Positions 1-64,000 of a stretch of 64,000 nucleotides of DNA are shown here, one piece after another. The stretch lies in assembly GCA_035686845.1 (NCBI GenBank), contig DASRZA010000252.1, positions 2,101-66,100 on the forward strand, read 5' to 3'. The DNA is from Armatimonadota bacterium. GTDB taxonomy: Bacteria; Armatimonadota; DASRZA01. The position numbers were made by a program, and so were the translations under genes. Below the pieces are notes generated by a model that worked only from the letters and a program-made list of their open reading frames with translations, did no database searches and had not been told where the DNA came from. How positions within the stretch are numbered: position 1 is the first letter of the stretch; each line of letters begins with the position of its first letter.

Positions 1-52
1 TTACCGCCAGGGTCAGGTGCGTAATTGAGCGTCTTAATAATTGGCCGTGCAT
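1..52 (-). CDS. partial CDS (N-terminus only, MHGQLLRRSITHLTLAV...), hypothetical
   Basis: ATG at 50-52 on the minus strand, preceded by a strong SD AAAGGAGGA (plus 56-64). The frame stays open to the window edge. Confidence 0.3.
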   Translation of the reverse strand, partial: MHGQLLRRSITHLTLAV

Positions 53-107
53 TACTTCCTCCTTTAATCGTTTTCTGACTTATTTCGAGAGTATGGTTGC
101 CCGTTCC

Positions 108-524
108 TCAGGTGGGGCAGGTGTTATCCACGGTTACAGTGGTTGATCCGCTGCCCGACGCGCTCCCGGGGCTTCCATCACAACTGCTCGTATAGTTGAC
201 TGTGCAGCTATCAGAAACGGGGTACGTATCGCCGGTTACCGCCGTTCCCGGGATGCTGAATAAGACGACGACGCCGTTGCCGTCAGCCCAGGTAAAGGTC
301 ATATTCTCGGCCGTGCACTCGCCGTTGGCGTCTGGTGTGCCTGACACTGCAGCGTTGAACACTACGGGGACCGTCTGCCCCGCCGGTCCGGTTGTTGGAG
401 TCCCGGTCACGGTGACGCTGATCGCGGCCTGCGCTGCGCCGGCGGCATAGAGCGCCGCCGCGCAAATCATGATAATACTCAAGAGGAACCTTGTCCGACT
501 ACGCATGGTACCGATCCTTTCCAT
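108..524 (-). CDS. small secreted Thr/Gly/Ser-rich protein, hypothetical
   Basis: 138-aa ORF with a clear N-terminal signal peptide (LLSIIMICAAALYAAGAAQA) and several Cys. No recognisable domain. Confidence 0.45.
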   Translation of the reverse strand: MERIGTMRSRTRFLLSIIMICAAALYAAGAAQAAISVTVTGTPTTGPAGQTVPVVFNAAVSGTPDANGECTAENMTFTWADGNGVVVLFSIPGTAVTGDTYPVSDSCTVNYTSSCDGSPGSASGSGSTTVTVDNTCPT

Positions 525-591
525 CCCAACAATCGGGGCGATATTGCCCGATTACGAACGCTGGTGCGACGCAAACCTGGCGCCGCGAACT

Positions 592-1002
592 TTAATACTG
601 CTGCCCCTCCATCTGGGGGTTGTTGGCGAGAAGCCGCTGGTGGCCCTGGAGCATGGCGCTTTCAAATTGCTGCCGGTCAACCGCGTCCCACAGATCAAGC
701 TGCCAGCGCCAGTTGGCCTGCAGCCCGATAGTTCCACCGTCCGCCACTGCTGCGCGGTAGCAGAACAGTCCGTACGCCGGCCTGAGTCCGACGGCGGCCT
801 CGCGATCCCACTCTCCCTCCAACAGGAACCATAAAAGCCGAGCCGCGTGGATTGCGGTTGCGCGGGCGGCGGGCGAGGCCCCGGGTCCGGGCGCTGCGGC
901 CTCTTTGACTGATCCAGCGCCGGTGTCCAGAGGGACCCCGCCGCCGGCCGCGGAGGGATACGGCTTATCCGGCAGCGGCGGATCGTATATGTCGCCTCCC
1001 AT
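592..1002 (-). CDS. hypothetical protein
   Basis: 136-aa ORF whose ATG (1000-1002) abuts the TAG (1003-1005) of the upstream gene, i.e. an arrangement typical of translational coupling. Gly/Ala/Pro-rich N-terminus. No known motif. Confidence 0.3.
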   Translation of the reverse strand: MGGDIYDPPLPDKPYPSAAGGGVPLDTGAGSVKEAAAPGPGASPAARATAIHAARLLWFLLEGEWDREAAVGLRPAYGLFCYRAAVADGGTIGLQANWRWQLDLWDAVDRQQFESAMLQGHQRLLANNPQMEGQQY

Positions 1003-2685
1003 CTATGCCAGAGGATAGTTCTCGAACCGGGTAGGCGGGCCGAAGAGCTTATCGAGCATGACCCCGGAGACGATGGTGTTATGGCTGTTGTTTCGGCAGA
1101 TTCGGATCGCGAATCTGCCCGGCCCCTTTAGGGCGAACTGTTTGTAGACACCGCCCCAAAAATCGCGCACCCTGGCTTTCGCAAGAGTCGGACCCCGCTC
1201 GGAATCCTCCGGTCGATCGGCGTACGGCTTCACTTCTATGAGATAGTCGCGACACCGATTCACCCCGTCGTGTCCGTCTTTGTTTACGAAATAGAGGCTG
1301 ACACGCTGGACTCCGGCAGGCACGTCTACGGCGATCCAGACGTCGGGACCGTCCATAGTTCTCGGATAGGTCTCGCCGTGATCGTCCCACTCAGATTCCC
1401 GGCGATACCCGCAGATCGGATCGTACATCACCCGCGGCTGGTCGGTCCTGACCCAATGTACAAAATGCCGGAGACTGTCCCCCGGACGGTGTCGAGGCCC
1501 GAGCTGGCCCGTGATCTTGAACGTGGGATCCGAGACGAACGTGTGATCAATGGGAGACCGGGCGGCGCACATCACGGCGGCGCGGCGCCCGTACCGGCCG
1601 TACCAATCTCCACCGGTATCCCAATCGTCGCGCAGAAAAGCTGCCAGCAGTGGCGCCGCAGGGCAAGCCAGGACGCGCGAGGCAAAACGCTGGAGATCCG
1701 CGGCGGTAGGGGGCGCCGCCGGGCCCGGAAGTCGAACCGGCTTCGCCGCGGCTGCGCCGCCGCGGGCCCACCCGGCCGGCTCCTGTGGCGGCTGAATCTG
1801 AACCAGTCCGCCGCCATAGGATCCCTCCAACGCATACCCGCCGCTGATCGGAAGGATCGCTGTCGCATCTCCATCCCGACCAATCATGACCCGCTGCCCG
1901 GTGTGTGGATCGACGACCTCGTAATCCTTTTCGCGATAACCGATCCAGATTCGGCCCGCGCTGTCTTCCGCCAGCGTGGTTACGTAATCCTCCCGCAGAA
2001 TGTGGTATCCCGTCGCAGCGGTGACGGCCTGTGGCGTGTTTCCACCGCCGGCGGCTTTTGCGGCCCAGTCGGCGCCGCGAAGATACCGCCACGACTTGCC
2101 TCCGTCCTCGCTGCGCGCCAGCCCGCAGGTGGTCCCGGCGTAAACCGTTCCGTTGCGGCCAACGAGCAGGGCGTTGATCAGATCGGTTGGCAGGCCGGCG
2201 CCACCGGCCCTGGCAGCGGGATGATCAGGTCCGGTGATGACCCGCCAGGTTTTATAGCTGTTGACCGCTGATCCGATGGCGATTCCATCGCACTGCGTCC
2301 CGACGTAAAGTGTGCCCCCTCGATCGAACGCGAGCGCATCGGCTTGATCTGAGGGCAGGCCGTCGGCGCGAGTGAAATAGGTCCACCGATCATCGTGGAC
2401 AGAATAGCGGGTCAGCCCGACGTCGGTGGCAATCCAGACGCTGCCGTCCATCGGACTTACGGCCATCGCGAACACGCGAGAACCAATCGGACCGGCCAGA
2501 GTTCCGTAGTTCTGCCACCGCTGACCGTTAAATACGGACACGCCGTGATTGAGGTGGCCTGCCCACCCGATCCATCGAATCGACGCAGAGGGCGTAGGCG
2601 TCATTGTCCCCAAGTCCGTCGTGGGTGGTAAAGTGGGTCCAGGCGTCTTTCTCATCGACCGCGGGGTCGTAGCGCCAGACGCCAT
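1003..2685 (-). CDS. BNR/Asp-box and two-component-regulator-propeller-like repeat protein (C-terminal main part of a frameshifted gene)
   Basis: Asp-box ARSEDGGKSWRY. Repeated WIGT/WIATDVGLTRY propeller-type motifs (hydrophobic-x-W-I-G/A-T ... GL..Y). No signal peptide in this frame. Confidence 0.55.
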   Translation of the reverse strand: MASGATTPRSMRKTPGPTLPPTTDLGTMTPTPSASIRWIGWAGHLNHGVSVFNGQRWQNYGTLAGPIGSRVFAMAVSPMDGSVWIATDVGLTRYSVHDDRWTYFTRADGLPSDQADALAFDRGGTLYVGTQCDGIAIGSAVNSYKTWRVITGPDHPAARAGGAGLPTDLINALLVGRNGTVYAGTTCGLARSEDGGKSWRYLRGADWAAKAAGGGNTPQAVTAATGYHILREDYVTTLAEDSAGRIWIGYREKDYEVVDPHTGQRVMIGRDGDATAILPISGGYALEGSYGGGLVQIQPPQEPAGWARGGAAAAKPVRLPGPAAPPTAADLQRFASRVLACPAAPLLAAFLRDDWDTGGDWYGRYGRRAAVMCAARSPIDHTFVSDPTFKITGQLGPRHRPGDSLRHFVHWVRTDQPRVMYDPICGYRRESEWDDHGETYPRTMDGPDVWIAVDVPAGVQRVSLYFVNKDGHDGVNRCRDYLIEVKPYADRPEDSERGPTLAKARVRDFWGGVYKQFALKGPGRFAIRICRNNSHNTIVSGVMLDKLFGPPTRFENYPLA

Positions 2686-2920
2686 CGTCCTCGGTACCCA
2701 CCCAGAGCCGGCCCTGGTGATCAGCGGCCAGGCTCATGACAAACTGCCCCTGCGCGGCCGCATTCCACGGAACCGGTACCGGGGGAAAAGATGTTGTGGG
2801 GCGCGCGGCCTTCGCCGCCATTGCGTGGCCCGCAGCCAGCGCCATCAGCGCCGCGGCCGCGATAGGCAACCGCAGCGTTCGCGAGGAGTAAGCAGAAGAT
2901 GAGAGCCGCCGTGCCACCAT
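2528..2920 (-). CDS. N-terminal fragment (signal peptide plus first propeller repeats) of the same BNR/propeller gene, in the +1 frame
   Basis: Signal peptide LPIAAAALMALAAGHAMAA. Repeats RLWVGTEDDGVWRYDP and THFTTHDGLGDNDAYAL. Overlaps 1003..2685 by ~150 nt in a different frame. Confidence 0.45.
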   Translation of the reverse strand: MVARRLSSSAYSSRTLRLPIAAAALMALAAGHAMAAKAARPTTSFPPVPVPWNAAAQGQFVMSLAADHQGRLWVGTEDDGVWRYDPAVDEKDAWTHFTTHDGLGDNDAYALCVDSMDRVGRPPQSRRVRI

Positions 2921-2953
2921 AAGCCGAACTCCGTTTCGGGCCGAATTGGTGGA

Positions 2954-2997
2954 GAGGCCCCGCCATCAGTGAGGCCCCGCCATCAGTGAGGCCCCGC
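2954..2997. repeat. 17-bp direct tandem repeat GAGGCCCCGCCATCAGT x2.6
   Basis: Exact copies at 2954-2970 and 2971-2987, partial copy at 2988-2997. Lies just upstream of the 2920 start of the minus-strand propeller gene. Confidence 0.6.
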
Positions 2998-3360
2998 AAA
3001 AGAATATAGCTTCTATTTCAACCTCTCGCGCAGGACTCCTCTATTTCCCTCGGCCGCGTCGTGGGCTCGGAACTCAATCCGATTCAAACCGGCGAAATGA
3101 CATACCCGCCTTGACACCAAAGCCCGGACACCAATGCGTGTTTCTTTGGAGATCCGTACGATATTCTACAGCGTTGTCATGAACCCTCGGCGCACCAGTC
3201 ATGAACCCTCCGCTTACCACGATTGCTGAAGACGTCGCCGCCTCGGTGACCAGGTTTGAGGGCGCAACAGTATGCTGCGGCGGCCCCATTTTCAGGAGGG
3301 CCGCTCAATGCTTGTCTCTTCTGAATCGTGCGCTCGCCCGGGACGCGGATGATAAACGCG

Positions 3361-3387
3361 CGAACCTTTTTGCATTTCATACGTTAC
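3361..3387 (+). promoter_or_regulatory. putative ECF-type promoter (GAAC-N16-CGTT) in front of the ECF sigma gene
   Basis: GAAC at 3362-3365 and CGTT at 3382-3385 with a 16-nt spacer. Position is ~75 nt upstream of the ATG at 3461, matching autoregulated ECF sigma promoters (AAC-N16-CGT). Confidence 0.35.
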
Positions 3388-3460
3388 ACCATTTTATAGG
3401 CCGCGTGAGTTCTTGAGCTTCACGAGCTCATGCGTTACGAGGGGGCCGGAGTGAGGACGA

Positions 3461-4060
3461 ATGGAACCGCTTTCGGAGGATGAAGAGGACATCCAGTTGA
3501 TGCTTCGGACGCGAGATGGGGACTTAGACGCGTTCTCCATCCTGTTTCACCGGCATCGGAAATGGGTGGAGCAGTTCCTGTACCGCCTCTTCTGGCGCCG
3601 GGAGAAGGCGGAAGATGGAACGCAAGAGGTGTTTATGCGGCTCTGGTCGGCACGCGCCGGTTATCGTCCATGCGCTCGTTTCACCACGTTTCTCTATCAG
3701 GTGGCGCGCAATTACTGGCGCGACGAAATGCGCAAGGCGCAGGTCCGGCCGGTTGAGGTGGATCTGGACGCCGGCGACGATAGCGGCGCCATCCGCCGGG
3801 AGCTTAGAGCGCCGTTCAGCGCCGAGCCACAAGAGCGTCTTTTCGAGAAGTACCGGCAGTGGCGAATCCGGCAGGCTATCTCGCGGCTTCCCGAACCATA
3901 CCGTATCGTCTTCGTGCTGGCGCATTTTGAAGACCGTCGGATTTCAGAGATCGCCGCCATTTTGGAAATCCCGGAGGGTACCGTCAAATCGCGGCTTCAT
4001 ACCGCCGCCCGCCGGCTGCGAGATTGGCTGATGTGCGAGGAGAAAACGGGGATGTGGTAA
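3461..4060 (+). CDS. RNA polymerase ECF-type sigma-70 factor
   Basis: Region 2 (DAFSILFHRHRKWVEQFLYRLF...AEDGTQEVFMRLW) and region 4 HTH (RIVFVLAHFEDRRISEIAAILEIPEGTVKSRLHTARRRL). Confidence 0.85.
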   Translation: MEPLSEDEEDIQLMLRTRDGDLDAFSILFHRHRKWVEQFLYRLFWRREKAEDGTQEVFMRLWSARAGYRPCARFTTFLYQVARNYWRDEMRKAQVRPVEVDLDAGDDSGAIRRELRAPFSAEPQERLFEKYRQWRIRQAISRLPEPYRIVFVLAHFEDRRISEIAAILEIPEGTVKSRLHTAARRLRDWLMCEEKTGMW

Positions 4061-4168
4061 GCGAAGGGTATGTCGCTACTATCAATCGATGATTCGCTTG
4101 GTCGGCGAACCATTCTTAGCGGGGCCGGCTTTCTTGTTCCGGCTGCGCCGCATTGAAGGGGGAGCAAA

Positions 4169-5533
4169 ATGAAATGTGATGAGGCGGCAGGTTTTCTGGT
4201 GGCGTACGCCCGGGGTGAACTCGAAGCGGCCACAAAAATCGATCTCGAGGAGCATCTTGGTCGCTGCGCAAACTGTGCACGGGAGCTGGAAGATTCGCGC
4301 CGTGTGCTGGCAATCACCCGGCTCGCGAACGATGAATCAACCATCAAACCGGCCTCCGAGATCATAATGGCCGCCGTCGAACGAGACGCCAGTGATATTC
4401 ACATCGAGGTGGATTATCGTGAAGGGGTTCGCGTCCGGCTGCGGGTTGATGGTGTTCTGCATGAGTTCCGTCCTCAGTATCCGCTGGAGAAGGAGCAGGG
4501 GAAACCACTGGTGGCGCGCTTTAAGCTCATGGCCGGCTGCAATGTCGATGAGAATCACGCGCCTCAGGAGGGCCGGATCCCGTTCCAGACGAAGGATGGC
4601 AGACGGTTTGACGTTCATATTTCATTCGCGCCGAATATCAACGGGGAAAGCGTGGTGATGCGGATCGTGGATCGGGTCAGCGTTCTTGTTGGGCTTGACC
4701 GCCTCGGCTTTCACCCCGAAGCCCTCGAACGCTTGCGTGCGGTCATCCGGCGGCCGACAGGATTGGTCGTCGTAACCGGTCCGACGGGGTCTGGCAAAAC
4801 GACGACGCTCTACTCGATCATTCAAGATGTCGCCGTTCCCGAGGTCAAGGCGCTCACGATCGAAGACCCGGTGGAATTCGATTTACCGGGCATCGTTCAG
4901 ATTGGTGTCGATGAGAAAGCGGGAATGACGATTCCGACCGCGCTCAGATCGGCGACGCGCCAGGATGCGGACATTATTATGGTGGGCGAAATCCGGGACG
5001 CTGAATCGCTGGCGATCTCGGTTGAGCTGGCGCTCTGGGGACACCTTGTGCTTATCTGCATGCACGCTCCCAACGCGCCTTATGCGCTCGGTCGATTGGA
5101 GGATATTGGCGTTGTGCCGATCGCTTTGGCATCCGCTGTGACGGGTGTTCTGGCGCAGCGGCTGGTGCGAACTATCTGCCCGGATTGCAAACAGCCCTAT
5201 GAACCGTCTGCCGCCGTTCTCGAGGCGCTGACGATCACGGCGCCAGGTGGCGTATTTTATCGCGGCGCCGGCTGCGCCTCATGCCGGCAGTCGGGGTTTA
5301 AGGGCCGCACCGGCGTCTTTGAGCTGCTGATTGTGGACGACGCGGTTAGAGAGCTTATCACGCGGCGCGCGGGTCTCCGGGAGATTCGGGCAGCCGCCAT
5401 CGCCGCCGGCATGTCAACGCTGCGCGAAGAAGCGACTCGACTCGTTCAAGAGGGTATCACCTCAGTTGAAGAGGCGGTTCGTCTCATTGCGGGAATCGGA
5501 TATCCGATGAGCGGCGGACCCGCGTTTGAGTAA
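4169..5533 (+). CDS. fusion protein: N-terminal zf-HC2 anti-sigma-factor zinc finger plus complete GspE/PilB-family secretion ATPase
   Basis: Residues ~1-55: H-x3-C-x2-C (EEHLGRCANCAREL) typical of zf-HC2 anti-sigma factors, immediately downstream of an ECF sigma gene. From ~residue 60: ASDIHIE...VRLRVDGVL, Walker A VVTGPTGSGKTTTLYS, Walker B LTIEDPVEF, Asp box RQDADIIMVGEIRD, His box GHLVLICMHAPN, tetra-Cys CPDC...CASC. SD GAAGGGGGAG 4 nt before the ATG. Confidence 0.75.
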   Translation: MKCDEAAGFLVAYARGELEAATKIDLEEHLGRCANCARELEDSRRVLAITRLANDESTIKPASEIIMAAVERDASDIHIEVDYREGVRVRLRVDGVLHEFRPQYPLEKEQGKPLVARFKLMAGCNVDENHAPQEGRIPFQTKDGRRFDVHISFAPNINGESVVMRIVDRVSVLVGLDRLGFHPEALERLRAVIRRPTGLVVVTGPTGSGKTTTLYSIIQDVAVPEVKALTIEDPVEFDLPGIVQIGVDEKAGMTIPTALRSATRQDADIIMVGEIRDAESLAISVELALWGHLVLICMHAPNAPYALGRLEDIGVVPIALASAVTGVLAQRLVRTICPDCKQPYEPSAAVLEALTITAPGGVFYRGAGCASCRQSGFKGRTGVFELLIVDDAVRELITRRAGLREIRAAAIAAGMSTLREEATRLVQEGITSVEEAVRLIAGIGYPMSGGPAFE

Positions 5534-5728
5534 GGAGACCCGGCGCGAGGCGCGGCCGTAGTGGCGCAGACCTCCGCGCCTGTCGAGTGCGCGGCGCGGG
5601 AGAGCGGGCGCTATTGACTCATCCTTCGTCGCGCTGACTACAAACTGTCGCTGCCGGGTATGCTTAGACCGGCACAACTGAACGCGCGGCTGTGACGGTC
5701 GCCGACGACGCCAGGACGGAGGAAAACC

Positions 5729-6169
5729 ATGCGGTCGAAGCTGATCAACACGGTTAATAGGGATGGACAGCGCACCTTTGCGCTCATTTTTGAGACGGGG
5801 GATGAAGTGCAGGAGGGGCTGATGCGGTTCGCCACGGAACAGCGGCTGACCGCCAGCCACTTCACGGCAATTGGCGCCTTCAGTGACGTTGTCCTCGGTT
5901 ATTTTGACTGGCAGACCAAAGAGTACAAGAAGATCCCCGTGCGCGAACAGGTGGAGGTCCTCTCACTCGTAGGCGATATCGCGTGCGAGAGCGGAAAGCC
6001 GAAGATTCACGCGCACGTGGTCGTAGGGAAGTCGGATGGCAGCACGCGAGGCGGCCACTTGATGGAGGGCCACGTGCGTCCCACTCTTGAGGTTATCTTA
6101 GAAGAATCGCCGGCGTACCTTCAGCGGGAGAAGGATCCGGAGAGCGGCCTCGCGCTTATCAAGATATGA
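5729..6169 (+). CDS. PPC/DUF296 domain protein (PD1-like predicted DNA-binding protein)
   Basis: Pattern F..G.E......F........A...AIG......LGYFD...KEY......E.LSL.GDI...GKP..HAH...G..DG...GGHL.......TLEV matches the PCC/DUF296 fold. SD GGAGG upstream. Confidence 0.55.
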   Translation: MRSKLINTVNRDGQRTFALIFETGDEVQEGLMRFATEQRLTASHFTAIGAFSDVVLGYFDWQTKEYKKIPVREQVEVLSLVGDIACESGKPKIHAHVVVGKSDGSTRGGHLMEGHVRPTLEVILEESPAYLQREKDPESGLALIKI

Positions 6170-6232
6170 TTGGGAAGCCCCGCCCTATGCGCAGTTCTCA
6201 GCAGGTAACATTCAACGAGCAGGGACTCTGAA

Positions 6233-7447
6233 ATGCCGAGAGACATCGAACGAATCGAGCGTATCCAGGAGACCCTCCGCTCCAACGAACTGGATGGGTT
6301 TATCTGCGCGCTGCCGGCGCACGTGCTAATGCTATCCGGGTACTGGCCGGTGATTGGCACGTCCATCGCGCTCGTTAGTGAGGCCGGGGAAATCGCGCTG
6401 GTCGTACCGGAGGACGAGGAAGCGCTGGCTCGATCGGGGTGGGCCGACCATATCTTTACCTTCCAGCCGGGATCCCTTCGCCGTATGATCTCAACGTCGG
6501 AGGCGGCGCAGGATTCGCTGGCGCGAGCTGCCCGTGCCCTTAGCATTGAGCGCGGTCGAGTTGGATGTGAAATGGGCGCCGCGTCCGAGCCTGCTTCGTA
6601 CGTGGGAATGTACCTGTACGGCGCAACAATGCCGGGTCTGCTCAATCGGGCGCTGCCAGGGTTAAAGTCGGTCCCGGCCGGGCCGCTGTTCGACTGCCTG
6701 GGAGCAGTCAAGACCGCCCCGGAGATTGAGCGCATCCGGACCGCTTGCCGGATCGCCGGGAGCGCCTTTTTAGAAGCCACTCGGAGCCTGCGTCCAGGAT
6801 TGAGCGAGACGGCGGCTGCGGCGCTCTTCCGGCTGCCGCTGAGTACCGATGACGTGGACATTATGGACCGCGCCGATGGCTTTGTTTTCTGTATGTCGGG
6901 CCGTAATGGCGCCGAGGCGTACGCGGCGTTCCAGCGATCCCGTGCCGGAAAGACGCTCGAGCTGGGTGAATTGGCTCTGGTTCATTGTAACTCTTACATG
7001 GACGGCTTCTGGACCGATGTCACTCGCACTTACTGCCTGGGAGCGCCCGACGATCGGCGCCAGCGGATGTACGAAGCCGTCTTTGACGCACGCGCCGCCG
7101 CGCTGGATGCGATACGGCCCGGAGCGCGGGCCTCGGAGGTTGATAAGGCGGCCAGAGATCTGCTGCAGGACCGGGGCTACGGAAGAGAGTTCAAGAACCC
7201 GACCGGACACGGTGTAGGATTCACCGCGATTGACCATAACGCGCCGCCGCGACTGCATCCTTGCTCGCCGGATACGCTCGAAGAAGGAATGGTATGCAAC
7301 GTGGAACCGGCGATTTATATCGAAGGATATGGCGGCCTTCGTCACTGCGACGTTGTGGTTGTGACACGTTCCGGCGCTGAGGCGCTGACCCCGTTCCAGG
7401 CTGACCTCGAGCAGTTGATCATAGACCCGGTGACCGGCGAACCCTAG
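6233..7447 (+). CDS. M24-family Xaa-Pro aminopeptidase/prolidase (creatinase-N plus M24 domains)
   Basis: C-terminal M24 metal-ligand region HGVGFTAIDHNAPPRL...NVEPAIYIEGYGGLRHCDVVVVT. N-terminal creatinase/prolidase-like domain. Confidence 0.75.
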   Translation: MPRDIERIERIQETLRSNELDGFICALPAHVLMLSGYWPVIGTSIALVSEAGEIALVVPEDEEALARSGWADHIFTFQPGSLRRMISTSEAAQDSLARAARALSIERGRVGCEMGAASEPASYVGMYLYGATMPGLLNRALPGLKSVPAGPLFDCLGAVKTAPEIERIRTACRIAGSAFLEATRSLRPGLSETAAAALFRLPLSTDDVDIMDRADGFVFCMSGRNGAEAYAAFQRSRAGKTLELGELALVHCNSYMDGFWTDVTRTYCLGAPDDRRQRMYEAVFDARAAALDAIRPGARASEVDKAARDLLQDRGYGREFKNPTGHGVGFTAIDHNAPPRLHPCSPDTLEEGMVCNVEPAIYIEGYGGLRHCDVVVVTRSGAEALTPFQADLEQLIIDPVTGEP

Positions 7448-7890
7448 TCTCCGCCCGGTTTTTTGCGTTTCGGCGCGGGCTGCGTTTCGCCGCCTTGAGG
7501 AAGGCTTTGGAGCAGTCGGGTCATTTCGGGCACGACGCGCCGTATTTCGTCGCGGTGCGCTTCCGTGAGCCGCTCCAACATCTCTTCGCCTCTGGGCGTC
7601 AGCGAAATGAATACCACCCGCTTATCATCCTTGCTGTGCTCCCGGTTAACCATCCCCTGGGTCACCAGCCGATCGACTAATCCAACGACACTGTGATGCC
7701 GTAGTTGGAGACGCTCGGCCAGCTCGCTGATATTGAGATAATCACGCCCTGGAAAACCCCGAATCGCGAGCATCGCCTGGTGCTGCTGCGGCGTTAAATT
7801 TACACTCAGCGCCGCCTGTTCACTGAAGCGCACAAACCGGCGCAGCGCATAGCGGAAAGCCGCAAGAGCCTCGTAATCTGATTTCTTCAT
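7444..7890 (-). CDS. MarR-family transcriptional regulator
   Basis: MarR wHTH LTPQQHQAMLAIRGFPGRDYLNISELAERLQLRHHSVVGLVDRLVTQGMVNREHSKDDKRVVFISLTPRGEEML. Start placed at the internal ATG 7888-7890 (149 aa). The longer ORF to 8229 has a non-homologous N-terminal extension. Its stop overlaps the M24 stop (CTAG). Confidence 0.7.
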   Translation of the reverse strand: MKKSDYEALAAFRYALRRFVRFSEQAALSVNLTPQQHQAMLAIRGFPGRDYLNISELAERLQLRHHSVVGLVDRLVTQGMVNREHSKDDKRVVFISLTPRGEEMLERLTEAHRDEIRRVVPEMTRLLQSLPQGGETQPAPKRKKPGGD

Positions 7891-8314
7891 GGAGGAATCC
7901 TGTTCGTCGTCAGTTGAGCGCCAGCTAATCGTGCACACGCCATACACAATTATATGACGATCGACAGAATATAGGCTCGCGGCGACATAGATCGACTCAT
8001 CCCATACCCCGCCGGCCGCGGCGGCGGCTCCGTCATTAAGGTGCGGGGGCTCCTTGAAACACGCGATCATTTGACTCTTCCGCTTCTTGATTATTATCGT
8101 GAAACGACCTATAATAAGATGGCGGAGCGTGTCCGCGACTCCGACAACCACTTGCTGCACCAGGGTCCGCGATCTATTGTGGTGAATGTCGCCGGAGTGA
8201 CGAATTTGGGGCAGACGCGACGCAAGCATGTTCGAGGCGTTTCATTGGTGAAGGACGGAAAACTATCAGAGTGAAAGTGTTCGTCGACGTTGTGCGAGGG
8301 ATCAGGATCGGATC

Positions 8315-10177
8315 GTGGTAGATAGGAGCAGCTTAGAATACGGTCCGGAGTCCCGGCGGCAATTGTCGGCGGAATTCCGATTACTCTACGTTTCACTTCT
8401 TTCGGCCGCCATCGGCCTGGCAGCCGGTGGTGTGGCGTTTTTGCTTTACCGGCTCATCGGCCTCTTCACCAATCTCTTCTATTTCCAGCGGTGTTCTTTC
8501 GCGCTCACCCCTACTCGGATGAATCACGTCGGGCCCTGGATCCTGCTGATTACCGTAGGAGGCGGACTGGTCGTGGGGGTCATGGCGAAGTACGGCAGTT
8601 CCAAGATCAAAGGGCATGGCATTCCCGAGGCGATGGAAGCGGTGCTTGTGAACCGGAGCCGGATTTCCCCTCGAGTCGCCATTCTGAAACCGCTGTCGGC
8701 GGCAATCGCCATTGGGACCGGAGGACCGTTCGGCGCTGAAGGGCCGATTATTCAGACGGGCGGCGCCATCGGTTCGGTATTGGGTCAGATCATTCACACC
8801 ACGGCTTCAGAGCGGAAAGTGCTTCTCGCCGCCGGCGCCGCGGCGGGGATGTCGGCGACGTTCAATACGCCTATCGCGGGCGTGATTCTTTCGATTGAGC
8901 TGCTGCTCTTTGAATTCAAAGCGCGATCGTTTATTCCGCTCGTCATCGCGAGCACGTTAGCGACGAGCGTCCATTCCGAGCTGCTCGGGCCCGGTCCCAT
9001 GTTTCATGTTGGCGCGGTCAATTTTGGGCTGCCGTGGAATCTCCCCTATTATGTTGTTTTGGGTCTCATCTGCGGAGTCGCCGCCTTTGCGTTTAGCAAC
9101 TTGCTCTACTGGGTGGAAGACCAGTTTGAGCGGCTGCCCATTGACGACGTGTGGTGGCCGGCCATCGGCGCACTCGCGCTCGGGATCATTGGTTTATTCG
9201 TACCGCGGGTGCTGGGCGTGGGATACGACACCATCTCCGATATTTTGAACAACAGGCTGACGTGGGGAATCCTGCTGCTTGTCATGATCTGCAAGGCGAT
9301 AGCCCTCGTGGTCTCTCTCGGATCGGGGACTTCAGGCGGCCTGCTGGCCCCGATGTTTATGTGCGGCGCCGCGCTCGGGGGCGTGTTCGCCATAGCAGTC
9401 AATCATCTGATCCCCGGCGCCCATCTCTCTCCTGCGGCCTTCGCGCTCACGGGAATGGCGGCGGTGTTTGGCGCCGCGTCTCGCGCAGCCTTTACATTCA
9501 TCATCTTTGCGTTTGAGTTGACGCGAAACTATAACTCCGTGCTTCCGCTCATGCTTGTCTGTGTCATCGCCGATGGTGTAGGGCTTTTCCTCATGCATAA
9601 CTCGATTATGACCGAGAAGCTCGCTCGGCGAGGCCTGCGGATCCATCAGGAGTACGAAGCAGACGTCTTTCAACAGGCGAACGTGGCCGACGTGATGGAT
9701 CCGGACGTGCCGACTATTCCGGCGAGCATGACGGTTAATGAACTGGCGGGGCTGCTTGCGAAGCGCGACCCGCTGGTCACCCGGCATCATGGACTCTTTC
9801 TGATGGATGATCAGAACCGGTTGGTGGGTGTCATCACTCGTAATGACGTGATGCGGATCGTGGTGGATGCGCCCGAGTCGAAGTTGACTGTTCTGGACGC
9901 GGGGCAAAAGCGGGTACTGGTGACCTATCCCGATGAACCTCTGTACGACGCTGTGGGCCGGATGCTCTCGAATGACGTGGGCCGACTGCCGGTGGTGGAT
10001 CGGGCGGCGCCGACTCGAGTTGTGGGTTACTTGGGACGCCCGGAGGTGATGGCGGCCCGTCTCAGGCGCATGGAGGAGGAGCATGTCCGGGAACCGGGCT
10101 GGATCACGTCGATTCCCCGGTCGCGGAAGCGATCGCGGGAAGGGAGGGCAGCGAATACGAGCAACGGACACCGGTGA
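8315..10177 (+). CDS. ClC-family chloride channel / H+-Cl- antiporter with C-terminal CBS domain pair
   Basis: ClC signatures GHGIPEAMEAV, GAEGPIIQTGGAIG, GSGTSGGLLAPMFMCGAALG and ~10 TM helices. C-terminal CBS-like region (VMDPDVPTIPASMTV... GRLPVVD). GTG start. Confidence 0.85.
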   Translation: MVDRSSLEYGPESRRQLSAEFRLLYVSLLSAAIGLAAGGVAFLLYRLIGLFTNLFYFQRCSFALTPTRMNHVGPWILLITVGGGLVVGVMAKYGSSKIKGHGIPEAMEAVLVNRSRISPRVAILKPLSAAIAIGTGGPFGAEGPIIQTGGAIGSVLGQIIHTTASERKVLLAAGAAAGMSATFNTPIAGVILSIELLLFEFKARSFIPLVIASTLATSVHSELLGPGPMFHVGAVNFGLPWNLPYYVVLGLICGVAAFAFSNLLYWVEDQFERLPIDDVWWPAIGALALGIIGLFVPRVLGVGYDTISDILNNRLTWGILLLVMICKAIALVVSLGSGTSGGLLAPMFMCGAALGGVFAIAVNHLIPGAHLSPAAFALTGMAAVFGAASRAAFTFIIFAFELTRNYNSVLPLMLVCVIADGVGLFLMHNSIMTEKLARRGLRIHQEYEADVFQQANVADVMDPDVPTIPASMTVNELAGLLAKRDPLVTRHHGLFLMDDQNRLVGVITRNDVMRIVVDAPESKLTVLDAGQKRVLVTYPDEPLYDAVGRMLSNDVGRLPVVDRAAPTRVVGYLGRPEVMAARLRRMEEEHVREPGWITSIPRSRKRSREGRAANTSNGHR

Positions 10178-10199
10178 TTTTGCCGAAACAGAGAACGAG

Positions 10200-11345
10200 T
10201 TACCGGTTTTTCGCGCTGAGCTCTCGGTAGAGCCGGTCGTATCGCTCTAAGAATTGGGAAAGGGTGTAATCTCTCGCCACGAGTCGCTGGCCGTTTTCGC
10301 CCATCCTGCGGGCATCATCGGGCGCGGCGAGGAGACGTGAGACGCTGCCGACCAGCGCCTCGGGATCGGCGGGGGGCGATAATAGCCCATTCTGGCCGTG
10401 CTGTACAATGTCCTGGCAGCCGGCCACCGCGGTCACGGCGCATGGCAGCCCCCATGACATCGCTTCCAGAAGCGCATAGGGAAAGCCCTCCCACAGGGAC
10501 GCCATCGCGAAGGCGTCAGCGGCCTGGTAGGCAGCGCCCGGGTCCGCCAGGTAGTCGATGTAATGGAACGCGGAACCGAGCGACCGGCTCGCGGCAGCAA
10601 GAGCCTGGTCCTTCAACTCACCATCCCCTACCCATAGAAAATGGGCGTCGGGGAAGCCGTGGCGAACGGCGGCGGCCATGCGAATCCAGTCCAGCGGCGC
10701 CTTCTGCGCTCGAAGGTGGGCCACGCAAACAATCAACGGTCCGTCCTTCGGCAGGCGAAGCCGACGCCGGCTCTCCTCTCGCTCACGCGGGCCGGTCGGA
10801 ATCACGACACCATTCGGAATCATGCGGAGCCGACCAGCGGTTATCAGCCGGGCACGGCGGATCTCACGGGCCTCCGTCGGCGAGACAGCGACGATGGCGG
10901 TACTCAAGAACCCGCCAAATCGTTCGATCGTCCGGTAGATCGCCTGCTCCGCTGCCGGCATTCCGGAGTGAAATGGCAGCGAATGTGGCGAATAGATGCG
11001 GATCGGGACGCCGGCGGCCACTCCCGCCACTCGTCCCAAAATCCCGGCCTTGGCGCTGTGGCAGTGGATGATCTCAGGCCGCTGTTCGCGCAGCAGCGCA
11101 ATAATCCGGAGGAGAGCCCGCGCGTCCGCGAGTGGGGCAGCCTGGCGGCGCATCGGAATCACATCGATGCGGTGTCCGGCTTCCCGGAGCCGTCCGGCCG
11201 CCGCCGGCGCCCGCTTATCCCGACCCGTTGAGACGATGGCGCTCTGATCCCACTGCGGAAGCCCCGTCAAAAGCTCGGTGAGGTGCCGCCGGGTCCCGCC
11301 GGTGAACGCCTCCAGAATGTGAACAATGCGCCCGCGCTGCATCAT
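10200..11345 (-). CDS. glycosyltransferase family 4
   Basis: GT4 C-terminal motif EGFPYALLEAMSWGLPCAVTAVAG...NGLL and N-terminal GT-B Rossmann region. Confidence 0.8.
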   Translation of the reverse strand: MMQRGRIVHILEAFTGGTRRHLTELLTGLPQWDQSAIVSTGRDKRAPAAAGRLREAGHRIDVIPMRRQAAPLADARALLRIIALLREQRPEIIHCHSAKAGILGRVAGVAAGVPIRIYSPHSLPFHSGMPAAEQAIYRTIERFGGFLSTAIVAVSPTEAREIRRARLITAGRLRMIPNGVVIPTGPREREESRRRLRLPKDGPLIVCVAHLRAQKAPLDWIRMAAAVRHGFPDAHFLWVGDGELKDQALAAASRSLGSAFHYIDYLADPGAAYQAADAFAMASLWEGFPYALLEAMSWGLPCAVTAVAGCQDIVQHGQNGLLSPPADPEALVGSVSRLLAAPDDARRMGENGQRLVARDYTLSQFLERYDRLYRELSAKNR

Positions 11346-11440
11346 AGAGCCGCCTTCGGGAGATCGTGCGAGATATCACATTCAGCCGAGCGAACGCGTC
11401 CGGGAACTGAAGGTGCGATATCGGCTGTCCCCTATGATTC

Positions 11441-13468
11441 CTACCACGGCGCCATCGCGAGCATAATGAGGCGGCGGATGAGGGGCCAGAGCCGGCGCTC
11501 GAGGACCTGCAAAACAGTTTGCAGCTCTGCGATTTTGAGCCAGTACGCCGTAAGCGCGAAGGCGAAAAGGGCCGGCGCGGCGCAAGCCAGGAAAATGATG
11601 ACGGCTTTTCGTTTGCTGCCCGACTTCTTCGGCTTTTTTGTGGTTACCGGATGCGTCCCGGTCTTGCCCCCGACCGGACTGGTGATTGATGGATTAGTGG
11701 TTGTCGGGATCGTGACGGCCGAAGTCGCTGCGGCGGCCCGCATGGGTCGAAGCGTTGTCTCGGGCCGGTGATAAACGAACTTCAACGTCGCCCAGAGGAC
11801 CACGATCATCACGAAAGTCGCGACGGCCATCCGCGCGATAAAGCTGACGAGGCCTTTTAGATCGAGCCCTTCTAACCGCGGCGCGAGAACGCCCACAAGG
11901 ATAAAGTCTTTCACGGTTTTGGAGGCGGTGAAGGCGAGCGCCACACCGGTGGCGCCCCAGAGAAAATAGCGAGTCCCGAAATAGGCGACCAGCAGGTAAA
12001 CCACGAATGTGCCGTACGCGATAATCGTCGGAGTTTTGGTGTCCGACATGGAGAAGTAGATTTGCAGGATGACCGTTTCAATCCCTAGGGGCAGCATTCC
12101 GAGTGAGGACCAGACGAGCGGACCCACCACGCGGCCGGCATCGCTCGCCGTGAACTTGCCGCCAAGATAGACCGTCTCCACCATCGGATGCGCGAGCATA
12201 ATGTAAACGACAGTAATCGGGACCATCAGGAAGGTGATCATCTGCAGCGCCGAGAGCAGCGCCTGGCCCAGGCGGCGCCGATCACCCCGCGTGGCCATTT
12301 CGGCGAGAAAGGGGAAGAGCGCAATCGCCAGTGCGTACGGGATAAGCAGGAAAGGGAGGTTGGTCAGCTTGGTGGCAAACTTGAGCGCGGCGACTTGCGA
12401 TGATGCCCCGCTAAAGTAGATATCCAGCACCGGACGAACCGATGAGAGCAGGTTGCCCAACATCAGCGGGACCATGAGAATGAGCAGTTTCTTAAACGCG
12501 GGATCCTGAACATCCAGGCTCCATCGCAGCAGCCGCAGCCGAGGGCGCAGCCCGAAGAGGTGAACCGCCAGCTTTATGCATCCGCCGAGAACCAGGCCGA
12601 TGGCGAAAGCGTCGATTCCGATCCAGCGCCAGAGGGCGAACCCCCCGATGACAATGCCGGCCTTGAGAGCGGTATCGGCGAATGCCGGAAGCGCAAACTC
12701 CTTATAGGCGTTCAGCACCACATACGTGAGCGACGCGACGCTCATCGTGATCGCCGCCGGGAGCATGATCCGGAGCAAGTGAGTGGTGAGCGCCATTTCG
12801 CCTGCGGTAAATCCGTGAGTGATCCGGCCGACTATCTGCCGCGCGAAGAGCTCGGCCAATCCCACTACAAGCAGGAGCACGAGGATCTGGATAATGCCGA
12901 CGATGCTCGCCAGCTTCCAGGCGCTCTCTTCACCTCGCTTCTCCTTGCTCTCGACAAATGGGGGGAGGAACGAATGGGTGAGAAGCTGTTCGCCAAAACC
13001 GAAGATATTCCAGACGACGGTTCCGGCGGCGAAGTAGGATCCCGATATGCTCCCGCCGCCAAAAAAACGGGCGACCAGCCAGGCTTCCAAAAAACCGAGC
13101 ACGCGACCGAGCGCAGTGAAACCCGTGATGGCAAAGGAAGCTTTGCCCACCCGCTCCCGATGTCCGCCATCCCTCCGGCCATCGCCTTTGATCGCGCCGT
13201 TGGAAGCGCCGGCGCTCTCTGCCCGAGATTGGTCAACAACGTTGTCGAAGCCGTCCTCACCAGGCGCCAGCGTTGGCTGCTGATCGCTCCCTTGCGGAAT
13301 CACGTCGGGCGGATCGGGTACGATCGGATTGATCGGAGTCGGAGTCGGTTCGTCCGCGCGGGGACTGGCGCCATCCTCTGGGCGTTCTGACAAATGACTA
13401 CCTCTGCCTTGATCGATGGCGCGGATTTGCAGGGCTTCCCACCGGCCGCGTGATTGTCCGGACTTCAA
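11441..13468 (-). CDS. murJ: MurJ/MviN-family lipid II (or polysaccharide) flippase with low-complexity N- and C-terminal extensions
   Basis: Core LGRVLGFLEAWLVARFFG followed by ~14 TM helices typical of MviN/MurJ. ~100-aa Pro/Gly-rich N-terminal extension and a C-terminal extension with an extra TM (true start may be internal). Confidence 0.7.
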   Translation of the reverse strand: MKSGQSRGRWEALQIRAIDQGRGSHLSERPEDGASPRADEPTPTPINPIVPDPPDVIPQGSDQQPTLAPGEDGFDNVVDQSRAESAGASNGAIKGDGRRDGGHRERVGKASFAITGFTALGRVLGFLEAWLVARFFGGGSISGSYFAAGTVVWNIFGFGEQLLTHSFLPPFVESKEKRGEESAWKLASIVGIIQILVLLLVVGLAELFARQIVGRITHGFTAGEMALTTHLLRIMLPAAITMSVASLTYVVLNAYKEFALPAFADTALKAGIVIGGFALWRWIGIDAFAIGLVLGGCIKLAVHLFGLRPRLRLLRWSLDVQDPAFKKLLILMVPLMLGNLLSSVRPVLDIYFSGASSQVAALKFATKLTNLPFLLIPYALAIALFPFLAEMATRGDRRRLGQALLSALQMITFLMVPITVVYIMLAHPMVETVYLGGKFTASDAGRVVGPLVWSSLGMLPLGIETVILQIYFSMSDTKTPTIIAYGTFVVYLLVAYFGTRYFLWGATGVALAFTASKTVKDFILVGVLAPRLEGLDLKGLVSFIARMAVATFVMIVVLWATLKFVYHRPETTLRPMRAAAATSAVTIPTTTNPSITSPVGGKTGTHPVTTKKPKKSGSKRKAVIIFLACAAPALFAFALTAYWLKIAELQTVLQVLERRLWPLIRRLIMLAMAPW

Positions 13469-13534
13469 ACCCGGAGGCTAAATCGTGAGTATTTCGCAGC
13501 GGCGCATTCACGTTCATTACCTTCGGCTGTTGGT

Positions 13535-14752
13535 TCATCTCCCCGCCAACTCCTCTTGCAATATTTTCATCAACGGATCGGCGCTCCGGTTAAATTGGCG
13601 CTCCACCCGGTCACGTCCCACCCTTGCCAGCGACCGGCGCTCCTCCGGGCGGTTGAGAAGCCGGCCGATTTCGTCGGCGAGCGATTCTGGGTCATCCGGT
13701 GGAACCAGTCGCCCCGTCTCGCCATGCGAAATCAATTCCGTAATGGCGCCCACGGGCGTGGTCACCACCGGAACCCCGCACGCCAGCGCTTCAACCAGCA
13801 CGTTGGGCAATCCATCCTGATCCCCGTCCGCCGCCACACGGCAGGGCAACACAAAGAGCGCCGCCCGCCGGTAAGCCGCCAGCGCCCCAACCTCGTCACA
13901 CGCGCCCCTCATGAATACCCGATCTTCGAGCGCCAGGTTCCGAATTAGGTTCTCAAGCGCGGTCCGGTCCGGCCCGTCGCCCAGTATCTCGCACTCAAAC
14001 GCGACTCCTCGATCTCGTAAACGAGCGCAGGCCCGGATGAGCGCGTCAATCCCCTTCTTCGGAACTAAACGGCCGATAAAGAGCAGAGCCGGCGGCCCGG
14101 TGTTACCGGGACTTCCGGGCGCAAACCGTTCCAGATCCAGCGTATGGTATACCAGATGGATATGCTCGTCCGAAATTGCAAAACGGCTGCTGACCAGGCG
14201 GGCGCTCTCCGCCGTACAGGTTAAGACGAACTGCGCCGCGGATACGTTTCCCGCATAGAATGGGTCCAGACGCCGCAGATCGCTGCCATGAACCGTGATA
14301 CTAAAGGTTACCCCGAGAAGGCGCGCCGCAACCCGGCCTACAAGAGCCGGAGCGCCCAAAAAGTGGGAGTGGACATGACGTACACCCGCATTGCGGAACA
14401 GCCCGGCTGCCCATGCCGCCGATGGCAGTAAACTCCGGAGCGTACGCAATTCCGGATGCCCCATTCCCTCCCTGATCGCCCTGATCGCCTCGCGCCAGAA
14501 TAAGGGCCGCAGCAGATTGGGACCCGCAGTCTGCCAGAACTCCAGGCGCCAGGGTGAAGGTCGATAGTGGGTTGACCGGACCAGATCCTGCCATTCGGGG
14601 CGGACTTCGATCGGCCGATGAAGCGCCGCGACGCTGATGCGGGAGCCTTCTGCTCGTAGCCGTTCAATCTCCCGCAGAATAAATGTCTCCGAAACAGCCG
14701 GAAACCGGTCCAGCAGGTATCCGATATGCGGAAGCGCAGCCCTCTTACTCAT
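13535..14752 (-). CDS. glycosyltransferase family 4 (WcaL-like)
   Basis: N-terminal IGYLLDRFPAVSETFILREIERL and C-terminal GT4 motif DGLPNVLVEALACGVPVVTTPVG. Confidence 0.8.
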   Translation of the reverse strand: MSKRAALPHIGYLLDRFPAVSETFILREIERLRAEGSRISVAALHRPIEVRPEWQDLVRSTHYRPSPWRLEFWQTAGPNLLRPLFWREAIRAIREGMGHPELRTLRSLLPSAAWAAGLFRNAGVRHVHSHFLGAPALVGRVAARLLGVTFSITVHGSDLRRLDPFYAGNVSAAQFVLTCTAESARLVSSRFAISDEHIHLVYHTLDLERFAPGSPGNTGPPALLFIGRLVPKKGIDALIRACARLRDRGVAFECEILGDGPDRTALENLIRNLALEDRVFMRGACDEVGALAAYRRAALFVLPCRVAADGDQDGLPNVLVEALACGVPVVTTPVGAITELISHGETGRLVPPDDPESLADEIGRLLNRPEERRSLARVGRDRVERQFNRSADPLMKILQEELAGR

Positions 14753-14779
14753 GTCGCTTATTCTATCACAGGCTCCGGC

Positions 14780-15931
14780 TCAGGCTCCCGCATCCTCGAC
14801 TGCCTGCCATACCACCGCGGTCGTGCGCTCCCAGATAAAACGACGAGCGCGCTCGAGACCAGCGGCGTTAAGCCGGTCCCTGAGCGATGGGTCGGTTAAT
14901 ACCTGCTCCAGCGCGCGGGCGAACGGCTCTGGTGAACCCTCCGCCAGGACCGCGGCGTCTTGCAGATTCTCACGCAGCGCCGCGCCGTTAACGCCGACGA
15001 CCGGAGTCCCGCACGCCATCGCCTCCAACGGCGGTATCCCAAAGCCTTCTGCGGTCGAAGGCTGAGCGAGGAGCGCGGCTTCGCGATAGAGATCCACCAG
15101 CCGCTCGGTCTCCACGTAACCGAGGAACCGCACCCTCTCGGCAATCCCGAGCCGGGCCGCGATTTCAACTAATTGCGGCCGCAGCCCGCGATCTTTGCCG
15201 GCCAGGATCAGTGTTAAGTTCGGCTGCCGGGCGAACAAATTCCCGCAGGATTCTATCAAGAGACGGAGGCCCTTTCGCTCCTCGAGATTGCCAACATAGA
15301 GGATGTAGGGAACGACGCCAGGCTCATTACTCTGCGCGTCCCGCGGTGTGAACCATGGATCGACGCCGAGCGGCGCCACAAACGCGCGGCGTCCAAATCG
15401 CCGCTCCACTTCGAGCTGCACGGCTCGAGTGGGCGTGATAAGCGCACGGGCCCGCCGGATGGTGGGCGGCAGGAGCAGCCGGTAGTGAAGATAGTTCTCC
15501 AACCGGGTCTGCCTCAGATTCAGCCCATGGAGATCATGAACGAAGGTTACGGCAGGGCAGGGGGAGAGCAGTGGCATGACGTACGCCGGACAAAACAAAA
15601 CGTCGGCGCGCCACCGCCGCAAGATCCAGGGCAGTTCCACCTGCTGCCAAAAGATGCGGCGCATCCGGCGCGCGCCGGAGAACGGAAGAAAACAGGCGCG
15701 GGACGCGGGGCGCGGGGCGTGCGGCGCCGGGCGCGGGGCGCGGGGCGCGGGGTTGCTGTCGTCCGTCCTCCGTCCTCCGTCCTCCTCGAACCCGGGCCAG
15801 TCACCGGGGACGAAGATCCGTATTTGATGGCCGCGCGGGTCTGCGAGGAGCCGGCGGATCACGCGGTCGGCGGTCTTCTCCACGCCCGAGTAATGTCCCC
15901 AGAGGACGCTCCCGTCAATGGCGATCTTCAT
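14780..15931 (-). CDS. glycosyltransferase family 4 carrying an in-frame 34-codon low-complexity insertion encoded by heptanucleotide repeats
   Basis: GT4 motif EGFGIPPLEAMACGTPVVGVNGAAL. The N-terminal domain is interrupted by FEEDGGRRTDDSNPAPRAPRPAPHAPRPASRAC, encoded by 15692-15793. Confidence 0.75.
   Translation of the reverse strand: MKIAIDGSVLWGHYSGVEKTADRVIRRLLADPRGHQIRIFVPGDWPGFEEDGGRRTDDSNPAPRAPRPAPHAPRPASRACFLPFSGARRMRRIFWQQVELPWILRRWRADVLFCPAYVMPLLSPCPAVTFVHDLHGLNLRQTRLENYLHYRLLLPPTIRRARALITPTRAVQLEVERRFGRRAFVAPLGVDPWFTPRDAQSNEPGVVPYILYVGNLEERKGLRLLIESCGNLFARQPNLTLILAGKDRGLRPQLVEIAARLGIAERVRFLGYVETERLVDLYREAALLAQPSTAEGFGIPPLEAMACGTPVVGVNGAALRENLQDAAVLAEGSPEPFARALEQVLTDPSLRDRLNAAGLERARRFIWERTTAVVWQAVEDAGA
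15692..15795. repeat. heptanucleotide-periodic repeat tract ((GCGGGGC)~7 then (CTCCGTC)3) inside the GT4 coding sequence
   Basis: ~13 consecutive 7-nt units in register: gcggggc x2, gtgcggc, gccgggc, gcggggc x2, gcggggt ... gtccgtc, ctccgtc x2. Total length keeps the reading frame. Confidence 0.7.
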
Positions 15932-15957
15932 AGGAGTTCAGAGCGCCTCATGGTACC

Positions 15958-17094
15958 TCATCCGATCACGACTCGATAAAGCTGTTCGACGCGGCGCGCG
16001 TGTAAGGTGGAAGAATAATGGGATTCGGCGCGCTGGCGGCCAGCCGCCCCCATCGCCCGGCGTCGGCTGGGGTCTCCAGCAAGCGCTAAGATCGCGGCGC
16101 TGAGGGCCGCCGTATTTCCCGGGGGGATAAGAAGTCCCGTCTCGCCATCGACGACGGTTTCGGCCGCGCCCCCGGCGCCGGCCGCGATGACGGGCACGCC
16201 ACATGCCATCGCTTCAACCGGAACGCGTCCGAATGCCTCATCAGCGGCGGGGTGAATGAGTAGATCCAGCGCGGATAACAGCGTAGGCACGTCTCGAATC
16301 CAGGGCATAACTCGACCGATGCCGGCTAGTTCCGCTGCGTACCGTTCCCGCAGCGCCGGCCCTTCTCCAGGGGGCGGAGCGCCGCAGAGAATAAAGAAGA
16401 GGCGCGGGTCTCGCTTCGCGGCTTCTTTCGCGGCCGCGAGGAAATGCTCGACGCCTTTCCACGGAACCCACTGGCCAATCATACCGGCGATGATGCCGTC
16501 AGTGGGAAGCGTGAGCGACCGCCGCGCCGCGATGGAATCGGCCGGTCGGAATCGGGTCAAATCGATGCCATTGGGGATCATGCTCACCGGGCGATCGGGG
16601 TGACCGGGCAGGAATCGCCAGGAGCGGGCTGAATCCTGCAGCCGCCGCACCACCGCATCCGAAGGAGCGATGCAGCGATGTGAGAACGCCGCCGCAACCC
16701 CGTCGAATCGCTCTGATCCCGCGAGATCTCGCGCGTGCCAGATAAGCGGGACGTGCAGACAGGTTGCGGCGATCCGGGCGGGGATCCATGCCGCACGACC
16801 GTTTGCATGAATGATCGCCGGGCGTGCATTCAGGGCTGCGAGGGCGAGGCGCGCTCCGGCGATAACCGTCTGGCCCACCAGAAAAGCGGCGCCGGCCGGC
16901 CCGCGGGAGCGGGCGCTCGAAACCGGCAGACAAAGAGGAATCCAGCAGGCCGAAGGCGCCATGCGGGCAATTAGCGGCGGCCCGGCCAGCCACGGTTCCC
17001 AGGCCGCCTTATCTAACTCTTCAATAAGACCGGCAAGACTTTGCTGCGCCCCGCCCGGAAACGGCGCTGCGTCTACGTACAGGATTCGGAACAT
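15958..17094 (-). CDS. glycosyltransferase family 4
   Basis: GT4 motif DEAFGRVPVEAMACGVPVIAAGAGGAAETVVDGETGLLI. Confidence 0.8.
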   Translation of the reverse strand: MFRILYVDAAPFPGGAQQSLAGLIEELDKAAWEPWLAGPPLIARMAPSACWIPLCLPVSSARSRGPAGAAFLVGQTVIAGARLALAALNARPAIIHANGRAAWIPARIAATCLHVPLIWHARDLAGSERFDGVAAAFSHRCIAPSDAVVRRLQDSARSWRFLPGHPDRPVSMIPNGIDLTRFRPADSIAARRSLTLPTDGIIAGMIGQWVPWKGVEHFLAAAKEAAKRDPRLFFILCGAPPPGEGPALRERYAAELAGIGRVMPWIRDVPTLLSALDLLIHPAADEAFGRVPVEAMACGVPVIAAGAGGAAETVVDGETGLLIPPGNTAALSAAILALAGDPSRRRAMGAAGRQRAESHYSSTLHARRVEQLYRVVIG

Positions 17095-18056
17095 AATTCC
17101 TGAATCCAGACAAGAGTTTCACGGACGACCTCTCGCTTCCAGGCAAGAGAATAGAAGGCGTGATTGGAACCCTCCACAACGTGAATCCGTGCGTGTTCGA
17201 CGAAAGCGGCGCCGACACGGGCGTAATAATCGATCGACTCCTGCCTTTCGGGATCGGCGCCGCCGTAAACGAAGAGCGCCGGGGTCGTGAGCGTCGAAAG
17301 CGCCAGTTCGTACGTCCGTTCATCGGGCTTTGGTCCGGCCCAGTCGGTCTCAGCCGTGGAACCGGCGCTCGCGCCTCGCAGTTTCCGCGCGTCGCCTCCC
17401 TTCAACACTCTTAAAATCGTGCGCGGTTGGAGCTGCCCATGCGCCAGTTTGGCCCAGGTCCGGGAATCGAAGAGCCGGGCGCCATAGACCTTAAGCAGGC
17501 TGATCAGCCTGCGCTTCGATCGTGTGGACCGAACGGTTGGGGCAGTCGCGCCGCTGTCCGACGCAGGAACCGGGTCGGGGTGAAGCGGAGGCGGGGACCA
17601 GAGCGCCATACCGGAGAGCGCCGAGATCCCCGGGGCCGCGCCCAGGGCGACTTGCGCTCCAGCGCAGATTCCGATCAGCAGGATTGACTCAACCCCCGTT
17701 TTCTCGCGGAGGTATTGCGCGGCGGCGCGGGTATCCTCGACCATTGTTCCGATGTGCGCTGATCGCTGCTCGCCACCGCTATCCCCGCGGCCGCGAAAAT
17801 CAAAACGGAGAGCGGGGAAACCGGCCGCCGCAAGCACCCGTGCCATCGACACCAGAATGCCGTGCGGGCCAACGCGTGTTCCCGACCAGCCGCCGAGCAG
17901 CACGACGCCAACCGTCTTCCGCGCGTCCGGTTTTCGAGGGTTCGTCGGAAAGGGCCGGTGTATTATCCCATAAACCGGCAGCGTGGATTTCTCGCCCACG
18001 CCAAAGCAGACCAGGTCCTCAGCGATCGCGGTGTGCTCGGGGAGAGCCGTGGTCAT
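17073..18056 (-). CDS. alpha/beta-fold hydrolase with a Cys in the nucleophile-elbow position (G-I-C-A-G)
   Basis: Alpha/beta hydrolase core VVLLGGWSG...LIGICAGAQVALGAA. Start ATG (18054-18056) overlaps the stop of the upstream HEAT gene (ATGA). Confidence 0.6.
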   Translation of the reverse strand: MTTALPEHTAIAEDLVCFGVGEKSTLPVYGIIHRPFPTNPRKPDARKTVGVVLLGGWSGTRVGPHGILVSMARVLAAAGFPALRFDFRGRGDSGGEQRSAHIGTMVEDTRAAAQYLREKTGVESILLIGICAGAQVALGAAPGISALSGMALWSPPPLHPDPVPASDSGATAPTVRSTRSKRRLISLLKVYGARLFDSRTWAKLAHGQLQPRTILRVLKGGDARKLRGASAGSTAETDWAGPKPDERTYELALSTLTTPALFVYGGADPERQESIDYYARVGAAFVEHARIHVVEGSNHAFYSLAWKREVVRETLVWIQELCSESCT

Positions 18057-19186
18057 TGCCGCAATTCCTTTTCTGGAAGCTTTGATTCCAGGCCCAGCGC
18101 GTTCGCGGCCGCAAGGCGAACCCGCGCGTCTCGATCTTTCTCCGCCACCGTCTTGAGCCGGTCTTTCACTTCCTGATCGGGAAAAAGAGCCAGCGCCTCC
18201 ACGCAGGCTGCCCGGATTGTCGCCACCTGATGAGAAGTTTTCGCGAGAAGAGCCGCTCGCGCCTCGGGAAGACGGAGTGTCGCGATGGCTGCGGCGAGCG
18301 CCGCCGCCAACTCTCGGGGCGCTTTCTCGAGTCGATCAATGAGCGGGGGCAGCGCTGCAGGATTGCGGGTGCGTCCCATCGCGAGCGCCGCGCCGCCGGC
18401 AAGAAACCGGTTCTCGGAGTCGAGGTAGGGGATCAGGAACTCCATCGCGCGAGGATCGGCCAGGCTTACAAGCGAATTCATGGACTCTACAATAATATCC
18501 GCGTCCGCGTTCGGATGAAGACGCAGCATTAGCGCTAGCGGCACATTCCCCGCCGGGTCGCCCAAAACGCCGATCGCCTTTGCCGCCGCTCGGCCGGCGG
18601 GAAGCGCATCGGCGCCGAAGGGCGCGTCCAGGCCGGCTTCAAAAAGGAGCAGCGAAATATCCAGCAGCGCGCCGGGCGGCCGGATCTGCGCCAGGGCCAG
18701 CGCACAGCTCCCACGAAGCGGAATCGCCGTGTCCGCCGGCCCCATTCCCACCATTTCTATCTGAACTGTTCTTAAGCCCAAACGCAGCGCCTCGTCGGCC
18801 TTAAGATAAGCCATATTACCGAGCGCAATGGCGAGCTCAATTCGCACCGCGCAGCCGGCGTCACGATGCTCGCCGTCTTTGGATGCCCAGAAAAAGTGAT
18901 CAATCATCGCGTCGGCGATCTCGGGCGACGCCTGCTTCACGAGCGCACGGGCAGCCGAGGCGCCAACGTAGCTCAACCGGTCCCTGAGCGCCTCGACAAG
19001 CCAGGGCGTGGCCGTCGGCGCCCCGATCCGCTCAAGTTCAGCGATGGCGCGCAGGCGATCTTCAGCGTAACGCGATTTCAAGGCATGTGTCGCGCACTCA
19101 AGCGACGGTCCCGCGTTCCTGTTTCGACACTGCGCCGACCTTCTCACCGCTCGTTCCCGTCCACCGGGGAATCTTGCGCAAGCCAT
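18053..19186 (-). CDS. HEAT-repeat (PBS lyase-like) protein
   Basis: Repeated ~30-aa units with LxxALxD, AAxALGxLG and RVRLAAANALG patterns. Start uncertain (overlaps the upstream hydrolase gene by ~40 nt). Confidence 0.6.
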   Translation of the reverse strand: MACARFPGGRERAVRRSAQCRNRNAGPSLECATHALKSRYAEDRLRAIAELERIGAPTATPWLVEALRDRLSYVGASAARALVKQASPEIADAMIDHFFWASKDGEHRDAGCAVRIELAIALGNMAYLKADEALRLGLRTVQIEMVGMGPADTAIPLRGSCALALAQIRPPGALLDISLLLFEAGLDAPFGADALPAGRAAAKAIGVLGDPAGNVPLALMLRLHPNADADIIVESMNSLVSLADPRAMEFLIPYLDSENRFLAGGAALAMGRTRNPAALPPLIDRLEKAPRELAAALAAAIATLRLPEARAALLAKTSHQVATIRAACVEALALFPDQEVKDRLKTVAEKDRDARVRLAAANALGLESKLPEKELRQ

Positions 19187-19998
19187 CCTGCCGTCAGCTC
19201 AAGGATCTCCGGGCAATCCACCAGCCCGAGCAGGTTCCAGAACGGCTGCGCGGTGACATGATCCAGGCGAGTTGGAACGCCGCTTGATTCAAGGGCGCCG
19301 GCCAGCGTAACGCAGGGTGCGGAGGCCCGTGTCCCGGCGCTCACCGAAATAATGAGCGCGCTGCCGGGCCATCCGGCAGGCGCCGCAGCATCCAACGCTT
19401 CGATCTGATTCCAGGCAGCCTGAGCGACCGGATAGCCGTCGAAATCAAAGATCTCATCGGTGGTCGGAAGAGCCGGCTCGGCTGCGGCGCCTGCGTTGAT
19501 CATCTGACGGATCGACTTTCTGCGAATATTCATGCGCACATAGCTTCGGCCATTCGTAACGGGCTCCCAAAGCGCCAGCCGGTCAACGCCGGCCGTTTGG
19601 GGAGCGGCGCGAAGCGCAAGTGCGCCGCCGAGGCGCAGACCGAAGAGTGAAAGTGGCGCGTCGGGAAATCGCACGCGAGCGAACAGGAGCGTCCGGGCGA
19701 TATCGTCCAGAGCGGTCTCGACCGTGAACATCGAGAAATCGCCTTCGCTGTCGCCTGTCCCCATGTAACCAAACCGTATCGAGGCGATGTCGCGCTTCGC
19801 TAACTTCCGCGCCAGCTCAACATAGAGGCGCCTTGAGCACTTTTCTTCTTCCGCAAACGGTGGGCAATAAACCACCACCCGCCGCGGCGGGACTACCCTC
19901 CCGCTTTTATCGACCGCTTCGTGGATCATCGTCCACTGCCGTGGCGGCCCGAGCCATATCATCCGCTCGGGTGTCATCTCGGGGATTACTTCCAGCAC
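19144..19998 (-). CDS. alpha/beta-fold hydrolase-like protein lacking a Ser nucleophile (G-L-R-L-G-G elbow)
   Basis: Fold-typical order VVVYCPPFAEE...FGYMGTGDSEGDF...LFGLRLGGALAL. The nucleophile position is occupied by Arg. Confidence 0.5.
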   Translation of the reverse strand: MLEVIPEMTPERMIWLGPPRQWTMIHEAVDKSGRVVPPRRVVVYCPPFAEEEKCSRRLYVELARKLAKRDIASIRFGYMGTGDSEGDFSMFTVETALDDIARTLLFARVRFPDAPLSLFGLRLGGALALRAAPQTAGVDRLALWEPVTNGRSYVRMNIRRKSIRQMINAGAAAEPALPTTDEIFDFDGYPVAQAAWNQIEALDAAAPAGWPGSALIISVSAGTRASAPCVTLAGALESSGVPTRLDHVTAQPFWNLLGLVDCPEILELTAGWLAQDSPVDGNER

Positions 19999-20086
19999 GG
20001 TTTACTCCTCAATAATACCCGTTTCGCCACGAGGATCACCCGCGGCAGTCTCGGCGTCCGGTCGGCGCGGTGGAACGTGCGCCTCG

Positions 20087-20566
20087 TTACGCCGGATCGT
20101 TCTTCTCAACCCGGACAGGGTTCTCCAGCAGCCGGCGGGTCTGCTCCTGACGATAGGCGAAGGTCTCCCGGAGCTCTCGAGCGACCAACCGTCCCATCAG
20201 AAAACTGCCCAGCGGTCCCATCGGAAGCTCGTAATCGATTTCGTCTATCAACCGGGCGCCGCCGGGTGTCTTCTCGAACCGGTGCGTGTGAATCCAGTGC
20301 GCAAACGGTCCGCTCACCTGCCGGTCCTGGAGCAGATTCGGCGCCTCGATCCGGGTTACCTCCGCCTCGATTCGAACGGGGATTCCCGCCTGCGTCGATC
20401 GGACGATGACCCGCGACCCCGGTTTCAGTGTTTCATCACTTGCGGAAACCAGCTCCGTATGACTGCCCGGCGGCGCCACTCGAATGATGTTGCGGGGATT
20501 CGTATGGAACTCGAAGACTTGATCGATCGGCGCGGAAATCTCCACCGACCGGGTGAAACGCGGCAT
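20087..20566 (-). CDS. SRPBCC-superfamily protein (polyketide cyclase/dehydrase-like, START/Bet v1 fold)
   Basis: N-terminus FTRSVEISAPIDQVFEFHTNPRN and overall length and pattern match PF10604/PF03364-type proteins. Confidence 0.55.
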   Translation of the reverse strand: MPRFTRSVEISAPIDQVFEFHTNPRNIIRVAPPGSHTELVSASDETLKPGSRVIVRSTQAGIPVRIEAEVTRIEAPNLLQDRQVSGPFAHWIHTHRFEKTPGGARLIDEIDYELPMGPLGSFLMGRLVARELRETFAYRQEQTRRLLENPVRVEKNDPA

Positions 20567-20572
20567 CTCCTT

Positions 20573-21688
20573 TCAATTCTCCACGAAGCGGGCTGAGTCG
20601 GGAACGTACAATTCCATATACCGCTGCACCGCAAAGCGATCGGTCATACCTGCCACGTAATCACAGGCCTGCCGGCAGGCGGTTTTAGACGCGCTCGCCC
20701 TATCCTCCGCGCGGGCGTCCTCAATTTCCTCAAGAGCATTGGTGAAGTAATGATCGAACAGACCGTGAACCACCGTGCGGACGCGGTGATCTTCACCCGA
20801 TGAGTTCGGCAAGTATACCCGTTCAAACAGGAACTCCTTGAGGTCGTTCAGCGCCTGAAGAATCTGGGGGCTGATCCTGATCTCGGGACGGTCCGTGCTC
20901 TGCTCGACAATATCGGCCACCACTTTGCCGATCCGGTCGCTGTGAGTGTATCCGAGCACGGCGAGAAGCGATTCCGGCACCGCGTCCTCGGGGATGAAGC
21001 GCGCACGGATCGCGTCTTCCATATCATGGTTTACGTACGCAATCCGGTCTGCCAGCTTCACGGCCTGGCTCTCCAGAGTCGCCGGTCCCGACGTAGTTTC
21101 CGTGAGGTCGTTCCGCCCTTTGGTATGGCCCAAAATCCCCTGCCGCACTTCCCACGTGAGGTTAAGACCACGACCGTTTCGCTCCAATACGTCTACCACG
21201 CGGAGGCTCTGCTCCCAATGATAAAACCGCTCGGAATGGGTCTTTACCACCTCATCCAGCGCCGCTTCGCCCGAATGCCCGAATGGCGTATGCCCCAGGT
21301 CGTGCGCCAGCGCAATGGCTTCGGTGAGATCTTCGTTGAGCGACAGAGCGCGGGCAAGCGTTTTGGCGATCTGGGTAACTTCCAGGGTGTGTGTCAGGCG
21401 GGTTCGAATATGATCCTGGCTGGGCAGAATAAAGACCTGTGTCTTGTGCGCCAGCCGCCGAAAGGCGCGGCAGTGAATTACCCGGTCCCGATCGCGCTGA
21501 AAGTCGGTGCGAATCGGGCAGGGATCTTCGGGCGTCGCGCGTCCCCGGCTCTCCTCGCTCCGGCTCGCCCATGGCGCCAGGCTTTCCCGCTCTCGCGAAT
21601 GTATCCTCTCTCGAACCGTCATCATTCCCCCAAAACCGGTACGCGGTACGAGGCGCGGGGCGCAATGACTTCCCATCATCCTCCGCAC
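20573..21688 (-). CDS. dGTP triphosphohydrolase-like HD-domain phosphohydrolase (Dgt family)
   Basis: FQRDRDRVIHCRAFRRLAHKTQVF, HD motif HTRLTHTLEVTQIA, LAHDLGHTPFGHSGE. GTG start with SD GGAGGA. Confidence 0.8.
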   Translation of the reverse strand: MRRMMGSHCAPRLVPRTGFGGMMTVRERIHSRERESLAPWASRSEESRGRATPEDPCPIRTDFQRDRDRVIHCRAFRRLAHKTQVFILPSQDHIRTRLTHTLEVTQIAKTLARALSLNEDLTEAIALAHDLGHTPFGHSGEAALDEVVKTHSERFYHWEQSLRVVDVLERNGRGLNLTWEVRQGILGHTKGRNDLTETTSGPATLESQAVKLADRIAYVNHDMEDAIRARFIPEDAVPESLLAVLGYTHSDRIGKVVADIVEQSTDRPEIRISPQILQALNDLKEFLFERVYLPNSSGEDHRVRTVVHGLFDHYFTNALEEIEDARAEDRASASKTACRQACDYVAGMTDRFAVQRYMELYVPDSARFVEN

Positions 21689-21727
21689 CCGTTCCTCCGC
21701 GCTCCTTACCCCGCGCCTCGCATGCTC

Positions 21728-22111
21728 TTACCCGTCGGGTGGCCCGGTGGCCTTAACGATTGGGGCGATCTTGCCGAGCAGCTCCACGAGATCGGCGAGG
21801 GTCGTGCAAGTGATCCAGCGGTTATGTTCCAGATGCCGTTTCCCCTCGTGCGGACCGTTGTGGCTCCAGAAGCGGACTAAGTAGCTGTCGATGTCGGGAT
21901 TATCGAGCGTGGGATAATAGACATCGGCCCCGGCGCCCGGGCCCGGCACGTGGAAGGCGGGCATCGTCAAAAAGCCCAGCGCCTCTACAATCTCTGGGAT
22001 TTCGGCGCCATGGGGCACCTCCACGTGGAAGTCTCGCCATTCGGACTTCGCGTAGGTGTGCATCTTGATTTTGACCGTCGTTTTCCGACTTTTGGACGTT
22101 CTACCACTCAA
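21728..22111 (-). CDS. hypothetical protein
   Basis: 127-aa ORF between the dGTPase and GDSL genes on the same strand. No recognised motif. Probably starts at the internal Met (MHTYAKSEW). Confidence 0.35.
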   Translation of the reverse strand: MSGRTSKSRKTTVKIKMHTYAKSEWRDFHVEVPHGAEIPEIVEALGFLTMPAFHVPGPGAGADVYYPTLDNPDIDSYLVRFWSHNGPHEGKRHLEHNRWITCTTLADLVELLGKIAPIVKATGPPDG

Positions 22112-22748
22112 AGTCGATAGCCTTTAGAAACGCCCGGGCTAAGATCATGTGACCCGTCTGGCTCGGATGTACCCGGTCCCACGCCAGGCTGGCGGGATAA
22201 TAGGTTGCGAGCGCCTGGTCGAAGGCGGCCTGGGTATCCACCAGGATGGAGTCGTATCTCCGCGCCAGGCTCTTCACGACGCCGCCGTACCGGTCCATCC
22301 GGACACGCATCGCGTCTCGTTCATTGGATTCAATATAGAACGGGGTCAACAGCACGAGCCCGTCAAGCGCCGGCGCCGTGCGGCCGATGAGATCGTCGAG
22401 TGTTGACTCGTATTCGTCAATGAGAACGTGCGTTTCAGTCTGGCGCGGGGAGTCGAACTGTCGCCAGACGTCGTTAATCCCGATCATGACAGAGAGCCAG
22501 TCAGGCTCGCGGTCGAGAACATCACGCTGCCATCGCGCCTTCAGGTCACGGACGGTGTTGCCACTCGTTCCCTGGTTTATGATACGGATACCGAGATCGG
22601 GATAGACAGCGCCGAGGAGGGCGTCGATCTGGGCCACGTAACCGCGCCCGAGGGCATCGAACAAACCTTCCCCCGATGGCTGAGCGCGGCCTGCGTCCGT
22701 GATCGAGTCACCGATCATTACGAGCTTCGAATGCTTGTTGATTTTCAT
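22101..22748 (-). CDS. SGNH/GDSL-family hydrolase
   Basis: Block I MIGDSITDAG with catalytic Ser, block III GINDV, block V DRVHPSQTGH (Asp/His). Confidence 0.75.
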   Translation of the reverse strand: MKINKHSKLVMIGDSITDAGRAQPSGEGLFDALGRGYVAQIDALLGAVYPDLGIRIINQGTSGNTVRDLKARWQRDVLDREPDWLSVMIGINDVWRQFDSPRQTETHVLIDEYESTLDDLIGRTAPALDGLVLLTPFYIESNERDAMRVRMDRYGGVVKSLARRYDSILVDTQAAFDQALATYYPASLAWDRVHPSQTGHMILARAFLKAIDFEW

Positions 22749-22749
22749 A

Positions 22750-23900
22750 TTAACTCGCTGGCTGTGATTAGCCGCCGTTCAAGTTCCCATTTTGACTGGG
22801 ATTCGGGAGAGTTTGAGAACGTATTGCCCTTCGCAGGGAGATCATCTCCGGTTGGCGCAGTGGTGTCCATCGAGTCGATACGTTGACTTCCAATTGTGTA
22901 GGACTCGTATACGAGCACGTATTCTATAGTAGCATTCCCCAAGACGCGAAGCCGCAAAAGAACGCCGCGGCGGGGTAAACGCCAGAGCGCACCCGACAGA
23001 CTGCTGGCTTCACAGGCGGGAGCGCTGCTGCAATTGGTCTCTCAGTTGTCGCAGCTCGTCCAGGCTCATTGATTGCAGCGATGCTTCCGGTGTCGCCTCG
23101 TCCCCAAGCGAAGACTGAAGGAGTAGAACCTGGCCAATCAACATACCCTGCTGGAGCCCCTGCTGCAGCCCCTGTTGGAGCGCGTGTCTCATTCGGGCGT
23201 TCTCGTCTCGCCGCATCTTTTCGCGGCCTTCATAGATCTCCCGTTCCAGGTCTCTCTTTGAAAGCACCATCAGTTCCTCCACTGCCTGCCGGATCGCTTC
23301 GTCGTCTATCGTCGCCGGCAGCGCCTTCTCATCTAATGTTTCCCCATGCTTCAGAAAGTACAGCCACTGGTCTATCTCACTCTCCAGTTCTTCCGCTCCC
23401 TTGTTGAACTTCGCCAACTCAAAGAGGTGGATATCCAGATCCTCCGTGAACACTGCTCCGGTGGCGCGGTCGATCAGCCCGAACCGCGAGTGATACACCT
23501 TTCCCGGAAAGATTGTTCCATCGACGAAGCAAACTGAGATCGTGGGCTGAAGCAGACTGTAGTCCCGGCCGGCTGGGAGCTGTTCGGTATACAGCTTGGA
23601 CCAATAGAACATTATCCGCTGGGGCAGCTCCGCAAACCCGATCATCTGCATCTCGACGTTGAAGTGTCGGCCAATCTGGTCCCGAGCCTTGATATCCAGG
23701 ATGGAGAGCTTCTCATCAAAAGCAGCCTTCTCGGTGAAAGGATTGAGGATTTCAATATGCACAATCCTCTGGCCTGGAGGCAGTTGGAGGACGGCGTTGA
23801 GCAGGTCGATCAGGAGGGCAGCAGTGGCGAGTCTGCCAAACAGCCACTTGAATGCAAAATCCACCTTGGGATCAATGCCAGAACTCATACTCGTCCCCGG
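22750..23900. mobile_element. lower-GC (~50-52%) islet carrying an Rpn-family nuclease/putative transposase gene
   Basis: Visible drop in GC relative to the flanks. Bounded upstream (24068-24205) by a composite repeat array. Confidence 0.35.
23010..23888 (-). CDS. Rpn-family recombination-promoting nuclease / PD-(D/E)XK putative transposase (TIGR01784-like)
   Basis: N-terminus DPKVDFAFKWLFG, ...LLIDLLNAVL..., IVHIEILNPF...LDIKARDQIGRHFNVEMQ match the YhgA/Rpn (transposase_31) family. Glutamine-rich C-terminal tail. Confidence 0.65.
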   Translation of the reverse strand: MSSGIDPKVDFAFKWLFGRLATAALLIDLLNAVLQLPPGQRIVHIEILNPFTEKAAFDEKLSILDIKARDQIGRHFNVEMQMIGFAELPQRIMFYWSKLYTEQLPAGRDYSLLQPTISVCFVDGTIFPGKVYHSRFGLIDRATGAVFTEDLDIHLFELAKFNKGAEELESEIDQWLYFLKHGETLDEKALPATIDDEAIRQAVEELMVLSKRDLEREIYEGREKMRRDENARMRHALQQGLQQGLQQGMLIGQVLLLQSSLGDEATPEASLQSMSLDELRQLRDQLQQRSRL

Positions 23901-24067
23901 TTCAAAGGATTCTATTCATTTACGACGCCAGCAGAGCCATTATACACCTTACCCGCGTCCTCATACCGGCGCCGGCTCTTGCCTCAGGCCCCGCGCCGCA
24001 CGAGCGGAGGCGTGCGCCACTATGCGGTCGCGTACCCCGTTCCCCCGCCTCGCGCCTTCCGCCTATC

Positions 24068-24205
24068 CTTCGTCCTCCGTCCTCCGTCCTCCGTCCGCGC
24101 CTCGCGCCCTCTGCCTGTCCTCCGTGCTCCGTCCTCTGTCCTCCGTCCGCGCCTCGCGCCCTCTGCCTGTCCTCCGTCCTCCGTCCTCCGTCCTCCGTCC
24201 GCGCC
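24068..24205. repeat. composite GC-rich tandem array: ~52-bp higher-order unit [(TCCGTCC)3-4 + GCGCCTCGCGCCCTCTGCCTG] x ~2.7
   Basis: Unit copies at ~24068-24118, 24119-24170 and partial 24171-24205. Related GTACCCCG/CCTCGCGCC motif at 24040-24067. Lies in the divergent intergenic region between the Rpn gene and nagB. Confidence 0.7.
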
Positions 24206-24242
24206 CGACCTAACCTGCTAATCTAAAGTACGGAGGTAGTTC

Positions 24243-24998
24243 ATGAAAATCATCGTGGGCAAGAATCGGGCGGATATCGGGCGGCAGGCGGCGGACGTGG
24301 GAGCGGACCTGATCCGAGCGGCGATTCGCTCGCGGGGCGCGTCCGCAATCATTTTGGCGACGGGAACGTCGCAGTTTGAGATGCTTTCGGAATTGACGAG
24401 CGCACCTGGCATCGACTGGCGCCGGGTCACCGGCTTTCACCTGGACGAGTATGTTGGCATGACGGAAAGCCATCCGTCGTCGTTTCGGCGCTACCTGCGT
24501 GAACGGTTTGTTGAACGGCTGCCGCGAGCCCCCCGGGCGTTTCACTTCATCAACGGGGAAAACGATCCTGCCGCCGAATGCCGCCGGCTCAACAACCTGA
24601 TTTCCGGCGAGACGATTGACGTGGCGTTCGTCGGCATCGGCGAGAATGGCCACCTGGCGTTCAATGATCCGCCCGCCGACTTCGAGACGGAGACGCCGTA
24701 CCTTCTGGTGACGCTTGATGAAGCTTGCCGCCGCCAGCAGCTTGGCGAGGGGTGGTTTCCGAGTCTGGAGGCGGTTCCGATGCAGGCCATTTCGATGTCT
24801 ATTCGACAGATCATGAAATCGAAGGCGATCGTTTGCTGCGTGCCGGACCTACGGAAGGCCGCGGCAGTGAAAGCATGTATCGAAGGTCCCGTGTCCCCGG
24901 AAGCGCCGGCATCTATTCTGCAGCGTCATCCGGAGACGTCGATGTACCTGGATGAGGGATCTGCTTCGCTCCTGAAAGAACGTCCTCCCGCGGTTTAA
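24243..24998 (+). CDS. nagB: glucosamine-6-phosphate deaminase
   Basis: [37 protein letters not shown] are hallmark NagB/6-phosphogluconolactonase-family motifs. SD GGAGG upstream. Confidence 0.8.
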
Positions 24999-25085
24999 CG
25001 CTGGTCGCCGGCCTGTAATCACCGCATTTGAGGCGTCACAGACACCAGTTCGCGCGAAATGGTTCCTCTTTTTGAGAAAAAACTA

Positions 25086-25115
25086 TTGCGCGCTCATATC
25101 CTCGTGTGTTATACT
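25086..25115 (+). promoter_or_regulatory. putative sigma-70 promoter of cspA (TTGCGC-N18-TGTTATACT) followed by a ~110-nt low-GC 5' leader
   Basis: -35-like TTGCGC (25086-25091), extended -10 TGT-TATACT (25107-25115). Long AT-richer leader as in cold-shock genes. Confidence 0.3.
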
Positions 25116-25232
25116 TGAGCGTCCGGCGTTGGGCCGGCGGTTTCACCATCCCTATCGAGGGTCCTGCCAGGGGATGCTTTCGGAGTTGACTCTGAAACTC
25201 CTTGCAAGAGTTGAGATAGGTCGGAGTATAGC

Positions 25233-25436
25233 ATGGCAACAGGTACAGTCAAGTGGTTCAGCGATTCGAAGGGCTACGGCTTCATCACACCTGATGATGG
25301 CAGCAAAGATCTCTTCGTCCACCATAGCTCTGTCAAAATGCAGGGTTTTCGAACTTTGCGTGAAGGGCAGGCGGTGGAGTTTGACGCCGTGAGCGGTCCG
25401 AAAGGCCCGCAGGCGGAAAACGTTCGATCGGTCTAA
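25233..25436 (+). CDS. cspA: cold-shock protein (CspA family)
   Basis: [31 protein letters not shown]...[13 protein letters not shown]: RNP1/RNP2 motifs of the cold-shock domain. Confidence 0.95.
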
Positions 25437-25500
25437 TTCGGACCGAGGCGTTGGCGCACGTAGTTTGCGCTGCAGTTATAGCGTTCGCGCGTTCGTCGTG

Positions 25501-25537
25501 AACCACATCTGGACCTGTGAGACACCGCTCGCAGGTC
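25501..25537. terminator. putative bidirectional intrinsic terminator between convergent cspA and the M28 peptidase gene
   Basis: GGACCTG (25501-25507) / CAGGTCC (25522-25528) 7-bp stem with a 14-nt loop, followed by TTTCATTTT. Confidence 0.35.
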
Positions 25538-25540
25538 CTT

Positions 25541-26668
25541 TCATTTTGAAATTCCCCCCATCTCCGCCACCACTCGCTGCAGGCCCGCAACGACACGGGC
25601 AAAACGCTCGTAGTCAATCTTATCCGGCGTGTCTTCAGGGGTGTGGTAATAGACGTACCGGAACGGCGCGGTGTCGGTGACCATTATTGCTGGATAGCCT
25701 TCCTGCCAGAACGACCAATGATCGGACCAGCCCAAGCCGGTTATCGCGCCGGGCAGTATCGCTCCCTCCGACGGAAAATGAGCGAGCCGGCGAAAGCGCT
25801 CGACGACCGACCGGGTAAGTGCACCGGATGCGATATTGCCGACAAACGCAATGAACTCGCCCGTCGAGGGATAGAGCCAGCCGGTTGGGAGTGGGTAATG
25901 CTGACTGCCGGGCAGGTCCGAATAGCAGCCCATCGTCTCCAGGCTCAGCATTCCAACGATGCGCTCACCCCGCTCACGGCATTCCCGGGCGTACACACGG
26001 CTCCCCATTGCCGCCGTCTGGAAATAGGGCGGCTCTTCGTTGACGAAGCAGACGAAACGGATGGTGCGCGCGGGTCGGGTGTTGGCGAAGGCGCGCGCCA
26101 GCGCCACCGTGGCGGCGGCGCCGGATGCGTTGTCATTGGCGCCGGGACATCCGGGAATGGTATCGTAGTGGCCGCCGACGACGATGATCTCTTCTTCGAG
26201 CCCGGCGCCACTTATTTGGGACTCCACGTTGACGCACTCCACGCCGCCGGCCTCGAAAACCTGACGACGCGTCTCGCATCCGGCTGCGATAAGCGACCGC
26301 TCCAAGAAACCGGCCGCGGCCATGAGGGCGTCCGGCGCGAGGGTGTGACGTTCTCCAATCCCGACCGCGAGCGTCTCTACGTCGCTTCTGAGCGCAATCG
26401 CCAATTCCTGCTCTTCCGGAGTGAGCGGTGGGAGAGAGCCTTGATGGCTGCGGCCCGGCATTCGCGTCGCTGCACGTATTGAAGCGGCGCCGACGGCGGC
26501 CCCAATCAATCCTCCGGCGCCGGCCAATCTCCATCCAGATAACGCCTGTTTCTTGTTATGCATACCGTGAACTTCTGCGACTACGATGGGAACTCCTTGC
26601 TGTGTTGCGGCGCTCGTTTCTCGACCTAACTGAGAAATGCGCGCCCGGCTCACGATTAGACCCGACAT
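25541..26668 (-). CDS. M28-family Zn aminopeptidase
   Basis: VVGGHYDT...GANDNASGAAATVALARAF...FVCFVNEEP. Signal-like N-terminus. Confidence 0.75.
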   Translation of the reverse strand: MSGLIVSRARISQLGRETSAATQQGVPIVVAEVHGMHNKKQALSGWRLAGAGGLIGAAVGAASIRAATRMPGRSHQGSLPPLTPEEQELAIALRSDVETLAVGIGERHTLAPDALMAAAGFLERSLIAAGCETRRQVFEAGGVECVNVESQISGAGLEEEIIVVGGHYDTIPGCPGANDNASGAAATVALARAFANTRPARTIRFVCFVNEEPPYFQTAAMGSRVYARECRERGERIVGMLSLETMGCYSDLPGSQHYPLPTGWLYPSTGEFIAFVGNIASGALTRSVVERFRRLAHFPSEGAILPGAITGLGWSDHWSFWQEGYPAIMVTDTAPFRYVYYHTPEDTPDKIDYERFARVVAGLQRVVAEMGGISK

Positions 26669-26739
26669 TCTGCACGTCGATATGGTTAAACTTGATCGGT
26701 AGAAGAGCCGGGCGTACCACTTCGGAAGGATCCCACGTT

Positions 26740-27768
26740 ATGGCGGACAGGTTGAGGGTGGTCTTGGCGGGCTGCGGGGGAATGAGCGGCAGATGGCTTA
26801 CGGTGGCCAAACAGCGCCCCGACGTCGAGATTGTAGGTCTTATTGACTTGAGGGAGGAGGCAGCGCACAAACGACGTGATGAGTTTGACCTGCCGGGCGC
26901 TGCAGTGGGCGACGACGTGCGTGAGATGCTGGAACGGCTCAATCCGGACGTGGTTCTGGATTGCACCATCCCGAGCAGCCACGTGATGGTGACGTTGGAG
27001 GCGCTCGCTCATGGCTGTCACGTTATGGGCGAGAAGCCGCTCGCGGACAGCATGGAGAACGCCCGGAGGAGTGTCGCCGCGGCGAAGCAGTCCGGGAAGC
27101 TGTACGCCGTGATGCAGAACCGGCGATATGACTCCCGGATCAGGGGATTCCTCCACTTCTTGGACTCGGGGCAGCTCGGCGATCTGACCACCCTCAACAG
27201 CGACTTCTACATTGGGGCGCATTTCGGGGGCTTTCGCGATCATATGGAGCACGTGCTGCTCCTCGACATGGCGATCCACACTTTTGACCAGGCGCGACTG
27301 ATCTCGGGCGCTGACCCGGTGGCTGTTTACTGCCACGAATGGAATCCCACGGGATCGTGGTACGATCACGACGCCTCCGCCATCTGCGTCTTTGAGATGA
27401 CTGGAGACGTTATCTACACATACCGTGGAAGCTGGTGCGCCGAGGGCTTGAGCACCACGTGGGAATGCGATTGGCGCGCTATCGGCACGAAGGGAAGCGC
27501 TACCTGGAACGGCGCCAACGTCTTTCGCGCGCAGGCCGCGACCGGTTCCGGCGCGTTTCATTCTGAGTTGACGGATCTGGAAATCAATCCGGCCAGGAGT
27601 TCATCCGAGGGTGGGCACGCCGGCGCCATCAATGAGTTCTTGGACTGTGTTCACTCGGGCGAAACCCCCGAGACTGTCTGTACCGACAACATCAAGAGCC
27701 TGGCGATGGTGTTTGGCGCCATCGAGAGCGCAAGCGCTCACCGTCGAGTTGAGATTTCACTGGAGTAA
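26740..27768 (+). CDS. Gfo/Idh/MocA-family oxidoreductase
   Basis: N-terminal Rossmann LRVVLAGCGGMSGRW...EIVGLIDL and EKP motif (HVMGEKPLA). Start taken at ATG 26740 with SD GGAAGGA. Upstream ORF extension (from 26428) is not homologous. Confidence 0.7.
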   Translation: MADRLRVVLAGCGGMSGRWLTVAKQRPDVEIVGLIDLREEAAHKRRDEFDLPGAAVGDDVREMLERLNPDVVLDCTIPSSHVMVTLEALAHGCHVMGEKPLADSMENARRSVAAAKQSGKLYAVMQNRRYDSRIRGFLHFLDSGQLGDLTTLNSDFYIGAHFGGFRDHMEHVLLLDMAIHTFDQARLISGADPVAVYCHEWNPTGSWYDHDASAICVFEMTGDVIYTYRGSWCAEGLSTTWECDWRAIGTKGSATWNGANVFRAQAATGSGAFHSELTDLEINPARSSSEGGHAGAINEFLDCVHSGETPETVCTDNIKSLAMVFGAIESASAHRRVEISLE

Positions 27769-27773
27769 AAACT

Positions 27774-29189
27774 ATGGCGAGAAAGCAGAACTTGATCCTG
27801 TTTGGCGTCGACAGCCTGCGGGCAGACCGCATGAGCTGTTATGGATACCCGCGTCAAACCACGCCCCATATCGACCGATTCGCTCAAAGCGGGGTGCTTT
27901 TTGAGCGTAACTACAGCCCACATATTCCCACTACCAGCGCTTACGCGGGAATGTTGACCGGGCGCGACTGTTTTGGAACGCAGGTGGTCGCGCTGCGTCA
28001 TGAGGGTCCTCTTCGGCCGGAGGTTCCAACCCTCGCGGAGCTACTGCGGGGAGCCGGTTACACAACGACGTGCGTTGGTTTTGGCGGCAATCCGAGCTCG
28101 CGGGGCTTCGACAAGTATATCGAGTACCCGGGCTGGGGATCGTGGGAAGCCGGCCCGAGTCCGAAAGCGGGGAAGCTGAACGAGGTCGCCATACCGGAGT
28201 TGGATCGGCTCGCGGCGACGGGCGAATCGTTCTTTCTCTTCTTGCGTCACATGGACCCCCACTCGCCCTATCTTCCGCCACCCCCCTTCCAGCGAATGTT
28301 CTACAGCGGGAACGAATGTGATCCCGAGAATCACTCAATGGATCCGGTGATGGAGTTCAAGCCGTTTTGTGATTATTTCGCGACCTGGATGCCCCCAGGA
28401 ATCACGGATACACAATACGTGAACGCGCAGTACGATGGCGCCCTTGCATATATGGACGCTTGTATCCAGCAGATTCTTACGCGGGTCACGGAGTTGGGAC
28501 TCGACGAGGAGACGCTGGTCGTCTTGAACGGTGACCACGGCGAGACGCTGGATGAGCACGAATGTTACTACGATCACCACGGCCTGTATGATCCGACCCT
28601 TTACGTTCCACTCGTCATGAGGCATCCTGATCTGCTGCCGTCCGGGGTACGGGTTCCGGGATACTCGCTGCACCAGGACCTGGTTCCAACGCTGCTGCAG
28701 CTTCTGGACGTGCCCACCACGACGGAGTTTGAGGGAAAGAGCCTGCTTCCGATGCTCTACGGCGAAACCTTCAGCCTGCACAGCGAATTCTACATCACGG
28801 AATCGACGTGGATGAGAAAGCATGGATGGCGCACGCCCGAGTGGAAGCTAATCGTGGCGCTCGAGCCGGATTTTCATTTCAAACCGGCGGTGGAGCTCTA
28901 TAATCTGGTGAAGGATCCGCTGGAAAACCATAATGTCGCGGACGAGGAACCGGCGCTTGTCGCCGCGCTGCGTGCGCGCATGGACGCGTGGATTGAGAAG
29001 CGGGAAGCGGAGACGGGCGTACCGAACCCAATGTTCACGAATCTCAACTGGCATGGCAAAGCGAAGGGGCACGAGGGACCGTTTACCTCGTCGCAGCAGG
29101 CGTACGACTCGATGTACATTGGATCGCCGGGGGCCGCCCAGAAACTGCAAGCCCGTGGGGCAGCCCGGCCGGAGGAAGAGGCGGTTTGA
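27774..29189 (+). CDS. sulfatase-like enzyme of the alkaline-phosphatase superfamily with Thr at the formylglycine position
   Basis: N-terminal LILFGVDSLRADRMSCYGY...TPHIDRFA and ...LTGRD block typical of sulfatases. The C/S-x-P-x-R motif reads T-T-S-A-Y. Confidence 0.65.
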   Translation: MARKQNLILFGVDSLRADRMSCYGYPRQTTPHIDRFAQSGVLFERNYSPHIPTTSAYAGMLTGRDCFGTQVVALRHEGPLRPEVPTLAELLRGAGYTTTCVGFGGNPSSRGFDKYIEYPGWGSWEAGPSPKAGKLNEVAIPELDRLAATGESFFLFLRHMDPHSPYLPPPPFQRMFYSGNECDPENHSMDPVMEFKPFCDYFATWMPPGITDTQYVNAQYDGALAYMDACIQQILTRVTELGLDEETLVVLNGDHGETLDEHECYYDHHGLYDPTLYVPLVMRHPDLLPSGVRVPGYSLHQDLVPTLLQLLDVPTTTEFEGKSLLPMLYGETFSLHSEFYITESTWMRKHGWRTPEWKLIVALEPDFHFKPAVELYNLVKDPLENHNVADEEPALVAALRARMDAWIEKREAETGVPNPMFTNLNWHGKAKGHEGPFTSSQQAYDSMYIGSPGAAQKLQARGAARPEEEAV

Positions 29190-29440
29190 GACGGGGACGG
29201 CCGAAGAAGGATCAATACCGTTCAAATAACGGGCCCAGTGATTGAAATCACGGGCTAGAACCGCACCAAGTCCACCTACGTGGACTCCTGGAACGAGGCC
29301 AGCAGCGTCTTATCTGAACGGTGTTGGAAGAAGGATGAATCAAAAACGCTGGAGTTATAGGCGCCTGTTCCTGCTTGGGAGGAGAGTCCGTGAGAGAGGT
29401 CTGTGGTGGGCGGAGGACGGAGCCGTGAAGCTCCGCGGGA

Positions 29441-29468
29441 TGCGTACCTCGCGCCTCGTACCTCGCGC
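29441..29468. repeat. 14-bp tandem repeat GTACCTCGCGCCT(C/G) x2
   Basis: Exact adjacent copies. Same GTACC(T/C)CGCGCC family as at 24040-24067 and 31895-31950. Confidence 0.6.
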
Positions 29469-29493
29469 CTGATTGCGAAGGGAAGGGAATGCT

Positions 29494-30279
29494 ATGAAGC
29501 TCGGATGTAATACGGTGGTGTTGGGGACGACGGATTTTCCTGCGGCGCTTCAGCACGTTGAGTGGGCCGGTTATAAGTACGTGGAACTGGCGGCGATCAA
29601 AGGGATGTGCGAGCACGTCCGGATCGGGCAGGACCCGGCGGAGATCAAGGATCTCCTGGCGAAACACAGCCTGGAAGCGACGGCGATGGAGGCTGCGACG
29701 AATGATCGGGAGCGGTTGATGGGTTTGTTTGCCCTGGCGCGTGAGATCGGCGTACCCATTGTCAACATTGGGTCGGGGGGTAAGACGGGGGATGAAGAGT
29801 CGACTCGAAACGCCATTCAACTGATGCGGGAGTTCGCGAAGCTGGCGGGTGAGCAGGGTGTTAAGCTGGCGGTCAAGCCGCACGTGGGACAGGCCATCTA
29901 CAACGCTGAAACCGGGCTGCGCCTGGTCTCCGAGGTGAATGATCCGGCGCTGGGTCTCAATTTTGATCCGAGTCACCTTTTCCGGGCCAATGAGACTCCG
30001 GAAGACGTGGCCCCTCGCTGGGGATCCCGGATCATTACCTCTCATTTTCGAGACTGCCCCTGGCGTGAAGGCAGCCCGGGCACGCCCGATCAACAGATTC
30101 CGGGGCGAGGCGTCGTGAACATTCCTGCGACACTGGCGGCCCTGAAGAAGAGTGGCTACACTGGCCCCTTAAACCTGGAGGTCATTGGCGCGGGCGGATG
30201 GGAGCTGTCAAGGGCGATGGGGATCGTCGCTGAAGCTCACGGATATCTGAATCGCTGTCTCCAGGAAATCGGCGTGTAA
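29494..30279 (+). CDS. sugar-phosphate isomerase/epimerase (xylose-isomerase-like TIM barrel)
   Basis: MKLGCNTVVLG...VELAA... and C-terminal metal-binding blocks of AP-endonuclease-2/XI-like TIM barrels. ATG 29494 with SD GAAGGGAAGGGA. The ORF is also open from TTG 29473. Confidence 0.65.
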   Translation: MKLGCNTVVLGTTDFPAALQHVEWAGYKYVELAAIKGMCEHVRIGQDPAEIKDLLAKHSLEATAMEAATNDRERLMGLFALAREIGVPIVNIGSGGKTGDEESTRNAIQLMREFAKLAGEQGVKLAVKPHVGQAIYNAETGLRLVSEVNDPALGLNFDPSHLFRANETPEDVAPRWGSRIITSHFRDCPWREGSPGTPDQQIPGRGVVNIPATLAALKKSGYTGPLNLEVIGAGGWELSRAMGIVAEAHGYLNRCLQEIGV

Positions 30280-30413
30280 CCGGCAGCCCGCATAGAGCCG
30301 GGTTGCTCCGAATCCGATGGGCCGGTGACTGTGCCATGGGCCATCGCGACGGGGGATCTTCAGAAATCGGGACCTGCGTCCGGGCGGAGAATCATCGTCG
30401 AGGGAGCCGCTGA

Positions 30414-31760
30414 GTGGATCGGGAGACGATTGAGCAGTTGATCAAGGATCGGGGCGTAAGTAAGGTGCAGGTTGGCGGATTCGACCTGGACGGAGTTTTG
30501 CGCGGCAAGTATATCTCACGGGATAAATTCCTCTCGTCGTTTGATGATGGGATCGGCTTCTGCGACGTGATCTTTGGCTGGGACTGCGGCGATCATCTTT
30601 ACGACAACAGCCGGTTCACGGGCTGGCATACCGGATTTCCGGATCTCCGCGCCCGGTTCGTTCCCGAAAGCTTCCGTCTGATTCCGTGGGAGGCGAGAAC
30701 TGGCTTCGCGCAGGTTGAATATTACTCGCCGGATGGGCCTCCGCTCCCTATCTGCCCGCGCCAGGTTTTGAAGCGTGTGGCGGCGCGGGCCGAGGGGATG
30801 GGATATCGGCCGCGGATGGCCGCGGAATATGAATTCTTCCTCTTCGAGGAGACCCCGCGATCGCTGGAGGAGCGCGGTTTTCATGAGCTTCGCCCCGAAT
30901 CCCCCGGCATGTACTGCTACAGCATACTGCGCGCCGCGGCACGCGCCGATTTTGTTCAGATCCTGATGGATCAACTGGGCGACTTCGGCATCGAAATCGA
31001 GGGTCTGCATACGGAAACCGGACCGGGCGCCTTCGAAGCCTGCATCCGCTACGCGGACGCAGTGGGCGCCGCGGACAGCGCGGGGCTCTTCAAAACGGCG
31101 GTGAAGATCCTCTCCGCTCGCCAGGGGTTGATGGCCTCCTTTATGGCGAAGTGGAACGCCGACATGCCCGGTTGTGGGGGGCACATTCACCAGAGCCTGA
31201 TCGGTTTTGAAAGCGGCGCCAACCTATTCGCCGGAAGTCCCTGCTCGAAGTTGGCGGAGCATTATATCGCCGGGCAGCAGGAAGCGCTTCCGGAACTGGC
31301 GCCGCTCCTTTTGCCCACGATCAATTCGTATAAGCGGCTGGTACCCGGTCTCTGGGCGCCGACGGCGGCGACGTGGGGCGTCGAGAACCGGACGAATTCG
31401 CTGCGCCTGGTTCCCGGATCATCCGATGGCGCTACTCGCGTGGAGACCCGCATTCCCGGCGCGGACGCGTCGCCGCATCTCGCCATGGCGGCGTGCCTTG
31501 CGGCCGGCCTGCATGGGATTCAACATCAACTGACACCCACGGCGCCCACGACCGGCAGCGCGTACGAGGAAGCCGGCGCGCCCGGTCTACCACGGTCACT
31601 CGCCGACGCTACGACACGTATGCGCGAGAGTGCTCTGGCGCGTGATTGGTTCGGCGATGAGTTCATTGATCATTTCTGCCGCTCTCGTGAATGGGAGTGC
31701 CGCGAGTTCGAAAAGGCAGTCACCGATTGGGAAGTGCGGAGGTATTTTGAGGTGATTTAG
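30414..31760 (+). CDS. glutamine synthetase-family protein (GlnA/PuuA-like gamma-glutamyl ligase)
   Basis: GS beta-grasp N-domain (VQVGGFDLDGVLRGKYI...FDDGIGFCDVIFGWD) and catalytic-domain blocks (MAAEYEFFLFE, ...KWNADMPGCGGHIHQS). GTG start. Confidence 0.65.
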   Translation: MDRETIEQLIKDRGVSKVQVGGFDLDGVLRGKYISRDKFLSSFDDGIGFCDVIFGWDCGDHLYDNSRFTGWHTGFPDLRARFVPESFRLIPWEARTGFAQVEYYSPDGPPLPICPRQVLKRVAARAEGMGYRPRMAAEYEFFLFEETPRSLEERGFHELRPESPGMYCYSILRAAARADFVQILMDQLGDFGIEIEGLHTETGPGAFEACIRYADAVGAADSAGLFKTAVKILSARQGLMASFMAKWNADMPGCGGHIHQSLIGFESGANLFAGSPCSKLAEHYIAGQQEALPELAPLLLPTINSYKRLVPGLWAPTAATWGVENRTNSLRLVPGSSDGATRVETRIPGADASPHLAMAACLAAGLHGIQHQLTPTAPTTGSAYEEAGAPGLPRSLADATTRMRESALARDWFGDEFIDHFCRSREWECREFEKAVTDWEVRRYFEVI

Positions 31761-31770
31761 GAGTCCGGGA

Positions 31771-31837
31771 TGTGTGGATGCGTGAATGTGTGGGTGCGTG
31801 AGTATGTGGGTGCGTGAGTATGTGGGCGCGTGAGGTG
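31771..31837. repeat. ~16-bp tandem repeat TGTGGGTGCGTGAGTA x4 immediately downstream of the GS-family gene
   Basis: Copies at 31771-86, 31787-804, 31805-20 and 31821-37 with point differences. Confidence 0.65.
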
Positions 31838-31894
31838 GAGGACGAAGGGTGACGGAGGCAAGGCAGCGGATGAAGGACGAGTCAAGAAGCGCCC

Positions 31895-31950
31895 GGCGCC
31901 GCGCGCCTCGGGGATCGCGCCCCGTACCCCGCGCCTCGCGCCCCGTACCT
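31895..31950. repeat. GC-rich repeats of the CGCGCC(C/T)CG(T)ACC family
   Basis: GCGCGCCTCGGGGATCGCGCCCCGTACCCCGCGCCTCGCGCCCCGTACCTCGGGCC. Same motif family as 29441-29468 and 24040-24120. Confidence 0.55.
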
Positions 31951-31978
31951 CGGGCCCTCCCCACGGGAGTCTGATACG

Positions 31979-33115
31979 TTGATCACGCGCTTTGCGTTTC
32001 CGACGAATGTATTGTTTGGTCCCGGCGCGGTGGGGGAGATCGGCGCGCTTGTGAAGGGGTCAGGGGGAACGGTGGCGCTGATCGTGAGCGATCCGGGGGT
32101 CGTGGGCGCCGGGTTGGTGGCGCCGGTTCAGCGTTCGCTCGAAGCGGCCGGTTTATTCTCGGTGCTCCATGATGGCGTGGCGCCGAACCCGCTTGAGGAG
32201 AATGTGGAGACGGGCGCTGCGCTTTTTCGCCAGGAAGGATGTGACTTCGTGATTGGCGTGGGAGGCGGCAGTGCACTCGACGCCGCCAAGGCGATCCGGC
32301 TCCGAATCACCCATTCCCGTCCGCTGATTGATTACGACGACAACGCCGGCGGCGGCGAGTTGATCCGGAGTGATATGCCCCGCATGATTGCAGTACCGAC
32401 GACCGCGGGAACCGGCAGTGAAGTGGGGCGCAGCGCGGTGATCATCTGCCGTGCTAACCAACGAAAGACGGTGATTTTCAGTCCTCATCTGATGCCATCG
32501 TACGCGGTCTGCGATCCAGAAATGACGGTTGGAATGCCGCCCCCGATCACGGCGGCGACCGGGATGGACGCTCTCACCCACAATATTGAAGCTTTTCTCT
32601 CGACGCCATATCATCCTCTCGCCGACGCGATTGCCCTCTACGGCGCGCGTCTCTGCGCCGAAAACCTCGCCCGGGCGGTGGAGAGCGGGCAAGATCGGGA
32701 AGCGCGAGCGAATATGATGATGGCCGCTATGATGGGCGCGACGGCGTTTCAAAAGGGGCTGGGCGTAACGCACTCACTGGCGCATCCATTATCGAGTGTC
32801 GCCGGGATTCACCATGGGCTGGCAAACGCAATCCTCCTGCCGCACGTTTTGGAATTCAACGCGAGCGCCTGCCAGAGCCGGTACCGGGATCTGAGCAGGA
32901 CTCTCAATGTGCCGGACGCGTCGGGCGCGTTGAGCGAATGGGTGAGGGAGCTGAACCGCAAGATCGGGATTCCGGCGGCTCTCGGTGAAGTGGGCGTCGG
33001 GCGTGATATGATTGCCGCGATGGTTCCAAAGGCGATGGAGGATGGGTGCCATCTCAATAACCCGCGTCCCTGTTCGGCGGAGGACATGCGGGCGCTTTAT
33101 CAGGCGGCGTTTTGA
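31979..33115 (+). CDS. iron-containing (group III) alcohol dehydrogenase
   Basis: GGGSALDAAKAI, metal-binding His-rich blocks (...HNIEAFL..., ...HSLAHPL..., ...HHGLANAILLPHV). TTG start. Confidence 0.8.
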   Translation: MITRFAFPTNVLFGPGAVGEIGALVKGSGGTVALIVSDPGVVGAGLVAPVQRSLEAAGLFSVLHDGVAPNPLEENVETGAALFRQEGCDFVIGVGGGSALDAAKAIRLRITHSRPLIDYDDNAGGGELIRSDMPRMIAVPTTAGTGSEVGRSAVIICRANQRKTVIFSPHLMPSYAVCDPEMTVGMPPPITAATGMDALTHNIEAFLSTPYHPLADAIALYGARLCAENLARAVESGQDREARANMMMAAMMGATAFQKGLGVTHSLAHPLSSVAGIHHGLANAILLPHVLEFNASACQSRYRDLSRTLNVPDASGALSEWVRELNRKIGIPAALGEVGVGRDMIAAMVPKAMEDGCHLNNPRPCSAEDMRALYQAAF

Positions 33116-33142
33116 TAAACCGATTTAGATCGGCGACTGTAG

Positions 33143-34093
33143 GTGGAAATGATGAGCGTGAGAATAAATCCATTTCGTTGGAGCGAACTGGCGGGCGTGC
33201 TGCCGCTGCTTGATGACAGTCTGCGGCGTGATCCCATCTCCGAATCTGTGTTCACGCGTAAAGTTTTGCTGGATCCCAATTTTCGCGCCGAGGGAGCGTT
33301 GGTCGCGAGCTGCGATGGTGAGGTGGCCGGTTTCTGCCTTGCGATCGCCCGCCAAACGCCGCTGGAAAATGCGCCGACGGATCTCGATCGGGGATATATC
33401 ACGCTGATCGCCGTTCGATCGGATCTGCAGCGCCAGGGGATCGGCGGGGAGCTGCTGGAGCACGCAGAGGCGTACCTGAGGTCGCAGGACCGGACGACAG
33501 CGCTGATCTCTCCTTATTCCCCTGGCTACTTTACACCGGGCGTGGATCCGGAGGCGTACGCGCCCGCGATAAGCTTCTTTGCGCGACATGGATACCGTGA
33601 GCTCTACCGGGCGATTTCTATGAAGACTTCCCTCCCCCAGCCTGGTCCCCCAGCCTGGTCGCAGGCAATGACCGCACGACTTAAAGCCGAGGGAATCTGC
33701 ATCGAGTCGTATGAGCCTGCGCTAACGGTCCCTCTGCTCGATTTCGTGGCGCGAGAGTTTCCGGGCGATTGGGTGCGAGTGGTTCGCGAGGCGATGGGAG
33801 CAGTTTTGAGCGGCGCTGCGGCCGCTCGACTGGTCATCGCGCACGAGGGAGGAGAGATTCTGGGCTTTGTTCACCATGAAAATGAGCGGTTCGGACCGAT
33901 CGGAGTGGCGGCGTCGCGCCGGGGGCGCGGGGTAGGGCACGCTTTGATGTTTGCCGCGCTGAGGGCGATGGGGCAGGAGGGGTTCCGGGTGGGATGGTTT
34001 CTGTGGTCAGATGAGAAGACCGCGCGGCGGCTGTACGACAACGCTCAGTTCCGGATCGATCGCCGATTCACCGTTCTAAGCAAAGCGCTTTAG
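33143..34093 (+). CDS. tandem-GNAT N-acetyltransferase
   Basis: Two acetyl-CoA-binding motif A copies: RQGIGGELLEHAE and RGRGVGHALMFAALRA. Confidence 0.6.
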   Translation: MEMMSVRINPFRWSELAGVLPLLDDSLRRDPISESVFTRKVLLDPNFRAEGALVASCDGEVAGFCLAIARQTPLENAPTDLDRGYITLIAVRSDLQRQGIGGELLEHAEAYLRSQDRTTALISPYSPGYFTPGVDPEAYAPAISFFARHGYRELYRAISMKTSLPQPGPPAWSQAMTARLKAEGICIESYEPALTVPLLDFVAREFPGDWVRVVREAMGAVLSGAAAARLVIAHEGGEILGFVHHENERFGPIGVAASRRGRGVGHALMFAALRAMGQEGFRVGWFLWSDEKTARRLYDNAQFRIDRRFTVLSKAL

Positions 34094-34097
34094 ACGG

Positions 34098-34526
34098 TTA
34101 GTTTCTTGTTGGAGAATCGTCGGCCGACCTTGGCACGGCGCGGTCCGGCTGATAAGGACGCAGGTTAAGACGCTTCCCCCCGTGCTCATCGCGTCTGGAG
34201 GTAGGGGACAGGTCACCCATCGCCCGCGCCGATATGTTTGTCGGCTCCGGAGTTGCGCGATCGTTGCGGTAACGAAGAGCGGAGATCAGAAAGCGCTGAG
34301 TCTTCTCCAGCAGCTCTTGAGTCTTCAACAACTGGCGGCGGAGATCATCGTACTGAGTCCGCAGGTAACGCACTTGCTCTTCACGGACGGCCAGGAGGTC
34401 GTTCTTCGCGGCCAGGAGCGCGTGGGCATGGGCCAGGCCGGACCGCAAACGAGCGATCTCATCGTTATCGGAACTCGACGTCTCCGGCGCGGTCGTGGAT
34501 ATAGCTGATGGCATATTCAGGTTCAT
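34098..34526 (-). CDS. hypothetical coiled-coil protein
   Basis: 142-aa ORF rich in heptad-like Leu/Arg/Gln segment (LLAVREEQVRYLRTQYDDLRRQLLKTQELLEKTQRFL). Confidence 0.3.
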   Translation of the reverse strand: MNLNMPSAISTTAPETSSSDNDEIARLRSGLAHAHALLAAKNDLLAVREEQVRYLRTQYDDLRRQLLKTQELLEKTQRFLISALRYRNDRATPEPTNISARAMGDLSPTSRRDEHGGKRLNLRPYQPDRAVPRSADDSPTRN

Positions 34527-34745
34527 GTGGACACCATTTAGGGTTCGAAGGAAGTAATCCTCTCTGAGTATACAGCTATGTTTAGAGGAGTTTGTTTTTT
34601 AACCGGATAAACCCTGAGCCTCGGCTTGGAACACCCGGCGGCGACCAGGGGCCGGCTTCGAAATTGATGTTTGAAGGAGAATCGGCGTTCACAGGTCAAA
34701 CTGGAGTGAGGGGCTGAATCCACTGCTCCGGAACTGGAGACAACC

Positions 34746-36011
34746 ATGAAAGCGCGAATGACTTTGTTGGCGGTGACGGCGGTTTTGCTGGCGGGAGCGC
34801 CGGTGCTGGCTCAGGGCTTTGGTGGCGGAGGCTTCAATCAAGGCTTCCAGCAGGGGCGTGGATTTCAGCCTGGCGTCACGCCGCGCATAGGATTTGGCGG
34901 GAGCGGATTTGGTGGCGGCCGGTACGGCGGCGGCATCACGGGTGGCACAACCGGCACAGTCCCCGGCTACGGCGGTGGATTCCCGGGCGGCGGGTATGGT
35001 GGCGGGTATGGTGGTGGATTTCCGGGCGGCGGCGTATCCACCACGACCGGCGGGTTCGGCGGAGGCAGGTATGGCGGCGGCGCATTTGGGGGCGGAGCGT
35101 TTCAGGAAGCGCCTCCCGCGGGAAATCCCGGCTACACGGCGCCGGGCCGGTATTCGGAGATCACTCCGGGCGCGTCGGTGGGACTTGTTACCTATTGCGC
35201 GGATTTGATGGCGGACGCCCCAACCGGTGCGGTGCGTCTTCTCGCCGATCCGGGCGCGGGCGATGTTCAGGTTGCCGGCGTACACATGCCGATACTGACG
35301 GCAGAGCAGCAGGGCTTGATTGCGGTTCGCGGACACGATTCTTTGACCGATGGACCCCGGGCGGATGGCCAGTTTCTCGATTTCCACATCGTGAATCTGA
35401 CCTCGGCCCCGGTCGCCGTGCGGGTCGACCCGGGAACGGTCTTCACGCCGGAAGGTCAGCCGCGTCCGGAGCTTGATTCGCATATCGGGGCGCTGCTGGA
35501 TCTGGAAGCGGAACAGGGGCTATATGGGAGCGACACCTCGTGCGTGGCCATGTGGGCTTCCGAGGGATCTACGCTGCAGGATGTTTCTGAGGAGAGTTTT
35601 TCGCTTTCGGCGGGGCGACTGGCGCCGGCGGTGCAACAGCTTCTGGATCATTCCAAGATTAATCGGCGTTTCGACACCGGTGATGGCGTCTACCGTGCTC
35701 TTTACGATCAGGCGCGTGCGAAGCTGGGATCCACGACGCAATCGATGCGCCTGCCGATGCGGCTTACCGATGGCACGGCTGCAATGGGACTGCTGACCCG
35801 TAACGGCGACTCGGGCGTCGTCGAAATCACTCCCAACGTTTCGGAGGACGGGAAGCCTCCGGCCGGCCGCCTCTATTATCTCACGAAGGTGGCGACTCAC
35901 GGTGATCAATTCACCGTGACCCTGATTCAGCCTCGCACCGGAAGGCCCGCGCCGGGCGCTCCGCCGCTATCATTCATGAAACCGAAAGGTTGGGTTTTGG
36001 GCGCCTCATAG
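34746..36011 (+). CDS. secreted glycine-rich protein, hypothetical
   Basis: Signal peptide MKARMTLLAVTAVLLAGAPVLAQG. ~110-aa GGGFG/GGGYGGG repeat region. Globular C-terminal ~270 aa without recognised motif. Confidence 0.5.
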   Translation: MKARMTLLAVTAVLLAGAPVLAQGFGGGGFNQGFQQGRGFQPGVTPRIGFGGSGFGGGRYGGGITGGTTGTVPGYGGGFPGGGYGGGYGGGFPGGGVSTTTGGFGGGRYGGGAFGGGAFQEAPPAGNPGYTAPGRYSEITPGASVGLVTYCADLMADAPTGAVRLLADPGAGDVQVAGVHMPILTAEQQGLIAVRGHDSLTDGPRADGQFLDFHIVNLTSAPVAVRVDPGTVFTPEGQPRPELDSHIGALLDLEAEQGLYGSDTSCVAMWASEGSTLQDVSEESFSLSAGRLAPAVQQLLDHSKINRRFDTGDGVYRALYDQARAKLGSTTQSMRLPMRLTDGTAAMGLLTRNGDSGVVEITPNVSEDGKPPAGRLYYLTKVATHGDQFTVTLIQPRTGRPAPGAPPLSFMKPKGWVLGAS

Positions 36012-36117
36012 CCATTTCAACATCGCCGCGAGCAGACGCTGCGGCTTGGATGGGAGAAAACTCGAGAGCCGATCGCGCGTTTCCGCCCGAATGTCGCTGG
36101 CATTCCTTCAGAAATTT

Positions 36118-36759
36118 TCACTGGCGGGGTTGAAATCGCACGTCGTTATTTCCAATCTGAGAGCTCTTGAAGTACTTCGTATGCCCGTCCACAAAGGTGA
36201 AGTCTGCGCCATCGCCATGCCGGGCGCTGAGACGGTCGAACCCGACAAGGAAGTAACCATCATTGGTGGTACTGATCGGGCCCGCGTTCTCCTCGCAGAA
36301 GAGGATGCAGTTGGCAGGGCTGCTGACGGCGGCCAGCGGGATTCCCGGATGGGGCTGGGGTGTGCCTTCAATCGAAAGCAGGCTGTTGATGGCGTAAGAC
36401 GCGCCGGCGTCATCCTGGTCATCGGGACAGGTGTAGACGTTCTTGTCTTTGACATAGGGGTAGAGGCCGCCCTGCGAGGGGTCGAATATCGTCGGGGCGC
36501 CGAACTCCGTGTAGTAAATCCAACCACCGCGAGCGCCATTGCCGGCCGAACCATCGGTGGCGTTTGGCAGTCGATCGTCATAATCCTGTGTGTACATGGT
36601 TACTGCGATGCCGAGTTGGCGAAGATTGCTGCTGCAGGAAGCACGGCGAGCAGACTCCCGAGCGGCGCTGAAGACGGGAAGCAAAATGGCGGCGAGAACG
36701 GCGATTATCGCTATGACCACCAGAAGCTCAATCAGCGTGAAACCGGACCGACGCCGCAT
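36118..36759 (-). CDS. DUF1559-family protein with prepilin-type N-terminal cleavage/methylation domain (H-X9-DG protein)
   Basis: [47 protein letters not shown] (class III signal / N-methylation site) and C-terminal [13 protein letters not shown] (H-x9-DG). Confidence 0.8.
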
Positions 36760-37466
36760 GGGTGCTACCTCCGTCGCTAATCCGCGCTCGCAGCCATTGC
36801 ATCAGCCCTATCGCCGCGATCCACCATCCTCGCTGGCCGCCGGCGCCCGACGAGCGCGACTCAACCTTTCGACACTCCACCCGGGGTAACCTTGTTGCCG
36901 CGCCGGAGTTCACGAAACGTACTCGGAATCTCTAAAATCCGCGCGGCGAGCTCTCCCCAGGCCGGGTAGAGTTTCTCCACTTGAAAACCGTAACCCTGCG
37001 AAGGCAGAGGGCGCTCCAGCCGCCGATGAAAGGGCGGGATCGCCAGTCGGTAGGAACTGGACCGCATTGTCAAGCCCTCATCGCGACAGTTTCACCCCAC
37101 TCGCGACCAGGTGACAACCAGCCCAATACTGAAGGCGCCAGCTGTCCCGAAATGCGCCGGCTCTATCTACGATGTCAGACGATCCAAGAACGAAAGATTC
37201 CAGAACCAATGAGGCCAGGCGGGGCCGCCTGGGCGCCGCGATAGCCTGGTGGGTGCTGCTGGCCACGCTCTGGATGGCGCTGGTCGATAAGAGCACACTT
37301 ACTGAAGTCATTGCAGGCATGGCGGCTGCGGCGATCGGCGGGGCCTTCGCGCCCCTGTCGCGGCATTGGGTGGCGCCCGCGGGAGGGTCCACACCGACCA
37401 TTCCCACCGATCCGCGCCTCCCGCCTCGAACGGACGCCGGGCGTCGATTAATCTCTGACCCCGTGG

Positions 37467-38588
37467 TCAGATCGCCGTAGCGAGCAGGGCGAGCACCTTC
37501 TCGAACGCCGGGCTCCCATGTGGGCGTTCCAACTCCTGGCCGAGAAGCCACGCGGTATCGGGCGTCTCGATAGGCTGACGCCAGATGAGAGGATCGGTGT
37601 CGGGCCGATCAATCTGGAGCTCGACCATGTCGGGCCGGTGGCTTCGCTCGCAGCAGAGGCGAACCCCGCCGGATCCAGGGAGGACCACCGAGGTAAGATC
37701 CCCCGGCGCCACACCCGGTCGAGCATCGGGCTTTAGAGTCAACTGCCCGGCGCCGGCGCCCGTTGTGGTCTTGAGCGTCCAGGAGTCACCATCTCTCTTG
37801 AACCGGCCCTTGGGCAGCCAGCCGAGCCGCTCGCAGAGCCACGAACCGATGAGCGCGGCCTGCGCCTGGGTCCATCCGGCGCCGCCGGGCACGTAGCCCA
37901 CCTCAGCGTCTTTCAATCCACCTAAATACGCGCGGAACGAAGGAGGGTCAAACATCGTTGCCACCATTTCCCGCCAATTTGCCGTGCGCCGCCATGCCAT
38001 GTCCGTAACATCCGGCCGCGAGGCGTTCGTATAGGCAGCCAGCACCGGCAGCAGGCGGTCGGGCCGGGCCGAGCTCTGCAGATCCACCACCAGTCGATCG
38101 GCAATCGCGACCAGCCGCGTGTAAAGATCGTCACCGGGATCCGGGTCTCCCTGGAGCCAGACGAAGACCGGCACGTCGGCTGCTAGCAGCGGCGTCACCG
38201 CCCAGGCGATCTGGCTCACAGACTTGCCGGAGGCGTAAAGAGAGATTCGCTCGCAGCAGATCGGTTTGGAGCTTGCGCCGGCAGGATGGCAGTAGGCCGA
38301 GACCGAGGCTTCGAGAGCGTCCGATCCGGAACGATCCACGGTCGCCACGATAACCCGGCAGGGGTAGCGAGCGGTGATAGAAGTACCGGCCTCGGATGCG
38401 CGGCATGCCGACCTCGCATCCGGCGCCACGGCCACAAGGTTCAATGTGCAAACCCGGGTAACCGGCGCATCGGCTTCATCGCGTGTCTCGGCGGTACCCT
38501 GCCAGAGATTGCGTAATTCGCGCTCGATAGAGGGTAAATCGACGTTGCGATCTTCCGCAATCGGGTACACCTGACCATACTGAGGCAC
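37467..38588 (-). CDS. OpcA-like protein (glucose-6-phosphate dehydrogenase assembly protein family)
   Basis: N-terminal SIERELRNLWQ...VTRVCTLNLVAVA resembles the OpcA N-domain. Size ~370 aa fits. Confidence 0.4.
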   Translation of the reverse strand: MPQYGQVYPIAEDRNVDLPSIERELRNLWQGTAETRDEADAPVTRVCTLNLVAVAPDARSACRASEAGTSITARYPCRVIVATVDRSGSDALEASVSAYCHPAGASSKPICCERISLYASGKSVSQIAWAVTPLLAADVPVFVWLQGDPDPGDDLYTRLVAIADRLVVDLQSSARPDRLLPVLAAYTNASRPDVTDMAWRRTANWREMVATMFDPPSFRAYLGGLKDAEVGYVPGGAGWTQAQAALIGSWLCERLGWLPKGRFKRDGDSWTLKTTTGAGAGQLTLKPDARPGVAPGDLTSVVLPGSGGVRLCCERSHRPDMVELQIDRPDTDPLIWRQPIETPDTAWLLGQELERPHGSPAFEKVLALLATAI

Positions 38589-38670
38589 GGGACACTCTCC
38601 TTCTTACGCGTTCTCAAACAGATAGATGCGGCCTCAATACACGTCGAGGGCCCACATTTAATTGGAATAA

Positions 38671-39915
38671 TCAGGCGCGTCTTCTAATACGCTCAAGCGC
38701 GTCCTGAGCCTGACCTACAAATTCGTGCTCCGATTCAGAAAAGAGGGCCACGCTCCGGTCCAGGAGCGATTCGGCTTCCTTCCACTCGCCATCACGTTCG
38801 GCGAGTAGACCAAGCTCATACAGGTTGCTGGCCATCAACACGGGATCTTCGGCGCGCCGCGCGACTTCCAGACTCCCCCGGAATAGCTGGCGGCCGACAT
38901 CGGCTTCTCCCGCCTCTACCAGCAGCACTCCCAGCATTGTTTCAGTTTCGGCAGCGCGGGTTTCCTCACCTGCCGTTTTATAAAGTTCAATCGCCTGAGT
39001 ATAAAGCCGGCGGGCCTCCTGCACGTCGCCATCGTCACCCGCCATCGCGCCCAACTCTCGCAGGGCCCGCGCTGCCATCGCGCCAGTGTCACAGCGCACG
39101 GCCAGATCGTGACTCTCGCGGAGCAGGGTGCGGGCTTCATAGGACGCTTCTTCATCTACGGCGAGCATGCCAAGGTGAAAGAGAATGTCCGCAGCGGCCA
39201 TTTCGTGCCCCAGACGACGGCGGATATCGAGGGCTTCGTTCCAGTGCTGTCGTGCGGCGCGATGATCTTGCAGACGCCGCTCGACCACGGCCATTTCCCA
39301 CAGATTGGCGGCCTGCGCTTCATCATCATCGGCGAACTGCGCCTCATCGAGCGCTCGCTGGTGCCATTCGTACGCCTCATAATACGCGGCTTCGTTTGAC
39401 GCCAGCAGCCCGAGGCGGTACATCCCGAAGCTGCGCCGCCGGAAGTCATCACTTTCACGAATCTGCCAGAGATACCGGTTCCAACACTGCCTGGCGCTGG
39501 CAAGATCCCCCTGTCGCTCGGTGACTCCGGCGAGCTGTTCCAATATCCGGCCCAGCATCGCAGCGTCTTCGGCAGATTCCCCGGCTTCCAACGCTCTTTC
39601 GAGCGCCTCGCGCGACGCCTGCAGGTTGCCCCGATTCTCTTCGGTAGCCCCGAGCTCAAAAAGGGCCTGAGCTTGCAGCAGCGGGTCTCCGGCCGCTGCG
39701 GCGCATTGCGCGGATTCATCGTATTGTGACGCCGCCTTATCCCATTCCCTGGACTGATAATCAAAGTATGCCAGCTCATACAGGGCACGGGCAGCCCGAG
39801 CATGATCGCCAGTCAGGCGGGCGGTATCCAATTGCTCTTCGTACTCGTCGCGGGACGACGCGTGATCCGCCATGTCTCCTTCTTTCGATTCTCCCCTAAA
39901 GCGTCCCGCAGTCAA
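38671..39915 (-). CDS. tetratricopeptide-repeat protein
   Basis: Multiple 34-aa repeats with W-LG-Y/A-F-A-P consensus (e.g. ARALYELAYFDYQSREWDKAASQYDES, AANLWEMAVVERRLQDHRAARQHWNEAL). Confidence 0.7.
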   Translation of the reverse strand: MTAGRFRGESKEGDMADHASSRDEYEEQLDTARLTGDHARAARALYELAYFDYQSREWDKAASQYDESAQCAAAAGDPLLQAQALFELGATEENRGNLQASREALERALEAGESAEDAAMLGRILEQLAGVTERQGDLASARQCWNRYLWQIRESDDFRRRSFGMYRLGLLASNEAAYYEAYEWHQRALDEAQFADDDEAQAANLWEMAVVERRLQDHRAARQHWNEALDIRRRLGHEMAAADILFHLGMLAVDEEASYEARTLLRESHDLAVRCDTGAMAARALRELGAMAGDDGDVQEARRLYTQAIELYKTAGEETRAAETETMLGVLLVEAGEADVGRQLFRGSLEVARRAEDPVLMASNLYELGLLAERDGEWKEAESLLDRSVALFSESEHEFVGQAQDALERIRRRA

Positions 39916-40268
39916 GTGACGCCGGGGAAATCAGTCGCATCGCTTAATTCACCAGTTGTTCGCTGCAAACCGGTTCATCGCCGCACCGGATTCGTTCGGA
40001 TCGAGTTCGAGGTATTATACCATTTGCCTGAAGGCAGATCAAAGCAGAGGCGCGCGGGATCGGCGGCGAGTCGGAATTTTACCAGAGCGTGCGCGATTCA
40101 ACCCTTGGATTGATTATTAGCTCATCTCGCGCGCCCATTCGCGAGCTATCTAACGGCTTTGCCTTCTTAGCCCAATAATTAAATGGCCGGCAAAACAGGC
40201 AAAAAAAGGAGAACGGGATGCCCGCGTGGTAGTATTCTAATAGCCCACTGAGCCAGGAGATCGACACG

Positions 40269-41312
40269 ATGCTGTTTTTGCCGAGGAGCGCTTCCCAAAC
40301 ATCGTCAGCGGCTGTCCGCCACAAAACGTTACACCGGTCGCGACAATCGTACGGGCTCGTCTTCATTGCCGCGCTCACTCTAATCGCGGTTTACGCAGGC
40401 GCTGCTCGTGCCGATGACACAGCGTCCAGCAACCAGATTCTGACGATCACGCTCCCTGCCGGGGGCTCAAACGCCGCCGCCGGACCCTCTGATAGCGGCG
40501 CCGGACCCGCCGACAATGGGGCAGGTATCCCCTCCAACTCAGTCTCCATTCCGGCGCCGGGTCAGGATAACGGCCAGGCTTCTTCACAAAACGGCGCGAT
40601 AGCCCAACTCCCGCCGCCTGACTTCAATCACCTCTCGGTTATCGCTGTGGGAAACGTCAACGAGGACGGCGCCCAGATCGTACGCAGAGCGGGTCCAAGC
40701 AGTATGACAGTGCTTTTTACCTGCGCGCGGGGCCAATCGATTGGGATTGTCGGACAGCTCGGGCAGTGGTACTGCGTCGAAATGGCGGATGCATCGCTGG
40801 GATGCATCCTCGTGAACCGCGTGAACGTGACATGGGAGAGTCCCGGCCCGGTCCCCGACGTCCCCAACAACCAGCAGTCTCCCTCGGATCGTCTTCGACC
40901 AACCCCGGTGCTCTTCCCGGATTCGATCCGCGACAACGGCTCAACCCCCGCCGGCCGTCGCGTTGTCGACGCGGCCCTCCGGTTTCTCGGCGTGCGGTAT
41001 CGCTGGGGAGGGAATACTGACCACGGTATCGATTGCTCGGGCCTGGTCAAAGCGGCCTTTGCACGGGAGGGGATTGATCTGCCTCGCACCGCCCGTGAAC
41101 AGGCCGAAGTCGGGGCGCCGGTTTCACTCTCCGAGATTCAGCCGGGCGACCGCCTCTCGTTTATCTGCCACGGATCAACGGTCGATCATACGGGGATCTA
41201 TATTGGCGGAGGCCAGTTCATTGAGGCGTCCGGCGCTAAAGGCGAGGTCGCCATTACCCCTCTGGAGAGCTATCTCAAGTACCTCGTCGGAATTCATCGC
41301 GATTTCCATTGA
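40269..41312 (+). CDS. NlpC/P60 (C40) cell-wall peptidase with SH3b domain
   Basis: N-terminal signal/TM. SH3-like VRRAGPSSMTVLF...GQWYCVEM. Catalytic Cys DCSGLVKAAF and His HTGIYIGGGQFIEAS. Confidence 0.75.
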   Translation: MLFLPRSASQTSSAAVRHKTLHRSRQSYGLVFIAALTLIAVYAGAARADDTASSNQILTITLPAGGSNAAAGPSDSGAGPADNGAGIPSNSVSIPAPGQDNGQASSQNGAIAQLPPPDFNHLSVIAVGNVNEDGAQIVRRAGPSSMTVLFTCARGQSIGIVGQLGQWYCVEMADASLGCILVNRVNVTWESPGPVPDVPNNQQSPSDRLRPTPVLFPDSIRDNGSTPAGRRVVDAALRFLGVRYRWGGNTDHGIDCSGLVKAAFAREGIDLPRTAREQAEVGAPVSLSEIQPGDRLSFICHGSTVDHTGIYIGGGQFIEASGAKGEVAITPLESYLKYLVGIHRDFH

Positions 41313-41376
41313 TGAAACGGAGAACGCGGGACCGCGAAATCGCTCCCCGCGCTTGACGTCCCGCGACCGTTGGTCG

Positions 41377-42549
41377 CTATCCGGAATTCGCGATTTCCAG
41401 CACGGCGGAGGTTACGTCGTGAATATCCTCGTCGGTGAGGCCGGGATGCAGCGGAAGTGATATGTTGCGGGTAGCGGCGTCCGCCGCAACCGGTAGGTCT
41501 TCCGGACGGTAACCGTATTTCCGCGTGTAGAACGACATCATGTGAACCGGGATGAAATGGACGCTCGTTCCGATGTTGAGAGCGGTAAGCCGCTCGATAA
41601 ACTGATCCCGGTTGATTTCCACAGCGTTCGGCCGGATCCTCAGCACGTAAAGGTGCCAGCTTGACCGGCAGTTCTCGCGCTCCACCGGTATCTCCAGGGC
41701 CGGATGACGCCCGAACGCTTCGTTGTACGCCTGTACGACTTCCCGCCGCCGGGCATGGAATCGCTTCAGTTTTAGCAACTGCTGCTTGCCGATCGCCGCC
41801 TGGATGTCGGTCATGTTGTACTTAAAGCCGGGGGCCTCCACGTCGTAGCGCCAGCTCCCGCCGCGGTCAAATCGCCTCCACGCGTCGCGTGACATGCCGT
41901 GCAAACTCAGCGTTCGGGCCTTCGCGATCAGTTCAGCAGGGCCGGTGAGCGCGCCGCCCTCGGCTGTCGTGAGGTTTTTCGTGGCATAGAAGCTGAACGC
42001 GGCGAGGTTATTCCGGCATCCAATCATCACCTCCCGGTTTGTGGGATCCCGATACCAGGCGGGAACGGCGTGGGCGGCGTCCTCAACAATGGGGATGTTA
42101 TGCTTCTGCGCCAGCGCGTCCAGCGCGTGTAACTCCGCCGGATGCCCGGCATAATGAACCGGCATAATGGCGCGGGTTCGCTCCGTGATGGCGCGCGCCA
42201 CGGCGGCCGGGTCAATGCAGAGGGTGTCGGGTAGGACATCCACCAGCACCGGCCGAGCGCCAACGTGCTCGACGACGTTGGCCGACGCTACAAAGGTCAT
42301 GGTGGGGACAACGACTTCGTCCCCGGGTCCCACTCCCAGCGCAACAAGGCTGAGGTGGAGACCGGCGGTACATGAGTTCAGCATCAAGCAGGTCCCGCCG
42401 GGCGCGTTCACGTACTCTCCAAACTGCCTCTCGAACGCCTTCGTACGGGGACCGGTGCTGATCCACCCTTCGCGCAGCGTGGCGACCACCTCGTCGATCT
42501 CCTCCTCACCCAGATTCGGCGGGCAGAAGGGTAAAAACGTCTCTCGCAT
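41377..42549 (-). CDS. DegT/DnrJ/EryC1/StrS-family PLP-dependent sugar aminotransferase
   Basis: N-terminus FLPFCPPNLGEEEIDEVVATLREGWISTGP and fold-type I PLP region characteristic of ArnB/PseC-type enzymes. Confidence 0.8.
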   Translation of the reverse strand: MRETFLPFCPPNLGEEEIDEVVATLREGWISTGPRTKAFERQFGEYVNAPGGTCLMLNSCTAGLHLSLVALGVGPGDEVVVPTMTFVASANVVEHVGARPVLVDVLPDTLCIDPAAVARAITERTRAIMPVHYAGHPAELHALDALAQKHNIPIVEDAAHAVPAWYRDPTNREVMIGCRNNLAAFSFYATKNLTTAEGGALTGPAELIAKARTLSLHGMSRDAWRRFDRGGSWRYDVEAPGFKYNMTDIQAAIGKQQLLKLKRFHARRREVVQAYNEAFGRHPALEIPVERENCRSSWHLYVLRIRPNAVEINRDQFIERLTALNIGTSVHFIPVHMMSFYTRKYGYRPEDLPVAADAATRNISLPLHPGLTDEDIHDVTSAVLEIANSG

Positions 42550-42551
42550 GA

Positions 42552-43589
42552 CTATAACTTCCCGACTTCTTCGGCACGTTCACGGGGACAGACCAGAACA
42601 GTATTCCCATAACGTACGATAACAAGCCCCGTAACCCCCAGGGCGATGACCTGTCCTTCATCAGCAATTGCCACGCAGTGCGAGGAATCAACAAACCGGT
42701 TCGACCCGAGTCCCACATTTCCCGAGGCGTCGCGCTCCAATAGACGATTGAACGCGTCCCAGGTTCCGAGGTCGTCCCAGCCAAACCTGCCGGCGACACA
42801 GAATATGTTATCGCAGCGCTCGGCGATTCCCACGTCTACCGAGACGATAGGCAGCGCTTCGAAGAGCTGCTGGAGTCGACTGGACGAGAGGCCCGGTTCG
42901 AACAGCCTGGCGTGATGCGGCAGGAACCGGCTGAAAGCGTCGTAGGCGACATCCGCGCGCCAGACGTAGATGCCAGCGTTCCAGAGGCAGCCTTCTTCCA
43001 CGAGCTGAAGCGCTCTCGTATGATTTGGCTTCTCCTCAAAAACGGCAACGCGATAAACGTCCCGACCCACGCACTCTCCCGGCCGAATGTAACCAAAACC
43101 AGTGGCGGGCCGCTGCGGCTGAATACCGACCACCACGATCCCGCGCCGCTCCTGCGCCACTCTGGCCGCGCTTCGCAGCGTCTCCTGGTAGAGGTGGTTG
43201 TCGGACACGGCGCCATCGGACGGCGTAAACGCGACCGCGGTTTCGGGGCCGAACCGCGCCGCGATTGCTGCTGTCGCCAGCGCGCAGGCGCCTGCGGAAT
43301 TGCGCCGCATCGGCTCGATGATGATGTTCTCCGGAGGCGCTTCGGGCAGATGTTCACGCACCTGCTCCACCAGCTCCGCGGTGGTCGCAATAAAGATGGC
43401 GTCGGGCGTGGTGAGCGGCGCCAACCGGCGATAAGTCTGCTGGATCAAGGATTGGCCCGGCCCGCTGCTAGAGGCGCCATCGTCGCCGGACGCTGACGGC
43501 CACATCACAAACTGCTTCGGCCGCAGTTTCGTACTGGCCGGGAAGAGGCGCGTGCCCACTCCTCCCGCCATGATGACAACCGCGATCAT
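42552..43589 (-). CDS. sugar-1-phosphate nucleotidyltransferase (mannose-1-phosphate guanylyltransferase-like)
   Basis: MIAVVIMAGGVGTRLFPASTKLRPKQF N-terminal NTP-transferase signature. Confidence 0.7.
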   Translation of the reverse strand: MIAVVIMAGGVGTRLFPASTKLRPKQFVMWPSASGDDGASSSGPGQSLIQQTYRRLAPLTTPDAIFIATTAELVEQVREHLPEAPPENIIIEPMRRNSAGACALATAAIAARFGPETAVAFTPSDGAVSDNHLYQETLRSAARVAQERRGIVVVGIQPQRPATGFGYIRPGECVGRDVYRVAVFEEKPNHTRALQLVEEGCLWNAGIYVWRADVAYDAFSRFLPHHARLFEPGLSSSRLQQLFEALPIVSVDVGIAERCDNIFCVAGRFGWDDLGTWDAFNRLLERDASGNVGLGSNRFVDSSHCVAIADEGQVIALGVTGLVIVRYGNTVLVCPRERAEEVGKL

Positions 43590-43697
43590 CCTTCACTCCA
43601 ATGCCGGATATTCCGCTTCATCCGGTCGCTCCTTCGGACGCTCTCCTGAACACTCGACCTACAACCTCAAGCATTTCCATTTGCAAAACGCTCAATC

Positions 43698-44657
43698 TCA
43701 GGAAGCGGCGGTCGCAGCGGTGGTGACGAACCATGCCACGGTCCGACGGAGCCCCTCCAGGAACTCCACGCGCGGCTCGTAGCCCAGATTCTCCCTTGCC
43801 AGGGTAATATCCGCCAGCGAATCGCGCACATCGCCGGCCCGGGCCGGCGCATGAACCGGTGAGATCGCTACTCCCATGACCTTTTGAAGCTCGCCCAACA
43901 GATCATTCAAACTGATCCGTTGGCCGCATCCTACGTTGAAGACTTTGCCTGCTGCGGCGGATGTTGGGGCCATCGCTGCTCGAATGTTGGCCGCAACGGC
44001 GTTCTCGACATACGTAAAATCTCTTGTTTGCTCCCCATCTCCATACACGACCGGGGGATCGCCCCGCTGCAGCGCCTGGATAAAGCGAGGTATGACCGCA
44101 GCGTATTCCGAGTGAGGATCCTGCCGCGGACCGAACACGTTGAAGTATCTCAGCGCCACAGTCTCCAGGCCATACACTTGAAAGAATACCTGGCAGTAGA
44201 GTTCACCCACATATTTGGTGATGGCGTACGGGGAGAGTGGAATCGCCTGCATGCTCTCTACCTTGGGGAGCGTCTCGGTGTTGCCATAGGCGGAGGAGGA
44301 CGCTGCATAAACTACACGTTGAACACCCGCCGCACGCGCCGCCAGCAGCACGCTCAGGGTTCCATTGATGTTGTGGTCATTGCTCTCCCAGGGATTCTCC
44401 ACCGACCGGGCTACCGAAGCGAGCGCGGCCTGGTGAAAGACAATCTCGACACCGCGAAAAAGACGCTCCATCTGATCCCGATCGCGAACGTCCCCCTTTA
44501 CGAACTTCAGATCCTTCGTCATGTCCGCAAGATTGAGTTCTTTTCCGGTGGAGAGATTATCCACCACCGTAACGTCACATCCCTCGCAGAGAAGCGCTCG
44601 CGACAGGTTTGACCCGATGAACCCTGCCCCGCCGGTCACCACGCATCGGCCCAGCAA
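43698..44657 (-). CDS. NAD-dependent nucleotide-sugar epimerase/dehydratase (SDR family)
   Basis: VTGGAGFIGSNL Rossmann motif, catalytic YxxxK (YAITKYVGE), S at AASSSAYG. Confidence 0.75.
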   Translation of the reverse strand: MLGRCVVTGGAGFIGSNLSRALLCEGCDVTVVDNLSTGKELNLADMTKDLKFVKGDVRDRDQMERLFRGVEIVFHQAALASVARSVENPWESNDHNINGTLSVLLAARAAGVQRVVYAASSSAYGNTETLPKVESMQAIPLSPYAITKYVGELYCQVFFQVYGLETVALRYFNVFGPRQDPHSEYAAVIPRFIQALQRGDPPVVYGDGEQTRDFTYVENAVAANIRAAMAPTSAAAGKVFNVGCGQRISLNDLLGELQKVMGVAISPVHAPARAGDVRDSLADITLARENLGYEPRVEFLEGLRRTVAWFVTTAATAAS

Positions 44658-44736
44658 TCAAAGGCTCCAGTCGCTTGAAACGCGCAGTTGAAAATGTGCC
44701 AAACGTCCGGCCATCCTATCCCTCCTTAATAACCCC

Positions 44737-44784
44737 CAGAAGTAAACGCTTCAGAAGTAAACATTCCAGAAATAAACGCTCCAG
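44737..44784. repeat. 15-16-bp tandem repeat CAGAAGTAAACGCTT x3 in the intergenic spacer of the nucleotide-sugar operon
   Basis: ccagaagtaaacgctt / cagaagtaaacattc / cagaaataaacgctc, in the low-GC spacer between the dehydrogenase stop (44803) and the epimerase start (44657). Confidence 0.6.
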
Positions 44785-44802
44785 TTACCAATTAGTTAGC
44801 TC

Positions 44803-46083
44803 TTAGAGGCTCCAGTAGCTTATCGTCGACGGAATCTCGGAAGGATCCAGCAGCGACTTAACATCCATCAGCACTCCATCCGGTCGCAACTGCGACAGCA
44901 GCTTTTCGCGCGGCATCTGGAGGAACTTCCTATGCCCCACGGCCAGCACCAGGCAATCAAGCTCTGTCATTTCCTCCCAGTCCGTCAGGCAGATACCGTA
45001 GGCGTCGTGCGCTCTGCGCGCATCTACAAGCGGATCATGCACGAGGGGATCCACACCGAACTGCCGCAGCTCAGAGACAATATCGGGCACCCGGCTGTTG
45101 CGAATATCCGGCACGTTTTCTTTGAAAGTCAGGCCGAGAATACCCACCCGCGCATTCCTCACCGGGATGTCGGCGTGGATCAGCAGCTTAACAAGGCGCT
45201 GCGCGATCTGCTGCCCCATTCCGTCATTGATACGTCGTCCTGCCAGAATGACCTGCGGGTGGTAGCCGACCTCTTCAGCTTTTTTCGTCAGGTAATAGGG
45301 GTCGACGCCGATACAGTGGCCGCCAACCAGACCGGGTGTAAAGGGGAGGAAGTTCCACTTGGTATTCGCCGCAGCCAGTACGTCACGCGTACAGATGCCG
45401 AGCCGGTCGAAGATAAGGGCCAGCTCGTTCATGAGCGCTATATTGAGATCTCGCTGCGTGTTCTCAATAACTTTCGCCGCCTCCGCGACTCTAATCGTTG
45501 GCGCACGGTAGATTCCGGCCTGCACGATAGCGCTGTAGACGGCGGCGACGCGGTTCAACGTAGGCTCATCCTCCGCCGACACAACTTTGACAATTCGTGA
45601 CAGAGTGTGCTCACGATCGCCAGGGTTAATCCGTTCCGGGGAATAGCCCAGCTTGAAGTCGATACTCTGCCGCAATCCGGAGACCTTCTCGAGTGTAGGA
45701 CCGCAAATCTCCTCTGTGACTCCAGGATAAACGGTCGATTCATAGACCACGACCGTTCCCGGCTGCATCACGGATCCGATAATTTCGGACGCCTTTACCA
45801 TCATCGTTAGATCGGGCTGATGATTCCGATCGATCGGGGTTGGCACCGCCACGATAAAGAAATTGCTGCTCCGCAGATCGTTGGGGTTTGAGGTAAGATT
45901 GAGACCGCAGCTCTCGAGGTCCGAAGAACTGACTTCCCCCGTTTCGTCGACCGCACGTCGGAGAGCGGCGATCTTGCGTTCATTGACATCAAAGCCGATG
46001 ACGTCTGGAAATGCGCGGGCCACCGCAACCGCTACAGGCAGCCCTACATAACCGAGTCCGATGACCGCGATTCTCTCAATCAT
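44803..46083 (-). CDS. UDP-N-acetyl-D-glucosamine/mannosamine 6-dehydrogenase (WbpA/WecC/TviB family)
   Basis: N-terminal IAVIGLGYVGLPVAVAVARAF...VIGFDVN and nucleotide-sugar dehydrogenase catalytic Cys region (GGHCIGVDPYY). Confidence 0.8.
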   Translation of the reverse strand: MIERIAVIGLGYVGLPVAVAVARAFPDVIGFDVNERKIAALRRAVDETGEVSSSDLESCGLNLTSNPNDLRSSNFFIVAVPTPIDRNHQPDLTMMVKASEIIGSVMQPGTVVVYESTVYPGVTEEICGPTLEKVSGLRQSIDFKLGYSPERINPGDREHTLSRIVKVVSAEDEPTLNRVAAVYSAIVQAGIYRAPTIRVAEAAKVIENTQRDLNIALMNELALIFDRLGICTRDVLAAANTKWNFLPFTPGLVGGHCIGVDPYYLTKKAEEVGYHPQVILAGRRINDGMGQQIAQRLVKLLIHADIPVRNARVGILGLTFKENVPDIRNSRVPDIVSELRQFGVDPLVHDPLVDARRAHDAYGICLTDWEEMTELDCLVLAVGHRKFLQMPREKLLSQLRPDGVLMDVKSLLDPSEIPSTISYWSL

Positions 46084-46123
46084 AAAATGCTAACTCCTGC
46101 ATAACGCGCCAGATGCTGACTGC

Positions 46124-47212
46124 TTACAATCGGGAGGCGGCCCAATTCTGGATAACGTCCACCACCCGTTCCGAGGCGCGCCCGTCCCACAAAGGCGGGC
46201 GGCGATTCTTAGGCCAATCTCCTGCCCGGATGCGCTCCAGGCTCCGGACGAGCGCTTGCGGTTCAGGCTCGGTTAACTGATTGGTCCCACATGTTATTGT
46301 AATCGGCCGTTCCGTATTCCGGCGCAGCGTCAGGCAGGGTACATCGAGAACCGTTGTCTCCTCCTGGATTCCACCGGAGTCCGTGAGCACAAGCTGCGCT
46401 TTCGCCATAAGGCCCAGAAACGTCAGATAGGAGAGCGGATCGCAAAGCTGAACTCCGTCCGGCGGGGCGATCTCCCACTCCATCATTCGGTTTCGAGTGC
46501 GCGGGTGTACCGGAAACAGCACCGGCAGCCGCGCCGCTACTGCAGCGATAGCTCGCATCAGAGACTGGAGTGTCACCTTAACATCCACGTTGGAGGGACG
46601 GTGCAGCGTCAGAAGAGCATACCCGCCGGGCGATAATTCAAACTCTTTCCACGGCGCCCCGCTCACGGCCGCCTCGCGCCGCCGAAGCAGAGTATCCACC
46701 ATGCAGTTCCCGACGAAATGGATCCATTCGTCCGGAATCCCCTCGCGCCGCAGGTTTTCGTTTCCGCTCTCCTCGGTAGTAAAGAGCATCTCGGAGAGAT
46801 GATCGGTGACGATCCGGTTCAGCTCCTCCGGCATGGTTCGGTCAGAGGACCTGAGTCCCGCCTCGACGTGGCCCACCGGGATCCCGAGCTTGGCGGCGGT
46901 TAAAGCCGCGGCCAGTGTCGAGTTCACGTCCCCCGCGACCATTACCAGGTCCGGTCTTCGATCCTGGCAGACCTTTTCAAAATCCATCATGACCCGGGCG
47001 GTTTGCCGGGCGTGGGTGTCTGAGCCTACACCGAGGTAAACGTCGGGCTTCGGCAGCTCCAGCTCTTCGAACAGGACGCGCGACATGTTCTCATCGTAGT
47101 GCTGCCCGGTGTGAACGAGGAAATGCGCCAATCCCCGCCTGTCCAGCGCGTGTACGATGGGCGCGATCTTCATGTAATTGGGGCGCGCGCCCACCACGTT
47201 GCAAATCAGCAT
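46124..47212 (-). CDS. wecB: UDP-N-acetylglucosamine 2-epimerase (non-hydrolysing)
   Basis: ARPNYMKIAPIVHAL...HTGQHYD...HVEAGLRS are WecB/MnaA family signatures. Confidence 0.8.
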   Translation of the reverse strand: MLICNVVGARPNYMKIAPIVHALDRRGLAHFLVHTGQHYDENMSRVLFEELELPKPDVYLGVGSDTHARQTARVMMDFEKVCQDRRPDLVMVAGDVNSTLAAALTAAKLGIPVGHVEAGLRSSDRTMPEELNRIVTDHLSEMLFTTEESGNENLRREGIPDEWIHFVGNCMVDTLLRRREAAVSGAPWKEFELSPGGYALLTLHRPSNVDVKVTLQSLMRAIAAVAARLPVLFPVHPRTRNRMMEWEIAPPDGVQLCDPLSYLTFLGLMAKAQLVLTDSGGIQEETTVLDVPCLTLRRNTERPITITCGTNQLTEPEPQALVRSLERIRAGDWPKNRRPPLWDGRASERVVDVIQNWAASRL

Positions 47213-47242
47213 GGTCAGTCTTGATTCCCGATTTTGAGCGAG

Positions 47243-48481
47243 CTAAGGTGGCCCCTGACGCGTCTCGGAAGATTGCAGCTCTCGCTCCAGGAGTTCCATG
47301 AATTCGTTGACGATCGCCTGGCGGTCAAAGCGGGCGCGTGCAGCTTCGCGACCTCGAGCGCCCATCCTTGCGCGTTCCTGTGGATCATCGGCAAGCCGCA
47401 AGATGGCGCCGGCGAGAGCAGCGGTGTCGCCTGGAGCGACCACGATCCCGCATCCCGTATCACGAACGATACCAGCCGGCTCGCCCTCCGCCGCCAAAAC
47501 CACCGGACGTCCCGCGCTCATCGCCTCATATAGCTTAGACGGTACGGCGCCCGGAATGGCGCCTTTGAGCGGAACGATGGCGATATCCGCCGACGCAACG
47601 GTCTCAGGCATCGTGTCACGGGCGCAGGGAGGGAGGAATCGGATGGCGGTGAGGCCCAGGCTCTTAGCCTGGATCCGGAGAGCTTCCTTCGTCGGTCCGT
47701 CGCCCACGAGAACGATCTCGATATCATTTCGGTCTCGCAACAGCGCTGCGGCCTGCAGCACCTGTTCCAAACCCTGAGCCACGCCATGGAGCCCGGTATA
47801 TATTGCTACACAGGGGGCCTCGTCGGCAAGTTCTCGCCGGCGCACGTCGGATCTTTTTTCCGGGGTGAAGAACGAAGTGTCCACACCATTGGAAAGGCGA
47901 TGAGCTCGCACGCCGGGGAACCGCTCCCGGATGTTCGCCAGGATTTCGTGACTTTGGCACGTCACCAGCCAGGCGTGCTGATAACAGAATCGCTCCAGCG
48001 CGCAGGCGATTCGGAGCGGCCAGCCTTCGCCGATGATCCCGAGTCTTACCGCCGATTCCGGCCAGAGATCCGAGACATTGAAAATCCAACGCGCCCTTTT
48101 CGCCCGGCTCAGCAGATAACCGGACATTCCCAGAAAGAGCGGTGGACTTTCGGTGAGAAGGAAGTCGAGCGGCGGCAGGACCGCAGCGCCAACGAGCAGG
48201 GAGGAGAGCACAAACGAGAAATAGTTCGCCAGCCGCGGCAGCAGCCCTACCTGCTTGGTGGGGTAGATGAACGATCGGATGACCTTCACGCCGTCCATCG
48301 TTTCGCGCCGGTAAAAACCCCCATAACCGGAGAAGATACGGCCCGTCGGGTAATTTGGCATCGCGGTCAGCACCACGACTTCGTGCCCCTTCCGGACGAA
48401 TCGGGCCGCAATCTCAGAGAGGCGAGCTTGCGGGGCTCCCATCTCGGGTGGATAGTACTGGGTAAGGATTCCGAGGCGCAT
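47243..48481 (-). CDS. glycosyltransferase family 4 (WcaI-like)
   Basis: MRLGILTQYYPPEMGAPQARLSEIAARFVRKGHEVVVLTAMPNYPTG is the characteristic WcaI-type N-terminus. Start taken at internal ATG 48479-48481 rather than the ORF start at 48559. Confidence 0.75.
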   Translation of the reverse strand: MRLGILTQYYPPEMGAPQARLSEIAARFVRKGHEVVVLTAMPNYPTGRIFSGYGGFYRRETMDGVKVIRSFIYPTKQVGLLPRLANYFSFVLSSLLVGAAVLPPLDFLLTESPPLFLGMSGYLLSRAKRARWIFNVSDLWPESAVRLGIIGEGWPLRIACALERFCYQHAWLVTCQSHEILANIRERFPGVRAHRLSNGVDTSFFTPEKRSDVRRRELADEAPCVAIYTGLHGVAQGLEQVLQAAALLRDRNDIEIVLVGDGPTKEALRIQAKSLGLTAIRFLPPCARDTMPETVASADIAIVPLKGAIPGAVPSKLYEAMSAGRPVVLAAEGEPAGIVRDTGCGIVVAPGDTAALAGAILRLADDPQERARMGARGREAARARFDRQAIVNEFMELLERELQSSETRQGPP

Positions 48482-48485
48482 AGAG

Positions 48486-49844
48486 TCAGGCTGTCCGTGC
48501 CGCCGAGGTCCGGCTGACCACGAACCGGCGCTTCCCCGTGGGAGCAATGGGAATCTCATCTACCAGGTCGATCTGAATCTCCATGCCGGCGGCTCCGGCG
48601 CCCTCGAGACGGGAGACGATTCGCTCGGCGGTCTCCGCTGAGAACCCTTCGCGCGGGACGATCTTCAACTGAAAACCTCCAGGATCCTCCTGCACCACCT
48701 GGAACTCGCCAATCTCGGGAAACTTGCCGAGGATACCTGTAAACACGTGTACGATCAGCCGATTGCCCGACGGAGTCGTGACGATGTCGGTATCGCGTCC
48801 CTGAATGGACTCCATGGTATCGTAACCGCGTCCGCATTCACATTTTGCGCCGGTTCCTGCGACACCGAGGTCGCCCACTCTGTACCGGATGAGCGGCATC
48901 GGCCCGGGATGCAGCCGGGTGAAGACGATATTGCCGGGGCTGTTGGACGCGGCCGAATCACCGTTATCGTCCAGGTATTCTACAATCACGTCGAGGCTAT
49001 GAACATGGTAGGTGTAGGGGCATTGCGCCGAAATATGGGTCCCCTCTGCGCATCCGTACGTATCGGTGACGCGTGCTCCGAAGGCCGTCTCCATCGTCTC
49101 CCGGTAGTGCGCGAAAAGGTTGTCGCCCCAGGTGACCATTCCGGTTAGCGGTCGATTCCACCCGCGTTCCCTGGCGCGGCGAGCGATGCAGTAGAGACTT
49201 CCAGGATAGCCCCAGAGATGGCGGATTCGGCGCCTTTCCATGATGTCCAGATTGTGATCGAGGGTGGCGTCATCAAGCGCGTACGCCGGCACGTAATGAC
49301 ACTGCATCAGGATGTTTTTTAGCCGGCGGTCGAGGGTTAGATCTTGATTCATGCCGGTTTGCAGGGTTGGCTCGCCCATCCGCCAGCCAGACCACTCCAT
49401 CGCTAATAGAAGGGATGCCCGGTACCAACCCACCGTCTCTCTATCGAGACGAACGGCAAAATTGGATCCGGTGGATCCGGACGTACGCCCTTCCCAGGTT
49501 TTCTGCCCGGTACGCCGGGTGATGCGTTCCGGATATGCCGCGAGTAGGCTCGCCTTCGTCGCGATCGGCAGCTTGTAGAGGTCTGCAGGGCTGCGGATGT
49601 CACCCGGTTTCAACCGGCGGCTGTCCATGAGGTCCCGGTAGTAGGGCATTTCATCATAAACGGTCCGGATGAGCGTCTGCAGCAGACGGTCTCTTTCGCA
49701 GTGCAGCCGCTCCGGTTCCCACCACTGCGCCTGCTCCAGAAACTTCAGACGCTCCGTGGTCCTCTGGCCAAACGCCCGATCGCCCAACGGAAAGATTACG
49801 TTTCTTAGCAGCCAGCATCGCGCCCGGAGCGCGAGTTCCTCCAT
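48486..49844 (-). CDS. phenylacetate-CoA ligase-family adenylate-forming enzyme (CapK-like)
   Basis: PaaK/CapK-like organisation: N-terminal helical region, central TSGSTG adenylation motif (WEGRTSGSTGSNF), C-terminal domain. Confidence 0.65.
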   Translation of the reverse strand: MEELALRARCWLLRNVIFPLGDRAFGQRTTERLKFLEQAQWWEPERLHCERDRLLQTLIRTVYDEMPYYRDLMDSRRLKPGDIRSPADLYKLPIATKASLLAAYPERITRRTGQKTWEGRTSGSTGSNFAVRLDRETVGWYRASLLLAMEWSGWRMGEPTLQTGMNQDLTLDRRLKNILMQCHYVPAYALDDATLDHNLDIMERRRIRHLWGYPGSLYCIARRARERGWNRPLTGMVTWGDNLFAHYRETMETAFGARVTDTYGCAEGTHISAQCPYTYHVHSLDVIVEYLDDNGDSAASNSPGNIVFTRLHPGPMPLIRYRVGDLGVAGTGAKCECGRGYDTMESIQGRDTDIVTTPSGNRLIVHVFTGILGKFPEIGEFQVVQEDPGGFQLKIVPREGFSAETAERIVSRLEGAGAAGMEIQIDLVDEIPIAPTGKRRFVVSRTSAARTA

Positions 49845-49946
49845 ACCACTCTCCCAATTTCCTCTGTAGTGCGTGCCTCGCCCTTCCCACTATAGACGCA
49901 GCCGCGGCTGAGATGGCCCGTTAGAGTCTGCCTCGGCTGTCTCTTT

Positions 49947-51311
49947 TTACTCAGCGTCCACCGTGCCGGGCGCCGGAAAATAGTGGCTCGCGTCATCAAG
50001 CACGAGGACCCAATCGCGGCCGCGGCCGCTGGAAGGCGGTGTAAACTGGCGCTGTCCCGAGGTGGCGAGTCTCCCGATCGTGGTGGATTCTCCCGTTCGC
50101 GGATCGTACCACCAGGCGTTGGTGGTCATGCCGGACAGCCGGGCGAGATCGGCGGATACCGGTCGGCCCGTCGGCAGATAGATAAAGGCGTAGCTGCCAT
50201 CATCGCTGCGCGTGGCCCGCGCGTGGCCGGCTCCCTCGCCCTGGCCGGACCCTATCAGCGACTGGTCCGGAATACGACTGAGGAAGGGTCGTGAAAGCAT
50301 CAGCCGTCGAGCGTGGATCATCTGGGACGCGCCCGGTAGGTCCACCGCCTCCTGCCAGGGTGTGCGCGTGTGGCTGATTGGCGCACGGCCGGGGGAATAA
50401 AACTGCCAGACGTCGTGGCACCCATAAGTGTGGCCGAACGCTCCTGAAAAGAGGGCCCAGTAAGCCGCCTGGCGAACGTCATAATCGTCGAACCAGCCGT
50501 TCTCAGGATTGAAGCCGATGGGGTGATCCTCATACCGCGGTTCGCCGTCCACACAAGGCTTGACCGGTTCCAAATGATAATCTCGTTCAATCGCCCGATA
50601 GTTCGGTTCATCTCGCTGACTGTGGCCGGATTGAAGCATATTGAACGCCAGCCATGGCGCATCCTGGAAAAAACTTGAAGAGGAGCTGCCGCCCTGCGGA
50701 TGATAGCCGATCAGTTTTCGGCCGCCGTCTCCATCTTGAAGTCCATCAGCCATCGCCTCCCAGATCAGCCGCTTTCCCTCCTCATTCCGGTCGCCTCCAA
50801 GAATCCATATTATGTTGGGGCTTTCACGATAGCGCGTGCCTAAAAACCGGCCGTAGGCGAGAGCGTTCACCGGAGTAAACACCTCGGGACCTTCGCCCCA
50901 CCCTTTGGTTACTTTGTCGCCCCAGGTAGGGAGCAAACCGACGTAGAGTCCCTTCTGTTCGGCGATCAGGATGATGGCGTCCACGTGACTCCAGTAGTCG
51001 CCTTCCGCTCTAACATCCGGCCGCGCCGGGTCGTTTTCGATCAACGGGGTGTGACCGTATGCGTTGGGTTCCACGAGGCCGCCATGCTCCGCGAGGCAGA
51101 CCGCCTGGATTATGGTGAAACCTTTCGCGCGGCGGTTCTCCAGATACAGCTCGGCTTCGTTGAGGTTGAGCCGGTGAAAAAGCTCCCAGGCGGTGTCCCC
51201 GAGCCAGAAAAAGGGGGCGCCATCGGCATGGACCAGGAAATGCCGGTTGGCGGATACTTCAAGGTGACCGTGAGCAAAGTTCCAGGACGCATCGTCATGA
51301 GCAGCTGCCAT
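49947..51311 (-). CDS. DUF4038/GH140-like glycoside hydrolase with C-terminal collagen-binding-like domain
   Basis: N-terminal FLVHADGAPFFWLGDTAWELF and (beta/alpha)8-type Glu/Asp positions resemble DUF4038 (GH140 apiosidase-like). ~110-aa C-terminal beta domain. Confidence 0.5.
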   Translation of the reverse strand: MAAAHDDASWNFAHGHLEVSANRHFLVHADGAPFFWLGDTAWELFHRLNLNEAELYLENRRAKGFTIIQAVCLAEHGGLVEPNAYGHTPLIENDPARPDVRAEGDYWSHVDAIILIAEQKGLYVGLLPTWGDKVTKGWGEGPEVFTPVNALAYGRFLGTRYRESPNIIWILGGDRNEEGKRLIWEAMADGLQDGDGGRKLIGYHPQGGSSSSSFFQDAPWLAFNMLQSGHSQRDEPNYRAIERDYHLEPVKPCVDGEPRYEDHPIGFNPENGWFDDYDVRQAAYWALFSGAFGHTYGCHDVWQFYSPGRAPISHTRTPWQEAVDLPGASQMIHARRLMLSRPFLSRIPDQSLIGSGQGEGAGHARATRSDDGSYAFIYLPTGRPVSADLARLSGMTTNAWWYDPRTGESTTIGRLATSGQRQFTPPSSGRGRDWVLVLDDASHYFPAPGTVDAE

Positions 51312-51347
51312 CTATCTCCCTATCTTTCCGAGCGCCCGGGTCATCGA

Positions 51348-52343
51348 CTATACCACCTGGTAGAGTGGAGCGCGCCCCTGCATCGCGCGCACGACGTTCT
51401 CCGCTGTTACCTCGCCCATCCGGCGAAGACTGTCGGTCGTCTGGCTCGAAACATGCGGTGTCGCTATAAAGTTTTCGAGCGCCAGGAGTGGGGATTCGCC
51501 GGGCGGCTCTTTTTGCAGGACGTCGACCGCGGCCCCGGCGATTTGGCCGGTCGTAAGCGCCTTGTAAAGCGCGGTTTCATCCACCAGCTCACCGCGCGCG
51601 GTATTGATCAAAAACGCCGTTGGCTTCATACTTGATAGCTCAGCCGCGCCGATCAGCCCACGGGTTTCGGGTGACGCCGGCGCGTGGACAGTTACGAAAT
51701 CCGCCCGACGGAGCAGCTCATTCAGAGACAGATACTCGATGTTCATTTCAGTCGCGAACGCAAGATCCGGCCGGGTGTCGACGGCGACGATTCTCATGCC
51801 GAAGCCGGCCGCTCTTCGGCAGACGCCGCGGCCAATCTGTCCGAGTCCTACCACGCCAAGGGTCTTGCCGCTCATCTCGACGCCAATGAACCGCTTCCAT
51901 TCGCCGGCCCTTACACTATCGAAGGCCTCCGGCAGTCGCCTTGCGATCGCTAGCATTAACGTCATCGCCATGTCGGCAACCGAATCGAGCATCACCGGCC
52001 CCGTCAGCGCCACGGGGATTCCGCGTGCCCGGGCGGCCTCCACGTCCACGTTGTCGTAGCCAACGCCATGGCGAGCGATGATCTTGAGCCGTGGGGCCGC
52101 CGCAATGACCCTTGCCGTAACCGGCTCACTGCCGGCTACGAGAGCGTCTATATCGGGGACGAACTGCAGCAATTCCTTTTCAGTGAGCGTGCGATCGAAA
52201 GGACTTGGAATCGGTACGCAGCCCGCAGCTCTCATCACGTCGACCGCTGCCTCGCTGTCTTTTCCAAACGATCGTGAGGCGAGGAGGACTCTGAAGGGAT
52301 GATCCTTATCGAACGGTGGTTGGCTCAACGGCGGCTCCTGCAA
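51348..52343 (-). CDS. D-isomer-specific 2-hydroxyacid dehydrogenase (NAD-binding)
   Basis: GKTLGVVGLGQIGRGVCRRAAGFGMRIVAVD NAD-binding motif and catalytic R/E/H triad region. Confidence 0.8.
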   Translation of the reverse strand: MQEPPLSQPPFDKDHPFRVLLASRSFGKDSEAAVDVMRAAGCVPIPSPFDRTLTEKELLQFVPDIDALVAGSEPVTARVIAAAPRLKIIARHGVGYDNVDVEAARARGIPVALTGPVMLDSVADMAMTLMLAIARRLPEAFDSVRAGEWKRFIGVEMSGKTLGVVGLGQIGRGVCRRAAGFGMRIVAVDTRPDLAFATEMNIEYLSLNELLRRADFVTVHAPASPETRGLIGAAELSSMKPTAFLINTARGELVDETALYKALTTGQIAGAAVDVLQKEPPGESPLLALENFIATPHVSSQTTDSLRRMGEVTAENVVRAMQGRAPLYQVV

Positions 52344-52446
52344 TCAATTGGCGCCTCCTTGAGCCCCTTTCGGAGCGCGGCGGCGCGTCCGGCGCGCGCA
52401 GCATCGAACGGCGCCGATATTACCCCACGTGGAATCAGGCAGCGGG

Positions 52447-53871
52447 TTAGCGACGCACGGCTGCCCGCCGCCACCATTCCGGGTGGTCGATATGGAGCTT
52501 AATGTAGCCCCCCGAAGGGTCCAGGTAACCGTAATCGGACCAGATGGCGACGCCCTGCCCGTCGATCAGATAGCTGCTGGGGAAGACACGGATTCCGTAG
52601 CGAGTCAGCAGCGCCTTCTGAGGAGCGCCCGGCTGCAGTGTCACGATCGGGTACGATAGATGGGTCTGCGCCAACTCGCTTTTGAGCTCGGCGGGGGTAT
52701 CATTGGCATCAATGACGAGAGCGGTGAATCCCTGGTCCTTCAACGTCTGATAGTCTTTCTCAATCTGGAGAAGCCCCTGGCGGCGAAGCTTAAAGTGATC
52801 GATAAACGCGAGCAGGAGTATCTTCTTGCCTTTCAGCGTGCTGGCGAGGGAGACAGCTCCGCCGTGCGGAGTGGGTATGTTGAATTGAGGCGCTGGCCCA
52901 TGGACCAAACTCGCGTGCATGTTCTCGCGACTGAACGGTTTCGCGCCGGCCGGGCGATGAAACACGAAATCGGAAGGGTTGAGATGGACGTTTAAGTGGA
53001 TGTCGTGGAGGGTGACCGTGTTCGAAGCGCCTACGCCGATCTGAGTCACCTTGCGAAGGAGATGGTCCGGGCCGAAGTAGAGACGGCTCTGCGAATGCCA
53101 GTACGGGTTTACCGGATGTACGACGATGTAGTAGCCATCGGGCCTTCGAGTGGTACCCGAGAACGTCCTACGGTCGCTGGTCACGCTCGATTCCACAATC
53201 TGGCAGCGAACGCCATCGACCACCCCTGTCCCCGCGGCATGAAGGTCGGGCCGGCTGAGATAATTGCGGAGAGCGCGCGGATCGTCCCCGTAGAATGCCT
53301 CAACGGGAGGTAGATCCATGCCGCCCAGTGTGAAGAACGCTTTTCTCACCGGATTGGTGTTGTATCTGATCTGGTGGTGTTCCCAGTCCATCCAGGCGGA
53401 CTGCATCTTACCGTCGGAGACGTCCACGCTGCGGAACCATCCGGACATGACGATACGGCCGATATCCAGCTTCTCCAGCTCTACGACCGCGGTCTCTTCG
53501 GGCATTTTCTTACCGGCGGGCTGATCAATGCCGCCGGTCGAATCAATCGTGATACGTCCGGTGAGCGTCTTGACACGCGCTTCGGCCAGAATGGCCTGGT
53601 GTATAATCGACTGCGCGGATTGCCGATCCGGTTGGGTCGGTCGATTGGTTCGGCCCGGGCGGGCATGCGCCGGGAAGAGCAGCAGACCCAGTCCAACCGC
53701 TGCGGCGAGAAGGGCGCCGTAATAACTGATACGATAGAAGAGGGAGCGCGAAACCGGGTCGCGCCGGCGCATCAGCCACGCGGTCAGAAGTCCAATCGAG
53801 AGCGCCACGGAAACCTGGATTGAAAGGGCTGCGCCAAACGGTAGACGATCAAGAAGGGTCAATGGATGCAT
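52447..53871 (-). CDS. membrane-anchored protein with C-terminal TlpA-like thioredoxin-fold domain lacking the CxxC motif
   Basis: N-terminal TM helices. C-terminal GKKILLLAFIDHFKLRRQG...FPSSYLIDGQGVAIW resembles TlpA/redoxin but with F-K in place of C-x-x-C. Confidence 0.45.
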   Translation of the reverse strand: MHPLTLLDRLPFGAALSIQVSVALSIGLLTAWLMRRRDPVSRSLFYRISYYGALLAAAVGLGLLLFPAHARPGRTNRPTQPDRQSAQSIIHQAILAEARVKTLTGRITIDSTGGIDQPAGKKMPEETAVVELEKLDIGRIVMSGWFRSVDVSDGKMQSAWMDWEHHQIRYNTNPVRKAFFTLGGMDLPPVEAFYGDDPRALRNYLSRPDLHAAGTGVVDGVRCQIVESSVTSDRRTFSGTTRRPDGYYIVVHPVNPYWHSQSRLYFGPDHLLRKVTQIGVGASNTVTLHDIHLNVHLNPSDFVFHRPAGAKPFSRENMHASLVHGPAPQFNIPTPHGGAVSLASTLKGKKILLLAFIDHFKLRRQGLLQIEKDYQTLKDQGFTALVIDANDTPAELKSELAQTHLSYPIVTLQPGAPQKALLTRYGIRVFPSSYLIDGQGVAIWSDYGYLDPSGGYIKLHIDHPEWWRRAAVRR

Positions 53872-54018
53872 CGGAAATCCTCCATGGGCAATCGGGACCC
53901 CGGCGCGTTACCGTGGCGTCGTTCGTCGAGGGGTGAAGGTAACGGCCGTAGTCGTTGTGCCATAGTCGATTATGTCCAGCATTGTAGTCCTCCGCTTCGC
54001 GTCGCGTCAACTCAGGCG

Positions 54019-54070
54019 GGGGACGGAGGACGGAGGACAGAGGACGGAGGACGGAGGACGGACGACGGAT
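54019..54070. repeat. (GGACGGA)~7 heptanucleotide tandem repeat
   Basis: ggacgga x2, ggacaga, ggacgga x3, cgacgga. Reverse complement of the TCCGTCC repeats at 15761-15790 and 24068-24205. Confidence 0.7.
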
Positions 54071-54109
54071 CTCGCGTGCTCCTTGCGCCCGTCTGCGGGG
54101 GGGTGTAGC

Positions 54110-54258
54110 ATGAATCACAACGGCTGCAGTTACAGGCCCCTCTTCCCGCTTCGGGGAGAGGTCGGGAGAAAGGCAAACCAAAGGATGAGGGATGAAGGAT
54201 GAATCACAACGGGCGCAGTTAGAGGCCCCTCTTCCCGTTTCGGGGAGAGGTCGGGAGA
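54110..54258 (+). repeat. tandem duplication (89-bp period) of a 60-bp element containing a 10-bp-stem hairpin, directly upstream of the HEAT-THUMP-MTase gene
   Basis: Copy 1 at 54110-54169 and copy 2 at 54199-54258 (ATGAATCACAACGG(C/G)(T/C)GCAGTTA(C/G)AGGCCCCTCTTCCCG(C/T)TTCGGGGAGAGGTCGGGAGA). Stem CCTCTTCCCG/CGGGGAGAGG with a T-G wobble, which favours RNA on the plus strand. Confidence 0.6.
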
Positions 54259-54285
54259 GAGGTTGAGACGCTGAGAACTGAAAAA

Positions 54286-56067
54286 ATGCCAGCCGACATT
54301 GTTTCTAACCGGCTGACCGCTTTGAAAGCGGCGACGACGGACGAGCGTCTGATCATCGCCGAAGAACTGGCGTCGCTGGCGCCGGCGGCCTCGGACCGTC
54401 TGATTGCGGCGCTGCGACATCCGAACCGCCATGCCCGGTGGGCGGCTGCGCACGCGTTGGGCCGCGGAGGTATCACAGCGGCCGGTCCTGCTCTCCGGGA
54501 ACTGCTTCAAGATCCACAGCCGAGAGTCGCGCGGACCGCGGCGTGGGCGCTCGGACGGATCCGAGACGAAGAGTCCACCCCGGCGCTCATCGCGGCGATG
54601 CGCTCTCCAAACAGCCATCTCTCGACGACCGCGGCGTGGGCGCTCGGGCGGATTGGGACACCGGACGCGCTCGAGGCGCTCTCCGCGGCGCTGGGCGAGG
54701 CGTCTCCCCGGAAGCTCCGGACCATCGCTCTCGCCTTCGCCGAGATCGGTCCCGAGGCGATTGAGTCGCTCGTCACGCTGCTTCGGACCGGATCTGTCGC
54801 CGAACGGACGCGGGCTGCGCATATCCTGGCCCGGTTCGGCGAGAATGCCGTGCCACTGATCCTCCCGCTCTTAGAATCAACCGAGGTGAAGTCGCGACGC
54901 GCGGCCGCCCATATTCTAGGGACGCTCCGGATTCCCGCGGCGGGCGCTTCCGCGAATAATCGTCGCGCGTCGATCGAGGCAGGCCTGGCAAAGGCTTTGA
55001 GTGATGAAGACAGCCGGGTGCGCCGGAACGCGGCCCGGTCTGCTGGCGCGCTGGGTTTGATTTCCGCGCGACCGGCGTTGGAGTCGCTTCTGGGCGGTGA
55101 CCCGGAGCAGGTGAGAGTTGCGGCGAACGCGCTGGCCGCGCTCGGGGATGCGGCGGCCGGCCCCGCGCTGCAATCGGTTCTGGACCGGGAGGATCCGGCT
55201 TTACCTGAAGGCCCTGCCCAGGCGGTGCGCCGGGCGCTGCACCAGATCGACCTCGCGCCGCGAGAGACGCGCAGAGTCGCTTCGCGGCTGCCCGAGGTCG
55301 ATCTGCCTTCTCGCTCTGATTACCTGGCGGTCGTTACAGCGGGGTTGGAAGCTGTGGCCTGGGAAGAGATCAGCGCGCGTTTGGCGGGCGCCTCGCTCAA
55401 ATCATTTGGCGAAGGCACGGTGACGTTTCATTGGACGGGCAGTCCGCAGGCCGGCGCGATTCTTAGATCGGTTCGTCGACTGGCGCAGGGCGGCGCCGAA
55501 CCCAAGGAAATCGCGCTCGCGCGGCGACTCCGTCGCTACCGTGTTCGCACCCTTCCGGCGTCGCTTGAACCGACGACAGCCTACGCGCTCGCTCGACTCG
55601 CTAATCAGGGGGAGCGTGATGTCTTTGTGGATCTTACGTGTGGGAGCGCCACCATCGCGATTGAGCGGGCGCTGGATGGGCCGGCTCGCGCAATATTAGC
55701 GGGAGACATTGATCCAGCCGCCCTGCAGGCCGCCGGAGAGAACGTCGCCGCGGGCGCGCAGCCGGTTCGCCTCGTGCAGTGGGATGCTCGCCGCATTCCC
55801 TTGCGCGACGAGTCGGTGAATGCCGTAGTGGCGAATCTGCCGTACGGCCGCCGGTCCGGTGAGCACCAAGAGAACCTCACGCTCTACCCGGCGATACTCC
55901 TTGAAATTGACCGCATTCTCCGCGGATCCGGCATCGCTGTTCTCCTCACCGCCGAAAAGCGCCTCCTTCGCCGATCCCTCGAATCTCATCCGAATCTCGT
56001 CCTCGTCTCCGAGCGCGAGATCGAAGCCGGTGGTCTGCGTCCGTCGCTGTTCGTGCTGCAGAAGTAA
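54286..56067 (+). CDS. HEAT-repeat (PBS lyase-like) N-terminal region fused to THUMP-like plus class-I SAM-dependent methyltransferase (m2G/N6-adenine-type, NLPY motif)
   Basis: N-terminal repeats RWAAAHALGRGG / RTAAWALGRIRD / TTAAWALGRIG / RAAHILARFG. C-terminal FVDLTCGSATIAIERAL (SAM motif I) and VVANLPYGRR (motif IV (D/N)PPY variant). Intervening THUMP-like region. Confidence 0.6.
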   Translation: MPADIVSNRLTALKAATTDERLIIAEELASLAPAASDRLIAALRHPNRHARWAAAHALGRGGITAAGPALRELLQDPQPRVARTAAWALGRIRDEESTPALIAAMRSPNSHLSTTAAWALGRIGTPDALEALSAALGEASPRKLRTIALAFAEIGPEAIESLVTLLRTGSVAERTRAAHILARFGENAVPLILPLLESTEVKSRRAAAHILGTLRIPAAGASANNRRASIEAGLAKALSDEDSRVRRNAARSAGALGLISARPALESLLGGDPEQVRVAANALAALGDAAAGPALQSVLDREDPALPEGPAQAVRRALHQIDLAPRETRRVASRLPEVDLPSRSDYLAVVTAGLEAVAWEEISARLAGASLKSFGEGTVTFHWTGSPQAGAILRSVRRLAQGGAEPKEIALARRLRRYRVRTLPASLEPTTAYALARLANQGERDVFVDLTCGSATIAIERALDGPARAILAGDIDPAALQAAGENVAAGAQPVRLVQWDARRIPLRDESVNAVVANLPYGRRSGEHQENLTLYPAILLEIDRILRGSGIAVLLTAEKRLLRRSLESHPNLVLVSEREIEAGGLRPSLFVLQK

Positions 56068-56376
56068 TGAGACAGGTGTTAACGCGATTACGGGGTTGAG
56101 ATATCGAGGTACCTTGAAGTAAGGTCGGATAAGTTATCCAAAGGACCCCCGATGCTGTATGGGGTACCGCCGCGGATCACAATGCCAACTGAGGAGCGAA
56201 CGAATAATCGTGAAGTCCGGGCAGCAAACCGCACTTTCGTTGGAAGGAATACCGCTGTCGGGAACGAAATCTTCAGTACGCAGACCGAAAAGTCACGGTG
56301 TGGCGGGTCTTGCGGGGAGCGACGCGGGAGCGCAGTTTGCGGTCAAAACTCTTCATGCGTTGAGGAGGGATAGGTA

Positions 56377-56757
56377 ATGAAGACAACGGAAACGCTATCC
56401 AAATCTTCGGAAGTTTCGAAGTCCCGATCCGAGGATGAGAATATCGCAGGCGCGAACGCAACTTTGGTGTCCGAGGGTTCGTTCTCAAACATAGAGGGCC
56501 TCGAAGAACCGCCGGCGAAGGCGCCTGCATCGGTTGGAGACGCGGCCGCGCCCGTATTGCAGTCTGGCGTGGTGGCGGCAGAACGATTACGCCGAAAGAG
56601 ACGTCATTCGACTCGAGGACGAATTCGCAGAATGATTCATCTCCACAATTGGCTGGGCGCGGCGGTTCGCTGGCTGGTGGGGCTGGCGCTGTTGATGCTT
56701 CTGGGCTGGATTCTCGTCAACTTCGTTTACCCGCAGTGGATGGGCGGAGGTAAATAG
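56377..56757 (+). CDS. small membrane-anchored protein, hypothetical
   Basis: 126 aa. SD GAGGAGGGA. Basic stretch RLRRKRRHSTRGRIRR followed by a C-terminal TM helix (WLVGLALLMLLGWILVNFVY). Confidence 0.4.
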   Translation: MKTTETLSKSSEVSKSRSEDENIAGANATLVSEGSFSNIEGLEEPPAKAPASVGDAAAPVLQSGVVAAERLRRKRRHSTRGRIRRMIHLHNWLGAAVRWLVGLALLMLLGWILVNFVYPQWMGGGK

Positions 56758-56796
56758 AGCATTAGCAGCGACGGGAAGGAGTCATTGGATTCGGGC

Positions 56797-57657
56797 TTAA
56801 ATGGTCCAGAACGGCTGTGTCCAGGCCCGCCGGCCCTTCGAGTCGGTTACCTCCACTCGAACGAATGGCTCATCGTCCGGCAGGGTAAAGCGGGCGGCTC
56901 CTCCACTCGGTGAGGTCTCCAGTTTCAGCGTTCGTCCTTCCCGGCCCACGAATCGGATGCTGGAGCATTCGGCGGATGCGACGTGTACGCAGCGGCCTTC
57001 AACTTCGATAGGGTCTATGTGCGGCCCGACAGTGGCGATAAACCGGCCGGCATTCAGCGCGGCGCGCAGCGCGGGCCAGGCGCAGTCATCGGGGTCGACA
57101 AGGAGTGAGCCATAACCAGCATCGGTGGCGATGCAGTGCATGTCATCGACTGCCACGCCCCAGCAGCGCTGACCACGCGTCAGCAGCGCGTCCCACCAGG
57201 CGACGGAATCCCCTTTACCGTTCAGCCGATAACAGACCTGGTTGGAAAGCTCTATGGCAAGGTGACCGATCAGCGGCTCGATCTGTTCCGCTGAGATCCC
57301 CATCCAATTTGGATGCGCGACGATTGCGATCGCGTCATCATTGCGGATCAGGTCAATCTGTTCCTGCAAGCTCTCGCCGCGAGGGAGTGTTTTTGAAACG
57401 CCGAGACCCGCCACGTGGGAATGAGGATGCGTCAACTCCTCGCCAGTGATGAGAATCATCCCTCGCGAATTGAGTCCCGTGAGCGGAAGCGCCACGTTAT
57501 GATCGGTGATTGCGAGGAAATCGTAACCCCGGGCCGCGTACCAGTCCACGACGGTCTGAGGATCGGCCTCGCCGTCCGACGCCGAGGTGTGCGTATGGAT
57601 ATTGCCGCGGAGCCACCGCTTACACGGGCGGTATGGATTAGTCAGCTCAGACACCAC
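56797..57657 (-). CDS. PHP-domain metal-dependent phosphoesterase
   Basis: GNIHTHTSASDGE...FLAITDHN and downstream His/Asp ligands (VAHPNW, HVASAE) typical of PHP/CehA-McbA family. Confidence 0.65.
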   Translation of the reverse strand: MVSELTNPYRPCKRWLRGNIHTHTSASDGEADPQTVVDWYAARGYDFLAITDHNVALPLTGLNSRGMILITGEELTHPHSHVAGLGVSKTLPRGESLQEQIDLIRNDDAIAIVAHPNWMGISAEQIEPLIGHLAIELSNQVCYRLNGKGDSVAWWDALLTRGQRCWGVAVDDMHCIATDAGYGSLLVDPDDCAWPALRAALNAGRFIATVGPHIDPIEVEGRCVHVASAECSSIRFVGREGRTLKLETSPSGGAARFTLPDDEPFVRVEVTDSKGRRAWTQPFWTI

Positions 57658-57663
57658 TGGTCT

Positions 57664-58530
57664 CTAAATCTTTTTCACGGCGGCTTGCATGGCCACGAGG
57701 CTCGCCTGGATGTCGGCAATGGGATTTTCGGGCTTGTCTTCGTATTCCAAAGCTGTGAGACCCTGGTAATTCATGCCGTGGAGGAGCTTGAGCAGTTCCA
57801 CCAGTTTCAAGTCGCCCTGGCCGAGGACGGTGAATTGGTTCTGGTTCTTAACATCTTTAAGATGCACATCAAAGACCCGGCGGCCGATGGTTTGCACCGC
57901 CTCGACCGGATCGACGCCCGACCGCATGTAGTGCCCGGTGTCCACGCAAGCGCCAATTCGGATATGCCGTCCCTTGATCGCGTCCGTAACGTTTTGCAGG
58001 GTGGAATAACGTGAACCGGGGCCATGATTATGAATGGCGATGCGAATCCGAAACTCGTCCACGAGCTCATCAAGTTGATCAAACGAAGCCGGGTCGGGGT
58101 CAGCGCTTAGCACCTTGATTCCCATATCGTGCGCAAACTCGAACATCTTGCGATTGGCGTCTTTATCCGCGCCGAAGCCTACCACGCCATAGTTCGGCAT
58201 TCGGATGCCGGCGATATGCAGCTTGTCCTTCACGTCGGCTACGGTTTCCGGGCTGGTATTCTCGGGAATATGGGAAGAGAATCCTTCCCAGTAAGTGAGT
58301 CCCAGAGCCATGGTTTGTTCGAGCGCCTGGTCAAAACCATATCCGCGCAGGGAGTAGCTCTGAATGCCCATCTTAAATGGCCCGTACGGCCGTGCCGACG
58401 GCGAACTGTCGGCGAAAGCGGGAGCGCCAACCGCTGCCAGCGCTGTCGCCCCTAGCGCCGCCCGTCGAAAAAACCCACGCCGGCTGATCAATTGTCGCTT
58501 CACGTATCCGCTCCCGTCTCGTCGTCCCAC
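57664..58530 (-). CDS. Tat-exported sugar-phosphate isomerase/epimerase (xylose-isomerase-like TIM barrel)
   Basis: Twin-arginine signal SRRGFFRRAALGATALAAVGAPAFA. TIM-barrel blocks (..GLTYWEGF.., HNHGPGS, ..DTGH..). Confidence 0.7.
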   Translation of the reverse strand: MGRRDGSGYVKRQLISRRGFFRRAALGATALAAVGAPAFADSSPSARPYGPFKMGIQSYSLRGYGFDQALEQTMALGLTYWEGFSSHIPENTSPETVADVKDKLHIAGIRMPNYGVVGFGADKDANRKMFEFAHDMGIKVLSADPDPASFDQLDELVDEFRIRIAIHNHGPGSRYSTLQNVTDAIKGRHIRIGACVDTGHYMRSGVDPVEAVQTIGRRVFDVHLKDVKNQNQFTVLGQGDLKLVELLKLLHGMNYQGLTALEYEDKPENPIADIQASLVAMQAAVKKI

Positions 58531-58548
58531 GCGCCGGTACCCCGCGCC

Positions 58549-59373
58549 TTACACTCGTTTTAAGGTTTCATCCAGGAACGCGTATATTCCTGCTCGATAC
58601 GCGGCGCCGCCGATTCGAAGCAGATCGTTATGATTGTGGCCGGCGCCCGGAATCGAGAGGAACCACTTCGGGTTGTTGGCGGCCTCGAAGAGTCGCTGAC
58701 CATGCAAGATCGGGATCAACCGATCTTCTTCACCATGAATCACCAGCACAGGGCCATGGTAGCCGCTGAGATTCTCAATGGAATTGAACCGGCTGCGGCA
58801 GACGTAGCGCAGCGGGACACCGCGGCACACTCGATCGATCATCTCACCCATCGTGGTGAAGCTGTGGTCGATGATCAGGGCGTGCGGCGGGTTTTCAAGC
58901 GCCATCTGAGTCGCCACAGCGCCGCCAAGAGATTCCCCATAGTAGACCAGTGGGAGTTCGCGGAGCTTAGAATCACGCCTAACCCATTCGATAATTTCCC
59001 GCGCGTCGCGATAGACGGCAGCTTCGGACGTGCTTCCCTCGCTAACTCCATAGCCTTCGTAATCAACGAGCAAAACGCTGACGGCCATGCCCCGCAGCAT
59101 CTCTACGTGCGCCACTCTATCCGATCGGTTGCCGCCGTTTCCCTGGAAATAGATCACCATCGCGCGGGGTAGGGGGTGAGGGATGTGCCAGCCGTAGATG
59201 TGCGTGCCTGGCGCCGGTTCGAGGGCGATGTCGTGAAAAGGCGGGTCGGGCGCCCCGTGCAGCCGGCGACTCGGCCAGAAGATAAAGAAATCTTCGAACA
59301 GATAGACTACGCCGGCGGCGACGGCCGCCGCGCCCGCCAGGCCGCCGATAAGTTTCAGCAGCTTCGCTTTCAC
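58549..59373 (-). CDS. alpha/beta-fold hydrolase (membrane-anchored)
   Basis: N-terminal TM. Nucleophile elbow YGESLGGAVA. Asp/His downstream (HGEEDRLIP, GAGHNH). Confidence 0.7.
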   Translation of the reverse strand: MKAKLLKLIGGLAGAAAVAAGVVYLFEDFFIFWPSRRLHGAPDPPFHDIALEPAPGTHIYGWHIPHPLPRAMVIYFQGNGGNRSDRVAHVEMLRGMAVSVLLVDYEGYGVSEGSTSEAAVYRDAREIIEWVRRDSKLRELPLVYYGESLGGAVATQMALENPPHALIIDHSFTTMGEMIDRVCRGVPLRYVCRSRFNSIENLSGYHGPVLVIHGEEDRLIPILHGQRLFEAANNPKWFLSIPGAGHNHNDLLRIGGAAYRAGIYAFLDETLKRV

Positions 59374-59702
59374 GAGGGGTTCAACACGTCTTGCAGACGA
59401 TCGTAGCAGACGAAGAGATCGGTGACACCGGTATTCTGTAGGTCTTCCAGCAATTGGCCTGAGCAGTTCACGAGCGACATGCTGCCACCGATCTGCGCGA
59501 GCCGTCCGCGGGTTGCTAAGAGGGCGCCTATCCCGGAGCTATCGATCTCGTGCGCCTCTCCCAGTTCCAGCGCCACGGTATCATAACCGCGGTCTGCGAG
59601 GTCGAGGAGCGTTGACTTCAGATTATTGGCGTCATCACCCACAATGCGGCCATCCACGTAAACGACCGGGATCTTCGTATAGACGGTGCGCAACTTGATC
59701 AC
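59370..59702 (-). CDS. STAS-domain anti-sigma-factor antagonist-like protein
   Basis: 110 aa, SpoIIAA-like pattern (...LDLADRGYDTVALELGEAHEIDSSGIGALL...). Overlaps the downstream hydrolase start by 4 nt. Confidence 0.55.
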   Translation of the reverse strand: MIKLRTVYTKIPVVYVDGRIVGDDANNLKSTLLDLADRGYDTVALELGEAHEIDSSGIGALLATRGRLAQIGGSMSLVNCSGQLLEDLQNTGVTDLFVCYDRLQDVLNPS

Positions 59703-59815
59703 GGCGCTCTCTCAAAAGATTGGAAATCTTCGTTCATCGAACCTTTGGGCGATGTCAAAGTCAGGGCCGGCGCAAGGCTGCGCGTCGATCGCAGGCGCGC
59801 TGTGACGCCGCGCTC

Positions 59816-60082
59816 TCAGGCAGACCGAAGCGCGTTGAGTCGGAGAGCGAGCCGCGATTTTCGCCGCGCGGCGGCGTTGGGGTGAATGGCGCCCTTGGAC
59901 GCCGCCCTGTCAATGCGCGAAACCGCATCCCGCAGCGCTTCTCCCGCTTCATCACCACCTGCCGCGATGGCGAGACGGGCACGGCGAATACTGCCCTTCA
60001 TCTGCCCTTTATGCATCTGGTTGCGCAGATGCCGCTCGCGCGATTTGATCACATCCTGCTTTGAGGACTTGATATTTGCCAC
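59816..60082 (-). CDS. rpsT: 30S ribosomal protein S20
   Basis: MANIKSSKQDVIKSRERHLRNQ...AIAAGGDEAGEALRDAVSRIDRAASKGAIHPNAAARRKSRLALRLNAL matches bS20 throughout. Confidence 0.9.
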   Translation of the reverse strand: MANIKSSKQDVIKSRERHLRNQMHKGQMKGSIRRARLAIAAGGDEAGEALRDAVSRIDRAASKGAIHPNAAARRKSRLALRLNALRSA

Positions 60083-60212
60083 TTATAACTCCCTCGAGAA
60101 CAACTTTGATTCGTTAGCGCCTGTCGCCAACGCCTGCTCCGAAACCTCTGCCAAACTTCGCTATTCTACCAGCAGGGCGGAGGCATGTCAACCTGGTGGC
60201 GCCCAACGGGCT

Positions 60213-62078
60213 TCAGGCCGCCCGATGAGCGTGGGGACTAACCTCACTCCTCAACTCGGTGCGGAATTCCGGGTTGGGAACAATTCGCCAGGCGTGCACG
60301 CTGCCCCATACCTCGCTGTTGAAATGGATTCGTTCCCGGTCCTCCCAGTAACTGAGCGCGTATTGCAGCACGCGCGCCTGCCATTTGTCGTTCGGCTGCA
60401 AGATATCGACTGCGAGACCGGCGGCGTGAAGATCGGGCAGATCGGACGGAGGAACGAAGCCGGGCGGGAGCGGATTCTTTCGCCTCGGCAAGGGAAATCG
60501 GGCCCGAATCTCATCCACAACCGTCTGCGGCTGCGTGAGCGCGCCCACGAGGATGGTTTCGGGACGCAGGCTCTGCTCACGATAAGTTTTTACAACCTTC
60601 GCCAGCGCGCCGATGACCTCGGGGCGAGTCACGTCAAGGGCCGGGTCGCCGGAACCGGGCAGCCCTGTGACTTTTGCGATAGCCGCGCCCGGAACCGGCG
60701 TTTTTCCGACTCGCGTGAGCCGGTTGCGTTTTCTCGCCGTGTTCACGGCCCGGACATCGGAATAGAGCCGGTCTTGAAGATCCGGATACCAGGCATCCTC
60801 CAGTCGGTAACCGGGCCGGAGAGCCTCCCATTCGTTTTTGAGTGATCGCGGATTCTTCTGATACCACTCTATGGCTCGTTCGGCCATCAAGAGCTTGAAC
60901 CAGTAGAGCCGATGGTCATCCCGCCGGCCGTATAGATAGGCGAAGGTCGCGGGAAATGCGCGAGGAGTCGTGGAGAAGAAGACACTGGAATAGCTAATCG
61001 GACGCTCGACTTTGCGGCCGGACCGGTCCTCGCCAAGAATAGCGTGGGTGACCGATCCCGCATTACTCCAACGCGCGCCGAGAAAGGTTCTAAGTGTCCG
61101 CTCCACCCCCATCTCCCCGCCATGATACGCCTCGAAGACCCAGTCCAGACTCGGATATTTTCGCCACATCCAGATGAGATACCGGGTTTGCGCAAAGAGA
61201 GCGAGCTTCGGGTCATACCGCTGGTCTACGAGGCGCCGCTGGGCGACGAGACCACGAATTTGATTCTTCCGTAACTGGATCAATTCGTCGCGGGTCCACG
61301 ACCGAGGCTGGGGAGCCATCGCTGCGGGCGCTGCGGGGGCGGTGGTCCGCGGAGTTACACTCGGTTTGTCGCCGGCGGCTCGGTTTGTCGCGGGGCGTGT
61401 CGCGGAGGCCGACCCCGCGCTGGAGTGAGCTGGCGCGGCCGCCGCAGCCGGAGGCCAGATTTCGGTGAAGCTGGATGGCAGCTTGCGCAGCCGCGCGAGG
61501 TCAGCGGCGGCGAGGTCAATCTGCGACGTTATAAGATTCGATTGGGCTTCATCAATTTTCAAGTAACCGCGGGCGCGGCCGGTGCCTGCGAGCCACTGGG
61601 CGACCCCGGCGGCCCCGGCGGAGGAGAGAGCATTGGGATCGCCTCCGGATTCCAGAAGGATGTCGGCCGCCTGTTTGCCGACGAAGTATTTCTTGAACTG
61701 TGGAACGGACATGCCCGCGCCAGCCGCGTCTTGCTTAATAAGCCCGCCGATCGTGATCTGATCCAGGGCCTGGCGAAGGATCGGCTCGACGTTCTCCGCC
61801 ACGTCGCGCACCTGATCATATGATCCGGGGCGCCCGAGCACAACCTTTTTCTGCGCGTCGATCAGCAGCTCCTCCTCGGAGGCCGATGGCGCCGCCTGGA
61901 TCAGCGGGGGTAACGGTTCTTGACCCCGTCGCGTTCTGCTGCGCACTCCGCGTTCGCCGCATCCGGCCAGGAGCGCCGGCAGCAACAACAGTGGGAGAAT
62001 GGATATCGATCGGATGTTTCTGAAAGTCATAGAATGGTTGTTGCGATCATGGGCCGCCTCATAATCCGGGCTTTCCAC
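60213..62078 (-). CDS. lipoprotein with SLT-type lytic transglycosylase domain and C-terminal M15 (VanY-like) peptidase-like domain
   Basis: Lipobox LLAGCG. SLT motifs ESGGDPNALSSAGAAGVAQW and AYHGGEMGV. C-terminal HAAGLAVDI and later His (SVHAW) consistent with the M15 zinc site. Confidence 0.5.
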   Translation of the reverse strand: MESPDYEAAHDRNNHSMTFRNIRSISILPLLLLPALLAGCGERGVRSRTRRGQEPLPPLIQAAPSASEEELLIDAQKKVVLGRPGSYDQVRDVAENVEPILRQALDQITIGGLIKQDAAGAGMSVPQFKKYFVGKQAADILLESGGDPNALSSAGAAGVAQWLAGTGRARGYLKIDEAQSNLITSQIDLAAADLARLRKLPSSFTEIWPPAAAAAPAHSSAGSASATRPATNRAAGDKPSVTPRTTAPAAPAAMAPQPRSWTRDELIQLRKNQIRGLVAQRRLVDQRYDPKLALFAQTRYLIWMWRKYPSLDWVFEAYHGGEMGVERTLRTFLGARWSNAGSVTHAILGEDRSGRKVERPISYSSVFFSTTPRAFPATFAYLYGRRDDHRLYWFKLLMAERAIEWYQKNPRSLKNEWEALRPGYRLEDAWYPDLQDRLYSDVRAVNTARKRNRLTRVGKTPVPGAAIAKVTGLPGSGDPALDVTRPEVIGALAKVVKTYREQSLRPETILVGALTQPQTVVDEIRARFPLPRRKNPLPPGFVPPSDLPDLHAAGLAVDILQPNDKWQARVLQYALSYWEDRERIHFNSEVWGSVHAWRIVPNPEFRTELRSEVSPHAHRAA

Positions 62079-62277
62079 GCTTCGAGCGTGACTCCTTCAG
62101 AGGCGTGATTTGAGATCGTCGCGCGCGCGCGGTTTGACACCCCGCTTATGCTCGCATTATACTCTTTGGGAGAGCGATAACACTTTGAGGCTTCGGCTTC
62201 CGGATCAATTGATTGACCTGATGCGGCTCTCGTTAGGAACTTTCGTGACGCTTTCAACTCTTTTTCGACGCCGAAAT

Positions 62278-63240
62278 ATGCGGTTGACCGGGTACGGGCG
62301 CCTCCTCATGCCGCCGCTCCTCGGTATCATTCTTGGGCTCTCCCCAGCGGCTGGCGTGCGATTTGCCTGCGCTGACGCTCCGTCTTCGGATAGTGGCGCC
62401 GTTACGCCGGCGGAGATTAGCCAGGCGCTAAATCTTTATTTCAGGGACGCGGCCGTTGCCCAGGTTATCCGCCAGAAGCTGGTGGATCGCGCCGCCCAGC
62501 AGGCTGGCGTCTCTGTTTCACCTCAGGAAGTGGACGCGGCGATGGCGCAATGGAACGGTGGGCAGGCGGATACCAATGGCGGTAATTTATCGCAGGGGTT
62601 CCTGACAACGGCGCTGCGGCGCGAGGAAATGCGTGAGGAAATGCTGGCGATAAAGATTATAACAAAGTCAACTCGTCTTGACAACGCGGATTTTGACCGG
62701 GTAGAGGTCCAACGGATCTGGTGTCGAACCGAGAAAGAGGCAAACGACGCGTATCAGGCGCTCATCAATGGCCGGACTCTCGGGACGCTGATTCAGGGAT
62801 TGGCTGAAAACCCACAGCTTCTGGGTAACATTGAAATCCTCCGGTACGATCAACGTCTAGATCCTGCGTCCGAGCGCACGCTCTTTACACTTAAGCGAGG
62901 CGAATGCCTCCCTCCCACGGTATCGGTCGATCCGCCGGGCTACGAGGTCCTAATTGTGGCCCGGCAAATGCCGGCGGATTCATTGACTGAGGCCGACCGG
63001 CAGGTCTTCGCGAAATCTCTTCTCCAGCAAAAAATTAGTCGATCATTGCAGGATTGGTGGGCCGCGATAGAAAAACAGGTAGAGAGCCGGAAAGCGCTAT
63101 TTTCGGGCGCTGCGCCGCCTCCCGCTGCGCCGGCGCCGGTCAAGCCCGACGCGATCAGGCCGCCGGCGCCGAAGAACGTGGGAGGCGCAGGCGGCAGCGG
63201 CGGGGCCATTGTGCTTCCGCCACCCGGACCAACGCAATAG
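62278..63240 (+). CDS. SurA-N/parvulin (PpiC)-like periplasmic chaperone-type protein
   Basis: Signal/TM LLMPPLLGIILGL. SurA-N-like helical part. Parvulin-like segment VQRIWCRTEKEANDAYQALINGRTLGTLIQ...ERTLFTLKRGECLPPTVSVDPPGYEVLIV. Start taken at ATG 62278. Confidence 0.45.
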   Translation: MRLTGYGRLLMPPLLGIILGLSPAAGVRFACADAPSSDSGAVTPAEISQALNLYFRDAAVAQVIRQKLVDRAAQQAGVSVSPQEVDAAMAQWNGGQADTNGGNLSQGFLTTALRREEMREEMLAIKIITKSTRLDNADFDRVEVQRIWCRTEKEANDAYQALINGRTLGTLIQGLAENPQLLGNIEILRYDQRLDPASERTLFTLKRGECLPPTVSVDPPGYEVLIVARQMPADSLTEADRQVFAKSLLQQKISRSLQDWWAAIEKQVESRKALFSGAAPPPAAPAPVKPDAIRPPAPKNVGGAGGSGGAIVLPPPGPTQ

Positions 63241-63323
63241 ATCGGCGGCGTCGAAGGAGGTTCGACGCAGCGTCGAAATGTTAACGATTCAAGCCGCAGC
63301 CAAAAAGCATCGGAGGAGTGAGA

Positions 63324-64000
63324 ATGCCGGATAAAATCGGTGTAGGCATGATCGGTTACAAATTCATGGGGAAAGCGCACAGCAACGCCTTCCGACAGGC
63401 GGGGCATTATTTTGACCTGGATCTGGTTCCGGATATGCGCGTGGTGTGCGGACGGGATGCGGCCGGCGTATCCCAGGCGGCCGATCAGCTTGGTTGGCGG
63501 GAGCACGCGACGAGCTGGCGAGAAGTGATAGCAAGAGATGATATCGGCCTGGTGGATATTACCACGGGCAACGACACCCATTGCGAGATAGCGCTGGCGG
63601 CGGCCGCGGCAAAGAAGCATATCCTTTGCGAGAAGCCGCTTGCAATGACGGTGGCCGAGGCCCGACAGATGCTGGATGCCGCGGAAAAGGCCGGCGTCCG
63701 GCACATGGTCAACTTCAATTACCGCAAAGTCCCAGCCGTTCAGTTTGCGCGAAAGCTGATCCAGGAAGGCGCTGTGGGCAAAATCTACCACTGGCGGGCG
63801 GTCTATCTTCAAGACTGGATCGTGGATCCCAATTTCCCTCTCGTCTGGCGCCTCAAGAAGGAGTTGGCTGGGTCCGGCGCTCATGGCGACATCAACGCTC
63901 ATATTATCGATCTCTCCCGGTTTCTCGTCGGCGAAATCGCGGAAGTGAGCGGCCTGATGACCACTTTTATCAAGCAGCGTCCTGAACCGACGTCCATGAC
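63324..64000 (+). CDS. Gfo/Idh/MocA-family oxidoreductase (3' end beyond window)
   Basis: [28 protein letters not shown]...HILCEKPLA. The frame is open to the window edge. Confidence 0.75.

Follow-up and report, generated by a model that had tools for sequence, protein, structure and literature searches.

A composite heptamer array between an Rpn-like gene and nagB

The DNA analysed here is a 64-kb stretch, hereafter the window, whose source is an Armatimonadota MAG. On its minus strand, at 23010..23888, lies a gene for a PD-(D/E)XK nuclease-family 'transposase' (Rpn-like; Pfam PF12784 PDDEXK_2, E 5.3e-59), and on the plus strand, at 24243..24998, the glucosamine-6-phosphate deaminase gene nagB (Pfam PF01182 Glucosamine_iso, E 3e-18), the product of which is 100% identical to an Armatimonadota-MAG protein in NCBI named glucosamine-6-phosphate deaminase. 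The 354-bp spacer between these divergent genes is partly filled by a composite minisatellite at 24046..24205 (plus strand), delimited by TRF, a repeat search, the sequence itself and its composition. The Rpn-like gene is transcribed away from the array, and nagB starts 38 nt past the array end; the sequence between them includes a Shine-Dalgarno (SD) region, ACGGAGG, at 24229..24235 on the plus strand, 7 nt before the ATG at 24243.

Two levels of repetition are superimposed in this array. TRF describes 24046-24205 as a repeat of period 52 with 3.1 copies, 92% matches and a score of 278, and within it an inner period-7 array (TCCTCCG) of 20.4 copies at 24066-24200. The 52-bp copies on the plus strand lie at 24046-24097, 24098-24149 and 24150-24201, followed by a partial copy, as read from TRF and the sequence; the repeat search places them in register from 24043, 24095 and 24147 (spacing 52 and 52), with copies 2 and 3 showing 88% and 92% identity to copy 1. 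Each unit consists of the heptamers GCGCCTC, GCGCCCT and CTGCCTG, then (TCCTCCG)x4 and then TCC, and can equally be read as (TCCGTCC)4 plus three GCGCCYC-type heptamers. Copies 2 and 3 differ by only 2 mismatches and the edge copy is more diverged, a pattern typical of tandem duplication. The preliminary description, which had a GC-rich minisatellite of composite structure lying between the divergent Rpn-like and nagB genes, is borne out by TRF, the repeat search and Pfam together, with coordinates right to within about 10-20 nt; its 52-bp unit also stands, whereas its copy number of about 2.7 has to be raised to the 3.1 given by TRF.

The array strand is nearly devoid of A (A1 C87 G31 T41) and is strongly asymmetric, with a GC skew of -0.47 and an AT skew of -1.0. 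Three of its segments pass 85% identity or more at period 7 in our own scan, and its heptamer units are imperfect, with 75-92% matches. The degenerate heptamers GTACCCC and GTTCCCC lead into it at 24032..24045 (plus strand), as recognized from the sequence and from alignment with other GTACCYC sites; GTACCCCG lies at 24032-39 and CCTCGCGCC at 24048-56. A repeat search at the locus found no inverted repeat or palindrome in the array. Three ORFs cross it, but only for want of stop codons in all reading frames of the repeat; none of them has a Pfam match, and a coding role for the array is rejected. With a 7-bp unit repeated head to tail in at least three copies, the array falls within the class of bacterial heptameric simple sequence repeats (SSRs).

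The array is not an assembly artefact. Over the locus, an ENA MEGAHIT contig (L001) and two JGI contigs (L197 and L198) match the window at 99.90-99.98% identity, and inside the array there is no gap, indel or substitution among the four assemblies, which represent at least three samples and carry 2-5 SNPs elsewhere nearby. The array is therefore not visibly hypervariable at this shallow sampling, and the constant array length is a weak test of slippage, as the genomes differ by only 0.02-0.1%. Beyond these four assemblies, nagB relatives are at most about 70% identical. One further contig, L002 of the Logan unitig assembly, ends inside the array.

Related arrays in the window and in other genomes

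Both heptamer types, TCCGTCC and GCGCCYC, recur at four other sites in the window, giving at least five heptamer-array sites in 64 kb, of which four of the five are intergenic. The four related sites listed in the preliminary description all exist, including one inside a coding sequence, and its remark that the copies lie mostly at gene boundaries agrees with these counts. The coding site, at 15695..15787 on the minus strand, was defined by TRF, protein alignment and codon comparison, and consists of (GGCGCGG)x8.3 at 15695-15752 followed by (GTCCTCC)x4 at 15758-15785 within a GT4 glycosyltransferase gene (ORF 14780-15931, minus strand). On the sense strand it reads (GGAGGAC)x3-4 and then (CCCGCGC)-type x8, and its 93 nt, equal to 31 codons, keep the frame and encode EDGGRRTDDSNPAPRAPRPAPHAPRPASRA in a variable linker. 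This array begins exactly at the conserved Phe-Glu-Glu-Asp codons, where GAG GAG GAC (Glu-Glu-Asp) is itself GAGGAGGAC; the 53%-identical GT4 homologue L200 has GAGGAGGAC once only, followed by unrelated linker sequence. That an in-gene array should start at the conserved GAGGAGGAC codons points to local slippage expansion rather than insertion. A truncated variant of the GT4 protein is present in JGI data (P0001).

The other sites are more varied in their make-up. At 29408..29470 (plus strand; TRF and word counts), a short G-rich GGCGGAGGACGGAG precedes (CGTACCTCGCGCCT)x2 at 29443-29470, and 24 nt separate the end of this bipartite site from the first codon of a xylose-isomerase-like TIM-barrel gene (29494, taken from the L001 gene call). 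A second bipartite site, at 31836..31957 (plus strand), combines degenerate G-rich heptamers (GGAGGAC, GAAGGGT, GACGGAG and others) with C-rich ones, nine of which (GCGCCYC/GTACCYC) follow in register at 31896-31957 as a period 7/14/21 array; it ends 22 nt before an Fe-ADH start at 31979. An array of (GGACGGA)x7.6 at 54017..54069 (plus strand; TCCGTCC on the minus strand, TRF unit CGGAGGA) lies in a 414-bp divergent spacer between a thioredoxin-fold gene (52447-53871, minus strand) and a HEAT/methyltransferase gene (54286-56067, plus strand); a minus-strand promoter-like site follows 7 nt downstream of it. Single words also occur on the plus strand: one of the GTACCYCGCGCC type (TTACCCCGCGCC) at 21706..21717, in a degenerate C-rich tract within a 39-nt spacer between two genes, and GTACCCCGCGCC at 58537..58548, in a 45-nt spacer between two genes. 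The GTACCYCGCGCC '12-mer' is in fact two heptamers in register. Copy number and block order differ at every array site in the window, and alignment of the sites revealed no shared flanks or fixed element boundaries. In three of the intergenic arrays the sense strand is the C-rich one, and the distance from array end to start codon is 22-38 nt.

These words and their period exceed chance expectation. In the window, TCCGTCCTCCGTCC with up to 2 mismatches has 20 matches (1.28 expected), CCTCGCGCC has 13 (2.6 expected) and GTACCYCGCGCC with up to 1 mismatch has 7 (1.2 expected). A scan for arrays of at least 3 copies and at least 85% identity, compared with 100 first-order Markov simulations, returned 8 period-7 segments against a simulated mean of 0.25 (maximum 2), and the same scan and simulations gave 0 segments, at chance, for period 6 and for periods 8-11. 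A set of contigs totalling 640 kb, for which the presence of a nagB homologue was the sole selection criterion, yielded 37 arrays at period 7 as against 6, 6, 1 and 2 at periods 6, 8, 9 and 10. The surroundings of other (TCCGTCC)n arrays, 769 kb in all, yielded 211 at period 7 as against 30, 52 and 6 at periods 6, 8 and 9. The excess in both contig sets matches the published over-representation of heptameric SSRs (PMC4692102). A pervasive period-7 structure of all intergenic DNA can be rejected: masking the called arrays abolishes the intergenic lag-7 signal, which shows that each array is a discrete event.

Beyond the window, at least 12 phyla are represented among the more than 113 stretches of DNA that contain (TCCGTCC)3, and isolates of Streptomyces, Microbacterium and Jannaschia are among the carriers. 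Several other genomes carry the TCCGTCC unit many times, and the cyanobacterial MAG Leptolyngbyaceae RU_5_1 has (TCCGTCC)n arrays at four loci. The spread of (TCCGTCC)3 over so many phyla fits repeated independent origin better than a single inherited or mobile family. The orientation of (TCCGTCC)n relative to flanking genes is balanced (11, 11, 11 and 6), pyrimidine-rich sense strands are in weak to modest excess upstream of starts (84 versus 55, from crude gene calls), and where (TCCGTCC)n arrays are paired in other genomes the G-rich arm comes first in 18 of 20 pairs. By comparison, GTACCYCGCGCC has no match in 196 of the 198 fetched loci, and the only two that match, L001 and L196, represent the contig of the window itself; it thus occurs in no other genome among the fetched loci and is lineage-specific. 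For the exact repeat, a search of the bacterial literature gave no match, and only eukaryotic oligonucleotides were found.

Neither of the flanking genes shows a tie to such arrays in other loci. No homologue of the Rpn-like gene was found by tblastn in about 1.4 Mb of other loci, the 113 array-containing ones included, and a link between this gene and heptamer arrays is accordingly rejected. A nagB-specific association is rejected as well, since nagB homologues abut arrays in 3 of 80 foreign loci, with unrelated units, which by a rough estimate is about what intergenic array density predicts.

Origin of the array and rival explanations

Structural tests exclude several familiar classes of element. 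Rfam 15 gave no match at the gathering score in the whole window, and none at E values up to 1 in 23880-24250 and 53870-54290; five RNA or DNA folds were no more stable than shuffled controls (z from -0.5 to +0.3), and a structured RNA or known RNA family is rejected on these grounds. No terminator-like site, that is, a GC-rich hairpin followed by a T/U run, lies at or adjoins any array in the window, and the terminator role that had been suggested is unsupported. No imperfect palindrome or stable hairpin of the REP/REPIN kind is present at the arrays, and no RAYT transposase was seen among the 22 window genes scanned with Pfam. What separates one 24-nt block from the next, as a 'spacer', is always an identical (TCCGTCC)4 run, so that the absence of unique spacers, already pointed out in the preliminary description, sets the array apart from CRISPR. 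Having no hairpin, unique spacers, Rfam match or fold stability above shuffles, the array is not a REP, a CRISPR or a terminator.

The best reading places the array among the over-represented heptameric SSRs of bacteria, a class already known but functionally unexplained. It is a composite heptanucleotide SSR that probably originated in situ by slippage and is probably, in the main, a neutral by-product, with at most incidental cis effects; both the slippage mechanism and the neutrality are what we infer. Two kinds of 7-bp unit, TCCGTCC and GCGCCYC, would have grown side by side as slipped-strand mispairing in a 7-nt register expanded short native proto-repeats, and the mixed 52-bp block would then have been duplicated to three copies, slippage or unequal exchange between the flanking heptamer runs copying the block as a whole. 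The array, which adds 160 bp between the two divergent genes, may persist because the divergent intergenic spacer tolerates such DNA; if transcribed with nagB, it would form an A-free, C-rich, unstructured leader with many CCUCC motifs. However, both units occur at 4-5 sites in 64 kb and several other genomes have the same unit many times over; given about 1,170 possible heptamer classes, purely random seeding is insufficient and some sequence preference, dispersal or selection must be acting. Active slippage also predicts polymorphism and the array shows no length change, a weak argument against this reading, and the 22-38-nt spacing before starts, together with the pyrimidine excess, leaves room for a role at the RNA level.

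Such a role is the subject of one rival explanation, to which we assign a small chance of being correct: the array would be a 5' UTR that lowers or tunes nagB expression, either because about 15 CCUCC(GU) units pair with the ACGGAGG ribosome-binding site or because a long, unstructured RNA, rich in C and poor in G, serves as a Rho-loading (rut) site. The nagB SD region and the repeat unit CCTCCGT are exact reverse complements, and the minimum-free-energy RNA fold pairs that SD with one repeat unit. The fold z-score, however, is only -0.47, which shuffled sequences equal; CCUCC would pair with any SD of the GGAGG type, and the further match of two bases has a 1 in 16 chance. The A-poor, C-rich and unstructured character of the array, the three window arrays ending shortly before starts with a C-rich sense strand, the weak pyrimidine-rich sense excess and the precedent of TAACTGA heptamers, which lie just upstream of start codons and have a proposed translational role (PMC4679880), are all consistent with a leader; set against them, no promoter that would put the array in a transcript was located at the locus, the 54017-54069 array stands upstream of a promoter-like -35 element and not in a leader, (TCCGTCC)n has no orientation bias to neighbouring genes in other genomes, and nagB homologues in other lineages have unrelated heptamers at this place, or none. 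We consider it quite unlikely that the array acts on transcription or replication through a non-B structure, with a G-quadruplex on the purine strand (GGACGGA)n and an i-motif on the C-rich strand, a mode of action that has been put forward for the Xanthomonas GGGAATC repeats. The strong strand asymmetry would suit it, an RNA with GGAGGAC three times over adopts a parallel two-tetrad quadruplex in vitro according to NMR, CD and reverse-transcription pausing (PMC4536295), and the Xanthomonas and Nostoc heptamer repeats form G4 and i-motif structures in vitro (PMC4692102). The array, however, has GG tracts only, not the at least four tracts of three or more G by which the Xanthomonas type is defined; with two tetrads, a quadruplex should be weak within duplex DNA. 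The other heptamer type, GCGCCYC, lacks this potential altogether, and many heptamer arrays in comparable genomes are AT-rich or lack G-tracts, so that G4 formation cannot explain the class. A broader alternative, only slightly less doubtful than a non-B structure, treats the arrays not as passive debris of slippage but as the footprint of a specific, phylum-spanning process in a 7-nt register, with the nagB array acting at the RNA or DNA level. Room for it is left by the presence of GGAGGAC/TCCGTCC in at least 12 phyla, by the preference of individual genomes for a few units and by the G-rich-first rule, which holds on both strands. If this were true, the nagB-proximal array could set the expression of both divergent genes, serving one direction as a C-rich leader that loads Rho or masks the Shine-Dalgarno sequence and opposing the other as a barrier prone to quadruplex formation.

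The remaining explanations concern the mobility or variability of the repeat. A dispersed REP- or MITE-like mobile family, copied to gene boundaries by a dedicated enzyme and acting as terminator or insulator, seems very unlikely. The same two blocks do occur at 5-7 places in 64 kb, mostly between genes, and GTACCYCGCGCC is specific to this lineage; nevertheless, the sites have no palindrome, inverted repeat, stable hairpin or terminator-like feature, they share neither flanks nor boundaries, and the number and order of their blocks vary from site to site. One array, moreover, arises from native codons, and in other loci the neighbouring Rpn-like gene shows no association with arrays. Of the dispersed REP/minisatellite-like family proposed at the outset, the dispersal therefore survives, with at least five sites in 64 kb and more than 113 stretches elsewhere, while the REP-like part does not: without palindromes or inverted arms, with folds like those of shuffled sequence and with no conserved flanks, these are plain heptamer SSRs. 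Still a little harder to credit is a phase-variable contingency locus, at which frequent gain or loss of units within populations would shift promoter spacing and switch the Rpn-like gene or nagB on and off. An SSR does sit between divergent genes here, heptanucleotide SSR phase variation is on record for Haemophilus, and the break of the Logan contig in the array may reflect heterogeneity or simply the repeat. Yet the array shows no indel in four assemblies from at least three samples despite the SNPs nearby, its imperfect units suppress slippage, and the free-living environmental host has no obvious need to switch nagB; the suggestion of variable-number promoter spacing found no support in the copy-number comparison, shallow as that sampling is. 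Practically negligible is the chance that the assembly joined unrelated sequences into a chimera or that it collapsed or expanded the repeat. Repeats are often mis-handled when metagenomes are assembled from short reads, and one Logan contig ends in the array, but the window, the ENA contig and the two JGI contigs from different samples are identical there and the 160-bp array is within read or insert length; with four concordant assemblies, the artefact that would have overturned the preliminary description falls away.

Comparison with known repeat systems

The array resembles REP/REPIN elements in that both are short, GC-rich, intergenic and present in multiple copies. REPs, however, are fixed-length imperfect palindromes mobilized by RAYT, whereas the array has no palindrome, fixed unit or hairpin. 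Another parallel is offered by the TAACTGA direct repeats of Beggiatoaceae, cyanobacteria and Bacteroidetes, for which a post-transcriptional role has been proposed (MacGregor 2015, PMC4679880). In both cases one heptamer recurs as tandem arrays across distant phyla, and TAACTGA is often found just upstream of starts (PMC4679880). In contrast to the arrays described here, TAACTGA is AT-rich and lies a few nucleotides from the start codon, and related heptamers are rarely repeated in that genome (PMC4679880); the window arrays have several unit types, and their distance from starts is either 22-38 nt or more than 140 nt.

Cyanobacterial heptanucleotides reportedly owe the name STRR (short tandemly repeated repetitive) to Mazel et al. 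in 1990. These families, as in Calothrix PCC 7601, are tandem, scattered in intergenic DNA and of no known function (PMC4692102), and the present array is like them in being one of several scattered intergenic tandem heptanucleotides, with different unit sequences and in a different phylum. The GGGAATC arrays of Xanthomonas and the GGGGA(C/T)T arrays of Nostoc comprise 2-26 units, number about 180 per genome and are mostly intergenic (Rehm et al. 2015, PMC4692102); they occur singly or as 'convergent' inverted pairs, and their position is kept between related species while their length varies (PMC4692102). They share with our arrays the G-rich/C-rich heptamers, and the paired (TCCGTCC)n arrays of other genomes obey the same pairing rule. 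Unlike them, the array upstream of nagB has GG rather than GGG or GGGG tracts, is single and unpaired, contains two unit types and showed no length variation among the four assemblies.

Heptameric SSRs have long been known to be over-abundant between bacterial genes (Mrazek 2007, as cited in PMC4692102). As that work is cited there, the SSRs of Mrazek, Guo and Shah (2007) are tandem 7-bp units with a period-7-specific excess, mainly intergenic and imperfect, each genome favours few unit types, and polymerase slippage is their proposed origin (PMC4692102). Our array agrees with this account of tandem, imperfect and mainly intergenic 7-bp repeats, and differs from the SSRs so described in being a two-unit composite raised to a 52-bp higher-order repeat and in coming from Armatimonadota, a phylum outside those surveys. 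On its own, the nagB-upstream array is an ordinary spacer repeat of heptamers, stable and to all appearance neutral. It nonetheless adds the heptamer-SSR phenomenon in Armatimonadota, one clear case of an array grown from native codons into a protein linker, and the finding that arrays of a single heptamer, TCCGTCC, are spread over at least 12 phyla and are consistent in the orientation of their pairs. Unit preference, orientation rules and local seeding could together constrain why 7 bp is the favoured register in bacteria.

Composite structure of the nagB-spacer array

The 354-bp spacer between the Rpn-like gene (23010-23888, minus strand; Pfam PF12784 PDDEXK_2, E 5e-59) and nagB (24243-24998, plus strand; Pfam PF01182 Glucosamine_iso) contains a C/T-rich, nearly adenine-free tract. 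Tandem Repeats Finder resolved 24046-24205 into 3.1 copies of a 52-bp unit (92% matches, without indels) with a period-7 array nested at 24066-24200, and a repeat search, which detected no inverted repeat in the array, placed in-register copies at 24043, 24095 and 24147 (spacing 52 + 52; 88% and 92% identity to copy 1). The unit, GCGCCTC GCGCCCT CTGCCTG (TCCTCCG)x4 TCC, consists of seven heptamers, of two types, plus three bases. Copies 2 and 3 differ at 2 positions, and the edge copy is more diverged. The exact 52-bp spacing of the three composite blocks points to block duplication and not to three separate insertions. The base composition of 24046-24205 (A1 C87 G31 T41) corresponds to a GC skew of about -0.47 and an AT skew of -1.0. 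These results bear out the composite repeat that the preliminary description had placed in this divergent spacer, with coordinates good to about 10-20 nt, and revise its estimate of about 2.7 copies to 3.1.

The array is not an assembly artefact, a collapse or expansion that the preliminary description had considered, because one ENA contig (L001) and two JGI contigs (L197 and L198) from other samples are concordant with the window without gaps (99.90-99.98% identity), and their few SNPs all lie outside the array. One Logan contig stops within the repeat, as unitig assemblies do at repeats. The sole difference in the spacer is at 23912, in the AT-richer segment adjoining the start of the Rpn-like gene, where the window has C and all three contigs have T. 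The window itself is ordinary chromosomal DNA (61% GC) encoding a sulfatase, GFO/IDH/MocA, MurJ, glycosyltransferases and similar proteins. For the nagB protein, NCBI has an entry with 100% identity, named "glucosamine-6-phosphate deaminase" and derived from an Armatimonadota MAG; the next relatives reach at most about 70% identity. The Rpn-like neighbour had no homologue in about 1.4 Mb of other loci, including the 113 array-containing ones.

Related arrays in the window and their origin

All four further sites named in the preliminary description are present, so that related simple-sequence arrays, several at gene boundaries, indeed recur within 64 kb. They comprise (GGCGCGG)x8.3 at 15695-15752 followed by (GTCCTCC)x4 at 15758-15785, (CGTACCTCGCGCCT)x2 at 29443-29470, a period 7/14/21 array at 31896-31957 that reads in register as nine GCGCCYC / GTACCYC heptamers, and (CGGAGGA)x7.6 at 54017-54069 (site B). 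The word GTACCYCGCGCC, described earlier as a 12-mer building block, does exist, but it is two heptamers and not a separate 12-bp block; single copies also occur in two short intergenic spacers, at 21706 and 58537. Three motifs were counted 20, 13 and 7 times in the window, compared with 1.3, 2.6 and 1.2 in shuffled controls. No flanking sequence is common to the window sites. At 15695-15787, 29408-29470 and 31836-31957, a G-rich heptamer block precedes a C-rich one built from a different unit, and none of the window arrays has a reverse-complement partner within 120 nt. Words of the GTACCYCGCGCC type lie at 21706, 24032, 29444, 29458, 31924, 31945 and 58537; the intergenic ones are all on the plus strand regardless of gene direction, and are too few to separate a replication-strand effect from chance.

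The array at 15695-15787 clearly illustrates that a non-triplet repeat can enter coding sequence. It lies inside a GT4 glycosyltransferase gene (14780-15931, minus strand; Pfam), and its 93 nt (31 codons) are read in frame to give EDGGRRTDDSNPAPRAPRPAPHAPRPASRA, a low-complexity linker. In GT4 homologues of 51-56% identity, the preceding motif DW.GFEE(D/G) is conserved and is followed by unrelated linkers of 15-19 residues, compared with 27 in the window protein. The window DNA at this point, GAG GAG GAC GGA GGA CGG AGG ACG GAC, is GGAGGAC x3 and starts exactly at the conserved Glu-Glu-Asp codons, whereas the high-GC homologue L200 has GAGGAGGAC once only. Because the repeat begins at conserved codons and L200 holds a single copy, the in-gene array looks, at the sequence level, like a local expansion of a native proto-repeat, unlike the insertion of a foreign element. 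A JGI protein, P0001, matches the product of 14780-15931 exactly over about 290 residues, the linker encoded by the repeat among them, before it diverges and ends at 310 aa; this implies that the P0001 assembly has a frameshift or a sequencing error close to codon 305.

Several other repeats were observed. A 16-bp tandem repeat, TGTGGGTGCGTGAGTA x3.9 (91% matches; 31773-31834), begins 13 nt past the stop of a glutamine-synthetase-like gene and runs into the heptamer blocks, first G-rich and then C-rich, that lie upstream of an Fe-ADH gene. A perfect 17-mer, GAGGCCCCGCCATCAGT x2.6, occupies 2954-2997 in a 721-bp divergent intergenic spacer, and a 15-mer, CCAGAAGTAAACGCT x3.3, lies at 44736-44784 in a 145-bp intergenic spacer. 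The divergent spacer holding site B also carries a 74-nt direct repeat (54100-54173 and 54189-54262; 89% identity, spacing 89), whose copies are parted by (AAGGATG)x3.3 at 54181-54203. Each copy contains a GC-rich hairpin-like core, GGCCCCTCTTCCCG(C/T)TTCGGGGAGAGG, which occurs in the window in these two copies only and has no Rfam match.

Period-7 specificity and distribution in other genomes

With minimum thresholds of 3 copies and 85% identity, an array scan of the window returned 8 segments of period 7 at 4 sites and none of periods 6 or 8-11; 100 first-order Markov simulations averaged 0.25 period-7 segments and never exceeded 2. Window intergenic DNA without called arrays had no lag-7 signal, and the arrays are therefore discrete. 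The same period prevailed in 640 kb of metagenome contigs selected solely for encoding a nagB homologue (37 arrays of period 7 and 6, 6, 1 and 2 of periods 6, 8, 9 and 10), with highly diverse heptamer units that follow base composition, and in 769 kb around the (TCCGTCC)n arrays of other genomes among the matches listed (211 arrays of period 7, compared with 30 of period 6, 52 of period 8 and 6 of period 9). In three distant lineages, heptamer arrays of unrelated units (GGCAGAA, AAATTTT/AAATCTG, AAATTGA, GACGAAT and others) lie 4-18 nt from the start or stop of nagB homologues (L145, 85-113 and 868-964; L173, 9964-9997; L189, 9958-9983 and 10741-10768); by a rough estimate, this frequency (3/80) is about that predicted by intergenic array density.

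An exact scan for (TCCGTCC)3 in species-representative genomes matched at least 113 stretches of DNA. The matches listed include isolates and span Verrucomicrobiota, Planctomycetota, Chloroflexota, Bacteroidota, Pseudomonadota, Desulfobacterota, Myxococcota, Actinomycetota, Cyanobacteriota, Armatimonadota, Gemmatimonadota, Acidobacteriota and others; several of these genomes carry the unit at 2-4 separate loci, and their arrays merge into point-mutant units (TCTGTCC, TCCGCCC, TCCGTCA and so on). GTACCYCGCGCC had no match in 196 of 198 loci, and the two that match, L001 and L196, both represent the contig of the window itself. A reverse-complement partner lay within 120 nt of 20 of the 98 (TCCGTCC)n arrays among the matches listed (L015, L021, L026, L036, L043, L053, L060, L062, L080 and others), and in 18 of these 20 pairs the purine/G-rich arm was 5' of the C-rich arm (p = 4e-4), an order that reads the same on both strands. 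Pairs of unrelated heptamers on nagB-homologue contigs (L137, L145 and L146) follow this G-rich-first rule too. Heptamer arrays were absent from 49 kb of contigs carrying the closest GT4 homologues and numerous in a Chthonomonadaceae MAG; array load is therefore genome-specific.

Candidate functions and relation to known heptamer repeats

The nagB-spacer array has the defining features of the heptameric-SSR class and lacks those of REP elements, CRISPR, terminators and contingency loci. In each 52-bp period the stretch in the position of a CRISPR "spacer" is an identical heptamer run, in agreement with the earlier exclusion of CRISPR. The REP-like and terminator roles proposed at that stage did not hold up: inverted arms and terminator-like sites were absent from all arrays, and RNA folds of both array strands and three other sites were no more stable than dinucleotide shuffles (z -0.47 to +0.33). 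Searches for Rfam families (gathering score or E up to 1) and tRNAs also returned nothing. Coding through the array was rejected, as the crossing ORFs, none with a Pfam match, exist only because the repeat is stop-free in every frame. The suggested variable-number regulator received no support, the array being unchanged between assemblies that all represent nearly identical genomes.

A general role of heptamer arrays at the RNA level is possible but less likely. If transcribed with nagB, the array would form an unstructured C-rich leader with the composition of a Rho-loading site, whose CCUCCGU units would be complementary to the nagB ribosome-binding site ACGGAGG; this pairing is present in the minimum-free-energy fold. 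Pyrimidine-rich sense strands are in weak excess upstream of putative starts (84 vs 55, with crude gene calls), which is partly expected from the pairing rule. However, a promoter search at the nagB site located none, and other genomes display no strand bias, as clearly intergenic (TCCGTCC)n arrays among the matches listed had no orientation preference relative to their neighbours (11 / 11 / 11 / 6; crude gene calls). Moreover, the site-B array ends 7 nt from a promoter-like site on the minus strand (TTGACG - 18 nt - TACAAT, 54010-53981; 10/12 matches, with 0.1 such sites expected in shuffles), which places that array upstream of the -35 of the thioredoxin-fold gene and not in its leader. We favour the view that the nagB-spacer array is probably a composite heptamer repeat that arose locally, is now quiescent and serves no dedicated function; as a side effect, it would lengthen the divergent control region by 160 bp.

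A literature search found no account of the nagB-spacer repeat in a bacterial context, and the nearest parallels are other heptamer families. MacGregor (2015; PMC4679880) describes TAACTGA arrays directly upstream of start codons in Beggiatoaceae, cyanobacteria and Bacteroidetes, and three heptanucleotide families in Calothrix are cited in PMC4692102. In the latter paper, Rehm et al. put the number of GGGAATC arrays in a Xanthomonas genome at about 185; most of these are intergenic, with positions kept between species and variable length. The passages describing them assign no function, and relay the hypothesis that the 7-nt register derives from the DNA segment held by polymerase. For RNA of three GGAGGAC units, folding into a parallel G-quadruplex has been demonstrated in vitro (PMC4536295). 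The 7-nt register, the re-use of few units by a genome and G-rich-first pairing are properties of the class and not of this locus. Xanthomonas arrays are single or paired in "convergent orientation" (Rehm et al., PMC4692102), which matches the G-rich-first rule of the (TCCGTCC)n pairs.

Follow-up and report, generated by a model that had tools for sequence, protein, structure and literature searches.

The segment at 54017-54275, upstream of a gene for a HEAT-repeat methyltransferase, is most probably one locus of a lineage-specific family of modular intergenic repeats in an uncultured Armatimonadota bacterium, and not a gene-specific switch; we put the probability of this reading at roughly three in four. 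That the segment holds a duplicated hairpin is real and far beyond chance, as the 25-mer CCCCTCTTCCCG-YTT-CGGGGAGAGG is present exactly twice, at 54137-54161 and 54226-54250, and the number expected from 100 shuffles is zero.

Structure of the repeat locus

The element occupies part of a 414-nt intergenic region, 53872-54285, that separates two divergent genes, a minus-strand gene on the left and a plus-strand gene on the right (Table 1). The gene on the right, listed at NCBI as 'HEAT repeat domain-containing protein [Armatimonadota bacterium]', is the repeat's neighbour and lies outside the repeat itself. The entire 414-nt region is base-for-base identical across four independent assemblies, namely that of the window (the whole 64-kb stretch of DNA analysed here) and three further metagenome assemblies, and it is therefore not an assembly artefact.

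Table 1. Positions in the window of the composite element, its flanking genes and related features
Feature	Position	Strand	Basis or remark
Third, diverged copy of head and hairpin unit, hairpin degraded	29335..29400	+	BLAST against the window; unit-profile nhmmer, E 2.6e-9
Redoxin-domain protein gene, 474 aa	52447..53871	-	Pfam, NCBI naming; divergent, upstream side
Sigma-70-like promoter match, TTGACG-18-TACAAT	53981..54010	-	Consensus match only
(GGACGGA)7.6 heptamer array, first module	54017..54069	+	TRF, 91% matches
GC-rich linker module TCTCGCGTG...CGCCCGTCTGCGGGGGGGTGTAGC, its 3' end a degenerate GGATGAA remnant	54070..54109	+	Colinear with L008(rc) 335-400
Head-plus-unit copy 1: ATGAATCAC, linker AACGGCTGCAGTTACAGG, hairpin, purine tail TCGGGAGAAAGG	54110..54173	+	
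Heptamer head CAAACCAAA + (GGATGAR)3 + ATCAC, re-duplicated between units	54174..54207	+	TRF
Unit copy 2: linker AACGGGCGCAGTTAGAGG, hairpin, tail TCGGGAGAGAGG, truncated start of a further unit TTGAGACGCTGAG	54208..54275	+	
HEAT-repeat + UPF0020/THUMP-type SAM methyltransferase gene, 593 aa	54286..56067	+	Pfam; downstream side

Much of what a sequence-only reading had said about the anatomy of this region proved accurate. It described two near-identical 60-bp copies with an 89-bp period, and these are the inner part of a direct repeat of 74 nt (54100-54173 and 54189-54262, 89% identity, spacing 89) within which the 60 nt are 93% identical. It also described a 10-bp stem with a 3-nt loop in each copy, and we place the arms at 54139-54148 and 54152-54161 around a CTT loop in copy 1, and at 54228-54237 and 54241-54250 around a TTT loop in copy 2. 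All pairs form on the plus strand, one of them being a U-G pair that becomes a mismatch on the minus strand, again as stated. The (GGACGGA)7 array just upstream was recovered too; it reads as tandem GGAGGA, a Shine-Dalgarno-like sequence, and contains 15 GG tracts in its 7.6 units. The distance from the 60-nt copy to the ATG at 54286 is the 27 nt given earlier, and is 23 nt when counted from the last purine tail and 10-23 nt for the array.

One part of that description needs revision. The 29-nt spacer between the copies is indeed purine-rich, but it is not unique sequence, being a (GGATGAR)3 run (TRF 54181-54203, period 7, 3.3 copies) that supplies the ATG of copy 2. The heptamer array, this so-called spacer and both hairpin copies make up a single composite element, 54017-54275, because window positions 54017-54173 align module by module with contigs L008 and L007 from the searches described below. 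The (GGACGGA) module also opens the composite in L007 (3737-3771) and in L008, and a (GGATGAR)n-ATCA head also stands 5' of the units in L004-L008. Relative to the GC-rich linker of the window, L008(rc) 335-400 has an inserted module of the CGTACCTCGCGCC type.

Seen across these contigs, the family has a fixed syntax, in which (GGACGGA)n comes first and may be followed by a GC-rich module of the CGTACCTCGCGCC type, after which come (GGATGAR)n, a linker and finally the tandem hairpin units. The family linker is ATCAnAAACGCTGRAGTTAYAGG. The hairpin forms the core of a unit of 57-58 nt, arranged head to tail in the other contigs, with the consensus ACGCTGAAGYTAYRGG-CCCCTCTTCCCG-YTT-CGGGGAGAGG-CCGGGAGAGAGGTYGAR, where CCGGGAGAGAGGTYGAR is the purine tail; five units are present in L004, three in L007, four in L005 and about 4.6 in L008. 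In folding, the 5' arm of the consensus unit has two possible partners, the proximal 3' arm and the purine tail, and pairing with the tail gives a longer hairpin of 16 bp. A profile of the unit finds both window copies with nhmmer (54123-54173, E 4.9e-14, and 54217-54266, E 4.4e-15), and the junction ...GGTTGAGACGCTGA at copy 2 matches the unit-to-unit junctions of L004 and L007.

How did two copies come to lie 89 nt apart? Both window units carry AACGG for AAACG, CAGTTA for AAGTTA and GGTCGGG for GGCCGGG, and these substitutions are absent from all other units. Since the substitutions are private to the pair, an 89-nt segment comprising head and unit was duplicated in place at the methyltransferase locus, rather than two elements having been inserted separately.

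Distribution of the repeat family

The sequence-only reading had held that the element was not seen elsewhere in the window. This proved mistaken, as the window contains the third copy listed in Table 1 and also TCCGTCC/GGACGGA arrays at 24066-24200 and 15758-15785. The third copy sits between a sulfatase gene and an unrelated gene for a TIM-barrel sugar-phosphate isomerase (29494-30279), on the upstream side of the latter, and is followed by GGAGGACGGAG and (CGTACCTCGCGCCT)2 modules. The 24066-24200 array is part of a 52-nt higher-order repeat of 3.1 copies.

The head pattern common to the three window copies was scanned against JGI metagenome contigs, and the scan returned five contigs, all of them in one study, which also holds the window's own contig. 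The unit profile finds three units at two loci in the window and more in L004/L007 (which are the same locus), in L005 (which is L128-131) and at two places in L008. L128 supplies a further 16 kb of the same genome and has units at three places. The window proteins are entered at NCBI as 'MAG TPA ... [Armatimonadota bacterium]' under accessions HET6384456-478, and the L007 protein HET6383193 (locus tag VFJ58_07365) and the L005 protein HET6386091 fall in the same accession block and bear the same name, Armatimonadota bacterium. From this shared block we infer that the window, L007 and L005 contigs belong to one MAG. At least eight loci are found on contigs of one MAG, the only unbiased sample among them being the 64-kb window, with two loci. 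The sequence-only reading had itself named many copies genome-wide as the observation that would count against its proposal of a dedicated leader, and many copies are what we find.

The genes that flank the loci are functionally unrelated, and include genes for a sulfatase, a TIM-barrel isomerase, ankyrin, PSCyt/PSD1, enolase-family and hypothetical proteins. Units occur 5' as well as 3' of genes. At seven of the nine loci with determinable orientation they share the direction of at least one neighbouring gene, and the unit at L128 9276-9332 is antisense to both of its neighbours, so that co-orientation with neighbouring genes is a tendency, not a rule.

Outside the lineage, the exact hairpin pattern has no match in 185,579 species, each represented by one genome, and none in the IMG/VR viral contigs. 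The heptamer has a very different distribution. Arrays of three or more GGACGGA units occur at more than 113 loci in Verrucomicrobiota, Chloroflexota, Planctomycetota, Cyanobacteria, Gemmatimonadota, Armatimonadota (Chthonomonadaceae) and others, and in none of the 113 (GGACGGA)3 loci searched in other phyla was the array accompanied by the hairpin unit or any of the other modules. Because heptamer loci elsewhere are without the hairpin unit, the heptamer is a generic microsatellite and the hairpin minisatellite is specific to the lineage. We note that the orientation of (GGACGGA)n at the 113 loci proved too noisy to be of use, since the arrays contain no stop codons and about half of them lay 'inside' spurious ORFs.

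The closest ortholog of the methyltransferase, with 57% identity, is on an 89.9-kb ENA contig, and the 359 nt upstream of it contain no copy of the repeat. The window is rich in tandem repeats generally, with 20 TRF rows in its 64 kb versus a single short one in 21.8 kb of the relative.

Does the element regulate the methyltransferase gene?

The sequence-only reading favoured a structured 5' leader, that is, a riboregulator, an attenuator or a leader-peptide system that controls the HEAT-THUMP methyltransferase gene. One can see the appeal of such a proposal, as the element is immediately upstream of the gene and in the sense orientation, each copy has a stable hairpin, and copy 1 opens a 30-codon ORF. 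We consider gene-specific regulation of this kind extremely doubtful, however. It is contradicted by the dispersal of the element, which is found also beside unrelated genes and at the 3' ends of genes and is missing upstream of the closest ortholog. Even the position is not simply that of a leader: the element does lie upstream of the methyltransferase gene, but the region is divergent, with the redoxin-domain gene transcribed away from it on the minus strand. The promoter-like match in Table 1 is the only one in the 414 nt and is directed at that minus-strand gene; no sigma-70-like site on the plus strand was found within the 414 nt, the inside of the element included.

The search and folding that had been recommended as checks likewise gave the proposal no help. 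An Rfam scan of 53500-54700 gave best scores of 12-16 bits with E > 2, which is noise, and at gathering thresholds there were no matches in the whole window and none in five related loci, where relaxing the E-value likewise brought up nothing beyond noise. An Rfam-type riboswitch or cis-regulatory RNA was rejected for want of a match at the gathering score. When 54000-54300 was folded as either strand, the z-scores were close to 0, the region as a whole being no better than shuffles; single-unit folds had z-scores from -0.3 to -2.0, and all folds together ranged from -0.2 to -2.0. No terminator-like site was found in 53800-54350, and the hairpins are followed by TCGGGAGA, not by a T/U run, so that an attenuator of the intrinsic-terminator type was also rejected.

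What of the small ORFs? Their lengths and translations are as the sequence-only reading gave them: copy 1 encodes 30 codons, MNHNGCSYRPLFPLRGEVGRKANQRMRDEG and then a stop, and copy 2 encodes seven, MNHNGRS, with the stop at codon 8. Among ten heads, however, the ORF lengths are 30, 7, 45, 5, 5, 5, 25, 5, 7 and 5 codons; in about five or six of the ten the product is a five-codon MNQKR or MNHKR before the stop, and in most copies the ORF is cut to 5-8 codons. The ATG of the ORF is part of a GGATGAA heptamer, and the small ORF is probably an accident of that heptamer. Leader-peptide attenuation was rejected because the length of the ORF is not conserved, its ATG is heptamer-derived and the region upstream of the ortholog has no such ORF.

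A broader question is whether the family as a whole works as a cis-acting RNA module, with purine-rich arrays and anti-Shine-Dalgarno/Shine-Dalgarno-like hairpins acting on many genes. Such RNA might offer ribosome standby or decoy sites, G-quadruplexes or platforms for RNA-binding proteins, in a post-transcriptional layer spanning the lineage, comparable to that put forward for the TAACTGA heptamers of Beggiatoaceae. We judge a family-wide RNA module to be unlikely, although there are leads towards it. The units are mostly sense to neighbouring genes, and the U-G pair makes the hairpin perfect on the sense strand only. The apparent ribosome-binding sites of this organism are of the GGAGG type, as at 24231 and in front of gene starts on L007 and L008, and the array repeats GGAGGA every 7 nt. 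The heptamers also have the features of a G-quadruplex repeat, being tandem and G-rich, with at least four G tracts, and intergenic at this locus as well as elsewhere; in vitro, an RNA made of three GGAGGAC repeats has been found to form G-quadruplexes (PMC4536295). Heptamer repeats are known as a class, both as G-rich repeats near ORF ends (PMC4692102) and as TAACTGA (PMC4679880).

Several observations weigh against this family-wide role, however. Units lie on both the 5' and the 3' sides of genes, the L128 unit mentioned above is antisense to both neighbours, and the TCCGTCC arrays at 24066-24200, which lie immediately 5' of a plus-strand gene, run the opposite way. At the methyltransferase gene, the last purine tail is too far from the ATG to be a Shine-Dalgarno site. 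In a covariation test of the stem in 18 distinct units, 92.1% of positions were paired; column shuffles gave 91.8%, and only one double change was seen. As pairing is no different from that of the shuffles, conservation of the stem is explained by recent common descent. Some selection on the hairpin structure is still conceivable, given that the hairpin, with its U-G pair, is retained in 15-18 of the 18 units and that the unit L005 2634 has two apparently compensated pairs. A stronger form of the proposal, in which the polar purine-rich composites constitute a lineage-wide post-transcriptional layer, the variable-number arrays in untranslated regions tuning how stable the mRNAs of many unrelated genes are or how they are loaded with ribosomes, and changes of copy number between populations serving as the tuning knob, seems to us decidedly unlikely.

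Copy number, mobility and DNA-level function

Some arrays of the family differ in size between samples. At one locus the (GGACGGA) array has 5.4 copies in one sample and 3.4 in another, and a 16-mer array at a single locus has 6.6, 4.4 or 3.6 copies. These heptamer and 16-mer differences are less than a sequencing read in length and are likely to be real. The 58-mer array at the locus shared by L004 and L007 has five and three units respectively, and as both are short-read assemblies this difference could be an artefact of assembly collapse. Another locus has 4.0 copies in all four assemblies, and the methyltransferase locus shows no variation across its four. Where copy number does differ between samples, replication slippage or unequal recombination would account for it.

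Might the repeats then act as DNA, either as protein-binding or structure-forming sites, comparable to the gyrase and IHF sites of BIMEs, or as contingency repeats that tune two divergent promoters? The variation in the heptamer and 16-mer arrays at other loci would suit the second role, the heptamer array does abut the -35 element of the region's only promoter-like match, and homopurine/homopyrimidine tracts may favour unusual DNA structures. Yet the array touches the -35 element and does not lie between -35 and -10, the methyltransferase locus is invariant in four assemblies, and the neighbouring genes do not belong to the surface or contingency class. A DNA-level function of this sort strikes us as very unlikely.

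The sequence-only reading had offered, as its second choice, a duplicated small mobile repeat. The kind of element was well chosen, as this is a dispersed family, but no terminal inverted repeats or target-site duplications, the hallmarks of a MITE, were seen and the two window copies are attributable to the local 89-nt duplication. Could the family nevertheless be a classical MITE, or a REP-type element, moved by a hairpin-recognising transposase that is IS-encoded or a RAYT? Dispersed copies that keep the hairpin conserved are numerous within one genome, as they would be for a MITE. A separate MITE-like family, with inverted arms of about 55 nt, adjoins several of the arrays in the same genome, and transposase genes are nearby, a PDDEXK_2 gene in the window (23010-23888) and a DDE_5 gene on L128. 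The REP/BIME pattern is also present in part, the hairpin being a short GC-rich imperfect palindrome that is extragenic and lies in mosaics with heptamer and GC-rich modules.

However, the edges of the composite have no terminal inverted repeats, neither (GGACGGA)n nor (GGATGAR)n, which form the left edge, being complementary to the right edge, GGGAGAGAGGT + TGAGACGC or CTG. No target-site duplications were found at the edges; inspection of the flanks by eye showed no duplication, and the sole relative is too distant to offer an empty site. No transposase is linked to the element, the ends of the IS in L128 do not match the repeat, and the element is GC-rich. The units are direct tandem repeats, not the inverted doublets of REPINs, and the hairpin foot lacks a conserved GTAG. 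Movement by a hairpin-recognising transposase therefore appears quite improbable. A CRISPR array was considered separately and rejected, as the units are 58 nt long and abut elsewhere, the 29-nt 'spacer' is a heptamer run, and no Rfam CRISPR model matches at threshold.

Origin and significance of the family

What history would account for the locus, if it is one member of a lineage-specific family of modular intergenic repeats? Most likely, replication slippage or unequal recombination creates the arrays and alters their size, and the arrays also spread to new intergenic sites, the 89-nt duplication at the methyltransferase locus being a local event of this history. As the arrays are usually oriented like a neighbouring gene, they are probably co-transcribed with it as untranslated RNA rich in purines and hairpins. 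Transcription of the element would lengthen the methyltransferase mRNA by a purine-rich leader of about 270 nt that contains the hairpins. Any effect of this long, structured 5' UTR on the gene, for example on the stability of the mRNA, would be a by-product and not a dedicated design.

For annotation, the consequence is that a false lead is removed: the region is neither a riboswitch nor an attenuator nor a leader peptide. In its place there is a previously undescribed modular repeat family of an uncultured Armatimonadota lineage, in which a hairpin minisatellite is chained to heptamer microsatellites, and the intergenic DNA of the lineage is unusually rich in short tandem repeats. Such arrays have practical effects, since they break short-read assemblies (L004 ends inside one) and can insert in frame into genes, for example the glycosyltransferase gene at 14780-15931; they are also usable as strain markers of the VNTR type. 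The wide occurrence of (GGACGGA)n across phyla, taken together with published G-quadruplex formation by this heptamer as RNA, offers a modest starting point for studies of bacterial G-quadruplex repeats.

Comparison with known repeat systems

The heptamer modules invite comparison with heptameric simple-sequence repeats, of which the STRR heptamers of cyanobacteria are one class. Like those repeats, (GGACGGA)n and (GGATGAR)n form intergenic arrays that range from a few units to about 20. Published examples are GGGNATC in Xanthomonas and Nostoc (PMC4692102) and TAACTGA in Beggiatoaceae and cyanobacteria (PMC4679880). The arrays described here differ from these in unit sequence, in having GG instead of GGG tracts, and in belonging, as one module, to a larger composite in which a hairpin minisatellite is also present. 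As to structure, the RNA AGGAGGACGGAGGACGGAGGACA forms parallel G-quadruplexes by NMR and CD (PMC4536295).

The hairpin units recall two further systems. With the REP/BIME elements of enterobacteria and pseudomonads, which are often co-transcribed, they share a GC-rich imperfect palindrome of about 23 nt, an extragenic position and an arrangement in mosaics with short motifs (PMC3184786). Unlike REP/BIME, the units are direct and not alternating or inverted, they have no GTAG foot, and the family is confined to one uncultured lineage. With MIRU/VNTR loci they share direct tandem units in the range of 40-100 bp (58 nt here, with a period of 57-58), an intergenic position, a mostly common orientation with the flanking genes, absence from homologous sites in relatives and a copy number that may vary (PMC3184786). 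The ORFs of MIRUs, in contrast, are in phase and overlap the stop and start codons of the neighbouring genes, whereas here the unit length of 58 nt is not divisible by 3, and the array ends short of the ATG at 54286 and leaves the start codon untouched. Nor are MIRUs preceded by heptamer arrays.

In architecture, the closest known system is the pneumococcal BOX element, boxA-(boxB)n-boxC, in which the number of boxB copies varies (PMC3049150, PMC3184786). Both are composite, modular intergenic repeats with a head and an internal module in a tandem array of variable number. Both are dispersed beside unrelated genes, are predicted to form stem-loops if transcribed, may give rise to small ORFs by accident, and cluster with other repeat families. 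The two have no sequence relation, however; the present family is GC-rich and belongs to Armatimonadota, its head is built of heptamer microsatellites, and neither a conserved boxC-like tail complementary to the head nor a link to an IS was found. The family is best read as ordinary repeat DNA, a new family of a well-known bacterial kind that resembles BOX, MIRU and BIME.

Repeat modules inside and between genes

Judged from its sequence, the GT4 glycosyltransferase gene of the window appears to have taken up a repeat module: both of its heptamer arrays (Table) are in frame, and the insert that they encode in the Glyco_transf_4 domain, EEDGGRRTDDSNPAPRAPRPAPHAPRPASRA, is of low complexity. A higher-order repeat, composed of CGCCTCGCGCCCTCTGCCTG and (TCCTCCG)n, occupies the divergent region between a transposase gene and a glucosamine-6-P isomerase-like gene, and ends 38 nt before the ATG of the latter, in whose sense orientation it would carry the C-rich, anti-SD-like strand. 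The further short tandem repeats of the window given in the Table (CGTACCTCGCGCCT, TGTGGGTGCGTGAGTA, the GCGCCCCGCGCCTC type and a 17-mer) are intergenic. The composites of L006 and L008, two metagenome contigs with the hairpin unit, contain the GC-rich 13-14-mers again as modules, in one case inserted in a hairpin loop.

Table. Coordinates of repeats and flanking genes
Feature	Sequence	Position	Strand	Remark
(GGCGCGG)8.3 + (GTCCTCC)4	window	15695-15785		inside GT4 gene
GT4 glycosyltransferase ORF	window	14780-15931	-	
PD-(D/E)XK-family transposase gene	window	23010-23888	-	flanks 52-nt repeat
52-nt higher-order repeat	window	24046-24205		3.1 copies
Glucosamine-6-P isomerase-like gene	window	start 24243	+	flanks 52-nt repeat
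CGTACCTCGCGCCT	window	29443-29470		x2
TGTGGGTGCGTGAGTA	window	31773-31834		x3.9
GCGCCCCGCGCCTC-type	window	31896-31957		x4.4
17-mer	window	2954-2997		x2.6
~55-nt arms	window	29225-29290		solo
~55-nt arms	L005	117-190, 245-324, 2813-2875, ~2995-3054		inverted pairs
~55-nt arms	L008 (reverse complement)	485-560		solo
~55-nt arms	L128	6617-6868, 9347-9564		inverted pairs

Distribution and copy number

How widely are these modules spread? Contig L126 (ENA ERZ27256814) holds a 60%-identical homolog of a protein of the hairpin-bearing contig L005, and represents either a related organism or a paralogous region in the same sample. L126 has heptamer and 16-mer arrays (TCCTCCG x4.3; GGTGAGTGTGTGGGAG x3.2), and its end carries a head resembling (GGATGAA)3, but the hairpin unit was not found there, which argues that the microsatellite modules reach further within this clade than the hairpin minisatellite does. 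Beyond the clade, arrays of at least three GGACGGA units, the longest of about 23, occur at more than 113 loci on genome contigs of many bacterial phyla, with multiple loci per MAG in Leptolyngbyaceae RU_5_1, Chthonomonadaceae SRP272529_co1_250, Pirellulaceae Prado166 and Thermomicrobiales La3. A crude ORF analysis, whose gene calls are unreliable, gives a hint of bias in orientation: the purine strand lies sense to the gene upstream in more cases (38 versus 19).

Copy number is not constant between samples, as compared at the L005 locus in four samples (L128-L131) and between L004 and L007, two contigs of another locus. GGACGGA copies were 5.4 versus 3.4, those of the 16-mer GAGAGTGAGACGGTGA were 6.6, 4.4, 3.6 and 3.6, and those of the 58-nt hairpin unit were 5 in L004 versus 3 in L007, possibly an assembly artefact. 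Short-read assemblies are fragmented by these repeats, since the end of contig L004 falls within an array.

A second dispersed family

We note a second dispersed repeat family, distinct from the hairpin unit and built of ~55-nt arms that often adjoin hairpin-unit arrays. Each arm contains two hairpins with compensated stems, the first NNNN-AT-TGAA-AT-NNNN and the second G(C/T)CCAC-CTNC-GTGG(G/A)C. No Rfam family matched the arms: the best-scoring one, CRISPR-DR28, reached 28 bits against a threshold of 35 bits. With their spacing of ~100-130 nt, the inverted pairs of L005 and L128 look, in sequence, like a MITE.
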